This document shows, piece after piece, positions 1-64,000 of a stretch of 64,000 nt of DNA (the stretch's first letter is position 1; each line of letters starts with the position of its first letter). Both the position numbers and the translations under genes were made by a program. The DNA is from Protoeuglena noctilucae (Eukaryota): the NCBI GenBank assembly GCA_958009085.1, contig OY253669.1, positions 806,001 through 870,000 of the forward strand, in the 5' to 3' direction. The notes below the pieces were generated by a model that saw only the letters and a list, made by a program, of their open reading frames with translations, had not been told where the DNA came from and did not search any database.

Positions 1-406
1 CGACAACGATGTCGTCCGCAAGAACCTGGTGAGTTGCCGCGGTGATCGGGACCTATCCAATCGAGCGTGCAGCGCCGTGCTGGGCTGTCGCTCGCCAGCC
101 GCTGCATCCCGGTTGTCAACCCCCAACCCCACCCGCTCCCCGCAGCGCGGTGAGTCCGAGTCGATGAAGAAGGCCGGCTGGACGGACCCCCAGGGCCGCA
201 AGGGCAAGGGCTACGGGGTGTACCGCTACGCGGACAAGTACGGGGCGAACGTGGACGGCTACTCGCCCATCTACACCCCGGACATCTGGTCCGAGACGGG
301 TGACACGTACACGCTGGGGACCAAGGGCCTGATCGCCTGGGCGGGGCTCATCGTGGTCCTCCTGGCCATCAGCGTGAACCTCATCGTCTCCACCTCCGCC
401 CTCTGA
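1..406 (+). CDS. psbR: Photosystem II 10 kDa protein PsbR (5'-truncated by window edge; intron 29-145)
   Basis: GRKGKGYGVYRYADKYGANVDGYSPIYTPDIWSETGDTY followed by a C-terminal TM helix is the PsbR signature; GTGAGT...CAG intron joins frames; TGA at 404-406. Confidence 0.95.
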   Translation, partial: DNDVVRKNLVSCRGDRDLSNRACSAVLGCRSPAAASRLSTPNPTRSPQRGESESMKKAGWTDPQGRKGKGYGVYRYADKYGANVDGYSPIYTPDIWSETGDTYTLGTKGLIAWAGLIVVLLAISVNLIVSTSAL

Positions 407-698
407 GCCGGGTTTTGCGTGGGACGGGCCGCGCACGCGCCGGCCCCAGTGCTTCTTTCGCCCAGGCGTTCCGCCTCTAGACCTGTGTAGATACCCAAAC
501 CTCCCGTCCGTGCACGCGGCGACGCTCGAGCGCCCGTGAACCAACCGCCCCTTCAAAATGGCCGGCGATGTCTGCCGTGGCATAGCCGGCCGAATTATGA
601 AAAGTGAGAAGAGAGCAACGCCACGGTTGTCAGCTATGAGAAAAAACAATAAGAAGCAGCGCTGCGGTGTCCCAGCTCGGGAGCTGTGAAACGTGTAA

Positions 699-3635
699 CT
701 ACTCGTCGTCCCACCCGACCTCTTTCCAGCTGCGGACCATGATGTCCACCGCGCGCCGCAAGAGCTCCACGTCGCGCCGCGGCGACGCCTCGCTCCGCCG
801 CACCGCCGCCCGCATCCGCGTGCTCTCGGGCTGCGAGGGCGGTTGAGTGTGGGTGTGGGTGGCGTCTCGACAAAGGACATTGCCGGCCAGCGTCCCTCCG
901 CATCCCTCCCAGCAAAGCCACGGACCTCGCTCGCGGGTGACGTGCCCAGCGACCCCGTGTACGCTCCCACCAAGCCCCCCACGTCCCAGTGCCCCCCGTG
1001 CGCCGCTGGACCCGCCGCAGTCGGAGCGCACGTGTCGCGGGGACCGCGGGCACTCGGTGCGTCGGCGAGCGCCACGTGGCTGTGGCTCATGGCCCGGGCA
1101 GGGGCCACGCTGGGGTCCTGGGTGGCTGGCAAGGAGGCGAGTTGCGATTGCACCCAGGTGAAAAAGCCTCGGTAGGAGCTCCACTGCCGCCTGCCCACGT
1201 CGATGGCCTGCGTATTCGAGAGAAGGGCTGAACGCGGTCGTCATCGTGGCACGTGCGGTCGCCGCCCCGCGCGACTGCACGTGGTGGCGCCTGCGCCATG
1301 GGCAGGCGGGCTGTGAAAGGCCCAGCCAGTGACCCCTCGCCTGGAGCTCTGGGCACGAAGAGACGAGTTTGAGGAGCGGCTGCCACTGCTCCTGCTCGCT
1401 CAGACGACTGCAGTCGAAGACCTTCAGGGAGCGTAGACGGCGGCAGGACGACAGCTGGCTCAGGCCCGCCACGGTGATGCCGTCGGCGCTCTGCAGCTCT
1501 GCGAGGGGCGGTGCGGGGCAGGTGAGGTGGTAAGCCGTGCCGGGTGTGCACCATGCATCGAGCGTCGCCCAAGCGTCAGGCATGCACCCTGCGTGCTGGC
1601 GCGTGGGAAGCAAGTCCCGAGTGCTCACCAAGTGACTCAAGGTGCTTGCAGCGCGCGAGGTGTGCGAGGCCTTCGTCAGTCGCCCTGCTCGCCTGCAGGA
1701 AGGGCCGGGGCCACGCATTTGGTACATGCAAGTGACACTGACCCGCACTCGCGCTTGCCACTGACAGCCAGCCACTCACCAGCACGGAGAGGTGCTTGAG
1801 GGACTGCGCCCTGGAGAGCGCCTCCAACGCCGCGTCTGTGATGCCAGAGGACATGCTGGGGCCCCCGGGAAGCACGAGCGTCTCCAACGACGGAGCGGCA
1901 GCCAGGTACTGCACGCCTGCAAGCGAGGCACCGTAGCGACCGAAGTCAGCGCCGAGACAAGATTGCCAGCGCGGTCGTGGCACCTGACGTGTGCACCGGC
2001 CCTCTGTGCACTGGGCCGCTGTGCACCGTCTCACCTCGGTCGGATACGGCGCGTGCCCGGGACGCGTCCAAGCATCGCAGGGAGGGCAGCTCCGCGAGGT
2101 GGGCGAGGCAGTCGTCATTGGCCGCATCCCCCGGGGGCAACACGAGGCGCCTCAGGTTGGGGCACCCGGCGAACTCCGCGCGGGGGAAGGTGACGACCTG
2201 CGAGAGTGGCGGAGGAGACGGGGCATCAACGCCGGTGGCCGTGGGCTCCGCAGGCGTGGATAGTGCGATGATCGTTGCGAGGCCAGGGACGCAGCTGCGC
2301 TCACCCCGTGGACGCCGGAGAAGTCCATCTCCTCGACCGTCGCGCACGCGAGCAGCCGCGCGATGCCGTGGCCCAGGATCCTGCCCTGCATCTCGGCGTT
2401 CATGCGGTTGAAGTGCGCGACGCGGAGGCACGGGGCGTGGCGGAGGTGCGCGATGCCGTCGTCCGTGATGCCGCGCGAGTGGCGCAGGTCCAAGACCTGA
2501 AGCGCCGGAGCGGCGCTGGCGTGCTGCGGGGGCGGGGGCGAGCGGCAGGTGACGTCATGCAGCTGCCTAATGGCAAGCGGCCAAGGGGCAGAGGGCGGGC
2601 GCCACCGTCTCCTCACCAGCAGGGCGTCGTTGACGAGCGTGCAGCCCGACAAGCTCAGGTGCGTGAGGTGCGACAGGCGTGACAGGAAGGCCAGGCCGGC
2701 CCCCACGAACGACTCGCAGCCGAGCGCGTTGCCGCTGTCCTGGACCGCCAGGGACCTCAGCCCTGTGAGGATGAGTAAGCTCGGATGCCATCACTCTTAT
2801 CAACTCGCGACTCACCCTTGCGAGTGTGGCACGCCGGGAGCTGGGCCGCTGGCCACTCACCAGTGACGGCGGCGAGGGAGGCGAGGTGCTCATCCCTCAA
2901 GAGACGGCACCCGGACAAGACCAGGGACGTGAGGGCCGTGCAGGTGCGCAGGTGGGCGAGGCCCGCTCCCGTGAGGCTGGAGTGGTCGCGCAGGGTGAGC
3001 GCGGACAGCCCCGTCAGACTCGACAGCCCGGCCAGGTGGTCGTCTGTGGCGACGTACGGCGGCTCGGCAAACTTGCTGCCGACGAGCTTGAGGGTCGAGA
3101 GCTGCGTCAGCGTCCCCAGCGACGAGTCGTCGGGATCCCACAGCTCCCTGCGCAAATCAGGCGGGGAATTCGTCCGTGGATGCGCCACAACGTTTGACGC
3201 ACCACGCACGTAGGCCTGAGAGCTCCCGGTAAATCGGTGGGCCACCGTCACCTGCTGAGGTAGAGTTTGAGCGTCCGCAGCGTACGAGGGAGACGAGGCA
3301 GGACGGCTTGAAAGTCCATCAACCGGGAGATGATCTCCAGCTCTTTGAGAAAGGGAAAATGCTCCGGGCGCGAAAGGGGAGGGCCCGCCCACACGCTGAG
3401 GGCCCGCACGGATGCGTCGTGCACAGTCCTGCAAAAGCGGGGCAGATAGATGGCGTGTGTGCCTCTAGCCTGGCTCTTCACACACTTTAGAGGGAACGGA
3501 AGGTACCGCGCAGCACCTTAGGCGCCTGCATGCGCCACGGATGGCGCTCCGGTCGCGCCCCTCCAAAGCATTGCAAATCAGGTGGAGGACGTCGTCCGGA
3601 AGCGCCAACAGAGGGAACACTACGTCATCGTCCAT
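699..3635 (-). CDS. F-box / leucine-rich-repeat (RNI-like) protein, ~10 exons
   Basis: First exon MDDDVVFPLLALPDDVLHLICNALEGRDRSAIRGACRRL is an F-box motif; later exons carry many LxxLxLxGCxxxxDxGL repeats (LTSLVLSGCRLLRDEHL, LQVLDLRHSRGITDDGI, LRSLKVFDCSRLS). Confidence 0.8.
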
Positions 3636-4011
3636 TCCAGCGAGCCAGCCTCAAGGGCCGCGGGGCCCGAGGGGCGAGGGAGATGGATTGCGGGTGCCAA
3701 GCAAATTCCGAACGATGCCGAGAGGGTGAGAGGTTCCCCGAGGTTTGGGGCTGAAAATTAAATACACGGAAGTCAGTTCAACCGACATCGCTTTGCTCCC
3801 CGCTCTGGCGGTGTCAAACCCGATCTGACTCGCGCCGATGCCGGGTATCCTCGAGTGATTTGGATCGCCTTGGCACGGAATCAATAGCAGGACTTGGATG
3901 CGCTGGCCGAGGGTGCTTGAGAGGCCGCGATTCACGTCATCCTGAGCTGAGCAGGGGGTAGTTGGCCGGCTTTTCCGAGAGATCGCACCCACGGCGTGAG
4001 AAAGAGGCCCG

Positions 4012-5977
4012 ATGTCCGAGCCAAGTGCGTCCAAGAAGCCCGCCGAGGCCCCGGCGGCACCTGCGGCCCCAGCAGCCCCGGCCGAGGCCAAGAAGGACGC
4101 CCGGGCGCCGCCACCGCCCAAGCGGGCGATCGAACGGGCGCCCAGGCACTGGAGCAGCATCGCCATCACCACCGGCCGCTGGGCTGTGGCGGCAGCACCC
4201 GCGCTGGCCCTGGCTGGCTGCCTGGCCTTCCTGGCCGCGTGGCCCGTCAATCTGGAGCCCGTCGCCTGGCATCCCCTGGTGGCACCGGGCTACACGGGCC
4301 CCCACGCCGTCAACCACCGCCTCGACGACGCGGAGCGGCTGCCGGTGTTCAATACCCCGGAGCTGCAGGGCTACGGCGGTCCGGAGGACATGGCGGCGGA
4401 TGCTGAGGGCTACCTCTTCGTCACGAGTGAGGGGCTTGTCCGCTGAACGATCTTGCCTTGGCAGACGGCGCAGGGCATCCCCCAGTGGTCGATGCGCTTA
4501 GCATACACCAGCTCGCATGGACCTGCCCGCAGCGAGGCTGAAGACGCCTCTCCGCCAGGACGACAAGGTCAACTTCGGGGGTGCCGTGGTCGTCGTCGAC
4601 CCCACGGCACGAGGTGGGCAGCCGGAGCAGAGGTGGTGCAGCAAGGGCAGCGGCCGGCGTGCAGTCCACACAGTGATGACGCGCTCTCCTCGCTTCCGCA
4701 CGACCGCAGGCAGCCGAGTCCTGGCTCGCACCGACGGCTGCCCGCTCGGCATCACCGTGCACCACGAGACGGGGGACCTGTACGTGGCCGACCCGTGCTT
4801 CCCGGGGGGAGCAGGCATCCTCCGCATCACGCGCGAGGGATCCGTGGGTCTCCTGACGGGGCAGGACCACCGGGGGAAGAAGGCGAGGATGACTGGCGAG
4901 GCTTGTTGGCGTGGATAAGGATGCGAGGAATCACCTTTGCACGCTCGGCGGATGACCCCGCACACCCCCGCGCCCTGCAGCTGGTCTACCCCAACACGGT
5001 CGAGGTGTCGTCCAGCGGGAAGCTCTACTTCACCGACTCCACGCAGCGCTTCGCCCCGCCCAAGTGAGTCCATCGGTCCAGGCTGCGCGGCGTCGCTGCT
5101 GGCGCTGCGGGCACCCTGGGGGCACCCTGGGGACGCCCGTGCACGCCCGTCGGCCTGACGCAGGCTCGGGGGCACCCTCCCCGCCTCGGTGTGGGACTTG
5201 ATGGAGCACAGCAGCACGGGGAGGGTCCTGTCCGTGGACCTGGATACGGGCGAGATGCAGGAGGTGGCGGGCGGGCTGGCGTTCGCCAACGGACTGGCGC
5301 TGTCGTCGGACGAGCGGTCGCTGTTTGTGGCCGAGACCGGCGAGTACCGCGTCCTGCGCATCCGCCTCGGGGGAGCGGGCAAGAAGGCCGACAAGGAAGT
5401 CGTGGTGAGTCACCCTCACCGGCCGCGCTGCAGTTGGTTGCGCGGGTTGGTATAGTCGGCTGGGCCCTGGCGTCGCCAGCGCAGTGATTGCTGCACCCTG
5501 CGGTCTCGTGCCTCGCAGCTGGAGAACCTCCCAGGCTTCCCCGACAACATCAAGCGGGGCCGCAGCGGCCGCCTCTGGGTGGGACTCGTGTCCCCACGCA
5601 ACAAGCTCCTCGACACCCTCGCCCCCTACCCCGCTCTGCGAAAGGTCGTGCAGCGGCTGCCGGCGGCCGTGGTGAGCACGCGTGCTGCTTTCTTGGCTGC
5701 CCTGCTCTTGCAGCAGGTGTTTCATGCCGCCGTCGGTGCCGTCGGACACCGGCTGCGTTCGTGCTGCGCGACGCAGAGGCCCAAGCCGGTGGCGCACGGC
5801 CACGTGGTGGCTTTCACGGAGCAAGGCAAGGTGGTCGCCGATCTCCAGTGCCCGGGCGGCACCATTCACGCGACCACGGCGGTGCTGGAGACGCCTCAGT
5901 ATCTCTTCATTTCCTCCCTCAAGATGGACACGCTCCCCCGGCTCAGCACCAAGAACCTGGGGTTGCCTGCGGCCTGA
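4012..5977 (+). CDS. Strictosidine-synthase-like / APMAP-type six-bladed beta-propeller hydrolase with N-terminal TM anchor
   Basis: GPED, GCPLGI, LYVAD, YPNTVEVSSSGKLYFTDS, GLAFANGLALSSDERSLFVAETGEYRV and ENLPGFPDNIKRG motifs across ~7 exons; metal-ligand positions E/N/N/D retained. Confidence 0.88.
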
Positions 5978-6163
5978 GTCGCTTTCGCAGGAAGCATCGC
6001 ATGCATGCAGTTGCCCGCTTGAAGCTCAGCTAGGTCATCAGCAAACCTCGCCGTGCCAGCGAAACCGTGACGCCTGGGCTCGAGAACTGCTGGCTGCGAG
6101 GTAGGTTGCACGACATTTTCGCTGGCGTCCCAAGGGGTGCGCTGCGCAGGATGGCGAGGCAGC

Positions 6164-9100
6164 ATGGCCCTCGCAAGCCTCGACGCTCCACCCGCTTCTA
6201 GTGTACGGGATGCGGCGCTGCAAGCCCTGGAGCGGTGCCTCCTGCAGGTGCCGCTGCACCTGCCGCTTGCGTCTCGACCCCGATGCCGGTGGACTTGCGC
6301 ACTGTGTGATCCGCCATCGCCCCGCCCACCGCTCCACATCCGCAGGGCTCGCCGGCAGGCGTGGCGAACGTGGCGACCGCGATATTTACCGGCGCTCCGT
6401 CCAAAGCCCTCGGCAAGAAATGGTGAGGGCAGGTCGTTTTCGGGGACAGGCGCGCAGTGGCGGAGGAGCAGCACTGGGTCGATGTCAAAGCTCGAAACAC
6501 ATTACTCGTCCCGCAGGGGCCCTGCTGTATCGCACGACAAGTCCGCCTCGGAGTACGTGCTTGCTGGCTTGTACTCGGCTGCCGAGGCGGTCGTCCGGCT
6601 GTTGGAGGAGGCCGCCGTCGTCGACCAAGAGGACGGCGCTGAAACCAGCCCGATGCTGGGCAGTAGCATCGACGGGAACCGCGTGCTTCTTCAGCGCATT
6701 CTGGTGAGTGTGTTTTATGACTTGGCGCTTCGTCAGGACCGCCGGGCTCGCCATCCTGCGTGCCCATGGACAGCGTGAGGATGGCAGCGCCCAAAAGGCC
6801 CCTCTCCGCCGCGACCGCCGCAGCGCGACATCCGGGACCTGGAGCCAAACCGCCTACGCGCGGACGCAGCGACGCTGGACCTCGCGGCCGAAGCCCTGTG
6901 TGCACAGTCGGCGGCAGATGCCTACGACCTGCTGCGGGCCCCGCTCGAGTCGTCCAAAAGACGCGAATCGGTGCGAAGAGGATACTGCGTGTTGCCATGT
7001 TTCTCGCTGGCCGCCGCGCATCCCCCGCGGGCGTCAGCTCTCTGGTTCGGTCCGCCCACAGGACACCACGAAGCACAGTGGCCCCTCTTCACTCCCCGTG
7101 CCCCAGTCCGCCCGGCGGCTGCACCTGAACCGGCAGAGCATTATGGGTCTTGCGCGGTACCTCCAGGTGCGCGTGCCACCCCATGTGACAGGCAGACCTG
7201 GGTTGCGACGGGTGCTGGACACGTGACGCAGTCTCTTTTTGCGAAAGCAGGCTTCGCAGGCCGGTCCCGGTCCGTCCTCTCTCTCGAGTCCGATGAAGAG
7301 CGCTCGTGAGAAGGCGGCGTCGTCTCGCCTCGGCGGGGGCAGCAGCCAGGGCTCGCCATCCGCCCGTTGGGGAGAGGCCGCGAGGCTGTGGCTCCCGCAC
7401 ATGCGCGCGATAAATGCGGCGCAGGGCAGCCACCGCGAGCTCTGGCAGGCGAGTGACTTGGCCGATGCCTGAGGGCAGGGCCGCAGTGGCTGTCTCTGGC
7501 TCATGCGCAAGGCTGCGTCGGTTGCTGTCCCTGCACCCCACCTGCCACCGCCGTGCATAAGGCCACTCAACTCCGTTCTCTCTCCTGCTCGTCGGCAGGA
7601 TGCGCAGCGTCACCTGCAGACGGCCATAAAGATGGACAGGGGCGCCGTGGCGGCCAGCTTCGCGCTGTGCGACGCTCAGATGCGCGTGGGGGACACGCGG
7701 AACGCTCTCGCAGCCGCGCACGCGCTCGCCGGGCACGTGCCGCTGGACGCGGATGCCGTCGCGCTGCCCCAGTTGGTCCGCATTGCTGCGGGGGAGGCTC
7801 CTGCCTTTGCAAGGGACCACAAGGGCAGCCGGGCGCAGCACGAGGTGCTGGAGGGTCTCAGGCAAGTCGACCGGGTCGCATTTCTTGCCATTGGCGGGTG
7901 GCACTGCGGGCGACTAGTGCAACCATATCAGGCCCAGACGGGCATTGCAAGTACAACCACTACCCACCCCGGCCTGCAGGCGCGCCCTTGTAGCATGCCG
8001 CGCGAATCCAGGGGGTCTGCGGGAGATGAGCAGCCTTCTACCCCTGCTGCGGGAGACAAGAGAGTGCTGGGTCCGTTCGGGCCAGCGGGGGTGGAGCGCG
8101 GCGTTGGCCGCCGAGCAGGGCACAGCAGCTCAGCAGGCGTGTGCAGCCTTGCTGCATTTCCTGGAGGTGCACGACGCCCGCGCGGACAAGGCCGTGGATG
8201 CGTCGGACGGTGAGCGAGAGGATGGGCGGGTGGGGTTCATGTCACAGCGTGGCCTGCCACCGTGGTGGGAGTGCGGGGAGGGTTGGCATGCGGCAACGGC
8301 GCGCGCCACCCGCAGGCTGCCTTCAAAGGGCGCTTGCGCTGGCGGTGGGGCAGGCGTGGCTGGAGCTGGAAGCCTTGCTGACGGCGACGGGCGAGTCGCT
8401 GGCAAAGGCGTACCGTACAGCAAAGAAGGGCCTGCGGGAGCTGGTGCAGGCAAGTCGCGGCGCTGGCGTGTGCGGCCAGAGCTTGAGTGAGACTGGACTT
8501 TGCAAGGTGGCGTCATTGCCAGCGACTCCACACTCTGTCGTCACCACCCAGGCCCCTGGTCCCATCCCCGCAGGACCCCCGGGCGTGGCGACAAGTGACC
8601 CGCACCGTCTCTCGCACCAACTGCGTGACTGGCACGCCCGTGTCGGTGGGGCATGCGCTGGCCTTCGCGAATGCGTGGGCCGACGCGAGGGACACGGTCC
8701 GGCCCCTTTGGGAGGACCCCGGGCGGTGGGTGCGCCAATTCCAGGAGCTGTCCACCACGGTCGTTGAGGTGAGCTGACGCACACGCTGCGGCAGCATTGC
8801 ACACGCCGTCCCTTGCGTTCACGACCAATGTGCTGTTGTGTCTTGTCCGTTGTGCATCTCTCAACCGGCGTCTCCTTGTGACGTGCAGGACGCGTTGCAT
8901 GAGGTGGCCGAAGGAAGGACTCAGCCAGCCGGGGCAGCGTCGTTCCAAAGTCCACGCCTGTGGGACCTGGTGCGGGCGAGGGCAGTGGTGGTAGCGGTGG
9001 CCATGGATGGCCGAGAGGGCCCAGGCCTCGCAAGAAGCATCCTGACGTGGGCCGAGGGTCAGGCGACTTACCTGGAGAGGGTGTCGCGCCTGCACCGGGG

Positions 9101-9653
9101 TAAGAGCGACGGCAGCTCTGGCGCCAGTGATGGGCGTGTCGGACCAAGCGAAGGCGGGGCCAAGAGGAAGCGGCGGGAGGCGGAGGCCGGGGAATCCTTG
9201 CCAGCAGCCAGGCGTGCGCGTCGGGGAGGAGCGTTTCAAGCGTCGAAGTCCGAGCCGAGGGCGGGGACCGGGGGTGTCTCAGGGACGGAGAGCGGAGGCT
9301 CCCTGACGGATGGTAGCGCCAGCGACAGCGAGGGGGTCGAGGTGGTGGGGGCAGTGCCGTCGGCCTTGGGCGGGTGGGGGCCCAGGGCCGGAGGCGGGCG
9401 CAGGAGGGGGCGGCAGTGGGAAAGCGAGAGGCGGGCGGCAGAGGCGATGGGTGCGGACATGTCACGTGCTTTGGCGTGGGTGGACGTGGTGCACGAGGTG
9501 CGCGACATGATTGGGGCGCTCTGGAAGGGGGCTGGGCGCGACTCTGCCCTGGGGAGGCACACGGCGGAGTACGGGACCGCGCGGCCGCTGCCCGAGGCGT
9601 GGTGGCGCGCATTCGCGGCCGTGCGGAGGCCCGCGGGCCAGCCAACCCAGTGA
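6164..9653 (+). CDS. Helical-repeat (TPR-like) hypothetical protein, possibly TAF1A/Rrn11-like; start uncertain
   Basis: About 10 exons splice into one frame with amphipathic helical segments (DAQRHLQTAIKMDRGAVAASFALCDAQMRVGDTRNAL; AADAYDLL). Family identity is only a weak resemblance. Confidence 0.5.
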
Positions 9654-10148
9654 GCTGCTCATAGAGGACATCTCTGCGAGTTAGGGGGGTGGGGTCAATG
9701 GTGATGGGAACAGATGCAGCGCAAGGGCCAGCCAGCCGTGGGAGGGGAAGGGGGCAGCTTAGCCATCGTTTGAAGCATGGATTGTGATAAGAGGATGCAA
9801 CTGCTCTGTCGTCGCGTGCGCGCGCGGTGCTTAGGTGTCAGAAGCAGAAGCAGCACCTTCCGGGGTCAGGGCGGGGTCAGACCGCGACAACTGCCCGGGA
9901 AGCGACATACGCGGAGCGTGCACTCGCTTCGTCACAGGCCCTGCGCCGTCTAGCTCCGGTTCCTTCCACGAAGAGACGCGCAACGTCGCTGCGTGAAGCG
10001 AGCCCTGGGCGCGATTCATCGACGCGCTGCTTTGATTCTCCGACCGCGCGAGCGCACAGTTCTGCGAACCTTGGTGCCCCGCCGCCCCTCGGCAGCCAAG
10101 TGCGTTGCACGCCGAAGCGCAGGGGCCCTTTCGGGCCTAGCAGCGCTC

Positions 10149-12861
10149 ATGGACGCGAAGCCTGGCCTCGAGCCATCAACTTCGCAACCTGCATCCAACG
10201 CCATGGCGGAGCACGCGCCGCCAGCGGAAGCCGCGGCGGAGGGGACGCCGCAGGGCGCCGCTGACCTCGCCGAGGAGCCGCGTCGGCTGCCCTTCCCGGT
10301 CGCCCAGAAGCTCGATGCATCCTTAAACGTCCGGGAGCGCCAGGTCCTCGGCCTCATGGGACGCGTCCGCGCCGCGGACCTCATGGCGAGTCTCGCTGCT
10401 GCCTGCTCAGGGTGTCGGCAATGTGGCTTGCTGCACCGCCTGCGCGCCGCCCACCGCCGCGGGGAGTCGTGCGCGAGCTATGTAATGGGTACTCTGTCCG
10501 CGGGTATCACCGGACCCCTCGAAGGCTGCCCCCACGACCCCCGCAGGACGATGGGGCACGGTGCCTCGTGTCGGGCCCCTTGGCAAAGAAAGCCTCCGAC
10601 ATATCAGCCGTGGAGAAGCAACGGTGGGTCCATAGCCACCATAGCCGCGCCGCTCGCGTCAATCCGCAGGCAGCCCGCCTGTCCCACGCGCACTGGTGAG
10701 CTGCGGCCATGGCACATGCCCTGCCACCCAGCCTTGTCTGTGCCGACGCCTGCCGCAGAGACTTGGAAGAGGTCCTCGCTCGGGTGGAGAAGAGCAGCCC
10801 GTCCGGCGCGTTTCTGTTCGGCTCCCCCGTGAACGCCGAGGCCATGGGCGTCCCCGATTACTACACGCACGTCCGTAAGCCCATGTGGCTCGGCCGGGTG
10901 AGCCTATGACGTGGCGTCGACGGCTTGCGTGCCCGTTACCGCAGAGCCTGCGGTGCGCTGCCCCACGCCTTGAGGCCTGTGACGTGGCACCAACGGCGTG
11001 CGTGCCCCTCATCGCAGATCCGGGAGCAGATTGTGGGCGGGGCCTACGAGCACGTGGGCAGGTTCGCCGCAGACGTGCGCACCATGTTCCGCGTCTGCGA
11101 GATATTCAACGGCCCCGCGTCCTTTGCGGTCCGAAGCACGGGCGCCACCATGCATGGGGAGTTCATGACGCAGGTGTGGCCTGCTCCTGACGGCCTGCGG
11201 GGGACGGAGCGTGTCCCTGGGATGTGCCCAGGCGCAGGCTCGCAGGCGGCTCCTGGTTCGTAACACAGCCCTGGCTTGTCCCCGTCGCAGTGGGCAGTGC
11301 GTGTGCTGCAGTGGCGCTTGGAGGAGGACGATTCATGCTTTCCACCCCCGGACGAGGACCTCGTGTCGCCGGAGCGGCTCGCGCTGTATCGCGTCGCGAT
11401 GAGGACCGTGTACGACGTCCAGGGAACGCGGCTCTGGGTCGGGGGCCCCGCCGTGGGATGCTCCCGGTGCCGTCACTCCGACCGCGGGTGCCGGTTCTGT
11501 TTGGAGGCGCTCATCTCCTCCTGCAGGGACTACAGCATCAACGTGCCCGCGTGGCTGCAGCTCCTCGCCACGCGCTTCGACAACTGCAGGTGAGGGCCTT
11601 GGGGGCAGGGCTCCGGTGCCCAACGGCGTGCTGGCTCCGGGTGTCAGAAACGTGTGTCGAAACGTGCTGCATCAGCTGCGCTCGCAGGGCCCTGCTGTCC
11701 ACGATGGAGGGCCAGCTGGACCCTGTGCCGCCGGGCGCGAAGGCGTGGGTGCCTTCCCGGGGCTACGAGGGCCGACTGTCCAAGGCTCTCCGGCGGCAGC
11801 TGAACCGGGACGAGGGGCACGAGAGCGACCGGAGGGACGCGGATGGTGACGGGACGAGCCAGGGTATGGGGTCGGCGGATGGGGGAGGGTTCCTGGGGGA
11901 CGGACGGGGTCCGGAGGTAAACACGCGCAATGCCGGTGATGTGGGGCGCGGGCGGGAGCCGGATGGCGGTGTGGCGGCAAACGGGGAGCTTTGGGGCAGG
12001 CCCCCGGGGTCGTCGCTGGGGCCCATACCGGTGCCGCCGGGCGTGGCCTGGAGTAGCGGCGCGGGTGGCGGGGGGGTGCCTCGGCTCAAGCTCTCGCGGG
12101 AAGCAGCGGCACTGCTGCGTGGCTCGAACGCGGGGGCTTCGCGGGAGGGCACCCCGCGCAAGCGGCCGGCGTCTCACGCGGAGGAGGACGCGGAGGGTGT
12201 CACCCGGTCGCTGCGGTCGCGGGCGAGGCGGGAGGTGGATGGCGCGGAGGCTGGGGCGGCGCTGGTGGAGTCTGCGGGTCCGGGGATCGAGACGGGGATG
12301 GACAAGCTCCTCGGCGCTGCGATGTTCGAGGAGGACGCGGCCCTGGGGCGCGCCAGGAACGAGGCGGGGGCGGCGGTGGCAGAGGCGATGGCGGCGGCGG
12401 TGAGGGCGCAGGAGGACTGGGCTGCCGCGACTCGGACGCTGCTGGCTTCGTCCGCGGCGTTGGAGAACCAGCTGCGGTCGGAGCTGCGCGTGCGGCGCGA
12501 GGAGCGGGATGCGGCACGGCAGCAGCTGCACGAGGTGTGGCGGCATCAGTCGGCGCTGCAGGCACGGGCGGAGGCGGCGGAGGCGGAGCTCGAGGCCGCC
12601 AACCAAAGGCAAGGGCAAGGGCAAGGGTTGTGCTTGCAAGGGCTGTTCCTGGGGAGTTGACGCTGCGGACCCTCGCGACGCCAGAGTGCGTCAGTTCCGT
12701 GTTTCCTGCGTCGGCTGTGCAGGGTGGCTGAGCTGCAGCGGCAGGTGCAGGACCTGAGGCAGCAGCTGGGAGGGGCGGGGCGGAACGGTGTAGGGTCGTC
12801 TCACGAGGCCAGTGCTGCGAACGGCATGCCCAAGGTACGCCTGACGGGCTTGAGGACGTGA
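10149..12861 (+). CDS. Bromodomain protein with Cys-rich motifs and C-terminal coiled coil
   Basis: FLFGSPVNAEAMGVPDYYTHVRKPMWLGR|IREQIVGGAYEHVGRFAADVRTMFRVCEIFNG is a bromodomain with the conserved Asn; last exon continues the heptads (VAELQRQVQDLRQQL). Confidence 0.82.
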
Positions 12862-13094
12862 GAGGCTGTGCCATTCAAGGCATGCCGCCGGCTGAGCATA
12901 GTGGACAGAGCAAGGTGTTATGCGCTAGAGCGTGGGGCGCTGGGGCCAGCATAGGAAACAGCGAGCGCTTGTATTTGGGTGGGCAAGGGCAGATTGCGGA
13001 GAGAGTCGCATGAATGAACGACGTCCCTCGACCCAGCCAGGCGTTCGTCGCAAAGTGGCAAAGTGCGGCCTGTCCGACTCCTGGGTGTCGTGCT

Positions 13095-14253
13095 TCATGC
13101 CAGAAGGTCCTCTGTGTCGTCGTCAGAGTCGGGGTGGCGCCCCAGGCCCCGCAGGAGCCCCACGAGGCCCACGCCGCCCTCCCACGTCTTGGGCATCTCG
13201 CGGAATCGCTCGGGGAGGTTGGACCACAGGGCTTCGGCCTCAGGAGACCGCGCCTGGGGCTGCAGGGGCCGCCGGGGCTCCGCGCCCGCCCCGACCGCCT
13301 CCTGCGCGCGACGACACATCCGTGCCGTGAGCCCCGTGCGACTGCAGCCAACCAGCGCCCAAGTGCACGCCGTGCACCTCCATAACAGCAAAGCAATGTT
13401 CATGACAGCGGAGCGATGATCGTGTGCACCCACCTGGCCCGCCTCGCCACCAAACACGTTCAAGTGGTCCACGAGCTTGTGCTTGACGCCGCAACCCTCG
13501 CACTGGCACACCAGCGTCCCCCGATGGAAGGCGCGGGGGTTGACCGCACGCTGCGTGGAGACGCCACACAGGCGGCACGTGAACTGCACCCTCGATGTGC
13601 GGCGGGGGTGGCGCCGCTGTGGCCCCGCCCTCGCGCCATCAGCGCCCGGTCCCCTCGGGCGGACCTGCGGGAGTGGCATGACGGCTTCTCATCGACCATG
13701 TCGCACGCAAGGAGGGCGCCTGCACCAATGTGTTGCCCCGCCGGTGACAATCGCAGGATGCAGCGGCGCGGGGGCGGCGCACCGGGGCTGCGGGGATCGC
13801 ACTCGGCACCGGCACGATGGCAGTGCACGCCGGACCCTGGCCCTCTGCGTCGGAGTCGTCGCCGTTGCCCAGCACCTCGTACTCGACCTCCAGTGCGTCC
13901 GGAGCAGCCTCCGTCCATGGGACGATGGCCGCGCCCGGGGTGGTCGCGAGGCCCGCCACCATGCGCGGGTCTGTGATGGACTGGAGGCCCACGATTGGGG
14001 AGCCGTAAACCACCATGGCGCTGCGCTTCATCAGCCCGGAGGTCGGCGTCACGATGGGACAGCTCCGGGGCGACTCGCTCTCGAACATGACCCAGTTCGA
14101 GCCCAGGTTCTTGACGGAGCGACCGCGGGCGCGGCGGCGAGGCCCCGTGCGCCACAGCGCAGCGCGGCCCTCGGACGCATCCCCCGTCGCGCTCGGGACG
14201 AGACTTTGTGACATCTGCGTACGAATCGTGGGACCGCAACGTCCAGAGAGCAT
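13095..14253 (-). CDS. DNL-type zinc-ribbon protein (Hsp70 escort, HEP/ZR family), probably plastid-type
   Basis: PRRTSRVQFTCRLCGVSTQRAVNPRAFHRGTLVCQCEGCGVKHKLVDHLNVF is zf-DNL (two CxxC); start could be 14253 or 14214. Confidence 0.85.
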
Positions 14254-15019
14254 CAGAGAGCTCCCGGGGCCCACGCCAAGACGAGGTCAGGCGAACCAAG
14301 GCCCACGCGCAGCCGTGAGCGTCGTGCAGCCGCCGATAGAGCGCGTGTTAATGCCTCGGAAGCAGTCGCAGTCACGTCGGGCGCAACCATGCCTCTATCG
14401 GTGCAAAAAAAGCCTCAAAATCTGAACGCTGCTGTTTAGGTCCTGCGACGCGCCTGACGCAATCACAGCCTTTGCATCGAACCCCGCTGCGAGTCCTGCA
14501 TGCCCTCACCCTTCCTGTCGCCAGGAGGCTGTCAGCGGGTCGAGACAGGGCCCATAAGCTCACGTGCATGGTCCTTGTTTGCAGGGCAGTCCGCACGTTC
14601 CTGGCAAGCTCTCCACCGCCAAAGGGAGGCCTACATAAGTCGAGTTGATGCCGTGCTCGACGGCAGGAGCGGTTTGCGTGCCCAGGAACTGGTCAGACCA
14701 GTGATGCCCTAAAACGCTGGAACTGCTGGCGCGCAACGCTTGTCCTGCCACTGCCCGTGCGTTGCTTACACAAATGCGTGTTTGCAGCGCTGTTTGGAAC
14801 CTGAATTCTCCGGATCTATCCAACGATCCTCTGGTAGCCCTTGCAAACGAGGTCTCAACCATTTTGACCGGCCCCGGACCCGTCATCCCGCGCAGGCAGG
14901 TGTCTTCCTGTGATTCTGATGGCTATTTGGTCTCCCGGGATGATCTCGGGCCGCTCATCTCCACCAGGTGCGAGGAGGCACCCGACGCGGCATCGCCGAC
15001 CACCGCTGCGCCCGGTTAA

Positions 15020-15776
15020 ATGGCGTCACCGGCCCGCTACTCCGCAGAGATGACGCTCCGGGTATGTCAACACCGGACCTGCAAGTCGCAGGGCTCGCAC
15101 GAGACGTTACTGATGCTCAAGGAGCTCGCGCCTAGGTCGTTCGTCGTCGAGGCGTGCGGCTGCCTGGGCGGGTGCGGCCACGGCCCCAACATCGCAGCCA
15201 TTCCCGCTGCCGGGACGCCTCTCATTCTCCCGCACGTGGCCACGCCCGCCCGCGTGACCAAGCTCCTCCGAGAGGTCCTCCAGGTGGATGTCCATCCCGA
15301 CGCCGCCGCCGCTCTGCGATGGCGCATCCAGGGCAACAACGCCCTGCAGAGCGGCGAATACGAGGAGGCAGTGGCGCACTACAACCGCGCCGCGAGCATC
15401 GCCCGGGACGCGGGTGCCGCGTGTGGGCTGCACCTCGTCCTGGGCAACCGTGCCGTGGCCAGGCTGGCCCTCAAAGACGCGCAAGGGGCGCTGGCGGACG
15501 CCGAGGCGGCACTCGACGCGGCACCGCGGGGCTGGGCGCGTGGGTGGCTGCGCAAGGTGACGGCTGACCCGAGGGCGGCGGTCGCGTGGCATTCGTACCC
15601 AGCTGGCTCATCGATGGTCAGGTCGCTGGCCGCAGGCGGACGCGCTGCTGGAGCTCCGGCGTTTCGCCGAGGCAGCGCAAGCCCTGGAGCGGGCCGGGGA
15701 GGAAGACCCGGCCGTGGTGGGTACGGAGGAGTATGCGAGCCTCGTGGCGCGGATGGCCCAGGAAGGCGTGAGCTGA
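15020..15776 (+). CDS. Thioredoxin-like [2Fe-2S] ferredoxin domain fused to TPR repeats
   Basis: LRVCQHRTCKSQGS...CGCLGGCGHGPN gives the Cx4C...Cx3C pattern; then GNNALQSGEYEEAVAHYNRA / LGNRAVARL / ALADAEAAL / RGWLRK|ADALL TPRs; one intron after 15556. Confidence 0.82.
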
Positions 15777-15965
15777 CCTAACGAGACTCGTCTCCCCGTT
15801 TCTTTCCAAGTCTATGGCGTACACTCTCTACCCTATCTGATACCAGTCGTGCAGTGCCATTCCACCTTGCCATTCCACCTTGCTACCCCCTGTTGCCTGC
15901 GCGCCGCAGCGGACCCCGACTTCAACAAGCCCAGGCCACTCATGCCTTGCGCGGGTGCCCGCGCC

Positions 15966-18178
15966 TCACAGCTTCACATCCAACTCGTCGTTGCTGTGGC
16001 CGTCCAGGAAGCGCCGGGTGATGTGGGTGCAGCCCCACAGCCACAGCGTACGCAGCGCCCGGCACTCGTCCGTGATCCTGCGTGCAATCGCCACAGGCAG
16101 ATATGAGCTGAGTCACGATCATCAACAGCCAATCTGCAGCCCTGCTCTTCAGCCCTGATGTTCAGCCACGCTCTTCAGCTTTGTTGCCCGATAAGGCGCC
16201 ACATGCACTCACCTCCCGCACATGTCTTCACTGACGCCCCTGCACCAGCTGAGGTCCAAATCTCGGATCGTTTGGGCCAGGAAACGCTCGATGGCCGCGC
16301 ATGTCAGGCCCCCCACAAGCGCCACCGAGTGCAGGCTCAGCACTGCCAGCGGCAGCCCACAGGCCAGGAGGGTCGCCACGCCGTCGTCCGTCAGGCGCGT
16401 GCACCGCTTCAAGTTGAGGCTCTCGAGATTCTGGGAAAAGCAAACGGCACCGAGGTCCTGGTCTCTGTCACACCTCTGACCTGCCGTGGTCGTCATTGGC
16501 TGTACTGCATCCTCACCTTGCAAGACGCACCCAGCAGAGCCAGTGACGCGTCCGTGATGCTCCAGTTGTAGCTCAGATCGAGGTGCTTCAGCGCAGACAC
16601 GTGCGGAACTAGCGTGGCCAGCCCCGCATCTGTCACACGCGACTCCGGGGTCCCCACTCTGCAGCGCCACCGGTGTTGCAACAAATGAGACTCCGGTCGG
16701 GACGCCCGCCGCAGCCATCGCAGATAGGTATCGAGGACTCCCTGTCCCGCCCGCCATCCCAGGCTGCACCTCGACCCGCAGCCTCACCTGGCAATGGACA
16801 GGGCCATGAGCCCTGAGAGGCGCGGGGCGAGCACTGCGAGCGATCCGTCGTCGATGCACGGCAGCGAGTCGAGCGTGAGCCTCCTGAGCTCGGGGAGGGA
16901 CTCGAGGGCAGATGCCAGGCCATCCGCCGTGACGGCACCGCACCCCGACAGGTCCAGGGACTCCAGGTGTGGGACCGACGCGAGCTGCAAGGTGGGACAG
17001 GATGGAGTGGGTATCAGTCCCGGCATCGCGGCAGATAGTGGCTGCCCCAGCCAGGGCAGCTCCTTGCGCAGCCCCGTGCCAGCTGCAATGTGCGCCACGC
17101 ACCTGGGCCAGCGCACCGTCATCCAGGCGGGGGCATTGCGGGACGGAGAGCGAGCGCAGCTCCGGCGTCGCCCGCAGCACGTTCGCGAAACCCCCGGGGG
17201 ACAGCTTGTAGGCCCCCGCCAGCGCCACCTCCCGCACCCGCAGCTTGGACGCCGTCGCCGAGGCACCCGCCTCCCCTTCGTCCTTCGATTCGGGAGCTGT
17301 CCGGTCCCCGCTTGCGTCCCTCGGCGCGACCGGGATCCCCGCAGCGCGCAGGAAGACGTCGCCCGCAGCGTCGGTCATCCCCCGGCCGCAGAACCGCAGC
17401 GAGAGCGTGTCCAACCGCGGGGTCAGGCACAGGGCCAGGGCCGCGCTGAGGGAGTCGGCGTCGAGGGCCGCGCAGTTCCCGATCGCGAAGACGCCCGGCG
17501 CTCCGTCGGCCAGGAGCAGGGCGGCCTCCCGGGTCATGCGGCCGAGGCGGCACAACGCATCGGCCAGCGCCACCCGGTCGTCGTCCGTCGCTCCCTCCAG
17601 CGACTCTGCGCCCTCGAAGCGGCGCGCGGTGGTCTCCGCGGAGACCGGCGCAGACGCCGTCACGTGCGCGGGGGCCTTGCGGGGGCCCAGCGACACGTCC
17701 CGCTTGGGCGTCCATCCCACGTCGGCCCCGCCCTTGCTGTCCCGCTGCCGCAGCCTCTCCATCCGCAGCTCTTGCGCGGCCTTGCGCGCCTCCACGAGCT
17801 CCACGGCGGAGCTCCACGGGCCCAGCTTGCGGATGTCATTCCCCCCCGAGTGCACAGTGCCGAGCCCCCCCGGTTCGTCCTCCGCTGCCTGCGCGTCGAA
17901 GGTCGCGAAGTGTTCCGCCCGGCGTCGCGCGACCTTCGCCATCTCCTCCGCCCGACGGTGTCTCTTCCCGACCGGCTGGGACGTCGATGGGCCTGCAGGA
18001 AGGGCGCACGTGTCTACCAATGAGACGAAAACGGCGTTAGGGTGGGACTCATGCATCTCCAGTTGCTGGTGAGCTCCACGTGACTTCGAGCAAGCGCAGC
18101 AAAGACAGTCTGGGATCGCGGACGCGGGCTAGACGCACTGGCGGGCTCATCAGCCCCCTCGCCCCTGTGCTCCGCCAT
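15966..18178 (-). CDS. RAD7: Rad7/Rhp7-like LRR nucleotide-excision-repair protein
   Basis: LGPWSSAVELV and WTPKR motifs, ESLEG...LCRLGRM, LRRs, C-terminal DLDLSWCRGVSEDMCGR|ITDECRALRTLWLWGCTHITRRFLDGHSN typical of plant/fungal Rad7 homologues. Confidence 0.75.
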
Positions 18179-18517
18179 CTTGCGCGACGCGACGATCCCA
18201 GCGACACCACGATGTGGAAACCCACTGCTGCGATGAGCAGGCGCGGAGATCTTGGACCAAGATGGCGGGCGTGGCCCGCTTCAGCTCCAAACTCTGACGG
18301 GGGCATCGTTGCCAGCTTTGATGAGCTCGCTCTCAGCCTGCGGAGCTCTTCTTCCTGCCTCCAGCTTGTCATGCGACTCACATGTCTGCGGGTGTCGCGA
18401 ACAGGCCACAGCTGGGGTGTTTGCAGCCCTGGCCGCCACGCTGAGCCCGGAGGCGAAAGGCGCACCAGTTGAAAGCACGGGAGAACCTGCACGCGTGCGC
18501 AACTCTGCGAGGGCAAC

Positions 18518-20514
18518 ATGAACGAGGATGTCGTCATCGACATGGGCTCGTACACGACCAAGGCAGGGCTGTGCAAGGACTTGAGCAAGCCGGATCCATC
18601 CGAGCCGAGCGTGGTGAGGGCCGTGAGGGTGCTATCGAGAAGTTGAGGAATTGTGCTTGCAACATCATGCCGCCGCTTGGAGCCTGGCCTTGCTGGGAGG
18701 GCGGGAATGCCGTCCCCATTGTTGCTGCCGTGCCAGTGGCTTTTCTGCCCACGTCCCGCGCGATGCGTTCACAGACAGCGTCCTTTTAAAAACATCTTGT
18801 CACGCGTCACTCCTCGTTGCCCCATGCGCCCAGGTGATGCCGACGACGGTGCGTGTGATCCAAAACGCCCAGGACACGAGCGGATCGGTGTCAAAGGTGG
18901 GGCCAGCGCCTGTGTCCCGGCCGCGGATGGCTGCGATGACTGCCAGGGACGCCGTGCAAGCGGTCGCCGACCCGTGTTTCCCGCGCAGATGAGCGGCTTT
19001 GTCAACACGGTCGACCGGGCCCGCATCCAGAGCTGGGAGCAAGTGGAGGCCATCCTATATCACATCCTGGGGAATCGGTGAGCGAGGGCATGCGGTCGGG
19101 CCCCTGGCGCTGTCGTCCTGCAGTGCTGGGTTGTGGCATGGCTTGAGGGCATTGGCTCTGCACGCCTGCCGGTTGCAGGTTGGGGTGGGGGCGTGGGGCC
19201 GAGGGGAACATTCTGTGGGTCGACAGCGTGCGATCGACGAAAGAGGACCGCGAAAACATCGCGCAGGTGCGATGGGTATCAGAGGGTTGGGGAAGGGAGG
19301 GGTTTTCTCACGCTTGCTGCATCCTGAGGAGTCCATCTTCCACGCGTGAAAGCGTTGTTGTGTTGACTGCAGATCGTGTTCGAGTCGTTTAACGCCAAGG
19401 GCCTTTACATCGCGGACTCGGCCGTTCTGGCGCTCTACTCGGTGGGGAAGGTCACGGGGGTGGCCGTGGACATGGGCCATGGGGCGCTGACCGTGACGCC
19501 GGTCGAGAGCGGGCGGGTGTACTACCCTGGCCGCGAGCGCATAGGTCTCGGGGGCCAGGCGAGCGGCAGTGCGGCGGCGCGCTCGCTGCGCTCAGCCGAG
19601 GCCGACCCAAGCAGTCGCGGGGGCGCTGTGGCCCCTGCCATCCTTCCGAACTTGGCCGTGCGCGAGCCCGCAGGACTTGGATGGCGTGGTGGCGCGCCTG
19701 CTGAGCGATGCTGGAGTGGAGGTGTCCCAGCGCGGGAGGGGCGACCAGAGCACCACGCTGCGTGCCATCAAGGCCGCGTGCATGCGCGTGTGCGCGACGC
19801 CATCGGAGGTGGACAGCATGAGGGAGAGAGACGCCAAGGTGCTGCGGGCGGGGAGTGAACCTACCCAGAGCTCCCTGGTCAGCGCCCGCGGCAGCTCGTC
19901 ACTGTCGTTGCATGCGAGTCCCGAGGCGCCCGCAGAAGGAGTACAAGCTCCCCGACGGGCAGGTCGTGCAGATTCCGGAATACGTCGGGGGTCTCCTGGG
20001 CGAGGCCTTGATCCGGCCGAGCGTGGTGGGCCTCCCGGGGCCGGGCATGGCCGAGGCCATCCACACCTGCATCGCCGCGCACCCTGACTTCCACACGCGG
20101 CGCCTGCTCGCCGACGGCGTGTTCCTTTACGGGGGCGGCAGCGCGGTGGAGGGGCTCCGCGAGCGGCTCGCTGGCGCGCTGCACGAGGCCGCACACAGCA
20201 AGGTGAGCGTGCCTGCCGATGGTTGAGGCCCCCCGCGCACGCGGCGGCCGCGCGCCATGCTCTTGGCGTCCGCTGCGACGCAGACCGGGTGCGAGGTCCT
20301 CCCATGGCCCGAGTACATGCCCAAGGGCGGGCAGGCGCATGCGGCCTTCCATGGGGGCGCCATCTTGGCCAAGGCGATGGCGGCTCAGGCCACGCAGGCC
20401 AGCGACGCGGGGACCGGGAGCGCCCAGCCGCTGACGGCGGAGCGGAACCTGTGGGTCACGCGCCAGGAGTACATCGACTACGGGCCCACCATCGTGCGAG
20501 CTCGATGCTGCTGA
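18518..20514 (+). CDS. ARP7: Nuclear actin-related protein, plant ARP7-type (8 exons)
   Basis: VVIDMGSYTTKAG; SWEQVEAILYHIL..LGWGRGAEGNILWVD; FESFNAKGLYIADSAVLALYSVGKVTGVAVDMGHG; YKLPDGQ; AFHGGAILAK; WVTRQEYIDYGPTIV. Confidence 0.88.
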
Positions 20515-21274
20515 GCCGGCGGGTCTGGACGCGATGTCGATTTTGCTGCCGGTGGCCAGGCAGCGGCCGCCATCTGTGAAGAATCCCTGTGACTCTGCTT
20601 ACTGACATGGGGGTTTTCGCGGTCTTGGGGGCGACCAGGGGCGCCGTGAGAGCCACGAGCCGACAGAAAGAGTGTGCTAGCCACAGTTGCCGTCATCGAC
20701 CCCCGCCCCGCGTCAGGCCCCCGTCCGACGTCATCCGGCCCGCCGCAGGCCCCGGAGCGCTGTATACGCTCTTAAGTCACGGGCGATTGAAAGGAGGACT
20801 GCCGCGCTAGGGCGAGGACCGCGGGTGAGGCCCGGACTGGCGGCCGGCCGGCCAACCGAGCGGTCCCGCCCCCCCCGCGGCGCCGATGTCTCTGAAAAAT
20901 GCTCTTGGACCCCCGCAGGAGCCTGCCAGCGGATATCTCCGGCCAAGAGGAGTCCCCTCCCTCTGCTGGTGCGTTTTCGACTTGGCCGTGCCGAGTGCCC
21001 CAGGATGTGCCCGCGGGCCCGCCTCTCGCGCCGCCCGGGGCGGCCAGCTCCTTTGTCGCTGTGTCCTGCCACGCGTGGTCACCCGGCCGCGCCGTCTCCA
21101 GGCCCTGGCGGCCCGCGTTGGGTTTTCGCGTTTTTGTCAGTGCCGCGGGGGCCCCTGAATCACCCCGCCGCCGCCCGATTGTCGCGCGGGTCGCGCGGCG
21201 GGCGATTCATGTCGCTCCGACAAGCCTCTGCCCCGTGGACTCTCGCTGCCCCGTGATCTCCGGACCTCGCTCCC

Positions 21275-23878
21275 ATGGCCCGCAGTGTTCCGGAGATGAT
21301 GCAGCAGGCCCAGACGCAGCAGGTTCTGCAGTACCTGATGCAGGTGCCCGAGCGCTTCCGCCGCGGCTTGGTTGCCCGCGACGCTGCGCTGCACGAGCGC
21401 CGGCTCTCAGCACGTGTGTATGGTCGTGTGCGCAGATCAACCAGACGCTGCAGGCGAACCCGACGTGGCACGCCATGACACCACAGCAGAAATTCGACTA
21501 CCTCAACGGCTCGGGGTACCTGAACCTGTACCGGGTGCGTGCCAGCCCAAGGCCTCGCGGCGCCAGGCCCGCCGTCTGCGCCCCCTGTCTTTGAATTCCC
21601 ACCCCCATTCCGCCTCCGCAGGCCGCGGGCATCGCGCCGGTGGGGCTCCCGGAGTTCCACACCATGCTCGACGCGGCCGTGCATGACGCGCAGCAGGGTG
21701 CCCCACAGCGCAGGGGCGGGTACAGCGGGGACGACAGCGCCCCCAGGAAGCGCGGGCGCCCCCGGGTGCGCAGCTGGCCCGCGGCGACGTAGCGACGCGT
21801 GCCGACTCGCCGTGTCTCCTATTCCGCCCGCCGAACGCCCCGCCGCCCCGCCGCCGCAGAAGCGCCGCGACAGCAGCGAGTCGTCCGAGGATGACCGCCG
21901 CCGCAAGGGCAAGGCCAAGAGCCGGCGCCACGCGGCGGGCATGTCCGACTCCGAGGCGTCCGACGCCTCCGACTCGGACCTGTCGGACGTGGTGAGCGAC
22001 GAGGAGGGGAAGGTCAAGCGGCAGGCACGGTGGGCGTACAACTCCCTGAAGGAACCGGGGCTCTCGGGGTCGGAGGAGGACGAGGAGGGGGGCAAGAAGC
22101 GTGGCAGGGGCAAGTGAGTGGCGCGGCGGCACGGCCCTGCGCTCCAAGCCCCGCCGGTCCTCACGTCCGCGCCGCTCTGCCACCGCCACGACTGCCGGTC
22201 GCTGCCGCCGCGCAGGCGCATGGCGGGCAAGCTGCAGGACGTAGAGGAGAAGGACAACGACCCCATCTACATGCACTACCTGAAGCCGGTCACGACGGAC
22301 CTGGTGAAGGGCCCCACGTACGTTCCGGAGGATTGGGAGTGGCGGTGCCACATTTGCGGGGACGACCAGACCACGGACGACAACGTCATCCTCCTCTGCG
22401 ACGGCTGCAACGTGCCCGTGCACCAGGAGTGCTACGGGGTGCCGGTGGTCCCGGAGGGCGACTGGTTCTGCGACGGCTGCCAGGCGAGCCTCGACGCCAA
22501 GCTTGCCAACTGCGCCGTGTGCCCCCACACGGGCGGGGCCCTGCGCCGCCTCAAGGACTTCAGCCGGTGCAAGTGGCACGCACCAGACGAGATGCACCCG
22601 TCGGAGAAGGCGGCGCTGGAAGAGCAGCAGCGGAAGGAGGCGGAAGCCAAGGGGGCGGCGGGGCAGGCGGGGCAGGCGGGCACACAGGTGACGGAGTAGG
22701 AGCGTGGGTCTCAGGGGTTGAGGACGCGCCGCGGAGTGCGAAGGGTGCGCGCGGGGTGGGTCGACCCTGCGAGACGCACATGCACGCGAGAACGTGTCGT
22801 TGCTGTTGGTCCGCTGCAGTCGGAGGCTACCTCGGGGCAGGAGGCGAGCAACGCGGAGCAGCCGGCGGCGGCGCTGCCAGGCGCGGCGCTCGGAGGCCCG
22901 CAGGGCTGGCCCGCGCTGCAGGGCGCGGGCGTGCACGCCCCCGCGCTTTCGGGCGGCGACTCCGGGGCACCCAGCGCCGACTTGGCGGGCGGTGAGGCGA
23001 CGCGAGGCACCTCGAGGCAGCGCAGACACCGCGTGACCGCCGTGCCCGGGTCTGCAACCTTCTTTCCGTCCTCTCTGCCGCAGGGGAGGACAAGCGGAAG
23101 AGGTGGCGGGGCCAGAGCCGCAAGCCTGCTGCGGAGCCGGCCAAGAAGCCCGAGCGCGTGCCGAAGATTTGGGAGGAGTTCGAGCACTTGATGCCGCCCA
23201 AGGACCTGCGGCAGAAGGACCACGTCCACATGTGCTGCGCCCTGTTTGGTGCGCCGCCATTGCGCCCGCAATCTGCGTCCGATTGTGGGCCACGAGCGAC
23301 GGTTCGAAAAGGCATCTCCTTGCCCTCCGCGCAGTCACGGACATCACCTTCGGGAACCCGGACAAGATGGCGGACCTGAGCCTGGCGCAGATGACGCGGG
23401 CGCGAATGGACCTCAAGTGCGTGGTGTGTGGGCAGGCGGGCGGGGGCACCATGCAGTGCGCGGTGGGCAACTGCTACAAGGGCTTCCACGTCCTCTGCGG
23501 CCGCGCCCGCTCCTTCGTCATGGGTTTCCGGGCCACGGATGGCCACCCCTTGGCCTTCTGCCGCGAGCACTCGGGCCCGCGCTACCGCCGCGTCCGCGAC
23601 TCGATGCTCAACGGGCGCAAGCTCATGGCCGCGGAGGTGAGGGGGCGGGGCGGCACCCTCGCGCCCGTCGCCGGCAAGTCCCTCTGTGCCATGGGCGGTG
23701 TTCCCACTGCTTGAGCGTCTCGCGCGCCCCGCAGGCGGAGGAGGTGAACGACGAGGAGAAGGCCGAGGAGCCCAAGATGATCCCGGCGGCGGAGACGAAG
23801 CTGACGGAGGCCGAGGCGGAGAGGCAGGCGCAGATCCAGCGGAACAAGGCGATGATGGACCGCATGTTCGACATGTAG
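21275..23878 (+). CDS. PZP (PHD - zinc knuckle - PHD) chromatin protein, BRPF/JADE/AF10-like module
   Basis: CHICGDD..NVILLCDGCNVPVHQECYGVPVVPEGDWFCDGC; CAVCPHTGGALRR; HVHMCCAL; CVVCGQAGGGTMQCAVGNCYKGFHVLCGR...FCREH. Confidence 0.88.
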
Positions 23879-24111
23879 TGCGCTCCGCGTGGGGACGGAG
23901 GCGGGGGCCGAGTAGGCGCGATGGTTTCAGGCAGGGGAGCTTGAAACGAATCTCTGGTTCTTTCGCGCGCGCATCGCTAGGTCGGGTCGGTCTCGCTGAC
24001 CCCAGCAAGGGTCTGCCCCGCTGGCGGGCTGGAAGGGGCTGCCACGGCCGAGCTGCATCCCATTCCTCCAGCCCCTCGCCCGTCGGCACCTCGTCGCTGT
24101 CGAAGGGTCGG

Positions 24112-25495
24112 ATGGCGACTGCGTTGCGGGGCTCGCCCCTGGCGGGGCCGTCGGTGGTGAGGGCTTCGGTGGCTCGGCGGGGTGCGCTGCAAGTGACGAA
24201 CGCCATCACGAGGGAGAAGAAGGAGAAGATCGTGGAGAAGATCCGCACGCACCTGGACGGCTCGTTCGTGACGCTGGGCGTCAACTTCAAGGGGCTCACG
24301 GTGCAGGAGGTCCAGGTGACGCGGTATTTGGGCGCCGCCTGCCAATATAGCGGGGCGTTGTCCCGGCTCGGCCAGGCGACGCCCCGTCGGCCTGAGCCGA
24401 CCTCTTGCCAGCCGCACCCCGGCCCCGCGCTTGGCTCCTGCCCCGTTTCGTGGCGCCGGGTGCGTTTCGAGGTACGCGAGCGAGCCGTTCGACAGGGCGG
24501 ACGGGGCTGGGACCGCTCGCCCCTCGCGACTCCGCTGGCTCGGTGGCTGCCCTTCATCTATTCCCCCCCGCGCTGTGGGCGCACTGGCGCCGCCCCCACT
24601 GTCACCCCCTCGTTGCTGCCCTCCGACCCAACCGCTAGCCGGGCGCGCGGCCCGCGGCGCGCTTCCTGGAGCGTCTGTGAGCGCGCCGAGGGTGGCCAGG
24701 ACGGGGTTCGTCGCCGCGCTCCGGGGTCGGGCCCGCCACCCGGAGTCGGCAACGCCGTCATCCCGTTCTGTGCGTCCAGACGTTCCGGAGGAGCCTGCCC
24801 GAGGACGCCAAGTTCATGGTGGCCAAGAACACGCTCATGAGCGTGGCCGTCAAGGACGACGAGAAGTGGAAGGGCCTGGCGAACCAGGACAACGAGAACG
24901 GGTGGCTGTTTGTCGGGGAGAACATCTCGCCGACCATCAAGGCGAGCGGCGGGGAGGTGGCGCGCTAGGGACGACGCACCGCCCGCAGCGGCAGTCGCCG
25001 CGTCTGGAGGCTCGCCTGGGGCGCGCCTGCCCGCCCCGAAGGCCATGGCGGCACTCTTCGCTCCTCGCAGACGTACCTGGAGTTCAAGGAGAAGATGGAG
25101 AAGGCGGGCAAGGACATGTCGGTGCGCACGGCGGTGATGGACGGGCAGGTGCTGGACTACCAGCGGGTGGAGCGCCTCAAGGACATGCCGACGAAGAAGG
25201 AGCTGTACGCCAAGATTGCTATTGGGGTCAAGGCGGTGCCCACGAAGATCGCCCTGGGCGTCAAGGCTGTGCCGACCAAGGTGCGCTTGCGCCGGCACGG
25301 CGTGGCATGCCGGCCTTGGCGATGCCCTGCGTGTCCGTCGCGGCCCGCGCCGCCCTGGCCCTGCCGTAAGCGGTCCCCCACCGTTCCCGCACGCAGCTGG
25401 CCCGCGCCGTCCGCCTCGTCTCGGAGCTGGACGAGGACAAGACGAAGACTGTCGCTGATGTCGTTGGGAAGGGCCCCGGCAAGGCTTCCGAGTGA
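24112..25495 (+). CDS. rpl10: Plastid 50S ribosomal protein L10 with transit peptide (introns 24316-24779, 24942-25070 and a third near 25280-25396)
   Basis: AITREKKEKIVEKI..NFKGLTVQEVQ|TFRRSLPEDAKFMVAKNTLM..MPTKKELYAKIA..VPTK|LARAV; Ala/Arg/Ser-rich N-terminus. Confidence 0.93.
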
Positions 25496-26236
25496 GCGCC
25501 CCGCCACGTGCCTCTGGGCCTTGCGGGAGCCTCGCGGGACGGGCGGATGGGCGCCCATCCCGAGAGAGCCTACGCACCACCTAGGGGAGGCGTGGCCTCC
25601 AGGCTAGTGGCCGGCAGTGGCCTTTCAGCTTGTATTGGTGGGTCGGCACAATCGCACCAGTCGCACCAGTGTTCTCAGCAGTGACATTGCGCCTGTTGAA
25701 TGGGTATGCCCTCCTGCCAGTGGTGCCAGGTCGCTGAGCTGATGAGTTCGTCGGTGTTTGGGCCCAACTTCATTAAGATCTGCGTGCGTCGGTGGCCGGG
25801 ACTCGGGCTTCGCTCGCGGCAACTCAGTTTGGCGAACGATGATCGCGGCCGTGCAGCAGGTGAAGGATTCTTCCCATCCACAAGCATGCCGTCTTGCGTT
25901 TTAAGCGGATGGGATGGCCTAGCGGTCCGTGACTGTGCCGGGGGCGAGGATTCCGCGTGCACCTGCGTGCGCCGCCGCGAAGAACCGCGCGCGCTTGCCC
26001 CTGACGCTGCGCCTTTATATTGTGCGCCACTGGCACGATGGCGATGAGTTCGGAGTCCCGGGATGCGCGAGTTCTTCCCCTGGCTTGCGTTCCCTGCTCA
26101 CCGTCACCTAAGACGCCCGGGCGGGGCTCCCCAGCTCGGCTTCCCTGCGCCTGCGACAAGCTGAGTGTCTGCGTGTGTGACTGGGGTCGGGATCGCCCCT
26201 CGAATGCGGACCCGCGCCCCTCCTCGTCGTGGATAG

Positions 26237-28092
26237 CAGCTCACGGTCGCCCTCCCGGCCGTCAAGGTCGCGGGGGCGAGGCGCCAGGCCCGCTCGGCGC
26301 CCGCTTCGAGGACGTCCGTCACCCGGGCGTCCGGGAGGAGCTCGGTTCGCGCGCGCGCCACGGCAGCGCCCGGTGAGCCGCTGCTTCGCACGGCGACCGC
26401 GCAGCCCGCATCCAGCCGGCCGGTCTGCAAGCGACGCCGCGCCGCCCGGCTCCTCGCAGGTATCGACTTCAACAAGGTGGGCGTGGAGATGGATTCCAAG
26501 TCGCCGCTGGAGATCATGGACTACGCTCTGAAGGCAAGTGCTGCGGCCTTGTTTCGACATCCTCCCCGACCGCCCCTGCGCGATTGGGTCGCGTCACTCG
26601 CTGCGCTTCGCCTTGCATTACAGACGTTCGGCGAGGACATCGCGATCGCTTTCTCCGGCGCGGAGGACGTGGCGCTGATCGAGTACGCGCACCTCACCGG
26701 CCGCAAGTACCGCGTCTTCTCGCTCGACACGGGCCGCCTCAACCCGGAGACCTACCGCCTGTTCGACAAGGTCAAGAAGCACTACGGCATCCGGATCGAG
26801 TACACGTTCCCCGACTCCCAGGAGGTCGTCGATCTCGTCCGGGAGAAGGGCATGTTCTCTTTCTACGAGGACGGCCACCAGGTGCGGCACGCTGCGGAAA
26901 TCACAAACGTATTCTAGGAGAAGAGAGCAGTGTGCGCGACACGGGCAGGCCGCATCCCCGCGCGCAGGAGTGCTGCCGCGTGCGCAAGGTGCGGCCACTG
27001 CGCAAGCAGCTGCGCGGCCTCAAGGCGTGGATCACGGGGCAGCGCAAGGACCAGTCGCCCGGCACGCGTGACGAGGTGCCCGTGGTGCAGGTCGACCCCG
27101 TCTTCGAGGGTGCTCAGGGTGAGGGGCGCTCGGGAGGTGCGATGCCGGCGTGGGGCGGGCGTCTGGCACGGGGGCTCACCGGCGGTCGCAATCCCCCGCA
27201 GGCGGCCCCGGCTCCCTGGTCAAATTCAACCCGCTTTCGAACATGAAGTCGGCGGAGGTTTGGAACTTCCTGCGCGTGATGGGCGTCCCGACCAACGAGC
27301 TGCACCAGTGCGGGTACATCTCGATCGGCTGCGAGCCCTGCACGCGGCCCGTGCTCCCCAACCAGCACGAGCGCGAGGGCCGCTGGTGGTGGGAGGATGC
27401 GAAGGCCAAGGAGTGCGGCCTGCACTCTGGCAACATCAAGAAGGACGAGACGGGCGAGGGCAAGGGCAACGGTGCGGAGGAGACGCGGGACCTGTTCCAG
27501 TCGCCCGCCGTCACGGCGCTGGACAAGAGCCGGGCCGAGAAGCTGGCCAAGGTGGGTGCACTTGTCGATTGCACTGCGGCGCGTGGGTGGGTCAACAGCA
27601 AGGCAGGGCCGGCCCGGCTGCGCGTGAGATCTGGCGTGGACCCGCGGCCTGCCTCGCGATGTCCGCAGGGCGAGGGCCGGGACAAGGACACTCTGCTCGT
27701 GGTCTACGCGCCGTGGTGCCAGTGGTCCCAGGTGAGATTGACAGCGTCCACGAACGCGACTGGGCGGACTGGCCGCAGCCTGGCTTCCACCTTTGGCAGG
27801 GTTCTCAAGGCCGTGGTGTATCCGATCATGCCGCCGCTTTCCTGTGCCTGCGCAGGGCATGGAGGAGTCGTACAACCAACTGGCGGAGAACCTCAAGGGC
27901 TCGTCGGTGACGGTGGCCAAGTACCGGGGCGACAACGACCGCGACTTCGTGGGCTCGCAGCTGCAGACCAAGACGTTCCCGACGATCGTCATGCTGCCGC
28001 GGAACTCGGACCGCGTGGTCAAGTACCCGACGGAGCGCCGCGACGCGGCCACGATGGAGATGTGGGTGCGGGCCATGGCCTCTGACATGTAG
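26237..28092 (+). CDS. APR: Plastid 5'-adenylylsulfate reductase, [4Fe-4S] type, with C-terminal thioredoxin-fold domain; initiator codon not resolved
   Basis: [84 protein letters not shown], then YAPWCQWSQ...TFPTI. Confidence 0.95.
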
Positions 28093-28303
28093 ACTGACCA
28101 TCTCCGGTGACGAGACAGATGTGCAGCAGTTGCGAGGGTCGCGCAACGACTCTTCTAGCGTTGTGAAGCGAAACAAAAGGACGTGACCGTCTCTGGCCTT
28201 CTTTCAACTGCGTCTGCGCCTGCGCCTGAGGTATCTTGCCATGCCCGCCCTGCCGCTGCGATTTGTCGGGACGTTGTCGAGCGAGCACAGCAGACGTGCC
28301 GCG

Positions 28304-29707
28304 ATGGCTGCCGCTGGCAGGGCACCGCAGCAAATATCCAGCGATGGTGAGCCATCTACACTCAGAAGCAGGGCTGTCGCCTCCGCGGCGGCGTCTTTGT
28401 CGACGGAAAGGAATGCGTGCATGATTAACGTAGCGAGAAATGACCGATCGAGGAGCTTATCACCCGCGCAGTGCGCACCGTGCGGTTTCCTGAGCCACGC
28501 ACGCCGTTCAGAACCGAGGTGATCGATCTGCACGCTGCCTCATCGCGAGAACAACAGTTTGGGCGTGGCAGCGATGAGGATGCGGCAGGAGCGTCCTCCA
28601 GTGGGGCGCCACCACGACTCACGGTCATCGTTGTCCCAGGCAACCCGGGCTGCGGTGCCTATTACACCACGTTTGCAGGCTCGCTGGGTCAGCGGCTGTC
28701 CGATGCCGGCGTGCCATGCGCGGTGCGGTGCGTGAGCCTCGCGGGCCACAGCATCGGGTTCACAGCAGACGCGGTGGGCCTCGCCGGTCAAATAGCGAAC
28801 CTCTCGGCCCTTCTCGAGGCACACCTGGAGCCCGGCATGCCCGACGTCGCCATCCTTGGCCACAGGTCAGCGCCTAGCGAGGGAAGCCCAGGGCTATAGT
28901 CGGTCCCTGTTTGGACACGAGCCCCTGCATGTGATGCCGTGTATCATGCTGCCCTCCCCCGCAGCATCGGGTCCCACATCGCTCTCCATGCGCTGCTGGA
29001 CCTCGATCGCCGCGGCGTGCTGGGGCGAAGACGAGGGCAGGCACGGTTGCCCTCCCTCGCGCACGTGGGTCTCCTCATGCCCTTCGTATCCACCACGCGC
29101 TCCAATCCCACCCAGTCGAGGCTCCGCCTCCTCACCCGCGTGCCCGCGCTCTTCGGCGCGCTCTTCCGCCTCATGGCGTGGCTCCCGCTGTGGCTGCAGC
29201 ACCGCGTCTTGTCCGCCCTCGGGCTGGACGTCGAGGCGGGCGAGACCACAGCGCGACTCATCGCCTCCGGCCAGGCTTACCGCTCTGCCGTCCTCGCCCG
29301 CGACGAGTTCACGTCACTCGACGCCGAGCCAGACTATAGGGGCTTCCGAAAGTTCCAAGGTGAGTGTTACTCACGCTGTGCTGGTACGTACCTGCTCCTC
29401 TGGCATACCCCTGGACGCTGGGGAAAGGGTGCCTCCGTCACTCTGTCCCAGCGCGGCCTCCCGCGGCACGCACCGTCTCGCGTCTCGATGCGCCGCAGAA
29501 GTGATAGCCGTGTATGTCGCCCCTGAGGACGACTGGGCGACTCCGCCAGCCGTGGCTGCGCTGGAGAGGGAGCTCCCGCGCGCGGTCTTCGTCGCCCTCC
29601 CCGGCGACGTCGTGCACGGCTTTTGCGTGTCCAAGCAGCAGAGCGCGGTGGTGGCGGACGCCGTGGCTGCCCGGCTCGTGCAGAGCGCCGCTGTGCTAGC
29701 CCAGTAA
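28304..29707 (+). CDS. Lipid-droplet-associated hydrolase (LDAH-like alpha/beta hydrolase); alternative start 28241
   Basis: VIVVPGNPGCGAYYTTF, SLAGHS, ILGH|SIGSHI nucleophile elbow (GHSIG), DDWA and VVHGFCV catalytic Asp/His motifs. Confidence 0.85.
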
Positions 29708-29996
29708 GCGGCTGTGTTGCGTCAAGCAGGCGCAGTCGGCCCCGCGACGACTCTTCCCGCCGTTCAACTCCGGGGGGCCACTGAGCGACCTAGAAAATCA
29801 GTGTCAGTGCGAGCGCGAGGGTCGATGCTCCCGAGCATGTCGGTGGGGCTGTGCGCCCCGCAAGAAGCGAGCGGCGGGCAAGGGCCCGGCAAGTCCGCGC
29901 TAGGCATCCCGGACTGCGTCGCGGGAGCCAAGGATATCCAAGTCAATCGGCACCGGTCGCCCCGGGTCTGGCGCATTGCGCCTCCCCGGGCGGCGT

Positions 29997-32082
29997 TCAA
30001 GGCCGCACCTCCGTGGGCACCTCGTGCGACACGGGAGCGGCCGCGTGCGCCACGCCATTGCTCGCCTCCAGCCGCGCCCTCTTCTTGGCGATCTGCGCCC
30101 CCACCGCCCACATGACCCCCGTGCGCCCCAGGCCCGGCGGCTGCACGGGCTTGTTGATCCACTCCTGCTTGGTCGCCACCAGCGCGTCCCACTTCTCGTC
30201 CGCGTCCGCGAGCAGCTCCACCAGCTCCGCCTCCTCCGGGGTCGCGCACAGCGTGCCCGCCGCCGTCTTGGCACCCCCCTTGGCGTACTGCTCCGCACGC
30301 TCCTGCGAGGGCGGAGCCGGGAGGCGGTGCGCTTACCACGCGCGGAGCCGCTTGCGTTCGCCACGCCCGGGCAGCTGCCAGCGAGGCCCTGGGTTGGGTC
30401 GCGGGGCACCCCGCGGCGCTCACCGCCAGCGCCTTGGCCCGCTCCCCGCCCCGGACGATGAAGTCCGTGTAGAGCCCCATCTGGCGGAACTTGGCGTACC
30501 GGTCGAGTCGGATCTCGTCCTCGGTCATGCCCTGGTAGTGCCGGTAGGTGCGCATGAGGGCCTCGCGGATGGCGGGGAAAGCCTCCATGGGGTTGGCGTG
30601 CGCGCCGCCCTGGGGCTCGGGGACGATCTCGTCCATGATGCCCATGCGGACGAGGTCGCTGGAGGTGATGCGGAGGGCCTCGGTGGCCGTGCCGGCCTTA
30701 TCGCGCGACTTCCACAGGATGGCCGCGCACGCCTCGGGGGAGGCCACGTAGTAGACGGCGTTCTGGAGGATGAGGCTGCGGTTGGCGCACCCGATGGCCA
30801 GCGCGCCGCCGGACCCGCCCTCGCCGATGACGAAGGAGACGATGGGGACCCTGAAGCCGAACATCTCGCGCAGGTTGACGGCAATGGCCTCGCCCTGCCC
30901 CAGCTCCTCCGCCGTCTTGCCCGCGTACGCGCCCGGGGTGTCGACGAACGTGACGATCAGGAAGCCGAACTTGTCCGCGTGACGCATGAAGCGCAGGGCC
31001 TTGCGGTAGCCATTGGGCTGCGGCATGCCGAAGTTGCGGTAGATGTTCTCCTTCGTGTTGCGCCCCTTCTGGTGCCCGATCATCATAAACGTGACCCCGT
31101 CGATGGAGCCCAGCCCGCAGACGACGGCGGGGTCGTCCAGCCCGCCCCGGTCCCCGTGCAGCTCCACGAACTTGTCCGTGATGTTGAGGGCGATGTCGAG
31201 GAAGGTCGGGCGGTTGGGGTGCCGGGCGACCTGCGGGCGGGAGGGGCCCCGGGATTCGTGTGCGGGGCCATAGTAGTCCAGCGCCCACAGGCAGGCGCGC
31301 CAAACGTCGCAGGCCACCGCGGGTCCCTCTCGCCGGCAGATTTGAGATCCGCGATCATGGAGGGCGGACCCTCTCCTCGCGATCAGATACCTAGCGGCTC
31401 GCGCGGGGGCGCGGGCGGGGGCGCTCGCCTGCAGCCGCTGGGTCGGCGTCAGCCGCGAATACGTCTCCTGCCGCAGCGCCGACGCCCGGGCCTCCAGCTC
31501 AGCAATCTGGGACGACACGTCTACCCCGTTCTCCTCAGCCACGCGCCGGACCTGGGGGCGGGGCGGGAGGGGGCGCGGTGCTGCGTTGCGCTGGCCCTCA
31601 TCCAGTGGCCTCGGCTCCCCCGCCGCGCGAGGGCGCCCCAGGCGACGGCGTCCGAGCCGGCGCATGTCCAGGAAGCGACGGACCCTTCCCCGCGCGCGCG
31701 GCGGGCGGCGCACCTCGTTGATCCGGTTGTCCAGCTCCACCAACGGCTTCTCGAAGTCGAGGACCGTGATATTGGACGCCTTCTCCTGCACAGGCCCAAA
31801 CTTAGCGAGAAGGGACTGAATCCACTCCCGCCCCCCGCCCTTGCGCACCTCCCGCGGCGTGTCGGGGGGAAGGGGTTGCTCTGCGCGGGAGGGAGCGAGG
31901 GAGTCGTTCCCCGGCCGTGCCGCGCCTCCCACGCGTCGCTTGAGGGACATCGCCCGCAGATACCGGGCTGCGGTGCGCCCTGGGTGGTCGGCCGGCGGGA
32001 AAAGCTCGGCTCCGACCCCTGCCCGCATGTTGCGGCGCGATCCCCCGGCGAGCGGCGAAACGGCCACGCCGATGCTACCCAT
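29997..32082 (-). CDS. accA: Plastid acetyl-CoA carboxylase carboxyltransferase alpha subunit
   Basis: LDFEKPL, LTPTQRLQ|VARHPNRPT, ELHGDR, GHQKGRNTKENIYRNFGMP, FVDTPGAYAG, IGEGGSGGALAIG, ASPEACAAILWK; start approximate. Confidence 0.96.
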
Positions 32083-32690
32083 GTCCACGCCCGCGTCGGG
32101 TGACGCGTCGACCGAGGCGAACGCGCGCCCCAGAGCCGAGGGGGAGTCCCCGGAGCCTCGCACCCCGTCCCCGCGCCCGGGGAGGAGCGGGAGGGGTCGA
32201 AAAGGACACACGCTCTCAAGAGGTCTCAAAGAGAGCGGGTGGGCCTCCCTGTCTCACCCCCCTGCTTGGCCTGCACGCGGATAAACCGCCGGCTCCCGGC
32301 GAGGGACGCCCGAGACCCCGCCCTCCCCCCCGACGGGCAGCAAGGCTTGGCCGTCCGCAAGCCCGCCATCGGCGCTGCCATCTCCTCCCCTCGCCCCCTC
32401 GCTCTCCCAGTCGCACGTCGGCCTGTGTGGAAGCCCGCCGCCGGCACTGCACGGTCGCGTTCGGCGTTCCGAGAAAAGCGAGTGTCTTGCGGAGGTCCCC
32501 ACGCCTGCCCACAAGCGAGACTGGCGCCACATGTGCCAGTGCCCTAGGCCACATGGCGCCGCTCGCCGTGCGGGCTCATGGGCCTCCGCCTCGAGGGTGC
32601 GGGACTGACTGGTACCTGCTCCCCGCCTTCGCTGGCATCCGCTTTGGCAACCGCCGTATCGGGTCGGCGATCCCCGCTCCCCCCAGCGCC

Positions 32691-34223
32691 ATGCGAATGC
32701 TGGCACGGTCCCCGGCCGTCGTGGGCGTGGCTGCACGTCGTGCGAGCGGGCTGCGGAATGGCGCGCCCGCCTCGCCGGCCTGCGTCCGCGCTGCGGCTCG
32801 CACCCGCCCAGCCGAGGTGGAGATGCCCCCGCGCGCGCCGTCCAGCGGCGATGCGGGCGTTCAGCCCGCCAGTTCTCGCTCGACTGACAACCTGGTTGCC
32901 GCGCTGCCCTCGACGTCGGAATCGAGCGCGAAAAGGTGGGGATTCACGGACAGCCAGGAATTCGATCCCTGGGGACGGCCGTCGGCGCGCGAGCTGGGGG
33001 CGCGCGGGGCGCACCTTGCGCGTCGGGGCGATTTGTTGGTGCGGATGCTGCCGGCGCGCGACGTGGTGCCCCCTGCTGTGCGCGGCAGGGTGACAACGGG
33101 GGTCGACTGGCAGGCCCGGCGCAACCGGCTGCTCAAGCGGCAGGCCAAGGCCCGCGAGCAGCTCACGTACAAATTTGCGGCCGTCGCGTCCACCCTGGCC
33201 ATCGGCTCGATCGCGGTCGTGTGCACGGCGCTGAGGTGAGTGCTCGAGCATTTTGGATCGCCGGGCGCGGCGTCGGGGGCCGATGCCGATCCCCCGCGCG
33301 GCCCGCGCCGCTCCTGGTGTCTCCAGGAAACGCGTGGGATACTTGCGCCCCGTTTATAGGCGCGGGTCGCCGCGGCAGAGGGCCTCCCTCCCGTTGGTGA
33401 CTTCGCCGGATGCTCCGCGGCGCGAGACGCCGGCTCGCCCCGCCCCGCGAGCAGGTTCTACTGGCACATGAAGGACGGCGGCGATTTCCCCTGGGTCGAG
33501 TTCTGCAGCACGCTCTTGCTGATTGGGGGGGGCGCGGTGGGCATGGAGTTCTGGGCGCGGTGGGCGCACAAGGCGCTGTGGCACGACAACGAGCTCGGCT
33601 GGTCCCTGCACAAGTCCCACCACGAGCCGCGCATCGGCCCCTTCGAGAAGAACGACATTTTTGCCATCATCAACGCCGTCCCCGCCATCGCCCTTATCCT
33701 GTACGGCTTCGTGACCCCCACCGAGGTCGGGGGCCTCTGCTACGGCGCCGGCCTCGGCATCACCCTTTTCGGCATCTCCTACATGTTCATCCACGACGGG
33801 CTCGTGCACAAGCGCTTCCCCGTCGGGCCCCTGGAGCAGGTCCCCTACCTCCGTCGAATCGCCGTGGCACACAAGGTGCGTCGCCGATGCCGCATGGCAG
33901 CTGGGGACATGATGGAGCCTGCCTTGCCGTCGTAGCGGTACTCTGCCGCCCTACGCGATCTGCCCCACGGACAGCTGGCTGCGACGCCCGCGAAGGCTCC
34001 TCGTCAATGCCGCCCCCGCCTTGTCCGTGAGCTCTCACTACGTGTCCCGTCCCCGCAGCTCCACCACTCGGAGAAGTACCAGGGCGTTCCCTGGGGCCTT
34101 TTCCTGGGGCCGCAGGAGCTCGAGTTGGCGGGGGCGAGGGCGGAGCTGGACGCGCTCGTGCAGCAGCTCGGGACGGGGGACATCAAGACTTTCAACGTGG
34201 ATCGCAAGGTCCCCGTCCAGTGA
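32691..34223 (+). CDS. CHYB: Non-heme di-iron beta-carotene hydroxylase
   Basis: GMEFWARWAHKALWH, LHKSHH, PFEKNDIFAIINAVPA, HDGLVHKRFP and AHK|LHH histidine boxes; transit-peptide-like N-terminus. Confidence 0.95.
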
Positions 34224-34586
34224 CGGCCGGACGCACGGAGTAGTAGCAGTTGCAGATTGGTCAGGGCGCGCGCTTTCCTACCCTTTCCCCTGGCGGACGC
34301 GAGGCCTGAAGCCCGCTACAGTGACTCTGCCCAATCCTGTTGAAGATACATGTGCTGTCTGCCGGGATAGGGAAGGTTAAGAGGCTAGCATTCACTGAGC
34401 AGTCAGAGGGACAGCAAAGACAGGGGAGAAGATGGGATTCAGCGCCAGCGAGGTCTGCCAGTAGTGGCGGGGGCGCCTTGCCACAGCAGCCCCGCCTCGC
34501 TGCCACCACCTCAACACATCGACAGCTCGACTGCGCGGTGGCGCATGCCTCTCCCTCACGAGGGGAAGGGGGTCTAGCTTCGTGTC

Positions 34587-37576
34587 ATGGCGATGTCGCG
34601 CGCCCTGCCCTCGTCGCGGCAGTGCGGGGCGACCTGCCCTGTCGTTCAGCCATTTCGGCATCGTTCGTGGCGCGTGGGCGTCCCGCCGACCCACTTCCGC
34701 CGGGAACTCGGCCCCGAGAACTCGGGGCCCGGGAATGCCGGCCCGGACAGGCGACTCCGGACGCAGGTGACTTCCTCGCGCAACGTGCTCAGCAACAGGC
34801 TCGGCCGCCGCGTCCCCGCCTCGCCCGCTCGGTGCCGGGGTGGCGCGGGGGTCGGCTTGGGAGAGGCCTTTGGTGGTGTCCGTTTGTGCGCGCAATCTCG
34901 CATCGCCTGCTGCGCCACGGCCTCCCTGCACAGACATGGCGAGCTCGTTAGCATGCCCAGCGCATTTCTGCGCTTCTGTAGCCACCTGGGGCGCGCGGGA
35001 CCTGTCCACGCACGGCCCTCGTCATCATCCCCGCGCGCGGCCCCTTCGCGGTCCTGAGGGCAAGCGGTTGCTCGACCGTGCGGGCCTTCATCGTTCACAT
35101 CGCGGAGATGTGTACTCGGGTGCATCCGATTGGCCTGTGTCGCGCCCCCCATCCTCCTGCGGCGACGCGCCCGTGCTCGCTCCCCTCGCGCGCAGGCTCG
35201 CGCGTCCGCCGGTCACATGAGCGGCTCTGCGGACGTCATCAAGGAGGCGGATCTCCACATGCTGGAGCGCGCCGCGCAGTGGTCTCTGGAGTCGGTGGGC
35301 GAGACGAGCCCGCACCCCAACGCCTGCTGCGTGCTCGCGGACGCCGGCGGCCAGCTCCTGACTCACGCGTCGCAGCGCGCGCACGGCTCGATGGCGTGCG
35401 AGGTCGCGGCGGTCGGGCGGTGCGCCCCGGGCGCGGCGCGCGGCGGCACGGCCTACCTCAACCTGGAGACGGGCGACTGCCACGGGGAGCCGGCGGCCGT
35501 GCGCGCCCTCATCGCGTCCGGCGTCGAGCGCGTCGTCATCGGCATCCGCCACCCGCTGCTGCACTGGCGCGGCCGCTCCGTGCGCGCCCTGCGCGAGGCG
35601 GGCGTCGCTGTCCACGTCCTGGGGGAGTCTCCCTGCGCCGCGCCCGCGGACCTCGAGCGCCGCGTGTACGGCGCCTGTCTGGCCGCCAACGACGCGCTCC
35701 TCGTCCGCGCCCACGCGGGCCGGCCCATGTCCGTCCTCAAGTATGCGATGACCCTCGACGGCAAGATTGCCACCCACACTGGCCACGCCTCCTGGGTCAG
35801 CTCGCCGGAGTCGCGCGAGCGCGTCTTCGAGCAGCGGGCTGCGTCGGACGCCGTCATCGTCGGAGGCAACACCGGTGAGGCTCGGCACACGCCGCGATCT
35901 GCGGGATGCCGGAGGGGTGTGCTGAAGGGGTGTGCCGCGGGCGGCAGAGCAAGAACTGCGTCGTCCTCGCGGTCCTTGGCCGCAGTGAGGCGGGACAACC
36001 CGCGCCTGACGACTCGCCGGGACAGCGGCCACATGCCCGCGCGGGTGGTGCTGACGCGCACGCTCGACCTTCCCTCCAAGGCCAACCTGTGGGACACCAC
36101 GCTGGCGCCCACCATCGTCATGACGCAGCGCGGCGCCCGCAAGAGTTTCCAGCAGGAGCTGGCCGCGCGCGGAGTCGAGGTCGTCGAGTTCGACTTCCTG
36201 GGTGCGTGGCGCAGAGTCCAGATGCGCCGCGGCAGCTTAGATGCACGGCTTTTATGTGGCGAGAACGGCCGGGCACGAAACGTCACATCGTGCGGCGCGC
36301 CTCGCTTGCAGAGCCCAAGGCGGTGACGGCGTACCTGCACGACCGGGGATTCCTCCGCCTCTTCTGGGAGTGTGGGGGCACGTTGAGGTGAGAGGCCCCT
36401 CAGAAAGGACCGCGTGGGCCCACGGGCGTGCGTTTGGCTCACGAAGCAGAGCACAAAGTGTCGCTGCCACACGCACACGGTGATGCAGGGCCGGCATGAG
36501 GCGGCGAGCCACACGCTCTGATCCGATCTCCCCGCAGCGCGCCGGCCATCCAGGCGGGGATCATCGACAAGGCCATCGCTTTCGTCGCGCCCAAGATCAT
36601 CGGCGGCACGCACGCCCCCACCCCCGTGGGCGACCTGGGCTTTGTGGAGATGACGCAGGCAGTGGCGGTGGTGGACGGGCAGTGGCAGGCCTCTGGGCCC
36701 GATATCATGCTCACCGGGTACCTGGCGTCGACGGTGCCGTCCCTGGCGGCCCTCGACGAGGCGCTGGACGCCGCCTTAGCCGTCCGCCAGGCGCGCGCGC
36801 TGTCCGGGGCCGATGCGTCGCCTAGCGGGGGCGACGACGACAAGCACGGGCCGTCGCGGCCCTCGGCGATCAGGAAGGGCCGGCAGGGGCGCACCGCGGT
36901 GAGCCCGGCAACGCGAGCGACCGGCCCTTTGCGCGAGAATTGGCGCGACGCACACGGAGCGTGCCTGAGCACGTTTCCCACTCTCCCTCGGTCGCAGCCG
37001 GGCTCGCGTGGGGTGGCGGAGTTCTACAAGGCTTGCGACGAGTGGGGCGCGCTGAGCAACTTCAGCCCGCACCCCATCTCGATGCCCGAGGGGGGCGGGC
37101 GGTCGCGGGAGTGGCGGTCGGTGGAGCATTACTACCAGGCACAGAAGTTTGCGGGGGTGGCGGGGGCGGAGGAGGTGGTCGAGGCGATCTGGGTGGCCGC
37201 TTCGCCGGAGGAGGCGGCGCGCATCGGCCGGCGGACGCAGCGGCAGCGGCCGGAGTTCGTGCGGGCGGACTGGGACTCGGCGAAGGTGGCGGTGATGCGG
37301 TCGGCGCTGTGGGCGAAGTACTCGGCGCACGCGGGGCCGCGGGAGATGCTGCTGGCGACGGCGACGGGGGGCCCGGACGGGGGGCCGCTGGAGGTGGTGG
37401 AGGGGTCGCCCCACGACGCGTTTTGGGGGAGGGGGCGAGAAGGCGCGGGGGCCAACCAGCTGGGCCGGCTGCTGATGGAGATCCGGGAGGCTCTCCTGGC
37501 TGGGCGGGGGCCACCGAAAGGCGTTGTGGAGGAGCAGGTTGCAACGCGCGGGGAGGAGACGGCACGGGCCCTCTGA
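34587..37576 (+). CDS. PYRR: Riboflavin biosynthesis PyrR: degenerate deaminase + pyrimidine reductase + C-terminal NADAR (COG3236) domain
   Basis: Deaminase Zn ligands degenerate (ACEV for HAE, LETGDCHG); KYAMTLDGKIA, VGGNT|VRRDNPRL, WECGGTL, APKIIGG; C-terminal FYKACDEWGALSNF..WRSVEHYYQAQKF..VEGSPHDAFWG..NQLGRLLMEIRE. Confidence 0.92.
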
Positions 37577-38010
37577 CGAGCATCGCGCCCCGCACGTGAC
37601 CATGACGATGACGACTGGCGACTGTTCGCATTGCCTGGCCGCTTGTGTGGCTGCGCCGGTCGTGGTCCGTTTCAAGCAAGTCCTGGCGCGGTGATGGAAT
37701 GGAGCGCGGCAAAGCTTTCACATCGCAGCACCGCGGGTGCCGCGCTGGGGAATCCAACAATGGTGTGGGGGTAGAAGGAGATACCTAGTGCTGAGCACGC
37801 ACCAGCCGGGCGCGCCCCTCCGCCCGGCTAGCAGTAGCATGACAGCGGGGCGCTTCGGCAGTCGTTGCGCCTCAATAGCCGATGCGCTTTCCGTGCCTCC
37901 ATGGCGGCACGTCACACCGGACTCTGTGCCTCGGGCGGCCTCGACTCCTCGTCGTGCTCCGATGCCTCCCTGCGGCCCAGCGAGGAGGCGCCTGAGAGTT
38001 GGGGAACCCA

Positions 38011-39727
38011 CTAACACTCCCCGACGCTTCGCACTGCGTTGCCACGGTCGCACCTGTCCTCGCCCTCCCCCAGCAGCGGCTCCCGCACCCCGCCCACCCC
38101 AGGCGCCGCCGCCCGGTCCCGCACCCCCTCCGAGTAAGCAGAGGAATCGACCGGCAACGTGTCCCCGACCGCAACAGACCCGCCCGCCGTGGCCTGGTAC
38201 CCCGGGAGCTGCTGCCGGCGGGGCGGCAGTCTCCGGAGGATGTACAACACGGTGGCCGCTGCGGGCGGGGAGGGTCGCCCCAGGCTCGCGTGCAGCCCAG
38301 GGCCTCGCCACAGCGGCGCGAGGCCAGCACTGTCGGATCCCCCAGGGCCCTGGCTCACCCGGGAGGGCCTCCGCGACGACGTAGTAGGTCGCGTTGAGGA
38401 GCGGATGCTCCGGAACGTCCAGGCGGAAGAGCTCGGGGCCCAAGGCCGACACCGCGTTGGCGACGGCGCGCACCGTGAAGGCCGCCGTGCACACGAGCGT
38501 GACTGCGGGCGCAGAGAGAAGGGGCGGTGGAAGGAAGTTGCTGCCGAGCAGATGCCGCGCCGAGAGAGTCGCTCGGAGAGGGGCAGTGGCTCGCATGCAT
38601 ATCGCACTGGCTCGCGCACCTGACCCAACCTCCCGGAGCTTGGCGCGGCGGCCGCGGGACTCGACCGGGAACCTCCGCAGCATGAAGTAGAGGCGGCCAC
38701 CGTAGACGCAGAAGGCTACGGCCGCGATGATGGAGAGGGCGGCGAAGAAGAGGGCGGACAGGGTCGGCCCCAGGCGCGGGTTGATGTCCTTGGACAGGGA
38801 ACTGAAGAGGCACAGGGAGATGTCCAGGACGAGCACTGCGGGGAGGAGTGCGCTGCTGCGTGACCGGGGAGTCGCCAGCACGGGCCGATGCCTCGGTGCC
38901 GCGGGGCGCACGTCGCGCCTGAGAGGTTAATGGCGGTGAAGGCCGGGCGCAGGTGCCCCACGGGCAGCGACCGGGCCTGCCGGAAGATCTCGGCCCAGAA
39001 GAGGACGAGCAGCGAATACGTCGTGAAGAAGACGATCCCGGGGAGGTCCCAGAAGGCGTCCTGGACGGCGGGAGACCCTTGCTTGGCGATGCGGTGGAAG
39101 AACGCGAAGGTCACGGCGCGCCCTCCCGCGAAGAGGGCGTTGAGGAGGTGGAATACTTTTTGGGTCGTCCAGCCGTACTCGGGCACGCGCATTTGGATGC
39201 GGGCCTGCGGGCACGGACAGGTGGGTCGCACGTGATGCATGCACGCCTGCACGATGGCAGGAGCGCGTAGTCCCCGGCAGCGGGGGCGACACGCACGCGC
39301 ACTCACCAGCTGGAGCAGGGCGACGAGGGCGATGAGCCCGAACACGGTCGCCAGCGCCACGTACGTCCCCCGCTGCACGGCGGGGGACGCGCTCTCCCTC
39401 TCCCACCTGCATAGGAAGGGAGCGGCGCGTCTATTCGACAAGGTCCAGCTATCGGTGCTCGGCGGGCGTCAGGTGCGGGCCGCGGACCGCCTCGGCGCGC
39501 GCGGGACTGCTCCCGCACTGGTCAAGTAGGTAGCGGGCCCAGGCCGCCCTGCTGGCGAGGCGCAGCGGGCGAGGGGCCCGACAGTAACATCCTTGGCTCG
39601 AAATGGATGTCTCTGATGGCACGGGCGTCGTGGGAATGGACGGTCAGAGTCCCGGCAGCATTGCTCACCATCCCGCCACATCGCTCAGAACCAGCGCCGA
39701 TGCATCGGCTGGCCTGACCGCCCGCAT
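38011..39727 (-). CDS. TOM1/TOM3/THH1-family (DUF1084) multi-pass membrane protein
   Basis: QL|ARIQMRVPEYGWTTQKVFHLLN, DLPGIVFFTTYSLLVLFWAEI, YGGRLYFMLRRFPVESRGRRAKLREV, HPLLNATYY, LYILRRLPP. Confidence 0.92.
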
Positions 39728-40270
39728 CCCGCCAAGGCCTCTGTGAGGCGCAGGGGCCGATGCTCTGGACGCAGGGACTCTGCCGCTGCCTGTCCAAGTG
39801 TCGGGGGTGCCAACGGGAGTGCCACTACGATCGTATCGTTTCCAGGTCGGTGTAATTTCACTCTTTTCGCCAGTGAGGATTGAAGAGGAGTGAGAGACGG
39901 AACCCTCAACCCTACCCGCCAGAAATCTCATGAAAGGGCGTTGTTTCTTTTGGGACGAGAAAGCCAAAGAGGGAGAGAAGAAGTGGAAGGCCACTGAGCT
40001 AATCGTGCAGGTCACATCGTGCCTGGCCGCTCCCCGCTGCTCCAACCAGGGTATCGCTGCTATATTACATTTCCTGGAGTCTGAGTGTCACATTCAGTCA
40101 TCTGCGTGCGTGGCGTTGTCCACCTGCTGCCTGACCTGACGCTACCATCGCACCTGTGACGGGTTGGTGACGAGCCGGGCGGGCCATGCCGCCGCCCTAG
40201 GCCGGCGCCCGCGCATTGCCTGACTGACTGCGCCGACGTGGTGGTGAATGGTGAAGACCTCTCAGAGGAC

Positions 40271-43179
40271 ATGGAAGGCTCGGGCCGGGGACCCGAAGAC
40301 GGGAACAGCGCATGGGGCGATGGCGGGCGGGGTCACGCGTCCACGGTTGCGCCGGTGGGTGGCAGCGCGCCCCGTGCACCCATTCAAGCGACGTTAAAGA
40401 GGATTTGTTGCCGATATAATCTGCCTTTCGGCGAATGTGCAGGTCACGGCGCCGGAGGTGCGAGGGGCGAGTCCGGACGGCTCCTCCAGCGTCGCGACGG
40501 TGACGTTGGGCGACGCAGACGCGGAGAGGTCGGGCTCAGATCCGAGTATTGGCACCGCAGACGCCTCAACTCCCTCCCCGGGCTCTCCGGACGACGGGAG
40601 CGGGAGGAGCAGCAGAGAAGGTACGTGCTGGCCCTGGCGTGCGAGCCGCGGGCACCTTGGGACGCCGATTCCGCGTCATTGGGAGCGTTCAGATCAAAAA
40701 GTTCTCCGCAGGGTGCCCCTCGGGCGCTGCGGATGCCCTCGAGGATGCGGGGGCCGCCTTGCACTGCGCGCCGGACCTGGGGAGCGTGCCTCCCGAGGAG
40801 GGCCCGGTGGACGGCGATGAGGCGCGGAAGCAGCACCATGCCCTCCTGTTCAAGCGCACGACCTCGGTTCCTCACAACATATCGCGCTACAGGCAAGTGT
40901 TGGGGCGCACGCTAGCCGCCGTTGCGCGTGTCAGGGGCAAGGGAAGCCTTTGTGCCGTCTGGAGATGAGTCAGGGGCGATGGGAGCTTCTGTGCCCCTCT
41001 GGACCACCGCGCCACCCATGCGTGGGCGCTCACTCCTCCGCCCGCCTCGCCCCCCGCCCAGGGACGTGCTCGGGATGCACGCGACGGGTTTCGGGGGCAA
41101 GCACATCTCGGACATGGGCTCGTTCGTGCTCAACCTGAACAACATCATGGGCCCTGCCCTGGTGCTGCTCCCTCTCCTCAACCAGCAGGCCGGCTGGCTG
41201 GCGCCGCAGGTCCTGGGCACGGCCTTCTGCGTCCTCTCCGCCGTCGTGTCGGGGATGCTGGTCGAGGCCATGCAGCGGATCCCCGGCAACCGGGGCTTCA
41301 ACGAGCGCTACGAATTCGTCACGCTCATGCGGCACTACTTTGGGCGGCGGGGCTTCTATCTCGCGCAGGTGGCTTACAACCTGACCATGATGGCGACCAA
41401 CCTGGCGCAGATGACCATCACGGCCCAGGTGCTCGACCAGCTCCTTCGCCACGTCCTCGGCGCCTCCTACGCCGTCATCTACGGCGTCTGGCCGCCCGCC
41501 GTGGCCTCGTACCCCGTGGACCAGCCCCAGTGGTCAGACCACGCCATCGGCAGCGCCAACCACGTGTCGCTGGGCCTGGCCCTGGCCATGGCGCTCTGCC
41601 TGCCCCTCGGCTACATGAACCTCGAGGACAACATGTGGTTCCAGTACCTCAGCGCCGGCACCTTCTGCATGCTTGTCGCGGCCTTCGTCGCGGAGTTCGC
41701 CACGCGCATGGTGAGCGACCCTGCGACCCCAGGAACCCTGCCGCGCCACGCCACGCATGCGACCCGCCATGCATGCTCTCGTTTCCCACCCCGCGCAGGT
41801 CACCGACCCGTCCGTCCGCGGCCTGTGGCCCGAGCCCCTCACGCCCGCCGTCACGGACCTCCTGAGTCAGGCCACCGTCCTCGGCGTCACCCTCTTCTTC
41901 CACTCCTACATCGTCACCGTCCCGTCCTGGGTCAACGAGAAGGCCCGGGGCACCTCGGTCGCCCGGGGCATCTGGATACCCACCGCCGCCACGGCCGCCA
42001 TCAAGGTCGTCTTCGGCCTCGCGGGCGCCTGGGCCTTCCGGCTCCTCACCTTCCCCCACGGCGTGGGGGGCTACCCTCGGGGAGAGCCCCTCCCTGGCGC
42101 CAGCAACATCCTCTCTCACATGCTCGACTGCGTCCAGGCAAGGGGCGCCTGCTCGCGCCATGGGGCGTGCGTCGAGTCAGCGAGGGCCCCTTTGCGCAAA
42201 CCCACAGCATCTCATGCCCCTTCGCCTGCCTCTCCTTTGTTGCAGACCATGGCGACGCGGTACGCGGTGTACGCCTTCACGGTCCTCACGCTCGTCCCCG
42301 GCATCCCTATCATCTCTATCCTCACCAGGTGCACCATGGGGTCTGCGAGTCTACCTTGTGCACTTAAGGGCAGCGTGCGAGTTTGGTGCACTGCCAAGCC
42401 CTGCGCTCCCATCTGCCACAGGTACAACCTCCTGTCAGGGGACCTCTGCAGTCCAGCCACCGCCTATGCGGTGGGGGTCGTGCTGCCATGGATCCTCACC
42501 GCCTTTACGTACAACCGGGGGGCGCTGCTGACCACGTGCAACTGGGTCGCGCTCCTCGTCCAGGGCTACACCAACTTCGTGCTGCCCGTGGCCATGTACC
42601 GAGGTGACGTGCTCTGGTACACGGTGGTTTTATTCAACAGAACCAGTGACGCGACCTCGTCTGTTTCTCCGATCCACGCGACCTCGTCGTTGCGTTCGCA
42701 GAGGCGGTGCGGCGGCACAAGTACCCCGGGGAGCCAGGGGCCGACCGCGCCTCGTCGTCGCGGTCCCTGCGTGCCCGGGCCAGCCCGGTCGTGGCCACCA
42801 TCCCAGAGGACGAGGAGTGGGTGGGCGACCTGCACCAGTGCCTGCTGACCGAGGAGGACCTGATTGAGGTGAGTGCGACGATACCGTGATACCGTGCCGT
42901 CCATGCATGCTGTGTGCTGTGCTAGAGGGGAAGTGGTGGGCGAGCGAGCGGCGCCTCTGCTCGGCTGACAGTGCCAGTGCCGGCGCTGCGCCCTTGCAGG
43001 TGGACTCCGCGGACTTCTCGGACGAGCCCCTGTTCTACGCGCTGCCCGAGGCCCTCTCGCGGCGCGTGTGGCCCGAGACCTTCGCCTCGTGGTTAATGTG
43101 GACGATGGCGGCCCTTTGCACGTTCGCCATCGCATTCAATGTCGCCTGCCATATCGTCGGGATTGCCGCGGACGAGTAG
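40271..43179 (+). CDS. Amino acid transporter (AAAP/Aa_trans-like), multi-pass; start uncertain
   Basis: GGKHISDMGSFVLNLNNIMGPALVLLP..QQAGW, EAMQRIPGNRGFNERYEF, LPLGYMNLEDNMWFQ, SYIVTVPSWVNEK, IPIISILTR|YNL; many hydrophobic helices. Confidence 0.82.
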
Positions 43180-43508
43180 CGTCTTCTTGTTTCCGGACCC
43201 TCCACCTCTCCATCACGGACCTCAAGCATGCTCTAGGGCAAAGCATCACGCATGTGAAGAGCAAGTCAGTCTTGTTTCAGGCGTCCGGGGCTGGGGTTCC
43301 CGGCTCTTTCCCTGCCGTGGGTCCCTCCCTAGCCAAAAGCAAACACGGTGTGCTTTCTCAGTCAGTGTTGCCGGCCAAAGAGCGCGAGAGCGCGAGGGTG
43401 GTGCTAAAGACACACGTCACCAAAAGCCTCTCCCCACAGCCTCCAACATCGAGTAACTGAGCCACGCTCGGTCGCTAAATCGTCTCAGCGCACCTGTGAG
43501 CGTGCCTG

Positions 43509-45416
43509 ATGGGCGCCACGTCGTCGTCCCCCGCCGGTGCGGAGCAACGCCTTGCACAACGTTTGCAGCCAAGCCGCGCGCCCGCAGCTGCAGCTAGGAC
43601 GCGTGCGGCCTCTTGATGGTCTCGAATATGGTAAATATAATCGTTATGTGCTACGTTCTGCGCGGGGGAGCCGCACACCATGCAGTGGCGGGGTCCAGGA
43701 CGCGCCAGCGCAAAAGTTTGCCTCCCTTGACCCCACCACTGCTGCGTGACCACCCCTTCCGCCTCTGCACCATACAGGGGGTCGGGCTCCTCTGCAACGG
43801 ACCTACACCACCTACGGGGTCCAGCGCATCCCCGACAGATTCCGCACGCTGGAGGACGTGCAGGCGGCTATTCGCGCGGCCGGCATCGAGTCCTGCAATC
43901 TTTTGCTTGCTGTCGACTTCACGGCGTCCAATACCGACCAGGGCGCAAGGTCTTTCGGGTGAGAGCAGGTGCACGTGGCTCAGGGGTCTCTGCGGTTGCG
44001 GCGAACGAGCACTCATGGACCTACAAGCATGGCCTTCCCCTGCAGGGGCCGGTCCCTGCACCACTTGGACGCTAGGCTGCCGAACCCGTACGAGCAGGCG
44101 CTTGCCATCGTCGCCCGCACGCTGAGCAGCTTCGATGAGGACCAGCTCATCCCGTGCTACGGCTTCGGGGATGTGACGACCCACGACCGGGCGGTCTTCT
44201 CGTTCAATCCCAACGGGGCGCCGTGCAAGGGCCTCGAGGCGTGTCTCACCAGGTTGGTGCGGCGCAGGGGGCGCAGCTGAGGCGAGCACCGGTCGCTGCT
44301 GCTGCCTTTGCGAGGCACGCACCTGGATGATGCTTCGTCGGCGGTCCCGCAGGTACCGTGAGATCGTGCCGCACGTGAAGCTGTCAGGCCCTACGTCGTT
44401 TGCGCCCGCCATCTACGAGGCCATGAGGGTGGTGCAGGAGTCCGGCGGCCTCTTCCACATCCTCGTCATCCTCGCCGACGGCGCCATCACGCGCAGCTCC
44501 GCGCTGGCCCCGGGGCAGTGGTCGCAGCAGGAGGTGGACACGATGGAGGCCATCCGGCGCGCCAGCAAGCTGCCCCTCTCGATCGTCATCGTGGGCCTGG
44601 GCGACGGCCCCTGGGACCAGATGGAGACGTTCGATGACTCGGTCGAGCGGGACTTCGACAACGTGCAGGTGGGGCGCGACAGGCTGGCACACGAGCCAGG
44701 TGCAACAAGGACACGGGCCCGCTGCCCGTCGCTCGCCGCCAGTCGCAGGGTGGCGTTGGAGTGAGGGGTGGTGGTGCTTGCTCACAAACCCCCGCGTGTC
44801 GTTGGCGCAGTTCGTCAACTTCACGACCGTGCTCGAGCGCACCATCCAGGAGAGCCCGGACCGGCGGGAGGCGTGCTTTGCGCTCAACGCGCTCATGGAG
44901 CTGCCTGACCAATACGCCGCGATCGGGAAGCTCAATTTGATTGGGAGGCGCGTCGAGGACCAGCGGCCACCCCAGTGGCGCCGCCCGCCCCTGGACCCAC
45001 CGGGCGTGCCCCCGCCCTCGGGGGGCATCGCGGGACCCTCCCCGGCCATCTTCGCCGCGCAGAACGCCCGCCTCGCGACGGAGCAGACTGGGCCCGTCGA
45101 CCCCGTGTGGTTCGAGTGCCCCATCAGCAAAGAGGTGCGAAGCGGAGAGGAGCGTCTTGGTACCGGTGACGCAGCCCCTGCAGGACCACTATGACTACTG
45201 CTTGTGAGACCTTACGCGCTGAGTGCTACGCAGATCATGGAGGACCCCGTGATTGCGGCGGACGGGCACACGTACGAGCGGCGGGAGATCGAGGCATGGT
45301 TTGCGAGTCACCGCACGAGCCCCATGACTGGCGCGCGGCTGCAGAGCACCAACCTGGTACCCAATCACCACCTGCGCAGTCAGATCCAGAGCTGGCGTGC
45401 GACGAATCCGCAGTGA
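43509..45416 (+). CDS. RGLG-type copine/vWA E3 ligase with N-myristoylation motif and C-terminal U-box
   Basis: MGATSS start; IPDRFRTLEDVQAAIRAAGIESCNLLLAVDFTASN; GRSLHH..NPYEQAL..FDEDQLIPCYGFGD; LSGPTSFAP; FHILVILADG; PLSIVIVGLGDGPWDQM..FDNVQ|FVNF; FECPISKE|IMEDPVIAADGHTYERREIEAWF..SPMT..LVPNHHLRSQIQSW. Confidence 0.9.
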
Positions 45417-45714
45417 CGCGGACATCACAGCACGATGTGCGCGCCCCGGAGCCATTTGTGAATGTCTGAGCCGAGATTCTCGCATGATAGTTGTGGCAGC
45501 GGCCGTCCATTTCTGCTTTGCTTTTAAATGCGAAGTTGCTCTCGGATGAGGCAAAATCTCTGACGGACCTGACGCGCTGCTCTTGCTGCAGCTGACTTTT
45601 CTGCCTGCTTCGGGCTGAAACGCCTGTGATCGCGTCGTGGCAGTGCATACCCCGTATTCGTCGCCGCGCTGTGTGCTCTCGTCCCGTCACCAGGTCGGCA
45701 GACCCTTCGAAGCG

Positions 45715-46933
45715 ATGGGCCGCATGGGGAAGCGAGGGCGCAGGCCCGGGGGCTACCTGGATGAAGATGGTTATAATGACAAGCAGATGCAGGTAACAAT
45801 CGGGAAGTTGGGAGAGAAAAGAAGGCTTTGTAGGTGCCCAGAGCCTTTGTGAGAGAAGGCCATGCCATCGCGTTCACCGATGCGCTCAGAGCCAAGACCG
45901 GGACGAGAGGTACGCGTCGGAACGCGGGGGACGAGGCGGGCGGGGGGCGGGGCCGTCTGGCCGCGGCGGGGGCACGGCGGGGCAGGGGTCGCGGGTGAGG
46001 GCGATGGAACTGTGGGCGCTGGATATGGAGATCTCTCACAGCATCGACCGAGCGCCCGCCCACCTCTCCGCGCCCCCAGGGTCCGCAAGTGGAGCTGAAC
46101 CGCCACGTCCCCAAGTTCCTGCAAAACCACACGAAGTGGCTGCGCGGGGAGAAGGACCATTTGGAGCTGGTGGAGGCCGCGGAGCAGCACACGGCCAAGC
46201 GAGCGCGGGAAGGGTCTCCGGAGGACGCCAGCGACGCGGAGATGCGCGAGCGGCACGAGGCGCTGGAGCGCAGCGCAGAGGAGGCCCCCGAGCTGCGGGA
46301 GCACGTACTGGCGGAGATTGCCAAGGAGAAGGGGAACCGTGCGTTCCAGAAGAAGCGTTATGAGGAGGCGCTGGGGCGCTTCTCGACCGCGATCGACAAG
46401 GAGCCCCTCAACGAAGCGCTGTGGTCGAATCGGTCCGCAGTGCACTGCGCGATGAGGAAGTTTGAGGAGGCCCTGAAGGACGCCAAGGTGAGTGCATTGG
46501 TGGTGGCATGGTAACACCGCACGTGCAGCGGTCCATGTAATGGCAGGTGGTGGCAGGTGGTGGAGCCTTTGTTGACACCTCGCTGTCGCAGAAATGCGTG
46601 TCCCTCAAGCCGGACTGGCCCAAGGGCCATCACCGGATGGCGGCGGCGCTGATGGGGCTGGAGGACTACGATCGCGCGGCCGACAGCTACGGGCGGGTGC
46701 TCGAGCTGGAGCCAGACAACGAGCAGGCGAAGACGGGGCTTGACAAGGCAGAGAGGGCACTGGCCCGGCAGGCAGAGGGCGGCGTGGCGTTCAAGAGGAA
46801 GGAGGACCGCGTGCACCAGGGGCCCAAGAAGCCGGGCAGCAAGGGCGGAGGGGGCGAGGGCCCGGGTTTGACCCTCCCGGCGGCCGTGGCGGTGCGCAAC
46901 GACCGGCTGCTGTCCTTCAATGACGAAGACTAG
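45715..46933 (+). CDS. Carboxylate-clamp TPR protein with DUF4604/KIAA1143-like terminal motifs
   Basis: KEKGNRAF..YEEAL..WSNRSA..EEALKDAK|KCVSLKPDWPKGHHRMAAAL three-TPR domain; flanked by RHVPKFLQ and terminal RLLSFNDED*. Confidence 0.85.
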
Positions 46934-47062
46934 ACTAGCCTAGCCCGCTCATTGCGGCAGCGGCCACTTGCATGCGACAGTCTAGAGGAGTCTCTATACA
47001 TGGGTCGCGACTGAGGCGACTGTACTGCGCCCGACTTGGCTCGAATTGCGCTGGGAGCGAAG

Positions 47063-49308
47063 CTACACCCCGGGCTGGGACTCCGGGGCGGGCGGCGGTC
47101 CGATGTTGATGTTCAGGATGCCCGTCTGCAGCGCCTCGTCTGGCACTGGCACCTGGATGATCTGATTGCCTGGGAAGGCCAGCTGCACCACGGCCCGTTC
47201 CCCGTCCCGCTGCGTGACCGTGACGCCCATCTGCGACTGCAGCGCGTGCAGCGGCGACGCCGGGGAGATGCGAACCGTCACTTGGACGCCCACCTCCCGC
47301 GTCCCCTGGGCTACGCCGGATGTGCTGGGCACCCCGCCGGAACCCCGTGCCCCTGCTACCCCCACGGCGCCCCCCTGCGGCACACCCGGCGCTTGCCCCG
47401 ACCCCGGCCGCTGCGTCTGCGCCTGAGGCTGGCCCGGGGCCGGCTCTGCAGCGGGCGCCGCGCCCCCCGCCCCCCCGGCACTTGCAGCGGGTGCTTGCGC
47501 CGGCACGCGCCCTCCGCAGCTTCCCCCGCTGGGCCCTGGGCGACCGGCGCGGCCTGCTCGGGCGCGGGAGGCGCGTGGTGCAGCACCGGCGCCTGGATGC
47601 GCGTGCTCCTCTGCAGCCCTCCCCCGATGTTCTCCACGATGGTCATCGTCTGCCCCCGTCGCAGGTGGATCTGGATGCGCGACTGCTGCTGCTGCTGGCC
47701 GTCCTCCGAGGCCTGCGTCACACAGCACGATGTGCAATAATTCATGGAACCAAGCACCGACACGCTGCCCGGGATGACGATGCCCCGCGTGCTGCTTGCC
47801 ATAAGCACACAGCAACCCCAACATCCCACGCCGGGCTCTGCGCCGCCGTCGCGCACCTGCTGGGAGAAGAGCGCCTCGAGGAACGACTCCCTGCCCTGCA
47901 GACAACTGCTGGCGATCATATCCCGCCGGTCCAGCCCCTGCTGCATCCACAGCGAGGAGTGGGGCGGGACCAACACCAGGAGTAGCGCCCGGGCAGCACC
48001 CTTCTCAAACTCAGTGCCGGATCGGAGGGACTCCAGGGCTAGACGAACCACGAGCTGCGGGGGGGAGGTAGAGTCACAGGGCGTAGGCAGGCGGGCGGAC
48101 CAGGGGGGCTGTCTGCTGCGCGTCGCGTTGGGGTGGTGGCACCTGTGCGCCGTCCCGGCCCATGCGCCCGAGGACCATGGTCCGAGTCCGGCCGGCGGCG
48201 AGGAGGAGGTAGAGGGAGGAGAGGACCGGCTCGCTGTTGAGGCGGCGGCCGCCGGGGGGCGCGGGGTTGGCGGCGAGGGAGAGGTTGCGGATGAGGGCAG
48301 AGACGGCGCCGGCGTGGACGATCCACTGGGCACTGGCGTTGGAGCAGCACTCCAGGGCGACGCGCAGGGCGCGCGCGGCGGCCTCGAGCGGCTGGAGGAC
48401 GGTGCAGGAGGCGAGGGTGTGCACGAGGGGCACGGCAGCCGACACCGCGATCCACTTCTGGTCCTCCTCCCGGCCCCGGTAGCATTCGAGGGCCGCGGCC
48501 GCGCGCCCTTTGGCGGGGAAGTCCCCGTACCGGCAGATCCACAGGAGGCTGTCGAGGACCACGCCCTTGAGGTCCGACAGCGCCTCCTCCTGGTCGGGCG
48601 TCGTCAGGGGCCGGTCCGACTGGGGCAAACCCCGGTGCATAACCCGGAGGATCTCCAGGGCCGCCGCCTCGCGCGTCTTGACCTCCCCGGCGCCGTTCAG
48701 GTCCCTCACCCACCGCGGTACCTGCTCGCCCAAGACGCGGAACCTGGGCGGGCGAGGGAGGCGAGGCGCGTCGCACAGCGCATGCGGGGCGAGGTTCGCC
48801 GCGTGTAAGGTGTCATACGCACCTGCGATCGAGTGTCTCGAATTCCAGCGAAGAGGGTGGGTGCATGAAGCCCTCGTCCTCGCTGGTTGAGACGCCGTTG
48901 TCGTGGGCCCACTGCAGCGCCGCCCGGCGGAGACCTGGCAGCCGCGCCACGCACGGGTCCGCCACCACCGTGTTGCTCTTCGGGCAGCGCCAATTCGAGT
49001 TGCTGAGCCACGGGCGAATGGCAGAGTAGTCGTACACTTGGCCCGTAGCACAAAGCACGACGGGATCTGCAAGCGCGGCGACGTCAGGCGCGGCGTATAG
49101 GATCTGAGAATGGTAGAGTGACTGACGGCACACATTCTGCCGCAGCCTGGGGCCCCGCACCCGTCATCAGGCCGTGCATGATGGGGCAGACCAGCTCTTC
49201 GGGCGGGTCACGCGCCAGCTCCTCGACCTGGGACGGTCGAGGGCCCTCCACTCGCGCGGTTGGATCCACGGCGTCATCCGGAACCGTCAGCTCCCGTGGC
49301 GCGCTGGC
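47063..49308 (-). CDS. U-box / ARM-repeat E3 ligase (PUB-like); 5' exon(s) upstream of 49308 unresolved
   Basis: PPEELVCPIMHGLMT|DPVVLCATGQVYDYSAIRPWL..CPKS..LRRAALQW U-box, then ARM-like helices (AGAVSALIRNL, AAVPLVHTL). Confidence 0.8.
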
Positions 49309-50321
49309 CTGTGGGCGAAGCTGGTGGGCACCATCAGGTCACACGAGCAACCGGTTGCGCTCCCATGGAAAATATCGACTCTGTCATTTGCAACCGTGCA
49401 TGCGAAGCGCGAGCATGCAAGCGGGCCAGCGCATCGAGCCACACGCATCGCTGCCATCTCGGGCACCAAATGCGCATCCAGAGTGGCCCGGAACCCGCGC
49501 AATGCGCGCGATCTGGTTGTTTATTCGCACATCGTGACCAACCTGCTCGGTAATGTGCGACATATCGACGACCACATCGTTCACGTCGTCATCCACGTCG
49601 CTGCGGTCAAGACGGGCATCTGCGATGAATATTTGCATCAAAGTGCGCCCCGCGGTGCACCCAGGCGATTGAAGGCACGACAGTCTGTCCGCTCATGGCT
49701 TTGTTCGGCGCATGGGTCTCGGGATCTGAGTCCCCACGCGCTCCCATCCCTGGGACAGGTCGTGCGTGGCATTCGGCACCTGAAAACCTCCCCGGCGTCT
49801 CTGTCCCTTCTCGTAAAGCTCCCGAGCCAACTGAACATTGCGCCATGCACCGTTTCTCAAAAACAATGCGCAACAATGCCGGGCGCGTTCTGAACAGATC
49901 CCGACGTCGATTTCCAGTCGGGAGGAACAAGGCGCTCCGTTGCGGCAGCTGCGGACAGAGATGTAGCAGCGAACGGCATCGGCTGCTGGAATCAAGGCGC
50001 CCTGGCGTCAACCCGATCGCCACTAGGGCATGCCCACTCTCACCGCTGTCGGCCAACACGCAATCAAACCCCAGCATTGGCTGCGACAGATGTTCATGGT
50101 AGTCCCGAGCTGGGCGTATCGTGGCCCTGGGAGGCCTTGCTCGGCGTGGCCAGTGCTGGGGCAGTGAAAGCGCCGTGTTTGTTCGCCGGGATGCGCCTCG
50201 GTGGCCCGTCCTAGCGTCGTTTGGTAGACGCCGTCTCTTACTGCCTCTGCGGGTGCGCGAGGCAGCCTGGTGGATCGGCTGGGTGGCCACATCGGCCCTA
50301 GCACGCTGAGCTGGGTCTGCG

Positions 50322-53300
50322 ATGGTGCGCATCGGCATCGTCGGCATCAACGCGAATGCCAGGGGACAAGTGAGTGCGGATGGCGATCCCCCATCGGCAC
50401 TGGGCCCCTCGGGGCTGCGAGAAGACGCGACCGGAGTGGCTCGGCTCGGCTGCCGCGATGCAGGCCTGGCTTTTGAAACCGTCGGCGCTTTATGACTGGA
50501 CGGCATGCTCGCCTGTTGCTTCTTGACACCTTCAATTACCGGGACATGCCGCACCTGCGACTCGTCGCGGTCCGCCTTGCCACTGGGCCGCTACTCGTGA
50601 CCTAGCCTCCCCTGCCGCCCCGCCCGCGCAGGATGAGCACCGCAGGCAAAAGGAGACGTACGAGGCCCAAGAGGCGAGCCTCGTGGAGAGCATCTCCGCC
50701 GCCCTGCGCGACCGCCGCGAGTCCCCGGGCCAGGCCGCATCGCTGCTGGAGGCGTGTCTCAAGGACCCACTCATGGCCTCCGCGGCGTCCCTTCCGAGGC
50801 TCCGGGACGCCCAGTACGCGGCGCTGATCTGCCTCGGCGATATCAGGCGAGCGAACCCTGCGTAAAGACCTTCCAAGGATGCGCCTGGTGGGGTCCCCTG
50901 TTCCCGTGCTCCCCTTTCGCCAGCCCAGCAGACTGGCTGGCAAGTCGCCGTCGCGTTGCCCGCGCAGGCTTGAGGAGGGCGCGGCCGCGGACGCCCTGCG
51001 GTGCTACGCGCGTGCGCTGGATTTGGACGGCAGCAGCCTGTCTCTGTGGCGCAAGAGCACCATGGCGGCCCTCCACAGCGCCAATCTGCCCTTCGCCCGC
51101 GCGGCAGCGGACGGCGCGCTGCGCCTGGGCAGGTCTCATCTCCGCACCCTCGAGTTCGTGGCGGGTGAGGGGCGGGGTATGTAGGAGCGGCACCGCAACT
51201 GTCATCGCCACCAGCCAGGGCGTGTCGGCCTGCTGTCCGCTGACAAGCCGCCCGCGTCTCATCCCGTTACTGCAGAAGTCCTGCTGAGTCTCGGGGACCT
51301 CGCCGGCTGCGCGGCAGTGTGCAGGGACGTGCTGGCCATCGCACCGCACCACGCCCGCGCGTCGTCCCTCCACGCCCGCCTAGCCGGGTGGTTCGCGGTG
51401 CGTCGGATGGCCCCGCGCATTACCTCATGCAGCGCGGCGCTCCCAATCCAGGCCACATGACCCCACACCCCATGCTGTGCTGCAGGCGTCGACCGGCCCG
51501 CCCCCTCCCGTCCCTCGGGCGCGCCTGCCTGGCATGGACGCCTCAGCCGCGCTCAAGGCCGGCCTCTCGGCGCTGATGCCGCCGGCGGGCGAGGAGCTCC
51601 CGCCGGTGGTCGAGGTGGCCCCTGGGGACGACTCGTGGGCGGCGCTGCTGGCGGCTTTGGCGGAAGCCGTTGCGACGGCGCCCCCGGGGGCAGCCGTGCG
51701 CGTCGCCGTGGCCGGCCGCGCGCCGCTCCTCTTCTGCGCGTCGCGGGCCGTACACGCGCGCCTGTGCGAGGAGCACGCGCGGCTCCAGGCGGCGAGGCCA
51801 GCGGAGGCGACGGGCAATGCCGCAGCCGCTGCGGAGGAGCCAGAGCTCCCGACGATCGAGCGGGAGCGTCGGATTCGTATCGAGGAGAACCAGCGTAAGC
51901 TGAGGGAGCTGGGGCTGGCGAGCATGGCGAGGGCGCTGTTTCAGGCGGCGACGGAGGGGCGGTCGCGGCGCGCGAGGGGCGGCAGCGATGTCGAGAGCGG
52001 GAGCGAGGGTGGCGGCGCGGGCGAGGGTGAGGAGGATGGCGTGGGCAGAGACGGGGCGCAGGGCTTGGATGGGCCTTTGGGGCAGGGAGGTGCGGGGCCT
52101 GCGGGTGCGTCACCGGTTGGTAGCGGGCGTGAGGAAGGGGCGGGAGCGGACCGGGACGGTAAGGCGGAGGAGCGCGGGAGGGTGGCTAGCGGGGCTGAGG
52201 TGGGGTCGGCGGATGGGGAGCGGGAGAGACCGGAGCGCCGGGGCTCGGGTTCCGCGGTGGTTGAGGGGTCGGGTGCCCAGCGAGGGGCGGGTGAGGGCGT
52301 GGATGTGGAGATGAGCGACAGGCGGTCCTCCGGGACTGCGAGCGAGTCTGGGGACGGTGATGGCGAGGACTCGGACGTGGTGGTCTTGGGACCGGCTGAG
52401 GGCGGTTGGAAGCGTGGGAAAGGCTCAGTGGAAGCGAGGGGTGTGGAGGAAGAGGGGGCCATTGAGGGTGGGCGCATGGAGGGGGCAGGGGCGGGGGAGG
52501 TGGAGAGCGAGGGGAGGGTCGGTGCCCATGGAGGCGGAGAGGGCAAGAGGGAGAGGGTGGACGAGGACATGGGAGGTGGGGAGGGTGACGGGGAGAGGGG
52601 CAGGGAGGGCGAGGACATGGGAGATGGGGAGGAAGGGGGTGTGGAGAATGATGCGGGCGGGGAGGGGGCAAGGGAAGGTGCGGGAGAGGACGCGGGTGCG
52701 GATGAGGATGCGACGGCCCAGGCTGCCAAGGCCGCCCCAAAGCGGAGGCGACGAAAGCGGGGGCAGGTGGAGGCGGCGGGCGGGGATGGGGCGGCGGTGG
52801 TGCTGCGGCGGTCCGGGCGAATGGCGGGCAAGTGCGACTACCGGGCGCTGCACGACCCCGGGGCTGCGAAGGCCGCTGCGAGGGGCCGGGAGGATCAGGA
52901 GGGTGCGTGGGGAGTGGCGGGGCTCGGCGCACAGGTGGGTGCGGGCGACGCGGAGGCGGGCGGGGCGCGGAGGCGAGGGGAGGAGGAGGAGGGCGTGCCG
53001 GCGGGACGGTTCGTGTCGGCAAGGATGGCAGCCACCCTGCTGGGAGAGGACGTGCTGGAGTGGTTGGTGGTGGGCGGGGAGAAGAAGAACGCGGGGGTGG
53101 CGGGGGGCGGGTCCGGGCGGCGGGCGGCCCAGCGGGGAGAGGGTGGCACAGCGGCCGTGGCTGGGCGGGGCGCGGCGGCAGTGACGGACGCGGAGTGGGC
53201 TGCGCTGGAGGCGCGGCAGGTGGGGGCGCCCGGCGCATTCGGGGCAACGCGCGCGGTGCTGGAGGTGGTGCTGGAGAGGGCCGAGGGGGCCGGGACGGGG

Positions 53301-55583
53301 CTGCATGGCTGCGGGGCTGCGGTGCTGCGGATGGTGGAGGCGACGGGGGCGAGGCCGCGAGGGTGGCGGGCGGCGCTGGCGATGGGCGAGGTGGCGCTGG
53401 ACCAGGCGCTGGCTTCGCGGGAGGCGCAGCGTGGGGCGAAGGGCGGGCGCAAGGGCGGGCGGGGTGGCGTGGACGCGGCAGCGGAGGCTCAGGAGCAGGC
53501 GCTGCTGGCGGAGGCGGGGCGATGGCTGGGGCGCGCGGCGGGGGCGATGGCGGAGCGGGCGGCGGGGGGAGAGGGCTCGGAGGGGCTGCGGGGCACGTGG
53601 CCTCGCGTGCTGTGGGCGCTGGCCATGACGGCCCAGCAACGCGGGCGCTTCGAGGAGGCGGAGTCGCTCCTCGCGATGCTCCAGGCGCTGCCCGGGGACG
53701 ACGCCGCGGCTCCCGGCGCACGCCCCTGCGCTCTGTGCGCGGTGCTGCCGGCCCCCACCGCCACCGCCGTGCGTCAGGCGCAGCAGGATGTCCGCTTCCG
53801 AGGCGCTCTGGGAACCTTCCGGGCCCTGCAGTCCGCCCACCGGCACCGCGACCTGCTCACGGCCCTCCTGCCCCTCCTGCCTCTGTGCTTCCGGCCCCGC
53901 CACCCCACGGCCGAGACCGGGCCCAGCCCCGCTCCGGAGGCGAGAGAGGAGGACGTCGTTCTGCACGCGGGGTCCGTCAGCTACGTCCAGGCGCTAGCCG
54001 CGATGGCGGACGCGGTGGCGGCGCTGCAGGGGCAGACCCAGGGCGACGCTTCCGCCGACGGCGGCAACGGCGGCGCGGCGCTGGGCGGGGCGTGGCTGGC
54101 GCGCGCGGGCGTGGCGGTGCGCCTGACGCTGCTCCACGCGTGCCTCACTCCCCCGCCCGGGTGGCAGAACCCGCTGTCGCATCTGGGCCAGCCTGGCAGG
54201 AAGGGCCTCCTGCCTGACTACGCGCAGCAGCACCGGACGCTGATCGAGGTCTCCGCGACGGCCCTGGCCGAGGCCGCGGCCCGGGACGGCTTCGCGGCCA
54301 CCGCGCCGCAGGGCCCCGGGGCGGCCCACGAGCTGCGGGGGCTGCGGGCGCGGCTGGCGGAGGTGCTGTGCTGGATGGTGCACTGCGCGCGGCTGCAGGA
54401 GGAGAGGGACCGGGAACTGGTGGAGCGGGAGAGGGAGCGGGTGAAGGAGGTGGAGGAGGACGGGGCGGGGCAGGGGCAGGGGCAGGCCGGCGAAGACGAC
54501 GGGCGAGCGGCAGTGCGGGCGGCGGCACGGAGGCGCACGCAGGGGCACGTGGCCGCCCTGGCGGCCGGGGTGGTGGGTGTGGTGGGCATCGAGGCGGCCG
54601 CGCGGGACGGGGACCCCGGGGCAGCCGTGGCAGCGGCAGCGGCAGTGCTGGCGGAGTGTGCGGACGTTGTGGACCCCACCACTGCGGGGGGCCTGCTCCC
54701 CGCCGCGTGCCTGGCGCTGTGCTGCGAGGTGCTCGGGGCAGGCGGCGAGGCGCCGGGGGCTGCGAGGGCAGAGACCCCACAACGCGAGGGCGGGGGATCT
54801 GGCGATGAGGCGGGCGAGGCTGGGGTGCCAGAGGCCGGCCGTGGCCCCTCACGCGCGGCCCCGAGCTCGCACCGCGAGATGGCCGCCACGCTGGCGGCAC
54901 AAGTCGTGGACGCGGTGTTCGGTACGGCCCTGGCGGCGCGGGGCGGTGGTGGTGGGGCAAGCGGGAGTGGTGCTGCCGCGACGGAGGCGGAGGGGCAGGA
55001 GCTGGAGTGGGCGCCGGTGCCGCTGTCGCCGGCCCGCGCCGCGGTGCTGTGGGGGGTCGCCTGGCGCGCCTGGCGCGAGGGGGGTGGGCGCGGCTACCCA
55101 GCCGCCCCGCGCACCGTCGCAACGCTGGGCGACACAGAGTCCGTGCGCCTCGCAGTCGCCGCGCGACGGGGGTTGCCGGGGCTGCTGGCGACGCTGGCGG
55201 AGCGCATCGCCGGGGGCGGCGCCCCTGCCGACGCCGTGGCTGCCGCCGCAAACAGCGAAGCGGTCGCAGGTACCAGGGGAGCCATCGCGAGCCCGGCCGC
55301 TGCCTGGNNNNNNNNNNNNNNNNNNNNNNNNNNNNNNNNNNNNNNNNNNNNNNNNNNNNNNNNNNNNNNNNNNNNNNNNNNNNNNNNNNNNNNNNNNNNN
55401 NNNNNNNNNNNNNNNNNNNNNNNNNNNNNNNNNNNNNNNNNNNNNNNNNNNNNNNNNNNNNNNNNNNNNNNNNNNNNNNNNNNNNNNNNNNNNNNNNNNN
55501 NNNNNNNGGCTGTGGAGGATCTTCTGAGCATTTATAGGGCGGAGGTGGGTGACATGCGCATCGCGCATCGCTGCCGCGGCTGA
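50322..55583 (+). CDS. CABIN1: CABIN1/Hir3-like TPR protein (HIRA complex); interrupted by assembly gap, 3' end uncertain
   Basis: MVRIGIVGINA..|..KETYEAQEA; ALRCYARALDLDGSSLSLWRK..ARAAADGAL..|EVLLSLGDLAGCAAVCRDVLAIAPHHARA matches the CABIN1 N-terminal TPR pattern; long exon from ~51486 to the gap. Confidence 0.72.
55308..55507. other. Assembly gap (200 N)
   Basis: Run of N; the round length suggests a placeholder of unknown true size. Confidence 0.99.
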
Positions 55584-56132
55584 ACGGGGCGTCGACCAGC
55601 TCGGCCCTGGGAGGGGCCGAATGCGACTCGTTCGTGGGCGCTGTCCCGCTGCGAGGGACACGCCCATGCAGTTTGACTCTGATACTATCCGATTTGGACC
55701 CCTGCGCCTGCCCCGACCACTCCCCGGCATCGTTCCGCGCCCTTTTCCGGGCCCCCTCGTTCAATGGGCCCTCCAGGCTTTGGGGCGCGCCTGCGGGCCT
55801 TCCAGGGGTGCAGGGTAGCCGCGCCTCCGGCCCCCGACGCACGGGGGTCCAAGTCTTGCTGCGGGTCGCTCTCCGAGGGCGTCGCTGCGCCGTGGGCCCC
55901 GCGGCGGCCCCGGAAGTGACGAGCGCCCACCGCTGCCACCAGGGGCCGATTATTCGCCCGGCGCGGGGCCCCCGGGGGCGCCATTCGCGCCGCCCGCCCC
56001 GGATCACGACGAACGGCTCTGTTCACGCGCTTTCCGGGCGGCGGCCACCCCCGGACCTCCCGCGGCGGGGCCCAGGGTGCACCCAGCGCACGGGCGCAAC
56101 CAACGCACCTCCGCGCGCCCGCCGCCGCAGGC

Positions 56133-58275
56133 ATGGACGCCGACCGCGGCGCATCCACCGCAGTCGTGGCTCCCGTGACCGATGCTGTGACGCCGCAGCC
56201 TCCGACGCGGGCGGGCGGGAAGCGCCCGTCCTCCCGCTCGTCCGGGAGCGCCAAGGTGGGAGCCCGCCCGGCGCCGCCGAGGGGGCCAGCAGGCAGCGAG
56301 CGCCGCGGCAGTCCTCGATCTCGTGCGCTTGTTCCGTGCCCATGCGCCGCGCGCCGCGGGGCCCGCGCCGCGGCCGGGCGGGCGGGCTGGGACCCGCCCC
56401 AGCGCTGCGCTGCGGGCAGGCCCGGCGCGGGGCCGGCGCCGACTTCCCCTGCGGCTCGCCAGCGACTTTCGTACACTATATTGTTGATGCTGGCATTGGC
56501 CGATCGGCGAGCGGGGCGCTCTTCGCGCTGCGGGTGCCTCGGGCATCTGGCCGCGCAGTGCCCCATGCCTGGCGCTGCATGACGCCCGGCGCCGCGACCC
56601 CGCACGCAGCGCGCCAAGGTGATTTCGGGCAACAGCGACTCTCGTGGCGCGGCCGGGCAGGGTCCGAAGGCGCGCGCGGAGCAGAGGGCGCCAGAGGCGG
56701 GGGTAGCGCACAGCGGCGACCCGGCGGGGAGCGCCGACGCGCGCGTCGCCAGGGGCGGAGACGGGAAGGGCCATGACGCATCGGAGCCCTCGTCTCGCCC
56801 GGAGTCTAGGGTTAGGGTATCTGTCGAGGCGCCCGAGGCGGCGGGGGCGGGGGCGCCCCCTGGGTCTGTGGACGAGGCGTCCGCTCCTCACCGCACTCCG
56901 GGCGTGGAGGACGCGGCTGGAGTCGGTGCCGGCCGGGGCGCTGGGGAGCAGGCGGCGCCTGTGGGAGAGGGGGAGTCAGGGCGCGGCGTGAGGGACGCAG
57001 GGTCAGCTCGGGAGAACGGGGCTGCGGTGGGCGGGACGGGGCGCGCGGGGGACTCGGAGAGTCCCGTGGGGGAGTCTGGGCGGGAGGGGGGATCCTCGGG
57101 CGGGTGGTCCACGGAGCGGCCGGCGGAGGACCGTGTGTCAACCAAGCCCCGGCGCGACCGTGTGAAGAACAAGATATCGAACCGGGAGCTCGCGGCCATG
57201 TACGAGGACCTGCAGCGGATGGGGCGCGTGCCGGCGGAGAGCCGCAGGAAGACGCGGAGGGCGGACGGGGATGCGACGGCAGGGGCGTCCGGGGCGGGGG
57301 AGGCGGCGGCGAGCCTCCCGGAGCGGCCCTCGCAGCAGGGCCGGCGCGGGTCTGCGGCGGAGGCGCCGGCGCCGAAGATGAAGGACGCGCTGCCGGCGGA
57401 CCTGGAGGTGATGCGCAAGTCGATCCTGGCGTCGATGGAGGTCGAGGAGAAGGAGGGCGTGCGGCGGACGAGGCGGGCCGTGAGCACGCCCAGCCGGCTC
57501 ACCTACGGCTCGTCGGGGCAGGCGGAGCGCAAAGCGCAGTTCATGGCGAGGGTGCCCCAGGGCCCCAAGAGGCCCAAGGTGGGCGCCGAGCACCAGGCGC
57601 CGGAGGTGGCGTACACGTGCCCGGTGTCGGAGCGCCCGCCGCTGTCGGACGCCGAGCGGCGGTACGTGTCGCGGGTGGTCTACACGCCGCCCGACCCGGC
57701 GGCCGAGGCACCACCGGCGGCCCCGGCCCCCACGCCCTCGCGCCGCGGTGGGGTGGCGGACCGCCCGCCGATGCAGCTGGACGACCGCATGCGGCCCAAG
57801 CTGGAGAGCCGCGTGGTGGCGGCGACGGACAACGACCGGGCCCTGCACCGCAAGCTCGGCACCAGCCTGGCGGCGCACCTTGGGTTCAAGGGCCTGGGCT
57901 ACCAGGTCTGCCGGTCCTGGGCGGAGGACGAGATCGACAAGTTCCGGGCGGGTTACGACGAGTACTCGGACGATCTCCGCATGCTACGGAGGCACCACCT
58001 GTCAGGGAGGTCCCTGGTGAGGGACGCGAACGGCGTTGCACATGCCACGTGCGCGCGGCGCCGATCGCGCCGCTGCCCGGCGCCGGCACGCCCACCCTCT
58101 GCTTCCCATGGCGCCGCAGTCGGACGTGGTGGAGTTCTACTGGGCGGTGTGGCTCCCCGGGTACCACGCGCACGTGCGCAAGGTTCGCAACCTGCCCCGG
58201 GAGCAGCTGCGCAGCAACGTGGAGGTGGACGACGATTCGGAGATCGAAGAGTCGGAGGAGAAAGAGAAGGAGTGA
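56133..58275 (+). CDS. ELM2-like / SANT-domain chromatin protein with long disordered N-terminus
   Basis: PKVGAEHQA (ELM2-like start); SWAEDEIDKFRAGYDEYSDDLRMLRRHHLSGRSL|SDVVEFYW SANT-like helices. Confidence 0.68.
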
Positions 58276-58453
58276 CGGGGTTGGTCTGCGGGGGTGCAGC
58301 CATGGTCGGCGACCGGGCGTGCGGTGGCGTGGCCTTTCTGGGCAGGCGGAGTGCTGAGGGCGTGCCAGCCGGGCGTCGCTGTCTTTGCGCTGGTGGACGG
58401 TTGTTACGACGAGTGTGGGGTCTTTAGCGATTCACAGCCTGGGACTTGCCCTC

Positions 58454-59462
58454 TTATGACCTTGAAGCGGCTTTATGGGACATGCAAACATGTAATATCC
58501 CAAAGAGCACGGCCAGACCCACGATAACCTTAATAACACCGATAACGACGAGATATAGCGTATACACTAGCTGTGTCACAAAGGAAATCACATTGGTGAC
58601 CACCGCCACAGTGAAGCTGGCGGCAGCCAGGACCGCGTTAACGATGGCTTCGATAAAAAAGATTGCGCCGACGATGAGGAGGCTGGCGATGATACTTCCC
58701 TGCAACACAAGTACGAGCGCTGCCAACACACCACAAATGGTAGGGACGACGGTCGTGGGCTTGGCAGAGGTGGCGGAGGTGCTCATGGGCATTGCCGTCG
58801 TCGACGCAGGCGTGGTGGACGCAGGGGTGCTAGACGTGCTTGCAGGCGTGGCAGTCCTCGACGCAGGGGTGCTGGACGTGCTTGCAGGCTTGGGTGCCGT
58901 TGCCGCAGGCTTTGTCTCCGTCCTCGACGCAGGGTTGCTGGACGAGCTTGCAGGCTTGGGTGCCGTTGCCGCAGGCTTTGTCTCCGTCGTCGGCGCAGGG
59001 GTGCTGGACGTGCTTGCAGGCTTGGGTGCCGTTGCCGCAGGCTTTGTCTCCGTCGTCGACGCAGGGGTGCTGGACGTGCTTGCAGGCTTGGGTGCCGTTG
59101 CCGCAGGCTTTGTCTCCGTCGTCGACGCAGGGGTGCTGGACGTGCTTGCAGGCTTGGGTGCCGTTGCCGCAGGCTTTGTCTCCGTCGTCGACGCAGAGCT
59201 CGCTGACGGTTGCAGAGGCTGAGGGGGGCACAGGGCACACTCTCTCACGTCCATCCCACTGCTGGCATGCACATGCAGCCCCGCCATCTTCTGATGGGGC
59301 GCTGCCCTGCTGCCCCTAGCTCACCTTATCTTCTTTCAGGAGCGCGTTGCTGACCTCTCCAGCCGGGGACGGCCGCCCGACCTCGTTGGAGAGCACTTCG
59401 ACATCGTCGTCGTCCAGAATGAGCCGGTTGTCGTCCCATCCTCTCTTCCAGCTATCGCCCAT
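58454..59462 (-). CDS. Orphan membrane protein: MGDSWKRGWDDNR head, P/A/S/T/K repeat stalk, hydrophobic C-terminus (intron 59324-59219)
   Basis: Exon 1 ends KEDK|GTGAGC; acceptor CCCTCAG gives PLQPSASSASTTETKP...; C-terminal ~75 aa almost entirely hydrophobic (2-3 TM). Confidence 0.7.
58857..59196. repeat. Coding tandem repeat, 66-bp unit, 5 near-identical copies plus partial/degenerate flanks
   Basis: Unit GTCGACGCAGGGGTGCTGGACGTGCTTGCAGGCTTGGGTGCCGTTGCCGCAGGCTTTGTCTCCGTC; on the minus strand it encodes TETKPAATAPKPASTSSTPAST. Confidence 0.95.
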
Positions 59463-59952
59463 CGCTCTCCTTATGCATCTCTCGCTCCGAAGGAGGCTCT
59501 GCAACCGAGCGAGGCGGTCACGGCGATCGCAGCGCCCGTTGGCTGCAAAGAGCACGGTAGCGCGCTGGAGCAGGGTTGCGCTGCAAGGGGGAAGAACGCA
59601 AACGTGCCAGTCATATATGCATGAGAAGCAATGGATCAGTGCGCCCGCGCTGCCGAATGACGCGCCGGCGTCATCGGCGCGCTCACCGATGTGTGCATAG
59701 TGGTGTGAGCGATTCTCTGCCTCCAAGGTGCGCCCTTGATGCCTATCTTGCAGCCAGCGCAAGATCGAGTTGAATATGAAAGAACGCCGTCTCGCTTTTG
59801 CGTTGTCGTCGTCCCAGCATCTGGCACATCGTGTGGCATGTGCTGTCAGGGTCACCCCCATCAATCCCTCCAATGAGATTCCACAGCTAGTCTGAGTCAA
59901 AGCATGTGGCCGTCATAGCCAGCGCAGGAGCGCAGGAGATGACGCATGCCAC

Positions 59953-60397
59953 CTACTCATCCGCTTTCCGCTTCCTCCCCCGCTGATCTTTCCTCTTCGG
60001 CCGCTCTGCGTCCTCGTCCCCGGATATCACCTCTTCCGCATAGTTGAAATCGTTGTCCTCCTGTGTCGGGGACGCAGGGGATCCTATGTTGTTGTGCCCT
60101 CGGCCCAGCCGACATCCACTGCCCAGCTTGGCGACCCATCTCGCACCTGGATTTTGTTCTCCGCCATGTACTGCAGCAGCCACGCCATAGTCTCCCTCTT
60201 GCATCGCCCCAGGTTGCTCGAGATGGGCCCTGCGCGCCGAACGGCGAGCCATGGGGCTTGCTGGAGCGCCAGGAGGGTGACTGGAAGTCCTCAGCTGCTG
60301 ATTATGCAACAAAGTCACCATCGGGCTCCAATTCCACCCGGTAGACCTCCTTCCCGTGGAACGTGAAGGCCGCGGTGATGGTGCCCGGAGGCCCCAT
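59953..60397 (-). CDS. 89-aa protein, GON7-like layout (exons 60397-60319, 60229-60147, 60060-59953)
   Basis: Two GT-AG introns (89 and 86 nt) give MGPPGTITAAFTFHGKEVYRVELEPDGPISSNLGRCKRETMAWLLQYMAENKIQEDNDFNYAEEVISGDEDAERPKRKDQRGRKRKADE*. Confidence 0.65.
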
Positions 60398-60836
60398 CCC
60401 TGGAGAGCCGCCGAGCCCCCAGCTGCCACGCGTCGGGCAGTATGCAGTGCTGTGCGTCTTCTCTTCTTATCAGCGCTAGCAGCGGAGCTCTGTTCGCGTC
60501 GCAAATGCAGCTGCCCCGGCCAGCTCTGTTAAATGGGAGCGATAGGTCCTCTATGCCATGCACCCGCGACACAGCATTCGCGTATGGGCATCGTGTCCTC
60601 CTCGGGCGCCTCCTTGGGCACGCTGAGACGCTGAGCACGGGCTTGACTGGCAGCAGCTGGCGACAGCCAAGCTGTGCAGCCCGTCCTTTACCCAAAATGA
60701 GGCGGGCAATGGGAAGTGAGATGCGGTAGGGTGTCCTGGAGAGACGAGCGGGCTGCGCATCGGCCCACTGTGAGGCCTGCGAGGGGACTGCCACGCCCGC
60801 GCCCGGGCACGCTTTTCATTGTGCAGGGGACTCGTC

Positions 60837-62492
60837 ATGGCTTCGTCTGCGACTAACGTACACTCTGAGAAGGACTTGGGAATAGGCGATGGGTTCAGGT
60901 GCAACTGAGCTGCTGCGGACGACGCAATCCCGTCTCGGTTGCGCCAGCAAAGTCTTGCTCGTCTTTAGCATGGGCGTGCCCTCCAGCTTGCTGATCATGC
61001 GCTCGTGTCCCTGATATCCCAGGAAGACGGCGCATTTCACGTGGTGTGTGGGCGGGCTGCTGACATGGTGAGAGTTTTCAAAGTTTTTCCATGCTGCTCT
61101 CCAGAGCGCCGTTACCCGCATCCTTGCGAACAGACGCCATATGCCGTAACCGCAGTCTCATCACGTACGGCCTCCTCCACGAGAAGATCTTGAAGGAGCC
61201 GTACATGACTCCCGAAGGCATCTCGGAGCGTTTCCAGAGCTCCTTCTTCATCGTCTGCGCCAATCGCGCCATGGCCATGGTCGTCTCCATCATCGCCATT
61301 TTCGTAAGCCCCCTCAGACCGACCTAGCCGGGCGCAGGCGACCTCTGGCAGCGGGGAAGGGCGACTGCGATGTCGTCGTCCTCTGCAGGTTACTGAGGGC
61401 CCAGCAGGGATCGCACCGAAAGCCCCCGTGCACTACTTCGGAGCCTCCGCCCTGGTCTCCACGATATCGACGGTCTGCCAGCACGACGTGACCCGGCACA
61501 GCGCCCCATGCCAATGCCAGCCACCACCGCCTGGTGCAGCACGAGAGCTGTGCTCCTCCACCCCGCCATCGCAGGCGCTAAAATACCTGTCCTTCGCCGG
61601 CCAGACGATGGGCAAGTCCCTCAAGATCGTCGCTACCATGCTGGCGGTGACGGCCATCCTGGGGGTGCGATACACCCCCATTGAGTATCTGAGAGGTCTG
61701 GTCATCGGGGTCGCGTGCGTGGCGTTCCTGGCTCTCGGGGGCGGCGCCCGCTCCAAGGGCAGGGGCGCTGCGGGAGAGAGCAACCTGCTTGTGGGTGGCG
61801 CGTACATGGTCGGATACCTCTGCTTTGACGCCCTGGTGCCCACCGTGCAGAAGGCCGTCTTCCGCGATCGGAAGGTCTCCGCAGCGAACCAGAGGTGACG
61901 TGCGGTTTCTTTGTGCGCTCTGTCGCAGTGGCACAGCCAGGGGCCATGCAACCACACGCCGCCCCAGCACACCGCAACACCTTAGCCTCTCTCGCAGCCT
62001 CTACTTCAGTGCCTTCGCCCTGTTGATCTCCTCCCTCGGACTGTGGTACCAATCGGAATTGTCGTCGTCGCTGTCCTTCCTGCGACGCCACCCCACGGCT
62101 GCCGTGGCCATGGCGGGCTTCTCGTTGGTCTCTGCCGTCCAACAGCAGTTCGTCATGCTCACCGTCAAGCACTACGGGCCAGGTGCCGATGCTGGGCCGC
62201 AGCCGTTCTTTAGCAAGCCATTGCCGTGTGCCGATGCTGTTGGCCGGCAGCTCACGCGGGTGTGACTCACTCCCGTTCCGTCCCTGCAGTGGTCTTCTCC
62301 ATCGCCATGACCACGCGACAGATGCTGTCGATTATTCTCTCCTCCATCGTCTACAAGCACTACCTCACCACGCACCAGCGGCTGGCAGCGGCGGCGGTGT
62401 TTGCGGCCCTGTACTCGGAAGCATGGGGCAAGGCTGCCAAGGGAGGATCGAAGAAGAAGGATGGAGCTGCTGTTGACAAGAAGGATGCGTGA
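60837..62492 (+). CDS. UAA-family nucleotide-sugar / PAPS transporter (SLC35B2/UTr-like)
   Basis: CVGGLLTCLITYGLLHEKILKEPY..ERFQSSFFIVCANR; STVCQHD|ALKYLSFAGQTMGKSLKI; GYLCFDA; QQFVMLTVKHYGP|VVFSIAMTTRQMLSIILS. Confidence 0.87.
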
Positions 62493-62633
62493 CATGAGGT
62501 GTGATTGTGTCCTAGATACTGCTCTTACTAGCTGACTTAGAGATGAGCTGCATAGGAAGACTAGCGACAGGGAGGGCACGGTGGGCTCAGCAGACCCCTG
62601 CTAGGGCATAAAGTACAGTTCAATCGCAGGGGC

Positions 62634-63551
62634 TCACGATTGCCAGTAAGCTTCCTCAGCCTCCCAGCAGCACTTGCAGGGGCACAGACACTTCAGGATT
62701 GCGGTGGCACGGCGGACACGGTCAGCTTTGCGGCGTTCGGGATCATCGACAAAAGGGTTGTTGGAACCAAACGCAGGCTGCCAAACCATCTTCTCCCTTC
62801 GTGGAGCTGGAGCAGCAGCTTTGGCAGGCCCGGCGGACGTCGGAGGCGCTGGCTTGGATGACGTCGGCACTGGCTTGGCCGAGGTCGACGGCGTCGGCGC
62901 TGGCCCGGTGGAGGGCAGCGCATATCTGGCCAAGGGCGGCGCAGAAGGCTGCGGTGGCTTGGGAGACGGCCTGGCAGGGGTTGGCGGCGCGACAGACTTG
63001 GCTGGGGTTGGGGATGGCGCCGGTTTGACAGGGGTCGGGGTTGCCACAGACTTGACTGGGGTTGGCGATTGGCCTGGCCTGGCAGGGGATGGGGATGGGC
63101 CTGGTCTCGCAGAGGGTGGTGGCGCCACTGGCTTGGCTGGGGATGGGTTTGGCCTGGCAGGGGCTGGGGATGGGCCTGGCCTGGCAGGGGGTGGCGATGG
63201 GCCTGGTCTGGCAGGGGATGGTGAGCCCACTGGCTTGGATGAGATCCCTGGTCCTAAAGACGGCCTCTTCTTCCTCTTCTTCCTGGCCGAGGTTGACCGC
63301 GCCTGAGGGAGTGGCCAGCTCTCAGAATCGTCACAAGCCCACCCACACAGTCGGACTGCGCGACCCCCCCCCCGCGCCCATCGGCGTGTCACCTTGTCCC
63401 TGCCCGTCTGAGGCGCCTTGTCGACCTTCTGCGGCGGCGGCGACGGCCTGCGCTCGTTGGGTGGCTCGTACACCACGATCGCGAGCCGATTGTCGTCCTC
63501 GACGGGCACAAACCGGTTCTCGTCCCAAGCCGCTCTCCAGTCATCCCCCAT
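62634..63551 (-). CDS. Orphan protein: MGDDWRAAWDENR head, Pro/Ser-rich repeat stalk, C-terminal Cys cluster (intron 63392-63303)
   Basis: Exon 1 ends GRDK|GTGACA, acceptor CCCTCAG; PSPxPARPG/PTPxKxV repeats; ends NNPFVDD...ILKCLCPCKCCWEAEEAYWQS*. Confidence 0.72.
   Translation of the reverse strand: MGDDWRAAWDENRFVPVEDDNRLAIVVYEPPNERRPSPPPQKVDKAPQTGRDKVTRRWARGGGRAVRLCGWACDDSESWPLPQARSTSARKKRKKRPSLGPGISSKPVGSPSPARPGPSPPPARPGPSPAPARPNPSPAKPVAPPPSARPGPSPSPARPGQSPTPVKSVATPTPVKPAPSPTPAKSVAPPTPARPSPKPPQPSAPPLARYALPSTGPAPTPSTSAKPVPTSSKPAPPTSAGPAKAAAPAPRREKMVWQPAFGSNNPFVDDPERRKADRVRRATAILKCLCPCKCCWEAEEAYWQS
62960..63235. repeat. Degenerate coding minisatellite (~27-bp units) encoding PARPGPSPS/PTPVK repeats
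   Basis: Recurring GGCCTGGCAGGGG..GGGGATGGG blocks on the + strand. Confidence 0.7.
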
Positions 63552-64000
63552 CGTTGGACGATGGGCGGCGCTCCGAATGCCCTGTTATGAGAAACGCTTG
63601 GACGACGGCTGGCGGGCGCGCCGGTGGTGTTTCCGCTCTGCAGCCCCTCGCCATGGGGCAGAGAGCACGATGCGCTCGGGAGGCAGGAGGAGCGCTGCGG
63701 AGGGGTGCGCGGGGACGATGGTGCGTGGCAGATGCTAAAAGATCACGCAGGTGTTGAAAATTAAGATGAACTGGCTCAAGCTGGCTCACCGTACTCTAAA
63801 ACACTACGCTATGTCGCTGCGAGACTTGATGATCAGGTGCGCCCCTGAGACGCCTCCGCAGTCGTCACCAGGGCTGCTCCGTTATATGCAGCCGGGTTGC
63901 ACAGGCGGGGGTTCCGTCGCGGAGCTCTACAGACTGGCACTCAGTGACGCCGCAGGTCTCCCTTGTCATCGTCCCCCCCCCTCTGTGCAATTGGGCTAAC

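Follow-up and report, generated by a model that had tools for sequence, protein, structure and literature searches.

The window analysed here, a stretch of 64,000 nucleotides of contig OY253669.1 from the genome assembly GCA_958009085.1 of Protoeuglena noctilucae (positions 806,001 to 870,000), carries on its minus strand, at 59953-60397, a small gene of three exons whose 270 nt of coding sequence specify a protein of 89 aa and 10.2 kDa. The gene is real: it is spliced, transcribed and protein-coding, and its codon use is like that of the host. By analogy with the human and yeast proteins, we consider that it may encode a fifth KEOPS subunit of the GON7 type, a reading to which we give a probability of about 0.55, and we treat it as a candidate rather than file it as a member of the family. 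Its identity as GON7 is neither shown nor refuted by our data; the predicted layout of the protein and the spacing of its elements agree with those of human GON7.

The preliminary description of this DNA had proposed two GT-AG introns, the removal of which yields the 89-aa frame, and had pointed to RNA data as a check of both junctions. The sequence by itself is not decisive in this respect because 1640 open models with one or two introns share the same start and stop, and it is the RNA joints that fix the model. Among the 12 runs listed, four RNA runs of one marine metatranscriptome study contain 44–56% of the window's words. We compared with the window the RNA contigs of four runs (X1, X3, X9 and X12). 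X1 and X3, which represent samples S1 and S2 of that study, each have a contig whose joints leave out 89 and 86 bases precisely where the introns were predicted, and both junctions are thus supported in two of the four runs compared, that is, in two samples of one study. No contig of X9 or X12 lies on the window, which does not prove the absence of the transcript. The RNA evidence consists of contigs and therefore gives neither the expression level nor the true transcript ends. The features are as follows:

60398..60568, minus strand: 5' UTR, its extent being that of the RNA contigs of X1 and X3, which both end at 60568, and not a mapped start
60559, minus strand: the sole upstream ATG in the spliced contig, opening a frame of 2 codons (2 aa; ATG scan)
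60319..60397, minus strand: coding part of exon 1, residues 1-26 plus one base (RNA contigs)
60230..60318, minus strand: intron 1, 89 nt, GT-AG, phase 1, in the hairpin-helix linker; joint present in 2 of 4 runs
60147..60229, minus strand: exon 2, residues 27-54 (RNA contigs)
60061..60146, minus strand: intron 2, 86 nt, GT-AG, phase 0, just after the helix; joint present in 2 of 4 runs
59953..60060, minus strand: coding part of exon 3, residues 55-89 and the stop codon TAG (RNA contigs)
59759..59952, minus strand: 3' UTR, its extent being the reach of the X1 contig

No ATG-to-stop frame on either strand of the spliced contig (59759-60568) is longer than the 89-aa one. Judged by a codon score with five coding regions from this genome as the reference, the 89-aa frame fits best of all: it scores 0.18, the remaining sense frames -0.33 and -0.67, and the antisense frames no more than 0.09. 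The gene is present in the genome in a single copy. A 191-codon open frame on the minus strand (59956-60528) covers the entire gene, stopping within exon 3, and its pieces of 83, 122 and 183 aa are wrong-frame entries in the public protein collection. Exact look-up of five unspliced frames found two of them in the collection, both being wrong-frame genomic calls that end in exon 3, and none of the four collection members examined was the spliced form.

Head-to-head with the candidate lies a multi-exon gene of a UAA-family nucleotide-sugar transporter (60738-62535, plus strand; PF08449, E 1.5e-9 and 7.3e-8), the RNA contig of which starts at 60738, ~170 bases from where the candidate's contig stops. 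In record 3 of run X1 at 60738, 45 loose letters precede the transporter contig, and a 20-base part of them matches the genome once, at G000:C5:1514084; an assembly chimera is the most likely explanation. On the downstream side, the contig of a gene at 58454-59715 (minus strand) starts 44 bases from the candidate's contig end. An intron of 106 nt with GT-AG ends (59581-59686) is spliced out of this gene, apparently from its 5' leader, and a 66-bp repeat of 5.2 copies (58854-59196) encodes a Thr/Pro/Ala/Ser-rich stalk in front of a hydrophobic end; the product looks like a mucin-like membrane protein, and Pfam gave no match to it. Further off, the window contains two long GC-rich frames on the plus strand, one (51384-55583) having a weak TPR match (E 0.003) and a gap of 200 N and the other (56583-58427) matching nothing in Pfam, as well as a Pro-rich frame with 27-bp repeats (62634-63584, minus strand) that resembles cell-wall glycoproteins and is likewise unmatched in Pfam.

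The anatomy of the protein was modelled with AlphaFold2 in single-sequence mode, the two exon peptides being folded separately without an alignment and not as one chain. The exon-1 peptide is predicted to form a beta-hairpin (strands 7-13 and 16-23; mean pLDDT 80.8), which bears out the two-strand pattern suggested in the preliminary description, and the exon-2 peptide to form one helix of 23 residues (28-50; mean pLDDT 90.8). The single helix announced at that stage thus stands as a prediction, but its amphipathicity does not: the hydrophobic moment is the same as the mean of shuffled sequences and is reached by 13–98% of shuffles across 20 settings, and residues 40-49 are hydrophobic on all sides. 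We have accordingly dropped amphipathicity as an argument for GON7; a helix buried on two sides, by its own hairpin and by a partner helix, would not need to be amphipathic, and this lends the GON7 reading no support. The acidic-then-basic tail is as described, with nine D/E in residues 55-73 followed by nine K/R in 74-89. The last 35 residues hold 12 D/E, the C-terminal half is poor in hydrophobic residues, and this composition suggests a disordered tail, the basic patch of which might serve in nuclear localisation or in contacts with RNA. Both introns separate the predicted modules, i.e. the hairpin, the helix and the charged tail.

In human GON7 (C14orf142; PF15387; PDB 6GWJ with LAGE3 and OSGEP; ~100 aa), residues 1-20 form a hairpin and, after a gap at 21-24, residues 25-50 form a helix, which is followed by an acidic tail that is unfolded; the hairpin extends the LAGE3 sheet and the helix packs on the C-terminal helix of LAGE3 (PMC6722078). 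The algal protein would follow the same order (hairpin, single long helix, acidic tail), with its elements displaced by a nearly constant ~+4 residues, and its 89 aa fall slightly short of the ~100-120 aa usual for Gon7/GON7. The analogy applies equally to the layout of yeast Gon7 (PF08738; PDB 4WX8/4WXA with Pcc1) because its fold and binding mode are the same as those of human GON7, although the yeast protein is ~20 residues longer than the human one (PMC6722078) and single algal exons have no match to Pfam. Strand 1 also shows a likeness in residue pattern. Human and C. glabrata Gon7 share an N-terminal motif (PMC5314774), and its class pattern, hydrophobic-x-[AG]-x-[YF], occurs in the algal strand 1 at residue 7; this pattern, picked after the sequence had been seen, falls within the first 12 residues in 3.3% of 20000 shuffles. 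A longer N-terminal pattern was discarded, its last position not being part of the published motif. In contrast to human GON7, the algal protein gives no detectable sequence match, ends in a basic stretch and has Ala at the acidic (fourth) position of the motif. The D/E73 signature common to Gon7, C14 and Pcc2 (PMC9889334; Daugeron 2023) would correspond to Ala42 in what is probably the likeliest register, with Trp43-Leu44 placed on the aromatic-hydrophobic pair. Archaeal Pcc2, or Pcc1-like protein, is a fifth KEOPS subunit capping the Pcc1 dimer face (PMC9889334, PMC10989989), which is the role proposed here; it is a complete paralogue of Pcc1, having three strands and two helices, whereas the algal protein is unlike its own PCC1. 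For our purposes PMC10989989 and PMC9666668 provide the archaeal analogue and background only. A Pcc1/Pcc2 paralogue was rejected as the identity of the candidate: the PF09341 genome search led to one locus, elsewhere, and hhalign against the alga's own PCC1 gave a probability of 0.2%.

That locus is the PCC1 gene of the host, which has a genome of 26.3 Mb in 27 contigs (GC of the window 68%) with 21 exon matches to the chlorophyll a/b-binding family, the best of them resembling LHCII-type proteins. The PCC1 gene consists of four exons on the minus strand (L001:1350-2015, corresponding to G000:C22:243197-243859), its spliced product matches Pfam at E 1.7e-17, and the best solved relative is Arabidopsis PCC1 (E 5e-12). 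Together with the matches to the chlorophyll a/b-binding family, this makes a green alga the most straightforward reading of the host. The first intron of the PCC1 gene seems to start with GC; the second is in frame and free of stops, so that genomic gene callers read through it. The gene lies tail-to-tail with what we take to be a porphobilinogen synthase gene. The genome also encodes CGI121, a KAE1-type gene that stays below the cut-off exon by exon, and a likely BUD32, which appears as three collinear matches on contig C14 among 67 kinase matches. The presence of the KEOPS core lends weak support to the GON7 reading, such a core being expected in any eukaryote.

Searches for relatives were made with single-exon frames, i.e. 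with 26–30 true residues per query. The word search in ~5.8 billion proteins returned no candidate with three shared words for the exon-2 frame (lengths 37–119 aa), and for the exon-1 frame (lengths 71–2000 aa) none of 12 candidates reached E<=10. Among 1.84 billion representatives, phmmer matched the 30-aa exon-2 frame only to a 1603-aa repeat protein, which was rejected with per-repeat scores below 0 bits. Two metagenome contigs matching a degenerate DNA pattern of exon 2 were put down to chance, as they show no likeness beyond the pattern in a collection that may omit the records of this genome. Pfam and NCBIfam gave no match to the single exons except one in an off-frame region (E 0.27). 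PF08738 and PF15387 had no matches in the single exons or in the six-frame genome, where the controls gave no match either. In PDB sequences exon 2 found nothing and exon 1 one unrelated entry at E 0.46, and neither exon had a usable match in the ESM Atlas, which shows neither absence nor novelty. A fold search with the 31-aa hairpin yielded nothing at E<=0.001 (best Z 2.6), and GON7 was not among the matches listed; this says little about GON7 because a lone hairpin is too small. There is thus no sequence tie to Gon7/GON7, since neither a homologue nor a Pfam match was found in single-exon tests, which are weak. In published work, orthologues of GON7 escape sequence search, the yeast and human proteins being 17–19% identical (PMC6722078, PMC5314774).

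A protein with no relative in either of these collections might be a lineage-restricted orphan micro-protein without a conserved partner, its likeness to GON7 being due to chance. We regard this as improbable: queries of 30 residues cannot reach remote relatives, the codon use is host-like, and near kin appear to be thinly sampled, because the same word search with the algal PCC1, a conserved protein, gave only three matches among 299 candidates. Far less credible still is a spliced non-coding transcript with an untranslated 89-codon frame. The protein collection did not yield the spliced product, but both splices preserve one open frame, GC at codon positions 1, 2 and 3 is 0.58, 0.40 and 0.83, the contrast of 0.83 at the third position with 0.40 at the second speaking against a non-coding transcript, and none of 5000 synonymous reshuffles had as high a codon score; no Rfam family overlaps the gene.

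The alternative that deserves more attention, though we hold it unlikely, is that the protein serves another nuclear complex, for example a polymerase, chromatin or RNA-processing machinery, as a small subunit or adaptor; it would fold on its partner as GON7 does, by adding strands to a beta-sheet and packing its helix, the partner not being PCC1. A hairpin with a helix and a charged tail is a small and generic design, which speaks against GON7 and for such an adaptor, and the basic C-terminal patch with 9 K/R in 16 residues and the unmatched Gon7 signature positions would fit the latter. The KEOPS complexes of Arabidopsis and C. elegans function as four-subunit dimers in vitro. Against this stands the agreement of the size, order and spacing of the three elements with GON7 to within a few residues, and no other family was matched in the single-exon scans. 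The GON7 interpretation of the preliminary description retains the gene model, the hairpin-helix-acidic-tail layout and the spacing on its side and has the failure of single exons to find a homologue or family against it.

The At1g47820-type plant proteins seem to resemble the algal protein in the pattern of residues across the hairpin and the helix, which we use as a lead only; it is partly because of this apparent likeness that we set the odds of GON7 above even. Zheng 2024 states that no Arabidopsis GON7 orthologue was found by sequence and proposes At1g47820/Q9FZG2 as the plant GON7, an untested candidate picked from the 671 proteins pulled down with KEOPS (PMC11077089). That it is one of 671 proteins counts against the GON7 reading of the algal gene. 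At1g47820 has a mass of 10.67 kDa and contains two strands, antiparallel to each other, and a helix, being otherwise disordered (PMC11077089); it is thus close to the algal protein in mass (10.67 vs 10.2 kDa), in its two strands and helix and in belonging to the green lineage, and it differs in having the pull-down evidence, whereas the algal gene is known here from DNA and RNA alone. The idea of a plant GON7 is not first put forward here, because this proposal had already been published (PMC11077089). In the literature searched, most subscription papers being outside its scope, At1g47820/Q9FZG2 is named in no other paper, and a proven GON7 of a plant or an alga was not found. The earlier statement that a fifth KEOPS subunit had not been identified in plants or green algae accordingly holds for proven subunits and needs amending for the candidate in print. 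In the same source the four-subunit Arabidopsis KEOPS is an active PCC1-bridged dimer in vitro and the forced monomer is inactive (PMC11077089), and for this reason a fifth subunit may be unnecessary in KEOPS of the green lineage. That we see here a genuine orthologue of GON7 in an alga with chlorophyll a/b, belonging to one family with At1g47820, seems to us to fall a little short of an even chance.

If the GON7 reading is correct, the protein would be disordered alone and fold on PCC1, as human GON7 does on LAGE3 and yeast Gon7 on Pcc1. Its hairpin would extend the three-stranded PCC1 sheet to five strands, and the helix would pack antiparallel on the C-terminal helix of PCC1, occupying the face used in the PCC1 homodimer. 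The result would be a 1:1:1:1:1 KEOPS, stabilised for t6A37 synthesis on ANN-reading tRNAs, in which the acidic-basic tail would remain disordered and may aid nuclear import. Complementation of yeast gon7, proposed at the outset as a check, would not be decisive, as human GON7 does not itself complement it (PMC5314774).

A green-algal GON7 would be a known kind of protein in a new lineage and not a new mechanism. As a true orthologue of one family with At1g47820, it would mean that GON7 spans opisthokonts and green plants and that the five-subunit KEOPS dates to the last eukaryotic common ancestor; the solved PCC1-bridged eight-subunit Arabidopsis dimer would then reflect a subunit left out of the reconstitution and not the cellular form. 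With a green-algal member, a profile able to connect At1g47820 with GON7 could draw on a second and distant sequence, and one could test directly whether KEOPS in plant and algal cells is a monomer of five subunits or a dimer with four.
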